DNA of 27,643 bases. It comes from Patescibacteria group bacterium. Its GTDB lineage: Bacteria > Patescibacteriota > Minisyncoccia > Portnoybacterales > GWB1-42-6. The notes below the pieces were generated by a model. The model was given only the letters and a program-made list of their open reading frames with translations. It did no database searches and was not told the origin of the DNA. The stretch spans positions 1-27,643 of the forward strand of contig JAHKAK010000007.1 of assembly GCA_018826025.1 (NCBI GenBank). The letters are read 5' to 3'. Within the stretch, counting starts at the first letter, position 1; each line of letters opens with the position of its first letter. This document shows positions 1-27,643 of this stretch, piece by piece. The position numbers and the translations under genes were made by a program.

Positions 1-28
1 AGCAAATCAAAGAAAAACATATACAATC

Positions 29-127
29 AGCTAACACGCTATATCCGGCTGCGGCTTCACGGAAGCCTCCGCTTAAATTCTGCTCCGCTTCGCTCCGCAG
101 AACTTCGGATATAGCGATACGTTGCAC
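29..127 (+). other. attC-like integron cassette recombination site (imperfect palindrome with branched centre)
   Basis: AGCTAAC(29-35)...GTTGCAC(121-127); CGCTATATCCG(37-47) pairs with CGGATATAGCG(106-116); two internal hairpins. Box spacing is not fully canonical. Confidence 0.6.
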
Positions 128-184
128 AAAATCGCTCGCAGAGTTTATCCCGCACTTGATGCGGGACTCGCTATTTTCCGTAAA

Positions 185-214
185 TTGACTTATTTTTCAT
201 AAATATGCTATTCT
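185..214 (+). promoter_or_regulatory. Putative sigma70 promoter of hicBA
   Basis: TTGACT-N18-TATTCT with TG at the extended -10 position, 26 nt before the hicB ATG. Confidence 0.5.
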
Positions 215-240
215 AACAACATACGAAATAAGCAAAAACT

Positions 241-465
241 ATGCGCAAAATTAATTTAAAATCTGTGGTTTGGAAAGAAGGAAAGTACTATGTTTCCCAG
301 TGTTTAGATGTGGAGGTTTCTAGTTTTGGGAAAACAAAAAAAGAATCTCTGGATATGTTGCAAGAAGCGTTGGAATTGTATTTTGAGGATATGCCTGTAC
401 CCAAAAAGTCAGCGATAAAAAAACCTGTTCTTGCTTCAGTACAGTTACAACTTCAACATGCCTAA
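241..465 (+). CDS. hicB: HicB-family antitoxin (short, no DNA-binding domain)
   Basis: 74 aa, VVWKEGKYYVSQCLDVEVSSFGKTKKESLDMLQEALELY matches the HicB N-terminal pattern; overlaps the next gene. Confidence 0.85.
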   Translation: MRKINLKSVVWKEGKYYVSQCLDVEVSSFGKTKKESLDMLQEALELYFEDMPVPKKSAIKKPVLASVQLQLQHA

Positions 466-670
466 ACCCTTTCCTCTTAAAACAGCGCTAAAAGTCCTTT
501 CAAAAAAGGGTTTCTTTTTTGTCTCCCAAAACGGTTCACATGCCAAATACAGGAAAATCGGAAACCCCACGCTTACTGTCATCCTGCCAATTCACGGCAA
601 AGAAATACCATACGGCACTTTCAGGTCTATTTTGCGCCAGTCCAAATTACAACAGGGTGATTTTAAATAG
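458..670 (+). CDS. hicA: HicA-family mRNA interferase toxin
   Basis: Start moved to ATG 458 (ATGCCTAA overlap with hicB stop); SQNGSHAKY...VILPIHGKEIPYGTFRSILRQ is the HicA motif. Confidence 0.88.
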   Translation: MPKPFPLKTALKVLSKKGFFFVSQNGSHAKYRKIGNPTLTVILPIHGKEIPYGTFRSILRQSKLQQGDFK

Positions 671-682
671 AAAAATAAATCA

Positions 683-709
683 AACTTCGCTTATCGGTAA
701 CCGTTGAGT
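683..709 (+). other. Right arm of a second, truncated attC-like site
   Basis: AACTTCG-N13-GTTGAGT has the same spacing as AACTTCG-N13-GTTGCAC at 101-127; GTTGAGT fits GTTRRRY; no left arm seen. Confidence 0.45.
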
Positions 710-732
710 GGAATAAAATCGGCTATTCCATC

Positions 733-760
733 AAACCCTCATTTTTTCAATGAGGGTTTT
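733..760 (+). terminator. Intrinsic terminator downstream of hicA
   Basis: AAACCCTCATT-TTTTC-AATGAGGGTTT stem followed by T-run. Confidence 0.7.
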
Positions 761-766
761 TCGTTT

Positions 767-875
767 ACCCCGTTAGAAGTTTTAATAAATATACAATCTG
801 GTTTACTTATAAGCCGCAGGCGATTCGCCCTATTATCAAGAGAGGCAACCGCTTTAGCCGAACTTCTTACGGGGT
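767..875. mobile_element. MITE-like element with ACCCCGTTAGAA-type terminal inverted repeats (copy 1)
   Basis: ACCCCGTTAGAAGTT(767-781) and AACTTCTTACGGGGT(861-875) are inverted, 14/15 match. Confidence 0.55.
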
Positions 876-2401
876 TTTTTATTAAACCGCCAAACAAGCC
901 AAATTAAAATCGCGTAATAGATTCCCCCGCCCAGCCACGACCACTCAAAACTCATTGCCGCCAGCGGAATTTTCGCCAGCAGTTCAATTATTTTTATTTC
1001 GTACGATAAAAATAGCCAGGCCAACCATCCTAAAATCTGGCCCAGCGGCAAAAAAATTAAACCGGCCAAAGCAGATAAGAAACCAGCTAGCATGGTTAAC
1101 GGAATAACCGGTAAAATTAAAATATTGGCTAAGGGCGCGATTAAAGAAAGCTGGCCAAAATTAACGACTAGCAGCGGTAAAACCGCAATTTGCGCGGCCA
1201 AGGTCGTGGCTAAAACTAATTTAACTGATCCTAAAAGTTTGCCGGAAGCCTTTGGCTTAGTTTGGCCATAAACAAACTCTTTTTCCTTGTCTTTTGGCGC
1301 CAGCCACGCCTGTAAAATCGGCGAAATATAAACTAGGCCAAACGTGGCGGCAAAAGATAATTGAAAACCCAAATCCCAAACTAAAACGCGCGGGTTCAAA
1401 TAAACCATTATGGCGCCGGCCAAAACCAAGGCGTTGCGGATTTGATAAAGCCGGCCTACTTGCTGGGCCAGCAGCACCAAAATGCCCATTACCGCCGCGC
1501 GCACCACCGAGGCCGCAGCGCCCGTCATTAAAACAAATAAAATTATCACGCCGACTGAAAGGCCAAAAGAAACCTGCCGGCGCACCATAAAAAAATTAAA
1601 CAGCCCCATCAGCGCCACGGCAATAATTGTTATATTAAAACCCGACAGCGCGATAATATGCGTGGTGCCGGTGCGGGAAAACGCGTCGGATAACTCCGTT
1701 GGCAAACCCCGTTTTTCACCCAAAAGCAGCCCGGCCAAAAACGCCCCTTGCGGTTCAGTTAAAAGTTGACTGATGGATTCTTTAAATTTATTTTTTACGA
1801 ATAAAAGTTTCTCCATCAGCCAATCGCCCTGATTTTGGGCCAAGAGTTTAATTTCCGGAAAATAAATAATAGAAAAAATATCGTCTTTGGCCAAATACTT
1901 TTGATAATCAAAATCCTCGCTTGATCTAGGCGTCACTAATTTTCCGTTTATTTCAATCTTATCGCCATATTGATACATTGGGTATTTTTTCGCGACAACC
2001 AAAATTTTACCGTCGCTTTTTATCCTCTCAATGGAAGCGAAGCCATAGTCAAAAGGTTTAATATTTTCCACTTCCACCGCGTATTTCACGTTATCGCTCC
2101 TGACATCCGGCTCCTCCGCCACCACCCCCATCAAAACAATTTTGCCCTTATCGTTAAATTGTTTAACTAAATTATCGGCGTTTGACGCCGATAGATATCG
2201 CCACGCGCCAGCAACCATCAATATCAGGCAAAACCCCACCACCACAATTTTGGGTTGTTGACCCCACCATATCACCGCCAGTATTATGCCTAAAATCAAA
2301 ATCCCCAACCAAATTAGTTGGGGAAAATTTAACAACGACTGCCCAAAAACGCCAAGAATAAAAGATAAACAGAGAAATAGAAAAATTTGGGATTTAGTCA
2401 T
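854..2401 (-). CDS. comEC: ComEC/Rec2 competence membrane channel (DUF4131 + Competence domain, no metallo-beta-lactamase domain)
   Basis: 515 aa, multiple TM segments, FSRTGTTHIIALSGFNI, ASVVRAAVM, GFQLSFAAT motifs. Confidence 0.93.
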   Translation of the reverse strand: MTKSQIFLFLCLSFILGVFGQSLLNFPQLIWLGILILGIILAVIWWGQQPKIVVVGFCLILMVAGAWRYLSASNADNLVKQFNDKGKIVLMGVVAEEPDVRSDNVKYAVEVENIKPFDYGFASIERIKSDGKILVVAKKYPMYQYGDKIEINGKLVTPRSSEDFDYQKYLAKDDIFSIIYFPEIKLLAQNQGDWLMEKLLFVKNKFKESISQLLTEPQGAFLAGLLLGEKRGLPTELSDAFSRTGTTHIIALSGFNITIIAVALMGLFNFFMVRRQVSFGLSVGVIILFVLMTGAAASVVRAAVMGILVLLAQQVGRLYQIRNALVLAGAIMVYLNPRVLVWDLGFQLSFAATFGLVYISPILQAWLAPKDKEKEFVYGQTKPKASGKLLGSVKLVLATTLAAQIAVLPLLVVNFGQLSLIAPLANILILPVIPLTMLAGFLSALAGLIFLPLGQILGWLAWLFLSYEIKIIELLAKIPLAAMSFEWSWLGGGIYYAILIWLVWRFNKKPRKKFG

Positions 2402-2437
2402 TAAACGATAGCTGTTGATAAAAATATTGACAAATTA

Positions 2438-2466
2438 TTGACCGAATTTATTGCTCGTGCTATCCT
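2438..2466 (+). promoter_or_regulatory. Putative sigma70 promoter driving the small structured RNA
   Basis: TTGACC-N17-TATCCT with TGn extension; points toward the hairpin cluster, no + strand ORF downstream. Confidence 0.55.
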
Positions 2467-2472
2467 ATAAAT

Positions 2473-2541
2473 AGAAAGGTTCCCACCCGCTAACAAGAGC
2501 CCCCGGGCTCTTCCGAAAGGATAGGCGGGTGGGTCGTTTTT
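2473..2541 (+). ncRNA. DUF3800-associated three-way-junction small RNA candidate
   Basis: P1 CCCACCCGC(2482-90)/GCGGGTGGG(2525-33); P2 AAGAGCC/GGCTCTT; P3 TCC-GAAA-GGA (GNRA loop); T-tail overlapping the DUF3800 stop. Confidence 0.65.
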
Positions 2542-3259
2542 ATTTATAGCTATAATACTCAATATTTCCTGATTTAAACATCTCAAACTCACTTTTGACT
2601 TTATCATTTATAAGAATAAAAGAACGATCTTCTTTTCTTTCCCATTTAATGGCGATTGCCCACCCGCAATAGTCAGCTATCTGACAATTTATATCTGCCT
2701 TGGCTTGATGAAAATATATTTCAAATGACTTCAAGCATTTTTCCTTCAAATATTTCTTAAGTGTTCTACAAATTAACGACTGCTTTTCTTTTGTAAAAAT
2801 TGCGCCCAAAACAACAATAATTCTGTCCGCGTGTTGAAAATTTGGTCTATTAAAAATATATTGCAATAAGGTCCGGCAAGCACGCTGATAAAATTCAGCG
2901 CCGACTATTCGACGAATCGCTTTTCCTCTTTTTTTATATTCTTCTATGTAAAGGGTTGAGTTAGCCTTATTTTTCTGGGCCACCACCGAATGAATCTCAA
3001 AATCATCTTTGAGGTTTTTTATTATATCAAAAACTTTATTTCTGATATCTTGCGAATCTTCTGTAGCATGAAAAAATTCTTGATCTATGCCATTTTTTAA
3101 AGCACGGTAGCGCAAATCAATAATCTTTTCCCGTTCCCGCACTGGCAAAAAAGTACATAAGCAGGAGAGGACAAAATATTTCGTACCATTCGGGCTAAAG
3201 TCAAAATTTCCAGATTCGTCAACAAATAAATACAAAGTTTTTGAATTATTTTCGCTCAT
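2540..3259 (-). CDS. DUF3800 domain protein
   Basis: 239 aa; N-terminal LFVDESG and C-terminal QIADYC motifs typical of DUF3800. Confidence 0.85.
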   Translation of the reverse strand: MSENNSKTLYLFVDESGNFDFSPNGTKYFVLSCLCTFLPVREREKIIDLRYRALKNGIDQEFFHATEDSQDIRNKVFDIIKNLKDDFEIHSVVAQKNKANSTLYIEEYKKRGKAIRRIVGAEFYQRACRTLLQYIFNRPNFQHADRIIVVLGAIFTKEKQSLICRTLKKYLKEKCLKSFEIYFHQAKADINCQIADYCGWAIAIKWERKEDRSFILINDKVKSEFEMFKSGNIEYYSYK

Positions 3260-3268
3260 ATTCTTAAC

Positions 3269-3305
3269 AAAAAACTGCCGTCCCGGCCGAAACCGAGAAA
3301 GCAGT
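3269..3305 (-). terminator. Terminator/attenuator-like hairpin in the DUF3800 leader
   Basis: Minus strand ACTGC-TT-TCTCGGT-TTCG-GCCGGGA-CG-GCAGT then T-run; UUCG loop; lies between promoter and ATG. Confidence 0.6.
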
Positions 3306-3321
3306 GAGATTAACTATATTA

Positions 3322-3349
3322 ATTATACCAGCGCCAAAAACCTTGTCAA
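3322..3349 (-). promoter_or_regulatory. Near-consensus sigma70 promoter upstream of DUF3800
   Basis: Minus strand TTGACA-N16-TATAAT with TGn extension. Confidence 0.7.
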
Positions 3350-3401
3350 TAGTTGACACCAAGTCCCTTTTTACGCTAAAAATTACCTTATTTTTCATAT
3401 T

Positions 3402-3500
3402 TTACCTCTCCTCCATAATCTTTATCTCCTCCTCCGTTAAGCCGTATAATTTATACACTTTCTCGTCAATTTTTTTATCGGTTTTGGCGATTTTTAAAAA
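3402..3500 (-). pseudogene. C-terminal remnant of a type IIG/Eco57I-like restriction-modification protein
   Basis: Translates ..KIAKTDKKIDEKVYKLYGLTEEEIKIMEER*, the typical IDxxVYxLYGLTxEEI tail; frame has no start and hits a stop inside the TIR at about 3537. Confidence 0.7.
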
Positions 3501-3531
3501 ATCCCTCGCCCCGTCACAAACGCTGTATTTA

Positions 3532-3632
3532 CCCCGTTAGAAATTATCGGATAATCTTTTAGCTCATAATAAAGCAATCATCTTTAAACAAACTCTCTGC
3601 CATAATAAATTGTCTAATAATTTCTAACGGGG
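3532..3632. mobile_element. MITE-like element with CCCCGTTAGAA-type terminal inverted repeats (copy 2)
   Basis: CCCCGTTAGAAATTA(3532-46)/TAATTTCTAACGGGG(3618-32), perfect 15-bp inverted repeat; interior unrelated to copy 1. Confidence 0.6.
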
Positions 3633-3715
3633 CTTACCCGTTCGCGCCTGCCCCGTAGCGTTCCGCCAGCAGGCGGATCTGCTACCGGGGCGAATTAGAC
3701 CATAGCGCGCGGCAC

Positions 3716-4382
3716 GACATTCTGACATTCTTGAGAATGTTGGAATGTCATTTTAAGCTTTCAGATTAGGCAATAACCCTTCAACGGCTCAACCCGTTGA
3801 GCCGTTAGATTTTTTCATAAGACGGCTTGATGAAGTCGGGCTTTGGCGGGTTTCAATACACTACATCCTTACAAACTCCAGTTTTTAAGGATGTTATTGG
3901 TACATCAATGCCCTAATCCATCCCAACGGCTGGCTGAAGTCAGACTTCAGTAGATTTCAAGTTCTCAAGAACTTGGGAATAAAAACTACTAAACAGACTT
4001 CAACTAGAGTTACGGCTCAAGGCCGAGCTAAGCTCGGCTCAAGCCGGTTTGAGCCGTAGCGATAAAAGACGTATCGGACAATTCTATGGAATTGTTCAAT
4101 GAAACACGGGTTCATTTTAACGCGTAGAAAGCGCCTTTTTGCGATCCCTGCTGGATAATCTTGCTGTCTTTTTCCAACTCGTCCAGATAACGGGTGGCCG
4201 TGGCATCCGAAAGTTTATAACACCACGACATACCAACATTCTCAAGTTTGTTGGTATGTTATTGGTACATCAATGCCCTAATCCATTCCCGCCCAAGGCG
4301 GGCAAGCCAGCGGCTGGCTGAAGTCAGGATTCAGCGGGTTTCACAGATTTAACTTTACGGCTCAAGGCGGTTTGAGCCGTAA
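3716..4382. repeat. Cluster of repeated multi-hairpin units (two near-complete units plus partial modules)
   Basis: 31-bp identical block at 3891-3921 and 4256-4286; 17-bp identical block at 3927-43 and 4311-27 (diverged third copy 3823-55); ACGGCTCAA..TTGAGCCGT hairpins at 3783, 4011, 4356; covarying 32-nt hairpins at 3863 and 4228. Confidence 0.85.
4112..4231 (-). pseudogene. C-terminal winged-HTH fragment
   Basis: (M)SWCYKLSDATATRYLDELEKDSKIIQQGSQKGAFYALK*, resembles the recognition helix plus wing of DeoR-like wHTH; ATG is supplied by the adjacent hairpin. Confidence 0.55.
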
Positions 4383-4466
4383 AATGACTTATTATCAGCT
4401 TACTCCAAAAACCCATTCTTTTCAAACTAAAAAACACCAGTTTTAGCTGGCGCATTAAAAATAACA

Positions 4467-4584
4467 TCACCCTAACCCTCTTCTTGAAAAGGAGGGGGGG
4501 AAATTTTAAATCCCTCCTGCCCTTCTTTTAAAAAGGGCGGGGAAATTTTAAAAATCCCCCTTAATCCCCCTTTTTCAAAGGGGG
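4467..4584. repeat. Three tandem pyrimidine/purine hairpins (CCCTAACCCTCT..AGAGGG family)
   Basis: CCCTC..GAGGG, CCCTT..AAGGG, CCCCCTTT..AAAGGGGG units separated by AAATTTTAAA. Confidence 0.75.
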
Positions 4585-4588
4585 AAAA

Positions 4589-5284
4589 CTACTCGCGGAT
4601 TTCCACCCGATCAAAAAATATTTCCAGCAAGCCGCGCAGCCGGTTAAGCTTGGTTTCATCAAAAGGCTTCTCTTTCATAAAAGCCGCGTCCAAGGTTTTA
4701 ATGGGCTTAAATTGCTGTAAATAATATTTTTTAGCGCCCTGCAGCCACCGGCCAATGCTTAAAATATCTTTGGAGCTTAAAAGCGCCGGCAAAACCGTGG
4801 TGCGAAATTCATAGTCCGGCGCCTGCCGCACCAGCTCCGTGCTTTGCTGAATATTTTCTAAACTAATTTTTTCGCCCGCCACTTTTTTATACTTTTCCAA
4901 CGGCGCCTTAATATCCATGGCGATAAAATCCACCAGCTTGGCCGCCAATAATTTGGCTAACATTTGCGGGTTTGAACCGTTGGTGTCTAATTTCACCAAA
5001 AAACCCATCTCTTTTATCTTTTTAATAAACTCGGGCAAATCAGCAAACAGCGTCGGCTCCCCGCCCGTAAGGCAAACGCCTTCCAATAAGCCTTGGCGCG
5101 TCGCTAAAAAATCTAAAATTTCTTGCTCGCTGATCCTGGGCTGATTTTTAATTTTTTGGGGATCAACTAATTCCGGGTTGTGGCAATAAGGGCACAAAAA
5201 ATTGCAGCCAACCGTAAAAACGGTGGCGGCCACCTGGCCCGGGTAATCAATTAAAGTTAGTTTTTGAATTCCGCCAAAGACCAT
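4589..5284 (-). CDS. nrdG: Anaerobic ribonucleoside-triphosphate reductase activating protein (radical SAM)
   Basis: CNFLCPYC CxxxCxxC motif, GVCLTGGEPT, directly downstream of nrdD. Confidence 0.93.
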   Translation of the reverse strand: MVFGGIQKLTLIDYPGQVAATVFTVGCNFLCPYCHNPELVDPQKIKNQPRISEQEILDFLATRQGLLEGVCLTGGEPTLFADLPEFIKKIKEMGFLVKLDTNGSNPQMLAKLLAAKLVDFIAMDIKAPLEKYKKVAGEKISLENIQQSTELVRQAPDYEFRTTVLPALLSSKDILSIGRWLQGAKKYYLQQFKPIKTLDAAFMKEKPFDETKLNRLRGLLEIFFDRVEIRE

Positions 5285-5286
5285 TG

Positions 5287-5367
5287 GGTCAGTTGGTCAG
5301 TTGGTCAGTTGGTCAGTTGGTCAGCCATAAAATAAAAACTGATAAACTGATAAACCGATAAACTGAT
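5287..5367. repeat. Two 8-bp tandem tracts filling the nrdD-nrdG spacer
   Basis: GGTCAGTT x4.75 (5287-5324) and AAACYGAT x4 (5336-5367). Confidence 0.9.
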
Positions 5368-7497
5368 TTATGCTTTAGCCGTGGCGCGTTCTTTGACTTT
5401 GTAAACCATTCGTTCCCGATATTCTTCCTGTTTGCCCAAATGCCACTGCTGAACAGGGCGGATATAGCCCACCACGCGCGAATAAACTTCGCAGGGCTGT
5501 TTAATTAAACATTTGGGGCAAGTGAAGTGCTCACCAGCCAAATACCCGTGATTCGGACAAATGCTGAAAGTCGGGCTGAAAGTTAAATAAGGCAGTCTAT
5601 ATTTGGTAAAAACTTTTTTCAGCAAGTTTTTAATCGTGGCGTGGTGCTGAATGCGCTCGCCCAAAAACGCGTGTAGGACCGTGCCGCCGGTATATTTAAC
5701 CTGTAAATTATCCTGCAAATCCAGCGCCTCAAAAATATCGCTGGTAAAGCCCACCGGCAATTGGGTGGAATTAGTATAGTAGCGTTCTTTATCGCCGGCG
5801 GTGATAATATCCGGATATTTTTCTCGGTCTTTCTTGGCCAAGCGATAACTGGCGCCTTCGGCCGGCGTGGCTTCCAAATTATAAAGATTTCCCGTCTCTT
5901 CCTGATAGCTCACTAAAATTTTTCGCATATGATCCAGCACTTCCGTGGCGAATTTTTGACCCTCGCTGGTTGTAATATCCTTATCAATAAAATTTAGCAG
6001 CATTTCATTCATACCTACCAAGCCAATGGTGGAAAAATGATTGCTCCAGTAGCTGGGCCGCATCTTTTTAATGCCTTGTAAATAGTGGCGAGAATAAGGA
6101 TAAAGGCCTTTTTCCATGAAATTATCAATGGCTTTACGCTTAATTTCCAGACTAATTTTCGCCAGCTCCATTAAACGGTCCAGGCGCGAGAAAAATTCTC
6201 TTTTAGTTTTAGACAGATATCCCAGGCGCGGCAAATCTAAGGTAACCACGCCAATACTGCCCGTTAAGGGATAGGCGCCAAACAGCCCGCCGCCGCGTTT
6301 ATAAAGTTCGCGGTTGTCCAGGCGCAAACGGCAGCACATACTTCTGGCGTCATCCGGACTCATGTCCGAGTTTATAAAATTAGCAAAATATGGCACGCCA
6401 TACTTAGCCGTCATTTCCCAAACGCCATTTAGCGCCGGACTATCCCAATCAAAGTCCTTCGTGATGTTATAAGTCGGGATCGGAAAAGTAAAAACGCGGC
6501 CCTTGGCATCACCCTCGCACATCACTTCCGTGAAAGCGCGATTTATAATATTTATCTCTTCCTGAAAATCAGCGTAGGTTTCTTTTTGCGGCACCCCGCC
6601 AATAATGACCGGCTGCTGGGCTAAGGCCTTAGGCGGCTTGATATCCAAAGTAATGTTTAAAAACGGCGTCTGAAAGCCCACGCGCGTGGGAATGGCACAG
6701 CCAAAAACGAATTCCTGCATTGCCTGCTTCACTTCCTTATAATTTAAGGAGTCATAGCGGACGAACGGCGCCATTAAAGTGTCAAAATTGCTCACTGCTT
6801 GCGCGCCGGCCGCTTCGCCCTGCAAAGTATAAAAAAAATTGACCAATTGCGATAGCGCCACGCGCAAATGCTTGGCTGGCTTTGATTCCACTTTTCCGGA
6901 CACCCCGCCAAAACCACGCATTAACAAATCATACAAATCCCAGCCGCAGCAATACGGCCCCAAAAAATCCAAATTATGAATATGAAAATCGCCGGAGTTT
7001 ACCGCTTCCCGAATTTCCTTGGTATAAATTTTGTCCAGCCAATATTTTTTGCTAACGGCGGAAGTGATGTAATGGTGCAAACCCTGCAAAGAATAAGCCA
7101 TATTGGCGTTTTCTTTGATTTGCCAGTCCAACTCTTGAATGTATTTATCCACCATCTGCACGGTTTCATCCAGCGCGCTTTGCGCTTCTCGAATCCGCCG
7201 GCGCTGTTCACGATATAGAATATAGGCGCGCGCGGTTTCCACTAAATTAGCCAAAATTAAAACCTCCTCAACAATATCTTGGATTTCTTCCACTTTGGGG
7301 ATTTCGCTTTTCTTGAACCTTTTGTTGAGAAGGTTAACGACTTTATTTGAGACTTTACGGGCGATGGGTCCGTCGCCCTGGCCAGTAGAGGTTAAAGCTT
7401 TGTGGATCGCGTTTTCTATTTGCGCTTGATCAAAACTAACTATCCGGCCATCTCGTTTTTGAATTTTATCAAATTTGGCTTTTAAGGCTGGGGTCAT
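5368..7497 (-). CDS. nrdD: Class III (anaerobic) ribonucleoside-triphosphate reductase with N-terminal ATP cone
   Basis: 709 aa; IQKRDGRIVSFD ATP cone, RSMCCRL, zinc ribbon CPNHG..CPKC, glycyl-radical motif YSRVVGYIRP. Confidence 0.96.
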   Translation of the reverse strand: MTPALKAKFDKIQKRDGRIVSFDQAQIENAIHKALTSTGQGDGPIARKVSNKVVNLLNKRFKKSEIPKVEEIQDIVEEVLILANLVETARAYILYREQRRRIREAQSALDETVQMVDKYIQELDWQIKENANMAYSLQGLHHYITSAVSKKYWLDKIYTKEIREAVNSGDFHIHNLDFLGPYCCGWDLYDLLMRGFGGVSGKVESKPAKHLRVALSQLVNFFYTLQGEAAGAQAVSNFDTLMAPFVRYDSLNYKEVKQAMQEFVFGCAIPTRVGFQTPFLNITLDIKPPKALAQQPVIIGGVPQKETYADFQEEINIINRAFTEVMCEGDAKGRVFTFPIPTYNITKDFDWDSPALNGVWEMTAKYGVPYFANFINSDMSPDDARSMCCRLRLDNRELYKRGGGLFGAYPLTGSIGVVTLDLPRLGYLSKTKREFFSRLDRLMELAKISLEIKRKAIDNFMEKGLYPYSRHYLQGIKKMRPSYWSNHFSTIGLVGMNEMLLNFIDKDITTSEGQKFATEVLDHMRKILVSYQEETGNLYNLEATPAEGASYRLAKKDREKYPDIITAGDKERYYTNSTQLPVGFTSDIFEALDLQDNLQVKYTGGTVLHAFLGERIQHHATIKNLLKKVFTKYRLPYLTFSPTFSICPNHGYLAGEHFTCPKCLIKQPCEVYSRVVGYIRPVQQWHLGKQEEYRERMVYKVKERATAKA

Positions 7498-7697
7498 TTT
7501 AGGATTTCTATATCAACGCGAATTTTTACGAATCTTGTCCCGCCTTGCAGAGCTAAGCTCAGCTTTGCTGGCGGGACTCGCGAATCGGCACGAATTAATT
7601 CGTATTGTGTTCGTTTTAATTAGTATCTTATTTGCGATATTAAGAAAATAAAAATCACACCTCCACCCCTCCAAAAAATTTGTGTGATCTACTGTTA

Positions 7698-7725
7698 ATT
7701 TTATGCTCTTTTTAGAAACTGTCAA
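7698..7725 (-). promoter_or_regulatory. Putative nrdD promoter
   Basis: Minus strand TTGACA-N16-TAAAAT about 200 nt upstream of the ATG. Confidence 0.55.
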
Positions 7726-7754
7726 ACCGGTTAAAAATTTTTCCAAGAAATAAT

Positions 7755-7782
7755 AAAAATCGCTCAATTGAGAGCGATTTTT
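7755..7782. terminator. Bidirectional intrinsic terminator between ftsZ and nrdD
   Basis: AAAAATCGCTC-AATTGA-GAGCGATTTTT. Confidence 0.7.
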
Positions 7783-7807
7783 TATTATTTTATTTTACGA
7801 CGCAAAC

Positions 7808-16934: not shown

Positions 16935-16977
16935 AAAAATTTGTTAATTAAACATAATACAGGTTATAATAAAATTA

Positions 16978-18015
16978 ATGGCCATCGCAAAAACTTTTCG
17001 ACACCAACGCTTTATCGTAATTTTCGGGCTGATTTTACTTATCAGCTTCCTCGTCTGGCTGGTTTTCACCGTCGAGATAAAATCTATCTGGCAGCCGCGC
17101 GTGATTGAAATCAAAAATAACGGCCGCGCGCCAAGTGTTGAAATTACCGAGGGAAAAAAATCCGATTTTTGGCCGTTTAATTTTGAACCAGAAGCCGGGC
17201 AAACCGTAAACTTTTTATTGCTGGGCGCGCCAGGACTTGGCAATGACGGAGCCAATCTGACCGACACGATTTTGCTGGCGCGGCTGGATGAAGCCAAAAA
17301 TAAAATTTATCTTTTTTCTTTACCACGTGACTTGTTAGTAAAAATCCCTAATTCAGCCAACTATGCCAAACTTAACGCGCTTTATGCTTTCAATAAAAAC
17401 AATGCCGGCCAAGAATTTAACGCGCTGACTCAAAAAACGCAAGATATCACCGGCTTGAACATAGACCATTATATTTTTGTTGACCTGCAAACCGTTCAAC
17501 AACTTGTGGATATTTTTGGCGGCGTTAATATAATGGTGGCCAAGGACATTGTTGATGAGTCCTTCCCCGGCGCAAATCACAGCTTTGAAACTTTCACTCT
17601 AAAGGCTGGCTGGCGGTATTTGGACGGTCAAACCGCCTTAAAATATATGCGCACCCGCCACAGCGCGGCTGGCGACTTTGACCGCGTTGACCGACAACAG
17701 GAAGTCTTGCGGGCGCTGAAACAAAAAGTTTTGGCTTTGAATTTCTGGGATATCGGCAAATTCGTGGAAATTTATAATGCCCTATCCGCCAATATCAAAA
17801 GCGATTTGAGTTTGTGGCAGATAAAAAGTTATTGGGATAAAATAAAAGGTATCCCGGGCGCCAACGTTATCAAAAGCGAACTGAATAGCCAAAACCTATT
17901 CACCAGCGGCCAAATGAATTTAGGCGGGCAGATGGCGTCAGTGCTTCAGCCCAAAGCGGGGATTGAAAATTACGAAGAAATTAGGAAATATATTGAGGAA
18001 ACAATCTCAAATTAA
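16978..18015 (+). CDS. LytR-CpsA-Psr (LCP) family protein
   Basis: N-terminal TM; LTDTILL, SLPRDLLV, KLNALY, ALKYMRTRH..GDFDRVDRQQEVL. Confidence 0.92.
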   Translation: MAIAKTFRHQRFIVIFGLILLISFLVWLVFTVEIKSIWQPRVIEIKNNGRAPSVEITEGKKSDFWPFNFEPEAGQTVNFLLLGAPGLGNDGANLTDTILLARLDEAKNKIYLFSLPRDLLVKIPNSANYAKLNALYAFNKNNAGQEFNALTQKTQDITGLNIDHYIFVDLQTVQQLVDIFGGVNIMVAKDIVDESFPGANHSFETFTLKAGWRYLDGQTALKYMRTRHSAAGDFDRVDRQQEVLRALKQKVLALNFWDIGKFVEIYNALSANIKSDLSLWQIKSYWDKIKGIPGANVIKSELNSQNLFTSGQMNLGGQMASVLQPKAGIENYEEIRKYIEETISN

Positions 18016-18201
18016 AAATGTAAATCTCCCCGGCCAGCCTCGCTTTAATTTATGATTTATAATAACCGCTAATTATCGTTACTTATAATGCTTATCGCTA
18101 TAAAACAGCTAACGGCTAGCGGGGCAGGCAAAATGAAAAATGACAACGTAAAGTTGCGTGGCAACCACGTTGCTCTACGCAATGTAAAGTCTAAAATCCA
18201 T

Positions 18202-18276
18202 AACTCCCCCTAACCCCCTCTTGGCTTAAGAGGGGGAATCTCCCTCTCTTTTTTAAAGAGAGGGTTGGGGTGAGTT
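18202..18276. repeat. CCCCTAACCCCCTCT..AGAGGGTTGGGGTGAG hairpin pair
   Basis: Two inner hairpins enclosed by AACTCCCCCTAACC/GGTTGGGGTGAGTT. Confidence 0.75.
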
Positions 18277-18383
18277 AATTTTTACATTTTAAACTGTCAT
18301 TTTGAGATTTGCACTTTACATTTTACATTTTTACAAATATCGCAAAAAATAATTCATAATTTCTATTAACCAAAATTAAACAC

Positions 18384-18971
18384 ATGCACCTCATAATAGG
18401 ATTAGGCAATCCCGGTTCTGAATATTCCAATACTCGCCATAACTTTGGCTTTTTGGCGTTAAATTATTTTCAGGATTCAACCCCGGGCTTTTCTGCTTGG
18501 CAAGCCAGTGAACAATTTAAAGCGCTCATTAGCGAAGGACAAATTGACGGCCAAAAAATTCTATTGGCCAAACCCCAGACTTTTATGAATAATTCCGGCC
18601 AAGCCGTAAAGCTAATCGCCGACTTTTATAAGATCCCCGCGGCCAATATTTTAGTTTTGCATGACGACCTGGATTTGGCCTTAGGCGAAATCCGGCTAAG
18701 CCAAAACGCTTCGGCCGGCGGGCATAAAGGCATCTCTTCCATAATTGAAAAACTGGGCACGCAGGATTTTGCGCGTTTGAGACTCGGCCTTAAACCTCAA
18801 AACCAAACTTTTTTGGCCAGGATTTTCAAAACTCCAGCGGAAAAATTCGTTTTGAAAAAATTTAGCGAAACGGAAAAAGAGCTCGTCCAGCAAGCTGTGC
18901 AAAAAGCCAAAGAAGCGATTTCGCTAATCCTCAAAGACGGCTTAACCGCCGCGCAAAATAAATTCAATTAA
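18384..18971 (+). CDS. pth: Peptidyl-tRNA hydrolase
   Basis: LIIGLGNPGSEYSNTRHNFG, KPQTFMNNSG, HDDLDL, GGHKGISS. Confidence 0.97.
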   Translation: MHLIIGLGNPGSEYSNTRHNFGFLALNYFQDSTPGFSAWQASEQFKALISEGQIDGQKILLAKPQTFMNNSGQAVKLIADFYKIPAANILVLHDDLDLALGEIRLSQNASAGGHKGISSIIEKLGTQDFARLRLGLKPQNQTFLARIFKTPAEKFVLKKFSETEKELVQQAVQKAKEAISLILKDGLTAAQNKFN

Positions 18972-19101
18972 ACTCTTCCCTCTCTTAAGATAAGAGAGGG
19001 TTAGGGTGAGTTATGAGTATTAGGATTATAACTCCTCCCCCGCCCGCCATCGCAAGCTCAGGCGTTGCGGGCGGGCAACCTCCTCTTAGATTAAGAGGAG
19101 G
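18971..19101. repeat. CCCTCTCT..AGAGAGGGTTAGGGTGAG family hairpins with nested CCCGCC..GGCGGG insert
   Basis: Same family as 4467, 18202, 25021, 26286. Confidence 0.75.
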
Positions 19102-19196
19102 AGACCCTGTCAAGGTAAGAATAGGTATCACCCACATAATTTTCGTAGAATTTTGTAGCGCTTTCCTTTTGTAGCTTATTCGTAGCACAAAGAAAA

Positions 19197-19226
19197 AGAG
19201 GCCAACGCGTTAACGCGTTGGCCTCT
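19197..19226. terminator. Perfect 30-bp palindrome, likely bidirectional terminator
   Basis: AGAGGCCAACGCGTTAACGCGTTGGCCTCT between convergent pth and small membrane genes; T-rich tail on the minus strand. Confidence 0.65.
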
Positions 19227-19231
19227 GAATT

Positions 19232-19513
19232 TTAATCGAGCACGACCGTTGTCGTGCCCTGACACTTCCGGCCTTGCCGCCGAGATTTTTTTCTCGACTG
19301 CCGCCGCCGATAGCATAATTTCAGCTCCTTCCCCGCCTGCGGCGCAGAACATAATGCTCCATAAAACGTGAGCGCTCCGTAACCGCCCAAGAGTATTAGA
19401 ATCGTAAACCGCACAACTCCGAGCGGATGCTCAATAGCCGACGAAGTAAGATAAAAATAAAAAACTGAAATAAAGACCACTGCCAGAACTAACAACAAAA
19501 TAAATTTTTTCAT
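19232..19513 (-). CDS. Small membrane protein, two hydrophobic segments and basic C-terminal tail
   Basis: 93 aa; AAGGAG RBS; ATGA overlap with upstream gene. Confidence 0.65.
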   Translation of the reverse strand: MKKFILLLVLAVVFISVFYFYLTSSAIEHPLGVVRFTILILLGGYGALTFYGALCSAPQAGKELKLCYRRRQSRKKSRRQGRKCQGTTTVVLD

Positions 19514-19734
19514 CTCATGCTCCTTTCTTTGCTGTTGTTGTTTAGCAAATTGCCAATTACTTTCTTTTTTTCACACTTTTTCCGCTCCCGCCAGACCACA
19601 ATCCCGACCGCTACCAGTAGCCAGAAATAATGAGCCAGATGAAACGATTCACCAGGGTCAAGACAAAGAGAAAAGACCCAAATCATCAAAACCCAAGCTA
19701 CGGATAAAACAACCATAAGCCGAACGTAATTCAT
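19510..19734 (-). CDS. Small two-TM membrane protein
   Basis: 74 aa; AAAGGAG RBS upstream; basic cytoplasmic tail. Confidence 0.65.
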   Translation of the reverse strand: MNYVRLMVVLSVAWVLMIWVFSLCLDPGESFHLAHYFWLLVAVGIVVWRERKKCEKKKVIGNLLNNNSKERSMR

Positions 19735-19782
19735 AGTTTTTCTCCTTTCTTTATGTAATTTTTAAAGGGCTAAACTTTTTCC

Positions 19783-19909
19783 GCCCAATATCCTACCTGC
19801 GAGCGTCAAGAGTTAAGATTTCAAAAGAAATCGCCCTTGTCATTAAGTTACTCGCTTAACATTAGGAGGGATTGTTAAGCTTTCACTACTCACAGATAGG
19901 ATACTGGGC
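19783..19909 (-). ncRNA. 127-nt structured leader/sRNA candidate
   Basis: 22-bp closing stem fully paired on the minus strand (4 G.U; these are A.C mismatches on +); inner hairpins GCTTAACA/TGTTAAGC and GATTTC/GAAATC. Confidence 0.6.
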
Positions 19910-19933
19910 AAAAAGACTGTTTTAAAGGATTTT

Positions 19934-20049
19934 TTGACACTGCCTTAACGATATTGTATTATCATTCAAGAATTAGTAATTGTCAATATTTGCTTATTTT
20001 GCACATTTGCACATTATTATAGTATACTCCAAATCAATATGTTTGTCAA
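19934..20049. promoter_or_regulatory. Cluster of sigma70 promoter motifs: two on the minus strand, one divergent on plus
   Basis: Minus TTGACA-17-TATACT (20021-49) and TTGACA-17-GATAAT (19958-86); plus TTGACA-17-TATTAT (19934-62). Confidence 0.6.
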
Positions 20050-20088
20050 GTCAAGATATGAAAATCTGGTGTTGTTTCTACCAAACCC

Positions 20089-20126
20089 AAAACAAAAAGA
20101 GCGGTTTGTGCCGCTCTTTTTGTTTT
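20089..20126. terminator. Bidirectional terminator after the subtilase
   Basis: AAAACAAAAAGAGCGG-TTTGTG-CCGCTCTTTTTGTTTT. Confidence 0.8.
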
Positions 20127-20132
20127 ATTTCT

Positions 20133-21983
20133 CTATTTCGTTATTCCGTTGAGCGGCGTTTTACCGTCCCAAGTTAATCCGGATGCTGTTACAGCAGTTA
20201 CTAATGTTGTGTAAGTTCCTGACGGAGCGTTCTTGTAGCCAAAGATTATTACTCCATCGCTTCCAGTTGTGCTTGTGCCAGTAGCTTCAAGTAAGCCATC
20301 GCGGTTCAACTCAATTGATACGGAAGCGTTGGCGACGGGATTGCCAAAGTCATCAATTACCGCGACATGGATGTTCAAGTGCTTGTCGCCGCTTTTTCCG
20401 CCCTCCGTAGTATAGGTAATTGAGCTCACTATTGAGATAGTCGCCTCGGATGGAGCGGGTGCGATTGAGAAATTCGCCGAGCCGCTACCGGAAATACTTC
20501 TTGTATCCGTGGCCGTTGCTTCAACTGCGTAGTCGCCATCTGCCAAACCGGAAATATCCAGATTGCCAGTGTAAGTTCCGGCAGTAGCCGTTTCAGCAAA
20601 ATTCACAACTGCGGCGACGCTATTTAGCGTTGTGCCAAAGTCAGATGAGTTCAAGCCGCTTATCGCAGTGCCATTTTCATCAGTTACTATGGCCGTGAGT
20701 ATCGCAGTAGTATCAACTCCGCTCTCATAGCTTGCTTTGTCCGTGCTCACATTTACATTTACCGCAGGAGAAGGCGGCACAAGGGAAGCAATTGCGGCGG
20801 CGACATTCACCAAGCCGTATCCGTAGAGCGTGTCTTTTCCTGTTGCCCCAATATCATCTGCAGTGGAATTCAGTATTAACCTTACTTCATCGTTATTAGT
20901 AATTCCTGTGGCAATGACCAGCGCAGCAGCGCCCGCAACATGCGGAGACGCCATTGATGTTCCGCTTCCTTCTTTATAATAACCGCCATCTAAAATATAT
21001 GGCTGGGGGTTATGCGGACTCGTCCCGTCATTCCAAGCAGAAAGGACAGACACACCCGGAGCGGCAAGTTCTATTTCCTCTCCTGTGCTGGACCAACTTG
21101 GCCTTTTGTCGTTAGAGTCCGTTGCCGCAACCGCTATTACGGAAGCGTATTTTGCCGGATAGATTACATTATTTCCTTTTCCGGGCGGATTACCGGAATT
21201 TCCTCCGGCCGCAACGATTACCATATTGGCTGCTTCCGCGTTGTCAAAAGCGGCTTTTACTGTACTTCCCGGGTCTTGCGAACTACCCAAACTCAAATTA
21301 ACAACCTGTAACCCGTTTAATACCGCCCAATCCATAGCGGCAATAGTTGCGCTCCAAGAACCAACGCCGTCATTATTTAGTACTCGCAGAGAGTAAAGCG
21401 CGCACTCCGGCGCTACGCCTACAACTCCCAACCCGTTATCTTCGGCGCAAGCAGAACCGGCAACATGCGTGCCGTGTCCATAGACATCAGCCGGATCATT
21501 ATCATTTTCAACAAAATCGTAACCGCCTGCATACACATCATTTAAATCCTGATGAGTATAATCAACACCGGAATCAATAATACCGATTTTTACGCCAGTG
21601 CCTTTATTGCCTTTGTCGTGAACATCTCCGGAGCCGATTCTTTTTACACCCCACGCGTTATCAAGCTCGGTATCAACCGCGTACACCGCTCCGTCTAATT
21701 CAACGGAGGTTATATTCGGATTGTTTAGTAATCCTTGAATTGCCGCCTCGGGAACGCTTGCGGCAACCGCCGGAACAATCGTATAACTAAATCTCACTGT
21801 TCCTCCGGCGCGTTCCACAACAGCACGCTCGGCAACACCGGGTGTTTTGTCAAAACTGACAAAGACATCAATTTTATTATTTTCCGCCGCCTGAACTTGG
21901 GAGCTTGTCGGTCCGATTGCTCCAACAGCCGCCATGCCGAATACAACTCCTAAAATAAGCGAATAAGATAGAATTTTTTTCAT
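20133..21983 (-). CDS. Secreted subtilisin-like S8 serine protease with propeptide and C-terminal Ig-like domains
   Basis: Start moved to MKKILSY; signal peptide; triad IIDSG, HGTHVAG, GTSMASPHVAG. Confidence 0.95.
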   Translation of the reverse strand: MKKILSYSLILGVVFGMAAVGAIGPTSSQVQAAENNKIDVFVSFDKTPGVAERAVVERAGGTVRFSYTIVPAVAASVPEAAIQGLLNNPNITSVELDGAVYAVDTELDNAWGVKRIGSGDVHDKGNKGTGVKIGIIDSGVDYTHQDLNDVYAGGYDFVENDNDPADVYGHGTHVAGSACAEDNGLGVVGVAPECALYSLRVLNNDGVGSWSATIAAMDWAVLNGLQVVNLSLGSSQDPGSTVKAAFDNAEAANMVIVAAGGNSGNPPGKGNNVIYPAKYASVIAVAATDSNDKRPSWSSTGEEIELAAPGVSVLSAWNDGTSPHNPQPYILDGGYYKEGSGTSMASPHVAGAAALVIATGITNNDEVRLILNSTADDIGATGKDTLYGYGLVNVAAAIASLVPPSPAVNVNVSTDKASYESGVDTTAILTAIVTDENGTAISGLNSSDFGTTLNSVAAVVNFAETATAGTYTGNLDISGLADGDYAVEATATDTRSISGSGSANFSIAPAPSEATISIVSSITYTTEGGKSGDKHLNIHVAVIDDFGNPVANASVSIELNRDGLLEATGTSTTGSDGVIIFGYKNAPSGTYTTLVTAVTASGLTWDGKTPLNGITK

Positions 21984-22138
21984 AATGTTTGATGATGGGG
22001 TATTGCTAAAGAGAATATAAAAACTATTCAGCAATACGCCCTTATTTATTAAGCTAAACGACCTTGAAATTATAAGTTATTTGTTATGTCTTTTATGTCT
22101 TTACAGTAGCAAGAGCGTATAAAAAGTCAACTCTCCCC

Positions 22139-22538
22139 TCAACCTTCAGCTGGTTCGGCGAAAGTTTCCGGTTCTTCGGCTTCCAGTAGTTTTTTCTTCC
22201 GCGTTGCGTATTCATCCTCTATGGTTTTTCTCTCCCGCAGATAATTCTTGCCGATCTCGCTTTCGGCTACCTGTCGGGCAAAGTCCTCCTCGTCCGTTTC
22301 CGCCATTTCGTGCGACGGCGGTTGGTCAATCGTTTGTATGGCAATTACTCCGCCGCTGATTTTATTTTTGATAAAACAAACGCGTGGAGTAAGTTCTTGA
22401 AGAAGTTTGATGTATTCCTCCCAGCCCGGCGGGCTTGAATACAGAGAAGCGAGGGATTCTTTGGCCAAGATATTGGCGTCATCGCGGGAAATTCGGAAAT
22501 ACGCTTGAAGCCCGCTATTGGAAAGTACGGAAGCGCGC
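22139..22538 (-). pseudogene. C-terminal remnant of a TrwB/TraD-like coupling ATPase
   Basis: LRASVLSNSGLQAYFRISRDDANILAKE resembles the conserved (G)N..x..FR.S..DA..L.KE segment after Walker B; no Walker motifs or true start present. Confidence 0.5.
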
Positions 22539-22676
22539 AGGGGCGCCGGCAATGTCCTGGGCCGCGAGCAGAGCGGTCCCGTCAATTCCGTGGGGCTGAA
22601 TTTGTATATGCAAATGTTAAGCGAGTCGGTGGAGGAATTAAAAAACCCGACCATTGCTGATCGGGCGGATTTCTAA
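22539..22676 (+). pseudogene. mfd: 3' remnant of transcription-repair coupling factor gene
   Basis: RGAGNVLGREQSGPVNSVGLNLYMQMLSESVEELK..* matches the Mfd TRG motif (RGAGNxLGxxQSG..VG..LY..ML); 5' part absent. Confidence 0.75.
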
Positions 22677-22700
22677 TCTAAAATCTTACTATGCTAAGAC

Positions 22701-23393
22701 TCACAATTTTTCAATTGCGAGCCTTACTTCCTCCCTGCTGAAAGCGACTGCTTCACAAAAAGCCGTCCACTCATCCCCGCCAAGCTTTTTGGTAACATTC
22801 CGAAGGCGCTTAAGGCGCGGCGCTAATTTTGAAACGATGGCCGTCGCGCGCGACGGCTCACACTCAACCAACACATTGATTGCTTCAATGAGATAGCCGT
22901 CATCAAAATTGGCGCTGCCAATCAAATGATATGTCGTTTCATAAACCTGTGCTGACGGCATAAGTGATTTTAGAGCAGCAATCGTACCATAGAATATCTC
23001 CGGATCCCGTTTTCCTAAAAGCCCATTACCAACTGTGGGCAATAATGCGTTTAATGGCTCAGTCGCATTAATTCTGATCATCAGATAAACAAGGTCTCTA
23101 AAAGCGTCCACCGGCGCGCTATCCATGTTCCCCCGCTCAAGCAGCACATCTCCTATGGCTTGGCGAAACATCATCTGCTTTGATTTGGGCACGTATTCCT
23201 CGTAAGTACGGGCAAGCCCTTCGCAAATAGATTCTTGCTGCATAATAAAATAACCGACATAATCAAAAGTCCTTGCCCGATCGCTGACTGGCAAAGAATA
23301 AAATCTTTGCAACCCTTGCCATAGCCAATCGGCAAATTTTTTCCGGCTAAATTTTGCGAACGCCTTCCTGATCGCTTTTTTCATTTTATCCAT
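22701..23393 (-). CDS. Hypothetical all-helical protein
   Basis: 230 aa ORF with AAGGAGG RBS and upstream promoter motif; no family recognised. Confidence 0.7.
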   Translation of the reverse strand: MDKMKKAIRKAFAKFSRKKFADWLWQGLQRFYSLPVSDRARTFDYVGYFIMQQESICEGLARTYEEYVPKSKQMMFRQAIGDVLLERGNMDSAPVDAFRDLVYLMIRINATEPLNALLPTVGNGLLGKRDPEIFYGTIAALKSLMPSAQVYETTYHLIGSANFDDGYLIEAINVLVECEPSRATAIVSKLAPRLKRLRNVTKKLGGDEWTAFCEAVAFSREEVRLAIEKL

Positions 23394-23464
23394 GACGCCC
23401 TCCTTTAATTTGCCCCGATAAAGTTTGTTTTAAGAACCACCCGCCAAATAATATCCGTTAATGC

Positions 23465-23493
23465 ATACTATTAAAAAGCCTCAAATCTGTCAA
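23465..23493 (-). promoter_or_regulatory. Putative promoter of the 230-aa gene
   Basis: Minus strand TTGACA-N17-TAGTAT. Confidence 0.55.
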
Positions 23494-23515
23494 ATTAAAT
23501 TTAAATATATAATTT

Positions 23516-23688
23516 CCTGCGGTCTTGCCGCAGGGATACCCGATGTCATTCCCGCGAAAGCGGGAATCCAGAATTCAAGAACCTGGATCCCTTCCCCGCT
23601 TTCGCGAGGACTAAAGGCCGCAGGGATGACACTTTAGCGCACCGTAGTGGTTTGCGATACCCTGCGGTCTTGCCACAGGGTGATTCAT
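23516..23688. repeat. Nested repeats: CCTGCGGTCTTGCCRCAGGG direct pair enclosing a GTCATTCCCGCGAAAGCGGGAATCC element
   Basis: Hairpin copies at 23516-35 and 23661-80; REP-like copy 23544-23631 with a further insert in its right arm. Confidence 0.8.
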
Positions 23689-23821
23689 TTCTATTAATGC
23701 TAATTTTTCTTGGTACCAAAATTGTGCGATAGCATAAAAGTGGCACAAAAAGATTTTTATTACAAGTAGAATTTGTCAGTCAAACGATAAAAATGATATA
23801 GTAAAATAATAATAGGTTTTC

Positions 23822-23904
23822 TGTCGTTGCGAGCGAAGCGAAGCAATCCCGAATTATTGCCGCTGTCCATGGGATTGCCGCGCGCCTACGGCGCTCGCAA
23901 TGAC
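23822..23904. repeat. REP-like GTCGTTGCGAGCGAAGCGAAGCAATCC...CGCTCGCAATGAC element
   Basis: Long imperfect palindrome; supplies the false upstream ATG (23900) of dprA. Confidence 0.8.
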
Positions 23905-23917
23905 GCTTCTCTTTTTT

Positions 23918-25015
23918 ATGCACCCCCAAGCTAAATATTTCCACGCTTTCAACTTATTCAACGAACGCATCGGCCCCGTGCGTTTTAAAAAATTGCTCGG
24001 CTATTTTAGCTCAATGGAGCAAGCTTGGACCAACGGCGGAGAACAAGAGTTTATCGCCGCGGGGCTGGAAACAGAGTTGGCGCAAGATATTGCCTCGCGA
24101 CGGCCGCAAATTGATTTGGATAAAGAATTGGCTAAATTAGCCAAAGAGAATATCGGGATAATAACAATTTTAGACGAAGACTATCCCAAGCTCTTAAAAG
24201 AAATCCACGACCCGCCGCATATAATGTATATCAAGGGAGCGCTCAAACCGGAGGACGAATTTGCCATCGCCGTTGTTGGCACGCGAAAATTATCAACTTA
24301 TGGCCAGCAAGTTGCCTCTTCTCTGGCGCGAGAGCTCGCCCAAGCCGGACTAACCATTGTTTCTGGCTTGGCCTTGGGCATTGATACTTTGGCGCATTTG
24401 GCCGCGCTGGAACAGAAAACGCGCACTATCGCGGTAGTTGGCTCTTCGCTTGACCGCTTCAGTATTTTCCCGCCGCAAAACCGGAGCCTGGCCGAAAAAA
24501 TTGCTCAAAATGGCGCCCTGCTTTCCGAGTATCCTTTGGGTTCGGCCGCCCTGCCCCACCACTTCCCCAGCCGCAACCGCGTTGTCAGCGGCTTATCGCT
24601 GGGCGCGGTTATTATTGAAGCGCCGCAAAAATCCGGCGCCATAATCACCGCCAACCACGCCCTCTCACAAAACCGCGAGGTTTTTGCGGTGCCGGGTTCC
24701 ATATTTTCCGATAATTCCGGCGGCCCGAATAATTTAATAAAAATTGGCGCCAAGCTCGTGACCAACAGCCAAGACATTCTGGAAGAATTAAATTTAAAAA
24801 ACCTTGCCTCAAATATCGCGGTGGCACAAATTATGCCGGATAACAAGCAGGAAGAGTTAATTTTAAAGATCCTATCCCACGACCCTCTGCCTGTGGACTT
24901 AATCGTTCAAGAAACAAAAATGAGCGCCGCTCAAGTCGGAGCAACTTTGAGCCTCATGGAAATGAAAGGCAAAATTAAGAACCTTGGCGGCGGGCAATAT
25001 GTTTTAGCGCGGTAA
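23918..25015 (+). CDS. dprA: DNA processing protein DprA/Smf
   Basis: IAVVGTRKLSTYG, IVSGLALGIDTLAH, HFPSRNRVVSGLS, SGAIITA, C-terminal wHTH; start moved to 23918. Confidence 0.96.
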   Translation: MHPQAKYFHAFNLFNERIGPVRFKKLLGYFSSMEQAWTNGGEQEFIAAGLETELAQDIASRRPQIDLDKELAKLAKENIGIITILDEDYPKLLKEIHDPPHIMYIKGALKPEDEFAIAVVGTRKLSTYGQQVASSLARELAQAGLTIVSGLALGIDTLAHLAALEQKTRTIAVVGSSLDRFSIFPPQNRSLAEKIAQNGALLSEYPLGSAALPHHFPSRNRVVSGLSLGAVIIEAPQKSGAIITANHALSQNREVFAVPGSIFSDNSGGPNNLIKIGAKLVTNSQDILEELNLKNLASNIAVAQIMPDNKQEELILKILSHDPLPVDLIVQETKMSAAQVGATLSLMEMKGKIKNLGGGQYVLAR

Positions 25016-25020
25016 ATTCT

Positions 25021-25106
25021 TCCCTCTCCTTTTGAAGGAGAGGGCTAGGGTGAGGTTATGAGATGAATCTAAATCCCTCCCCACCCCCCCTTATGGAAAG
25101 GGAGGT
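25021..25106. repeat. CCCTCTCC..GGAGAGGGCTAGGGTGAGG family hairpins
   Basis: Same family as 4467, 18202, 18971. Confidence 0.75.
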
Positions 25107-25272
25107 TAGAAAGGATTTAATTGCCAAACAAAAATCTAAAAATAACCGATTACTTATTTCTCCCGCATATGCGGCATTAATAAGTAATCCTCACGCAGCC
25201 AAAATACACAAATTTCTCGCCAAACAAAAAAGAGTAACTTTCAAAATTGCTCTTTTTAAAAATTCCATCTAT

Positions 25273-26106
25273 TTATTTTTTACCTTCTATCGCATACAAA
25301 GAATCCCTTACTCTTCTCATTTTTCCTAATTTTTCTGAATATTTATCAATTCTTTCCATTGCATTTTTTTGATACCAAACATCTTTATATTTAGATTTAG
25401 ATTTAGATTTTCCTTCTTCTTTTAGGACAGCGCGATAATTTTTAATTATTTCGGACACATGCCTTATCTCGTTCTCTATTAATACCCGAGCGTTCTCGTA
25501 GTTACCGTACATTAATTCATTTGACACATCTCCCCATTTTTTTACATCAAGCAACCAGTTTCTTTTATCGTCAGCATTTAAATCTCTATCCCGATTATTA
25601 ATTTCATCCATCTCATCAATCTTGTTAAGATATTCACTATTAAAAAATTCCGCCATCTCTTCGGGTTTCATAAAATTATTTCTTGTAAAAAATTCGTTGC
25701 TTGTTTCAAAAATTGCTCTACGCCATTCTTCTAAATTTTTACCCTTATTCTCTGAATTTAATAGGAGAGACATTCTTTCTAAGGACTCGACCGCTGAACC
25801 GCCCATACCACGGTCTAAACCATGAATTTTTTCGTTTAAATCGTCTATGTACTGCTCATCACTTTCTATGCCTTCATTTCTGCCTTGTATTTTGTCTCTT
25901 ACTATATTAATCTTTAAATCGTTAATCCGTTTTTCTAAATATTTCCTAGCTAAACCATATTTTTCAGTATTCTTTTCTTGCTCATGATTTTTATAACCGA
26001 CTTCTAAGGTTTCTTCTCTTTCTTTGCTCATCTTTGCTTCTTTTTCTGACATCATTTCCTTGACTTTTTTTATTTCCTCCGAAGGCGGAGCATATTGTTC
26101 TTTCAT
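25273..26106 (-). CDS. Hypothetical highly charged, helical protein (AT-rich)
   Basis: 277 aa ORF, K/E-rich; upstream TTGCAA-16-TATACT motif; no family recognised. Confidence 0.7.
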   Translation of the reverse strand: MKEQYAPPSEEIKKVKEMMSEKEAKMSKEREETLEVGYKNHEQEKNTEKYGLARKYLEKRINDLKINIVRDKIQGRNEGIESDEQYIDDLNEKIHGLDRGMGGSAVESLERMSLLLNSENKGKNLEEWRRAIFETSNEFFTRNNFMKPEEMAEFFNSEYLNKIDEMDEINNRDRDLNADDKRNWLLDVKKWGDVSNELMYGNYENARVLIENEIRHVSEIIKNYRAVLKEEGKSKSKSKYKDVWYQKNAMERIDKYSEKLGKMRRVRDSLYAIEGKK

Positions 26107-26285
26107 TGTTTTTCTATTTATTTATTGATTTATTAAAATTTGCGTATTTTATGAATACCTGCTATAACGCATACGCTTTAATACCAGTATAGCAAATAGC
26201 TACAATCTTGCAAGATTTTGAAAAATAACAAAAGTCCGTTATAATGTTAGAGTTATCATTTAAGAGAGTACTCTTTATCTGTTCA

Positions 26286-26361
26286 AAATCTCCCCTACCC
26301 CCTCCTAAAGGAGGGGAACTGATTTTTACCCCCTCCCTTTAGGGAGGGCTGGGGAGGATTT
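26286..26361. repeat. CCCCTACCCCCTCC..GGAGGGCTGGGGAGG family hairpins
   Basis: Two CCCCTCC/GGAGGGG hairpins inside an outer stem. Confidence 0.75.
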
Positions 26362-26430
26362 GTATTCTTTTCGTATATTCGTATTGTTTCGTATTTCGTA
26401 GTCATAACAAACAAAATTAACACAATCAAG

Positions 26431-27643
26431 ATGAACTTAATTATTGTTGAATCTCCCACCAAAGCCAAGACAATTCAGCGGTTTTTGCCGGCTGATTTTG
26501 TTGTGCGCTCCTCGTTCGGGCATGTTCGTGATTTGCCCAAAGGCAAAATCGGCGTGGATACCGAGCATAATTTTGAGCCGCAATACGTGGTGTCTATCGT
26601 GGCGCGCAAAAAATTGGCCGAGATAAAAAAAGTTCTGCCCAAGGCCGCCAAAGTTATTCTGGCCTCCGACGAAGACCGGGAAGGCGAAGCCATTGCCTGG
26701 CATCTCACCCAGGCCCTTGGCCTGGGAAATTCCAATAACCAAGAAACAAATTCCAAAAAAAAATCAAACGCCAAATCCGCCTCCACTGAAACAAAAACAA
26801 GTAAAAAAATTCCAACCGAACGCATTGTTTTCCACGAAATTACCAAAAGCGCGATAGAACGGGCTTTGCAAAATCCGCGCCAGATCGATATGGCGCTGGT
26901 CAACGCCCAACAGGCGCGCCGGATTTTAGACCGGCTGGTGGGCTATGAACTTTCGCCATTTTTATGGCAAAAAGTTGCCAAGGGACTTTCGGCCGGCCGC
27001 GTGCAATCAGTGGCCGTGCGCTTGATTGTTGAGCGGGAACGGGAAATCCAAAAATTTAAACCCGAAGAATACTGGACGATTGAAGCATTACTCCAAAAAA
27101 TCCTAAATTCAAAATCCGAAATCCTAAACAAATCCCAAATTCAAAATCCCAATATTCCAAACGAATTCTTAGCTACGTTGACCAAAGTGAATAATCTTGC
27201 CATTCCAAAACTCGGAATAAAAACGCAAAGCGAAGCGGGAAAAATTATTGACGACTTAAAAGATGCGGCTTGGCAAGTGGCGCGAATTGAGCAAAAAGAC
27301 ACCAATAAATATCCCGCTCCCCCTTTTGTGACCAGCACTCTGCAACAGGACGCGGTGAACAAGCTCCATTTTTCCGCCAAACAAACCATGCAAATTGCCC
27401 AACAGCTTTACGAAGGCATAAACTTGGGCAAGGAAGGCTCGGTGGGCTTAATCACCTATATGCGCACTGATTCTACCAACTTAGCGCAAGAAGCGCTGGG
27501 CAGTATTGGTAAATATATCTTGGATAAATTCGGTAAAAATTATCTGCCAGAGGGCGCGAGAATTTACAAAACCAAATCCAAGGGCGCGCAGGAAGCCCAC
27601 GAAGCCATTCGGCCAACCCACATTGCTTTTGAGCCGGATAAAA
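26431..27643 (+). CDS. topA: DNA topoisomerase I (5' part, runs off the window; absent from the ORF track)
   Basis: MNLIIVESPTKAK, SFGHVRDLP, ASDEDREGEAIAWH, DRLVGY, SAGRVQS, LITYMRTDS, QEAHEAIRPT. Confidence 0.97.
   Translation, partial: MNLIIVESPTKAKTIQRFLPADFVVRSSFGHVRDLPKGKIGVDTEHNFEPQYVVSIVARKKLAEIKKVLPKAAKVILASDEDREGEAIAWHLTQALGLGNSNNQETNSKKKSNAKSASTETKTSKKIPTERIVFHEITKSAIERALQNPRQIDMALVNAQQARRILDRLVGYELSPFLWQKVAKGLSAGRVQSVAVRLIVEREREIQKFKPEEYWTIEALLQKILNSKSEILNKSQIQNPNIPNEFLATLTKVNNLAIPKLGIKTQSEAGKIIDDLKDAAWQVARIEQKDTNKYPAPPFVTSTLQQDAVNKLHFSAKQTMQIAQQLYEGINLGKEGSVGLITYMRTDSTNLAQEALGSIGKYILDKFGKNYLPEGARIYKTKSKGAQEAHEAIRPTHIAFEPDK

Follow-up and report, generated by a model that had tools for sequence, protein, structure and literature searches.

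The repeat stretch in the gap between comEC and nrdG is probably the non-coding debris of a decayed array of small genes, put together from probable ArsR operators and REP-like hairpins. The window that we analyzed is a stretch of 27,643 nucleotides (contig C106, GenBank JAHKAK010000007.1) from the genome of a Patescibacteria member, an ultra-small groundwater bacterium (0.9 Mb, 43% GC, 121 contigs). Read on the minus strand, downstream of nrdG, the two C-D-B-A units, named in plus-strand order, are remnants of gene-to-gene junctions. The fixed junction by which this lineage links consecutive small accessory genes runs from the gene stop through the A and B hairpins, the D linker, the C palindrome and a -10 box to the next gene. 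In the common form of the site, the centre would provide the -35 box (TTGAGA), with TATAAT 16 nt on and the ATG 6 nt further, and because the centre of the site supplies the -35 box, a bound ArsR dimer should block RNA polymerase. The second copy, at the stop codon of the regulator, would act as the operator of the next gene, and A and B would be REP-like hairpins, with the B type tied to the RAYT-like HUH genes of the genome. As the sites are long direct repeats, recombination between them could delete and duplicate gene units; unit 2 lost arsR, probably by exchange between the bracketing C sites, followed by 262 nt of the next gene, and unit 1 lost a whole gene.

The repeated units described in the original prediction are real. 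C and D together form a 66-nt direct repeat (3859-3924 and 4224-4289, 82% identity), the repeat finder recovered B and A three times each at the positions given below, and the core of D, predicted to be invariant, is identical in both copies, with 0 chance matches expected. Two related elements had been overlooked, a third full palindrome of the C family at 3717-3748 and a partial fourth at 3961-3986. The elements of the stretch are the following.

3532-3632, no strand assigned: MITE-like long hairpin with CCCCGTTAGAAATTAT inverted ends, an inverted repeat that belongs to the context and lies outside the finding (35 ends of this type occur in the genome, and such ends also adjoin a tRNA at L024:1067-1131).
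3651-3716, minus strand: module Y, a GC-rich hairpin plus GGTCTAATTCG motif, which accompanies subfamily-2-type palindromes (11 genomic copies).
3717-3748, plus strand: X0, a 32-nt C-family palindrome of ArsR-subfamily-2 flavour and a hybrid, with left arm TCTGA and right arm TCCAA (DNA fold -8.3 kcal/mol, z -5.2); subfamily-2 arsR genes are bracketed by this flavour.
3752-3782, plus strand: module Z, a linker (TTTAAGCTTTCAGATTAGGCAA) with 6 genomic copies, each beside an X0-type palindrome or an A hairpin.
3783-3806, no strand assigned: A0, the REP-like hairpin AACGGCTCAAC-CC-GTTGAGCCGTT (z -6.2), flagged as terminator-like on the plus strand.
3819-3855, minus strand: B0, a degenerate copy of module B with 68% identity to B1 (z -0.95).
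3863-3894, minus strand: C1, a 32-nt ArsR-type palindrome with CCTTA arms and minus-strand centre CTGGAG (z -5.9), identical to five copies on contig C33, two of which bracket arsR-1a.
3891-3921, minus strand: D copy 1, an unstructured linker ahead of C in gene direction (z +0.4).
3923-3959, minus strand: B1, the hairpin GGCTGAAGTCAGACTTCAGTA-GATT of the (A)ATC-N4-GARGT-N3-ACYTC-N4-GAT(T) family (z -2.4).
3957-3986, no strand assigned: core of module E, a partial palindrome of ArsR-subfamily-3 type (GTTCTCAAGAAC plus right arm TTGGGAATA); the genome has 12 sites of this type, and six of these surround the subfamily-3 arsR gene of contig C99.
4010-4058, no strand assigned: A1, an A hairpin of the TACGGCTCAAG subtype with a 22-nt insert (z -5.3).
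4035-4213, minus strand: remnant of a gene for a membrane-anchored winged-helix protein; the first 87 codons are deleted, and what remains is the final 33 codons (4115-4213) with the 3' untranslated region.
4210-4227, minus strand: putative promoter remnant CGTGGTGTTATAAACTTT of TGnTATAAA type, whose counterpart at the intact locus runs up to the winged-helix ATG.
4228-4259, minus strand: C2, a 32-nt ArsR-type palindrome with ACCAA arms and minus-strand centre CTTGAG (z -5.3), with identical copies on contigs C56 and C112; this flavour brackets arsR-1b.
4256-4286, minus strand: D copy 2, identical to copy 1.
4287-4309, no strand assigned: extra GC hairpin CCGCCC-AA-GGCGGG, found in unit 2 and on contig C92 and missing from unit 1 in an alignment of 13 junction copies.
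4307-4343, minus strand: B2, a degenerate B copy with 6/8 stem pairs (z -1.0).
4355-4382, no strand assigned: A2, an A hairpin of the TACGGCTCAAG subtype (z -5.6).

The z-scores come from folding each hairpin as single-stranded DNA against 200 shuffles. The C, X0 and A hairpins ranged from -5.2 to -6.2, with 0/200 shuffles as good, and D showed no structure. The proposal that B changes its sequence and still pairs in all three copies was not borne out, as B0 and B2 are at shuffle level and B1 is weak; among 16 genomic B copies, all 8 stem pairs are kept in only 4, and the stems decay without compensation. No Rfam family matched the stretch at gathering score, the best matches at a permissive threshold being chance hits to miRNA and snoRNA models, and a tRNA scan of the stretch found none.

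The comEC-nrdG gap that holds the repeat stretch (with a DUF3800 gene inserted in comEC) measures 2196 bp in the source genome, and 12 bp, 205 bp and 734 bp in the sister genomes G002, G003 and G001, respectively. The fillings of the compared genomes are mutually unrelated, and judging from this comparison, the repeat locus is a lineage-specific filling of a variable gap. An independent metagenome carries the locus with 99.8% identity and unchanged structure. The 700-bp repeat stretch gave 83 matches to the rest of the genome, every module is dispersed genome-wide, and zero modules are specific to this locus. Module-wise searches found 28-30 copies of C, about 32 loci with A, 16-22 copies of B and 10 of D, and the modules recur in two orders, B-D-C at ten places and Y-C-Z-A at about six (seen on contigs C35, C21, C45 and C44). 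All 10 copies of D stand in the order B-D-C, and in public metagenomes D was found only on contigs of the source lineage. Its alignment to the 3' end of arsR is only suggestive of a relic of that gene, and D is not a coding segment, as the short ORF MLLVHQCPNP... is out of frame in unit 2. Contig C33 holds an array of unrelated, co-oriented small genes (encoding a secreted protein, a TPR protein, ArsR, a membrane-anchored winged-helix protein, DUF3955, a Zn-ribbon protein, DUF7670 and an acylphosphatase) with junction modules between each, and here C lies a few bases ahead of a TATAAT box, followed by the next ATG.

The pattern of C, ACAT-N9-CT-NN-AG-N9-ATGT (15-2-15), occurs 28 times in the source genome and 1-7 times in 11 of the 58 other genomes of the order, and a reversed control pattern had 0 occurrences in the same genomes. 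The gene most tightly tied to C encodes a 95-aa ArsR-family protein (Pfam HTH_5/HTH_20), whose closest solved relatives are HlyU, CadC and SmtB-type repressors, with HlyU nearest by sequence; the source genome (G000) encodes four ArsR-family paralogues, at C33:13203-13490, C112:3539-3844, C39:1117-1395 and C99:6042-6305. Among the 59 genomes of the order that were searched, 12 contain the palindrome, 10 encode the ArsR protein and 9 have both; none of the 36 genomes of family f6 has either one. A scan with one genome per species returned 273 relatives, and the sites were analyzed at the best 80 loci, which come from many Patescibacteria lineages. Upstream of the gene, 76/80 loci have a C-type site, most often 16 nt from the ATG; the centre is TTGAGA-like in 55 of these 76 sites, and in 31 loci a TATAAT-like box lies exactly 4 nt past the site, giving a -35 box, 16 nt, a -10 box and then 6 nt to the ATG. 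Downstream, 74/80 loci have a site beginning 2-5 nt beyond the first stop-codon base. Every arsR subfamily is bracketed by two palindrome copies, ArsR paralogues at 37% identity have their own palindrome flavour in both bracketing places, and protein and site are found at 75-91% identity over many Patescibacteria lineages. Most genomes of the candidate phyla radiation (CPR) have just two sites, which are those around arsR.

We infer from this association that C, X0 and the E core are most likely double-stranded operators bound by small ArsR-family repressors. Since the -10 box sits 6 nt from the ATG, the upstream copies would lie outside the mRNA that they precede, ahead of the predicted transcription start. 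The regulator-site pair was not described in the literature that we covered by full-text searches. Several observations in the source genome count against a simple operator reading. The copies are letter-identical inside one array and different between arrays, suggesting recent copying rather than an old regulon. In the stretch itself, no intact gene follows the palindromes, and none of the three copies is followed by arsR. The form centred on CTGGAG (C1 and every C33 copy) is without a -35 box, and a promoter scan found no sigma-70 match past C1 and C2. The same scan did not recover the weak minus-strand motif TTGAAA-17-TAAGCT that had been proposed near 4400-4425.

The difference between C1 and C2 had been read as three fully compensatory base pairs, and thus as a structure under selection and an undescribed non-coding RNA or a single-stranded DNA substrate of recombination or REP type. 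Pairs 5/28, 7/26 and 8/25 are indeed compensatory, but the changes at 10/23, 12/21 and 13/20 are not, leaving a C.T mismatch at 10/23 in C1 and T.T mismatches at 12/21 and 13/20 in C2. In a pool of 184 C-type sites, A.A mismatches were found at pairs 12/21 and 13/20 in 100 and 107 sites, respectively, and the most frequent form of the site retains both. The mean was 11.5/15 Watson-Crick pairs per site, and only 6-8 of about 75 sites in each class were perfect. The CCTTA and ACCAA half-site variants both occur across Patescibacteria, and at least 37 of the 184 sites are hybrids. Matched arms do exceed independence CPR-wide, with an odds ratio of about 8 at pair 5/28, but a control for relatedness, in which the two arms of a site are compared with mixed pairs made of one arm from each of the two sites at a locus, removes most of this excess. 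Arm mismatch was 1.51 within sites and 1.76 for the mixed pairs (20 vs 13 loci, p=0.30), and by this within-locus control no compensatory pairing beyond the half-site pool was significant. Arms drawn from the half-site pool of a genome fit a dimeric DNA-binding protein and weaken the inference of a selected structure. The half-site variants, the hybrids, the retained A.A mismatches and the lack of excess arm symmetry all break the path from compensatory changes to an RNA, and the difference between C1 and C2 appears to be one between two widespread half-site variants, for which a protein site fits better than a selected hairpin. In two genomes, GC hairpins are inserted exactly at the centre of the palindrome, a possible sign of cruciform extrusion at the site. 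A more general lesson is that compensatory-looking pairs in palindromes need a half-site-pool control before structure is inferred.

The history of the locus can be followed on L170, a metagenome contig from a related strain that joins contigs C112 and C40 and carries an intact paralogous locus in the order B-D-C-arsR1b-C-(TGnTATAAA)-membrane winged-helix gene-A. Positions 4226-4288 match L170:38-100, the D-C block upstream of arsR; 4210-4262 are 100% identical to L170:399-451, which holds the C site that follows arsR, together with its promoter; and 4035-4210 are 93% identical to L170:713-888, a segment with the last 33 codons, 3' untranslated region and A hairpin of the winged-helix gene. 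As aligned, unit 2 corresponds to the intact locus except that arsR is missing, along with 262 nt of the gene that follows. The fragment between the units, which had been recognized as winged-helix coding sequence, is thus the remnant of this gene; at the protein level it is 88% identical to the intact C40/L170 gene over residues 87-119 and has 18/23 identities to the gene on C33. The insert in A1, also predicted, is visible against the intact paralogue as a small palindrome, GCCGAGCT-A-AGCTCGGC, plus a duplicated arm. The deletion junction of unit 2, CTTT/CGGATG, is also present on contig C43, so that the decayed composite must itself have been copied. Together with hybrid palindromes (X0 and those on C92 and C43), the gene order of arrays differs among genomes of the same genus and the arsR cassette is found in different contexts in three genomes, and these hybrid sites and differing orders would fit repeated exchange within palindromes. 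In G002, where we looked for an empty site corresponding to the arsR cassette of G003, synteny is broken.

Exchange of this kind could also mean that the C palindromes are site-specific recombination sites, with a 13-6-13 core like that of lox, FRT or dif and a tyrosine recombinase exchanging strands in the CTNNAG centre; the palindromes would then bound mobile gene cassettes, and the arrays would be integron-like or dif-module-like. We regard this as unlikely, even though it would explain why hybrid sites have a left arm from one variant and a right arm from another, why flank divergence begins exactly at the site edges, and why the contexts of the arsR cassette differ in three genomes of one genus. 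The unrelated, small, co-oriented genes of the arrays, the direct orientation of the array sites and the presence of two Xer-like tyrosine recombinases in the genome agree with it as well. However, both recombinases score under the integron-integrase cut-off and neither adjoins an array, attC R/L boxes are missing, and the sequence of the arms is free to vary where a recombinase would read it. Under such a model there would also be no reason for the constant distance from site to -10 box and start codon, homologous recombination between direct repeats of 32-60 bp accounts for the deletion of arsR, and the restriction to two sites around arsR in most CPR genomes does not suggest a cassette system. 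Little credence is likewise due to the idea that the palindromes are cassette-shuffling joints peculiar to Patescibacteria, with genes that bring their own operator and promoter coming, going and changing order through exchange at the centre and arsR itself being mobile. Exchange might then proceed through cruciform or hairpin extrusion, recognized by an HUH or Xer-like enzyme; if true, the arrays would resemble those of integrons but need no integron integrase, and arsR with its two sites would spread among CPR lineages.

The A and B modules call for a different reading from C. A has a conserved 10-11-bp stem, CGGCTCAA...TTGAGCCG, with variable loops and tandem arm duplications, and at its roughly 32 intergenic loci it was never found between divergent genes. 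The B family has 22 strict copies compared with 1 for the control pattern, and its outer stems covary. Its commonest member flanks a RAYT-like HUH gene on contig C87 and is also found inside the coding sequence of that gene, and a second RAYT-like gene on contig C65 has its own B-type variant alongside. The RAYT-like proteins (229-238 aa) pass the Pfam cut-off for Y1_Tnp and score 32 bits against a cut-off of 80 for the NCBIfam REP-transposase model. No GTAG/CGTC head was found beside the stems, A being flanked by (C/T)AA-CGGCTCAA and B by AATC...GATT, and neither A nor C was found adjoining the RAYT-like genes. A REP-type reading, one of those offered in the original prediction, is thus supported for B by its architecture around a RAYT-like gene and seems plausible for A, but it is unlikely for C, which tracks arsR.

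Extending this reading to all hairpin modules, so that C too would be a REP/REPIN-type single-stranded DNA element spread by RAYT-like HUH transposases and the stretch a BIME-like mosaic, seems to us quite unlikely. Two RAYT-like genes flanked by B-type palindromes that recur about 22 times, the repetition of A about 32 times with avoidance of divergent promoter regions, and the BIME-fashion combination of modules would all be expected, as would the non-functional arrangement C-(gene remnant)-A, which is present at at least two loci with one deletion junction. Against it, neither C nor A lies beside the RAYT-like genes, C follows arsR and not RAYT across Patescibacteria, the RAYT-like proteins fall well below the curated cut-off, and no inverted REP doublets of A or C were seen. 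ArsR operators for C, with REP-like hairpins confined to A and B, remain our preferred explanation.

It is very unlikely that the unit acts as RNA, either as a structured non-coding RNA or as 3'-end hairpins serving the upstream genes as terminators or as stabilizers against exonucleases. REP hairpins are known to stabilize mRNAs (PMC2817692, PMC3733652), the C and A folds are strong, and T runs follow A0 and some of the downstream C copies. The CTGGAG centre, which gives full inner pairing, is found in 23/74 downstream sites compared with 14/76 upstream sites, and an RNA contig runs from the 3' end of arsR-1b through the downstream hairpin, which leaves some chance of an RNA-level role for the downstream C copies. 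On the other hand, there is no Rfam match, the locus is not conserved in the sister genomes, the C sites conserve mismatches and have no excess of arm symmetry, the B stems are decaying and D is unstructured. The upstream copies precede the inferred transcription start, and where B and X0 on C33 were called terminator-like, the call was on the strand opposite to the genes. The one metatranscriptome that contains the organism has no RNA contig of its own over 3900-4200 and near-zero RNA coverage of the locus, although contigs cannot show absence and such coverage says little. Its contigs are short and broken at each repeat, and the apparent joints in them are paralogous loci (e.g., on C80 and C33) and not deletions.

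Known element classes do not match either. A CRISPR array is ruled out by repeats that are 32-nt palindromes between whole genes at spacings of 120-1300 bp; an integron, by a best tyrosine recombinase of 217 bits against a cut-off of 265, with a two-stretch match that skips the IntI-specific segment; attC sites, by the lack of R''-L''/L'-R' boxes and of RYYYAAC/GTTRRRY cores, the conserved ends being ACAT/ATGT; and a dif/Xer site, by the many sites per genome and the absence of the dif consensus core CATAA-N6-TTATG. The statement that the stretch fits no CRISPR, attC or IS end holds, and with no Rfam family either, the modules form an undescribed repeat family.

Almost nothing is known about gene regulation in uncultivated, ultra-small Patescibacteria, and a regulator and site that are conserved nearly letter for letter across lineages would provide a directly testable regulon. 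The source genome represents an extreme state, with about 30 sites and four regulator paralogues. Here the sites would have become breakpoints where small accessory genes duplicate, truncate and vanish, which bears on the turnover of accessory genes in streamlined genomes.

Arrays of small, unrelated, co-oriented genes with imperfect palindromes between them, and a gene remnant between repeat units, resemble integron cassette arrays. Unlike in integrons, there is no integron integrase, every gene comes with a -10 box of its own, the sites measure 32 nt compared with 57-141 nt for attC, and the hybrid arms point to exchange within the site rather than at the edge. BOX elements of Streptococcus pneumoniae are modular intergenic repeats of separable boxes, and "mobile promoters" are near-identical promoter segments ahead of non-homologous genes; our modules have no sequence relation to these, and one of them is tied to a specific regulator family. 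The resemblance to the REP, BIME and REPIN-RAYT elements of Proteobacteria (PMC2817692, PMC3116915, PMC3733652) lies in tens of intergenic palindromes, in mosaics, in the preference for the 3' side of genes and in an HUH Y1 gene flanked by one type of palindrome, the B type. Differences are that no GTAG/CGTC head is recognized on A, that copies number in the tens and not in the hundreds, that a palindrome lies inside the RAYT-like coding sequence, and that the host is a Patescibacteria genome of 0.9 Mb. As with the ArsR/SmtB repressors SmtB, CzrA and CadC, a small winged-helix protein of dimer type is paired with a symmetric site over its own promoter, and paralogues have site flavours of their own. 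Unlike the 12-2-12 operators of that family, ours have a 15-2-15 geometry with arms that are themselves tandem ACAnnCT repeats; a second site lies across or just after the stop codon of the regulator (in the 74 of 80 loci), conservation is near-literal, and the site has become a portable junction in some 30 copies. Compared with the known ArsR and REP systems, what differs is the site at the stop codon, the arms built from tandem repeats, the near-literal conservation across Patescibacteria and the multiplication of the site as a portable junction.

Repeated or decayed gene starts were noted, some of them at C palindromes, the 32-nt ArsR-type sites that bracket arsR genes and are likely operators:

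G000:C33:11120-11200, 13068-13150 and 13574-13630 (host genome), three copies of the 5′ ~18 codons of the membrane winged-helix gene, a small accessory gene downstream of arsR in the intact paralogous locus
L169:601-660 (metagenome contig), decayed arsR start, with ATG changed to ACG and truncation after ~12 codons

Two of the three winged-helix copies are cut short directly ahead of a C palindrome, and the decayed arsR start, which belongs to a related strain, follows an intact B-D-C-TATAAT junction. Palindromes of the subfamily-3 flavour are grouped around the subfamily-3 arsR gene and may represent a local regulon or array:

G000:C99:5262-9320, six palindromes, TATTCT..GTTCTYRAGAAC..AGAATA

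In two genomes unrelated to each other, at L064 (G015:C2) and L123 (a Doudnabacteria contig), the ArsR-type palindrome downstream of arsR is interrupted exactly at its centre, after CTTG, by a GC-rich hairpin of ~33 nt. These hairpins look like centre-targeted insertions.

Mobile or MITE-like elements of two kinds were found in the host genome:

Window 3532-3632, MITE-like element with CCCCGTTAGAAATTAT inverted ends
Window 768, MITE-like element with the same ends
L024:1067-1131 (on G000:C87), MITE-like element with the same ends
G000:C56:2170-3143, insertion sequence bounded by terminal inverted repeats of 24 bp (TGCTCTGTAGAAAACATCTGTTTT), its target GTCAGGTA being duplicated

The MITE-like elements have only these ends in common, their interiors being unrelated, and the ends number 35 across the genome, one adjoining a tRNA gene. 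As L169 is identical to C56 apart from lacking the insertion sequence, this insertion is recent.

Two regulatory-type sites were located in the window:

3322-3349, minus strand, perfect sigma-70 consensus (TTGACA-16-TATAAT, upstream TG) preceding the DUF3800 gene
4540-4560, terminator-like palindrome GGGGGATTTTTAAAATTTCCC after nrdG

The word depth of GGGGGATTTTTAAAATTTCCC in a biofilm metagenome is 2176, compared with <10 for its flanks, and the palindrome is therefore one that numerous further organisms or loci share.

The host also carries a pair of HUH (Y1) genes of RAYT-like type:

L024:1247-2006 (G000:C87), product of 229 aa
L023:230-1050 (G000:C65), product of 238 aa

Each is flanked on both sides by its own family palindrome, which occurs twice more within the coding sequence.

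Follow-up and report, generated by a model that had tools for sequence, protein, structure and literature searches.

What is encoded at positions 19,783 to 19,909 of this window (the whole stretch of 27,643 nucleotides analyzed here), immediately before two short genes for predicted membrane proteins? The earlier note, made from the letters alone, saw there a strand-specific RNA with a three-way junction and an anti-Shine-Dalgarno (anti-SD)-like loop, placed it in the leader of the small membrane genes, and thought of a riboregulator, a riboswitch or a type I toxin-antitoxin-like element. Judged from comparative sequence evidence, it is close to certain that the element is a real, strand-specific and independently promoted RNA gene of a new, widely conserved family. 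It is well supported that its product is a stable, structured small RNA of about 140 nt, and that the family, which is undescribed, has been inherited vertically in many lineages of Patescibacteria (CPR). What the RNA does is the harder part of the question, and the answers proposed below differ in strength.

The fold belongs to the minus strand. The arms at 19909..19888 and 19804..19783 form a helix of 22 bp that is free of mismatches and includes four G.U pairs, and five additional pairs extend it to a closing stem, P1, of 27 bp (19914..19888 with 19804..19778). The minus-strand RNA has a minimum free energy (MFE) of -56.7 kcal/mol (z = -9.36), which none of 200 shuffles equaled, whereas the plus strand of the same region reaches only -42.3 kcal/mol and has a disordered centroid. 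The predicted structure, which occupies 19917..19775 of the window, is a three-way junction of P1 and two hairpin arms, P2 and P3. The inner part of the 5′ strand of P1 (19888..19914, minus strand), AUCCUAUCUGUGAG, is highly conserved; the 3′ strand (19778..19804, minus strand) contains the conserved purine-rich AGGUAGGAU, an SD-like strand located opposite CCUAUCU. P2 (19846..19887, minus strand) is stacked directly on P1 and is composed of a 3-bp helix, an internal loop, an 8-bp helix, and a terminal loop of 11 nt (11–13 nt across homologues); both helices covary. According to the folds and to column conservation, the purine-rich internal loop of P2, GAAA/GAGUA, is of a loop-E/sarcin-ricin-like AGUA/GAA type, and this type is conserved across most families. 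P3 (19807..19839, minus strand) is a variable hairpin with a U-rich loop, in which all 6 pairs show compensatory changes; it is dispensable, being missing from the short forms found in other classes (the P3-less members L097–L102). The family core, as delimited by the covariance-model match (R1, 122 bits, E = 6e-26), spans 143 nt at 19775..19917 of the minus strand, and the model scores 122 bits on the forward strand of the RNA versus 36 on the reverse.

It should be noted that four G.U pairs on one strand are weak evidence when taken alone; the case therefore rests on homologues. The matches obtained with blastn in related genomes (71–91% identity) are bounded by the fold borders, their flanks being unalignable, and all homologues adopt an alike fold. 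Among 51 homologues, 95.5% of pair cells are paired, and in 41 of the 42 pairs both partners have changed. This alignment, which had been fitted to the covariance model, has a covariation score of 0.75; shuffles score 0.30, and sliding the partners yields 0.18 at most. An independent MAFFT/RNAalifold analysis of 16 sequences returned the same helices, with compensation in 28 of 42 pairs. P1 contributes 26 pairs, 25 of them with compensatory changes and 96.6% paired. Its outer half covaries, whereas its inner half keeps CCU.YCU facing AGG.AGG with several nearly fixed G-C pairs; two adjacent inner pairs are C-G in 45 of the 51 sequences each, and the AGGNAGG strand is conserved. The excess of G.U/U.G cells over A.C/C.A cells (308 versus 28 in the 51 homologues) identifies the minus strand of the window as the transcribed one. 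The search for homologues and covariation, a check that the earlier note had itself proposed, thus bears out its structural claims: the 22-bp stem with four G.U pairs, the minus-strand three-way junction, and selection acting on RNA.

The family is broad. A first covariance model, built from 16 sequences, found one copy per genome in 46 of 59 genomes of the window's order. The RNA is present in 32 of 151 genomes of a class sample, and a second model (51 sequences) located it in 22 of 151 genomes of a phylum sample, with other classes included. In family f6 it occurs in 27 of 36 genomes. The RNA is single copy in the window's genome; two copies in direct tandem were seen in one genome of family f60 (G181, C88:11001-11282, L057). 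Named members include Candidatus Portnoybacteria RBG_19FT_COMBO_36_7 and Parcubacteria GW2011_GWB1_42_6. An exact-pattern scan of named genomes gave 46 places, 10 of which match the model, the remainder being chance; nine of these 10 are labeled Patescibacteria, Parcubacteria, Portnoybacteria or Saccharibacteria, and the tenth is labeled Gammaproteobacteria (L148), probably a mislabeled bin. A simple scan for CCUCC in hairpin loops overlooked a known copy of the RNA (in G169) and is for this reason uninformative.

Comparison with the Rfam covariance models, also suggested in advance, assigned the RNA to no family of Rfam 15: the whole window gave no match at the gathering score, the element none at E <= 10, and the RNA of 20 diverse homologous loci none at E <= 1. 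Individual candidates were rejected as well. 5S rRNA has the same length and three-way topology, but RF00001 is absent on the element and the genome's 5S gene is found at C82:16857-16973 (86.9 bits). 6S RNA was set aside because the fold lacks the large central bubble and RF00013 gives no match, the Rfam 6S model being an insensitive one that detected 6S in only 5 of 14 control genomes. A divergent SRP RNA was considered, since no SRP RNA (RF00169, RF01854) was found in the window's genome, 26 relatives or 121 class genomes. This candidate was rejected because Ffh and FtsY are missing too (the SRP_SPB and SRP54 domains and the DTAGR GTPase motif were not found) and Parcubacteria have already been reported to have lost SRP (Nelson and Stegen 2015, PMC4508563). 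In the class sample, 100 of 101 genomes yield no detectable SRP RNA, Ffh or FtsY, an observation that agrees with that report and is not new. A peptide encoded on the opposite strand behind the GGAGGG complement of the loop was likewise discarded: it has no conserved start codon, and the stems covary while codons are not kept.

Transcription of the RNA appears to start from a sigma-70-type promoter at 19958..19986 of the minus strand (-35 TTGACA at 19986..19981, 17-nt spacer, -10 GATAAT at 19963..19958), which scores 11 of 12 in a consensus scan and places the putative start site near 19951. Of 54 homologous loci, most carry an equivalent TTGACA-N17-TATAAT immediately upstream of the RNA. Between the predicted start and the closing stem lies a 5′ leader (19918..19950, minus strand), recognized in the upstream-flank alignment of family f1. 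In this family, which includes the window, the leader of 30–45 nt contains the -35 element of a neighbor gene's back-to-back promoter, and the conserved leader motif GUCAAAA is the reverse complement of this -35; in family f6 the predicted start lies at most about 3 nt from the first base of P1. The divergent promoter that had been described as overlapping the -10 of the RNA promoter is indeed present as a promoter-like site on the plus strand (TTGACA-17-TATTAT, 19934..19962), back to back with the RNA promoter, whose -10 occupies 19963..19958 of the minus strand. In relatives this divergent promoter faces an mfd-like or a dprA gene. The neighbor usually found upstream has given way to a subtilase gene in the window, so the promoter is an orphan here, with about 150 nt to a bidirectional terminator at 20089-20126. 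A second promoter-like site (20021-20049, minus strand; TTGACA-17-TATACT, 11 of 12), located 63 nt upstream of the RNA promoter, is unconserved in the homologues read.

At the other end, an intrinsic terminator follows the RNA directly in many loci, of which 16 were read. The RNA of this window lacks such a terminator, and the unit continues through two open reading frames to a bidirectional intrinsic terminator at 19197..19226, a perfect inverted repeat of 15 nt that has a run of T on each strand. ORF1 (19510..19734, minus strand; 74 aa, two predicted transmembrane segments) is preceded by the SD sequence AGAAAGGAG at 19750..19742, has no Pfam family, and has a homologue only in a genome of the same genus (G002). 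ORF2 (19232..19513, minus strand; 93 aa, two predicted transmembrane segments and a basic tail) has an SD-led start that overlaps the stop of ORF1, and its C-terminus resembles the ORF located 3′ of the RNA in L036. SD-led small ORFs, mostly with two transmembrane segments, follow the RNA in 28 of 55 loci, where they belong to unrelated groups.

The conserved neighbor of the RNA is pth, the gene for peptidyl-tRNA hydrolase (18384..18971, plus strand; Pfam PF01195, E = 5.5e-62). When adjacency is counted as the next gene of at least 100 aa, pth adjoins the RNA in 64 of 75 loci (44 of 55 in the class and all 20 of the phylum sample), and in 63 of those 64 it is convergent with the RNA. Apart from pth, no protein gene is constantly adjacent. 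The RNA's 3′ terminus overlaps the end of pth in several loci (gaps of -16 to 0 nt). Five genomes without the RNA have no CCYUCC on the strand where it would be expected in the 700 nt that lie 3′ of pth, and in two of these five relatives pth abuts the mfd-like gene directly. No SD precedes pth in any of the 34 loci with a readable upstream flank, and regulation of pth through its SD was rejected on these grounds.

Another gene of translation, rpsU (bS21), starts at 14254 of the minus strand in the same window. Where the RNA and rpsU occur together, the distance between rpsU and the RNA/pth locus is 3–6 kb in nearly every genome; in the two RNA-less genomes checked, rpsU lies 2.5–3 kb from pth. 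This points to a conserved translation-related neighborhood rather than to a link specific to the RNA. Its leader carries AGAAAGUGAGGUG at 14261-14273, predicted to pair with the 16S tail at -16.9 kcal/mol through 12 bp and one bulge; ordinary SDs in this genome are much weaker. The leader recalls the autoregulation of rpsU described in Bacteroidota.

These data allow three readings that place the function of the locus outside an RNA acting through its loop in trans to be weighed together. That the inverted repeat works as DNA, being a REP-type repeat, a protein operator or a product of chance, is refuted, and we give this reading virtually no credence. The genome does contain REP-like GGAGGG/CCCTCC hairpin repeats, each composed of a CCCCTCCT/AGGAGGGG hairpin followed by TTAGGGGAGATTT (at 26286-26308 of the minus strand in the window and at 7 other places in the genome, G000), but the element under study is single copy and has its own promoter, and neither the 308-to-28 asymmetry of G.U over A.C cells nor the compensatory changes in 41 of 42 pairs would be expected of a DNA palindrome. 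The proposal of a dedicated cis-regulatory leader of the small membrane genes, acting as a riboswitch or in the manner of a type I toxin-antitoxin system, deserves more attention, since the RNA here shares a transcript with ORF1 and ORF2, the loop can pair with their AGGAG, and small SD-led ORFs accompany over half of the class loci. It is largely refuted, however, by stand-alone loci: in many of them, 16 having been read, a terminator and convergent pth stand directly 3′ of the RNA, which leaves nothing to regulate. Moreover, the ORFs of different families are non-homologous, so that conservation is much stronger in the RNA than in the genes it was supposed to control, and in the MFE fold the SD lies outside the junction. 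As a riboswitch or dedicated leader the RNA was therefore rejected. A type I toxin-antitoxin pair was rejected too, given that the RNA lies upstream on the same strand with no overlapping antisense partner and that SD-led ORFs are missing in 27 of 55 loci. What stands of the earlier proposal is that the RNA is upstream of the two ORFs in one transcription unit and that it is an RNA-level element with an anti-SD-like loop; its specificity for these genes, and the riboswitch and toxin-antitoxin readings, fall. We consider a dedicated leader very improbable.

Only slightly more credible, and still improbable, is an element tied to pth itself, in which the RNA gene, lying on the opposite strand between pth and the mfd-like gene or dprA, would act as a cis-encoded antisense element or insulator that ends, processes or opposes read-through from pth, as GadY does at gadX-gadW. 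The near-constant convergence with pth, the overlapping 3′ ends in several loci, and the direct abutment of pth and the mfd-like gene in two of five RNA-less relatives all speak for such a role. Against it, an invariant loop would not be needed for antisense pairing, in which a change on one strand is matched on the other, and the structure has been selected on one strand only; furthermore, terminators or SD-led ORFs often intervene between the RNA and pth, and in this window the distance is about 550 nt and includes the terminator at 19197-19226.

The feature that any functional reading has to accommodate is the loop of P2. Its core, CCCUCCU (19864..19870, minus strand), lies inside the loop AUCCCUCCUAA at 19872..19862; in the alignment of 51 homologues it is unpaired and reads the same in all 51, the variation being confined to other parts of the molecule. 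The 16S 3′ tail of this genome is GGAUCACCUCCUUUCU, so the loop of the RNA copies the anti-SD core. The anti-SD-like loop that had been noticed on an inner hairpin is thus real, although its complementarity to the downstream AGGAG sites amounts to only 5 bp. The duplexes predicted between the loop and the SDs of ORF1 and ORF2 have energies of -7.8 and -7.0 kcal/mol, respectively, compared with -13.4 and -13.7 kcal/mol for the 16S tail at the same sites. The best genomic complement of the loop is the GGAGGG arm of the REP-like repeat, but this arm is sequestered in the stem of the repeat itself.

SD sites are used sparingly in the genomes concerned. In the window's genome, GGAGG or AGGAG is found at -18..-4 before 69 of 708 long ORFs (15 in a control window), with a sharp positional peak at -12..-9, and the genes so led are largely small or accessory. 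SD-led ORFs account for 30 of 321 (9.3%) in 19 RNA-positive genomes and 16 of 290 (5.5%) in 16 RNA-negative ones, which is no clear difference in these small samples of related genomes. About half of the 16S genes of Parcubacteria are without CCTCCT (Tsurumaki et al., PMC9297842). Many genomes of the class agree with this, their 16S rRNA ending without CCUCC. Among RNA-positive genomes, the 16S 3′ end carries CCUCC in eight, the window's own included, and UCUCC in one; in G081 and in four of four sampled genomes of family f18, the 16S gene is without an anti-SD while the RNA keeps CCCUCCU. The RNA is therefore independent of the ribosomal anti-SD. In two loci of family f18, comparison of the RNA with the 16S tail by eye revealed only a short A/U match, in one of them. 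The 16S gene of the window's genome (L056, C87:2971-4668, minus strand) has a duplicated GTAACAAGG segment just before helix 45; because it spans 1698 nt versus 1533 positions of the model, it must contain an insertion.

Does the RNA supply the missing anti-SD in trans? The complete f18 genome G169 has well-spaced SDs before 19 of 364 long ORFs and no CCUCC within 1 kb 3′ of its 16S gene. G075 also has a 16S gene without an anti-SD, and the RNA was found neither in the 440 of its 651 kb that were searched nor at its pth locus; it nevertheless shows the same SD-like positional peak as G169. In both genomes, GGAGGU peaks at -13..-9 before 5–7% of genes. Trans-acting anti-SD function is thus not needed to explain why SD sites persist where the 16S has lost CCUCC, and it was dropped as the reason for their persistence. 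Two facts argue against a true role of this kind: the SD sites of the anti-SD-less genomes, reading GGAGGU, fit the canonical ACCUCC and not CCCUCC, and G075 keeps its peak with neither a 16S anti-SD nor the RNA. A trans-anti-SD role is possible, but the data do not require it.

The most economical reading, in our opinion, is that the CCCUCCU loop pairs with SD sites; we hold it tentatively, at somewhat less than an even chance. The exposed loop would serve as a seed for pairing with AGGAGG(G) SD sites, and the candidate targets would be the roughly 1 in 10 genes that have an SD, mostly small or accessory, with ORF1 and ORF2 among them. Such pairing would lower or time translation, in cis for fused ORFs and in trans for others, and most genes, pth included, would stay untouched because they are SD-less. 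The 27-bp stem would protect the RNA. It may also be a cut site that frees the RNA from the downstream message: RNase III is encoded in the genome, and the stem may thus be where the RNA is released. The invariance of CCCUCCU in 51 of 51 homologues and the SD-led small ORFs 3′ of the RNA in 28 of 55 loci favor SD pairing. Against it stand the local duplexes, which are only 5 bp long at -7 to -8 kcal/mol versus about -13.5 kcal/mol for the 16S tail, and the extension of the SDs as AGAAAGGAG or GGAGGU, which fits the 16S tail rather than CCCUCC. In addition, a simple seed RNA leaves unexplained the conserved G-C pairs of inner P1 and the AGUA/GAA loop, and many lineages manage a similar share of SD-led genes (30 of 321 versus 16 of 290) without the RNA.

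Precisely these unexplained features sustain the main rival to SD pairing, namely that the RNA is a mimic bound by a protein or by the ribosome, in which the loop copies the anti-SD and inner P1 (CCUAUCU over AGGUAGG) copies the SD:anti-SD helix. The RNA would then act in the form of a ribonucleoprotein, soaking up or storing a factor whose usual site is the 16S 3′ end; candidates are bS21 (the partner of OLE RNA), Era, and other platform or assembly factors. Positions of the helix that could well vary are nearly fixed, including the two adjacent C-G pairs of inner P1 and the AGGNAGG strand; most families conserve the loop-E-like motif, on which proteins often dock; the breadth of the family is typical of RNP RNAs; and CCCUCCU is kept in lineages whose 16S lost the anti-SD. 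A precedent is offered by P6 of OLE RNA, where bS21 sits on a CCUCCU/AGUAGG duplex (PMC12054373). However, bS21 (Pfam PF01165) shows no association with the RNA (21 of 32 RNA-positive versus 71 of 119 RNA-negative genomes), a co-occurrence that was accordingly rejected. Family f6, with the RNA in 27 of its 36 genomes, has bS21 in none of four sampled, and no protein gene other than pth is constantly adjacent. On balance we regard a protein-bound mimic as unlikely, although it remains a serious competitor of SD pairing.

A wider and bolder reading, which we rate as distinctly unlikely, sees in the RNA a riboregulator of housekeeping rank that only CPR bacteria possess and that acts on translation initiation: a copy of the anti-SD that stands by itself, on or beside the 30S subunit. 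From there it would either provide or gate the recognition of SD sites in a small regulon that depends on them, or it would retain a platform factor. Such a role would explain why CCCUCCU is kept in anti-SD-less lineages (the four sampled f18 genomes and G081). Few bacterial non-coding RNAs are conserved above the order level, i.e., tmRNA, RNase P RNA, SRP RNA, 6S RNA and large orphans such as OLE. The present family spans several CPR classes with textbook-quality covariation, and its sole invariant feature copies the anti-Shine-Dalgarno, in carriers that use SD sites for a small minority of genes and some of which have lost the ribosomal anti-SD. Should the RNA prove to control or replace SD recognition, this would bear on how translation initiation is organized in a large and poorly understood branch of bacteria. 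In any case the family is a clean candidate for a new Rfam entry, and in CPR genomes it usefully marks the pth locus.

It is instructive to place the RNA beside systems that it resembles. GadY of E. coli is a cis-encoded small RNA at the 3′ end of gadX, and the present gene likewise converges on a protein gene and occupies the spacer between the 3′ end of that gene and the following one. GadY, however, has neither an invariant loop motif nor a structure conserved across a phylum, and here terminators or ORFs often separate the RNA from pth. A different likeness is to P6 of OLE RNA, an SD:anti-SD mimic whose CCUCCU/AGUAGG duplex is bound by bS21 (Wencker, Lyon and Breaker 2025, PMC12054373): both are structured non-coding RNAs that copy CCUCCU and possess an SD-like purine strand (AGUAGG in OLE, AGGUAGG here). 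The differences are that CCCUCCU is unpaired in a loop here, the duplex mimic CCUAUCU/AGGUAGG being a second, imperfect copy; that this RNA has 140 nt versus about 600 nt for OLE, whose associated genes are absent here; and that the presence of bS21 does not track the RNA.

A further likeness, one of functional class and not of homology, is to RsaE/RoxS and the hairpins of S. aureus RNAIII, which are base-pairing small RNAs of Bacillota with C-rich loops. They share with the present RNA independent transcription, an unpaired C/U-rich loop complementary to the SD, and presumed translational repression; the promoter of its own and, in many loci though not in this window, a terminator directly 3′ are what one expects of a trans-acting RNA of this kind. 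Unlike them, the RNA described here is without an Rfam match and has a 27-bp closing stem and a three-way junction. It spans classes of a phylum rather than one order, its pairing is predicted, and its host genomes use SDs for only about 5–10% of genes. The element in this window bears every mark of the pth-adjacent family with an anti-SD loop: a model match of 122 bits, the 27-bp P1, the CCCUCCU loop, and convergent pth.
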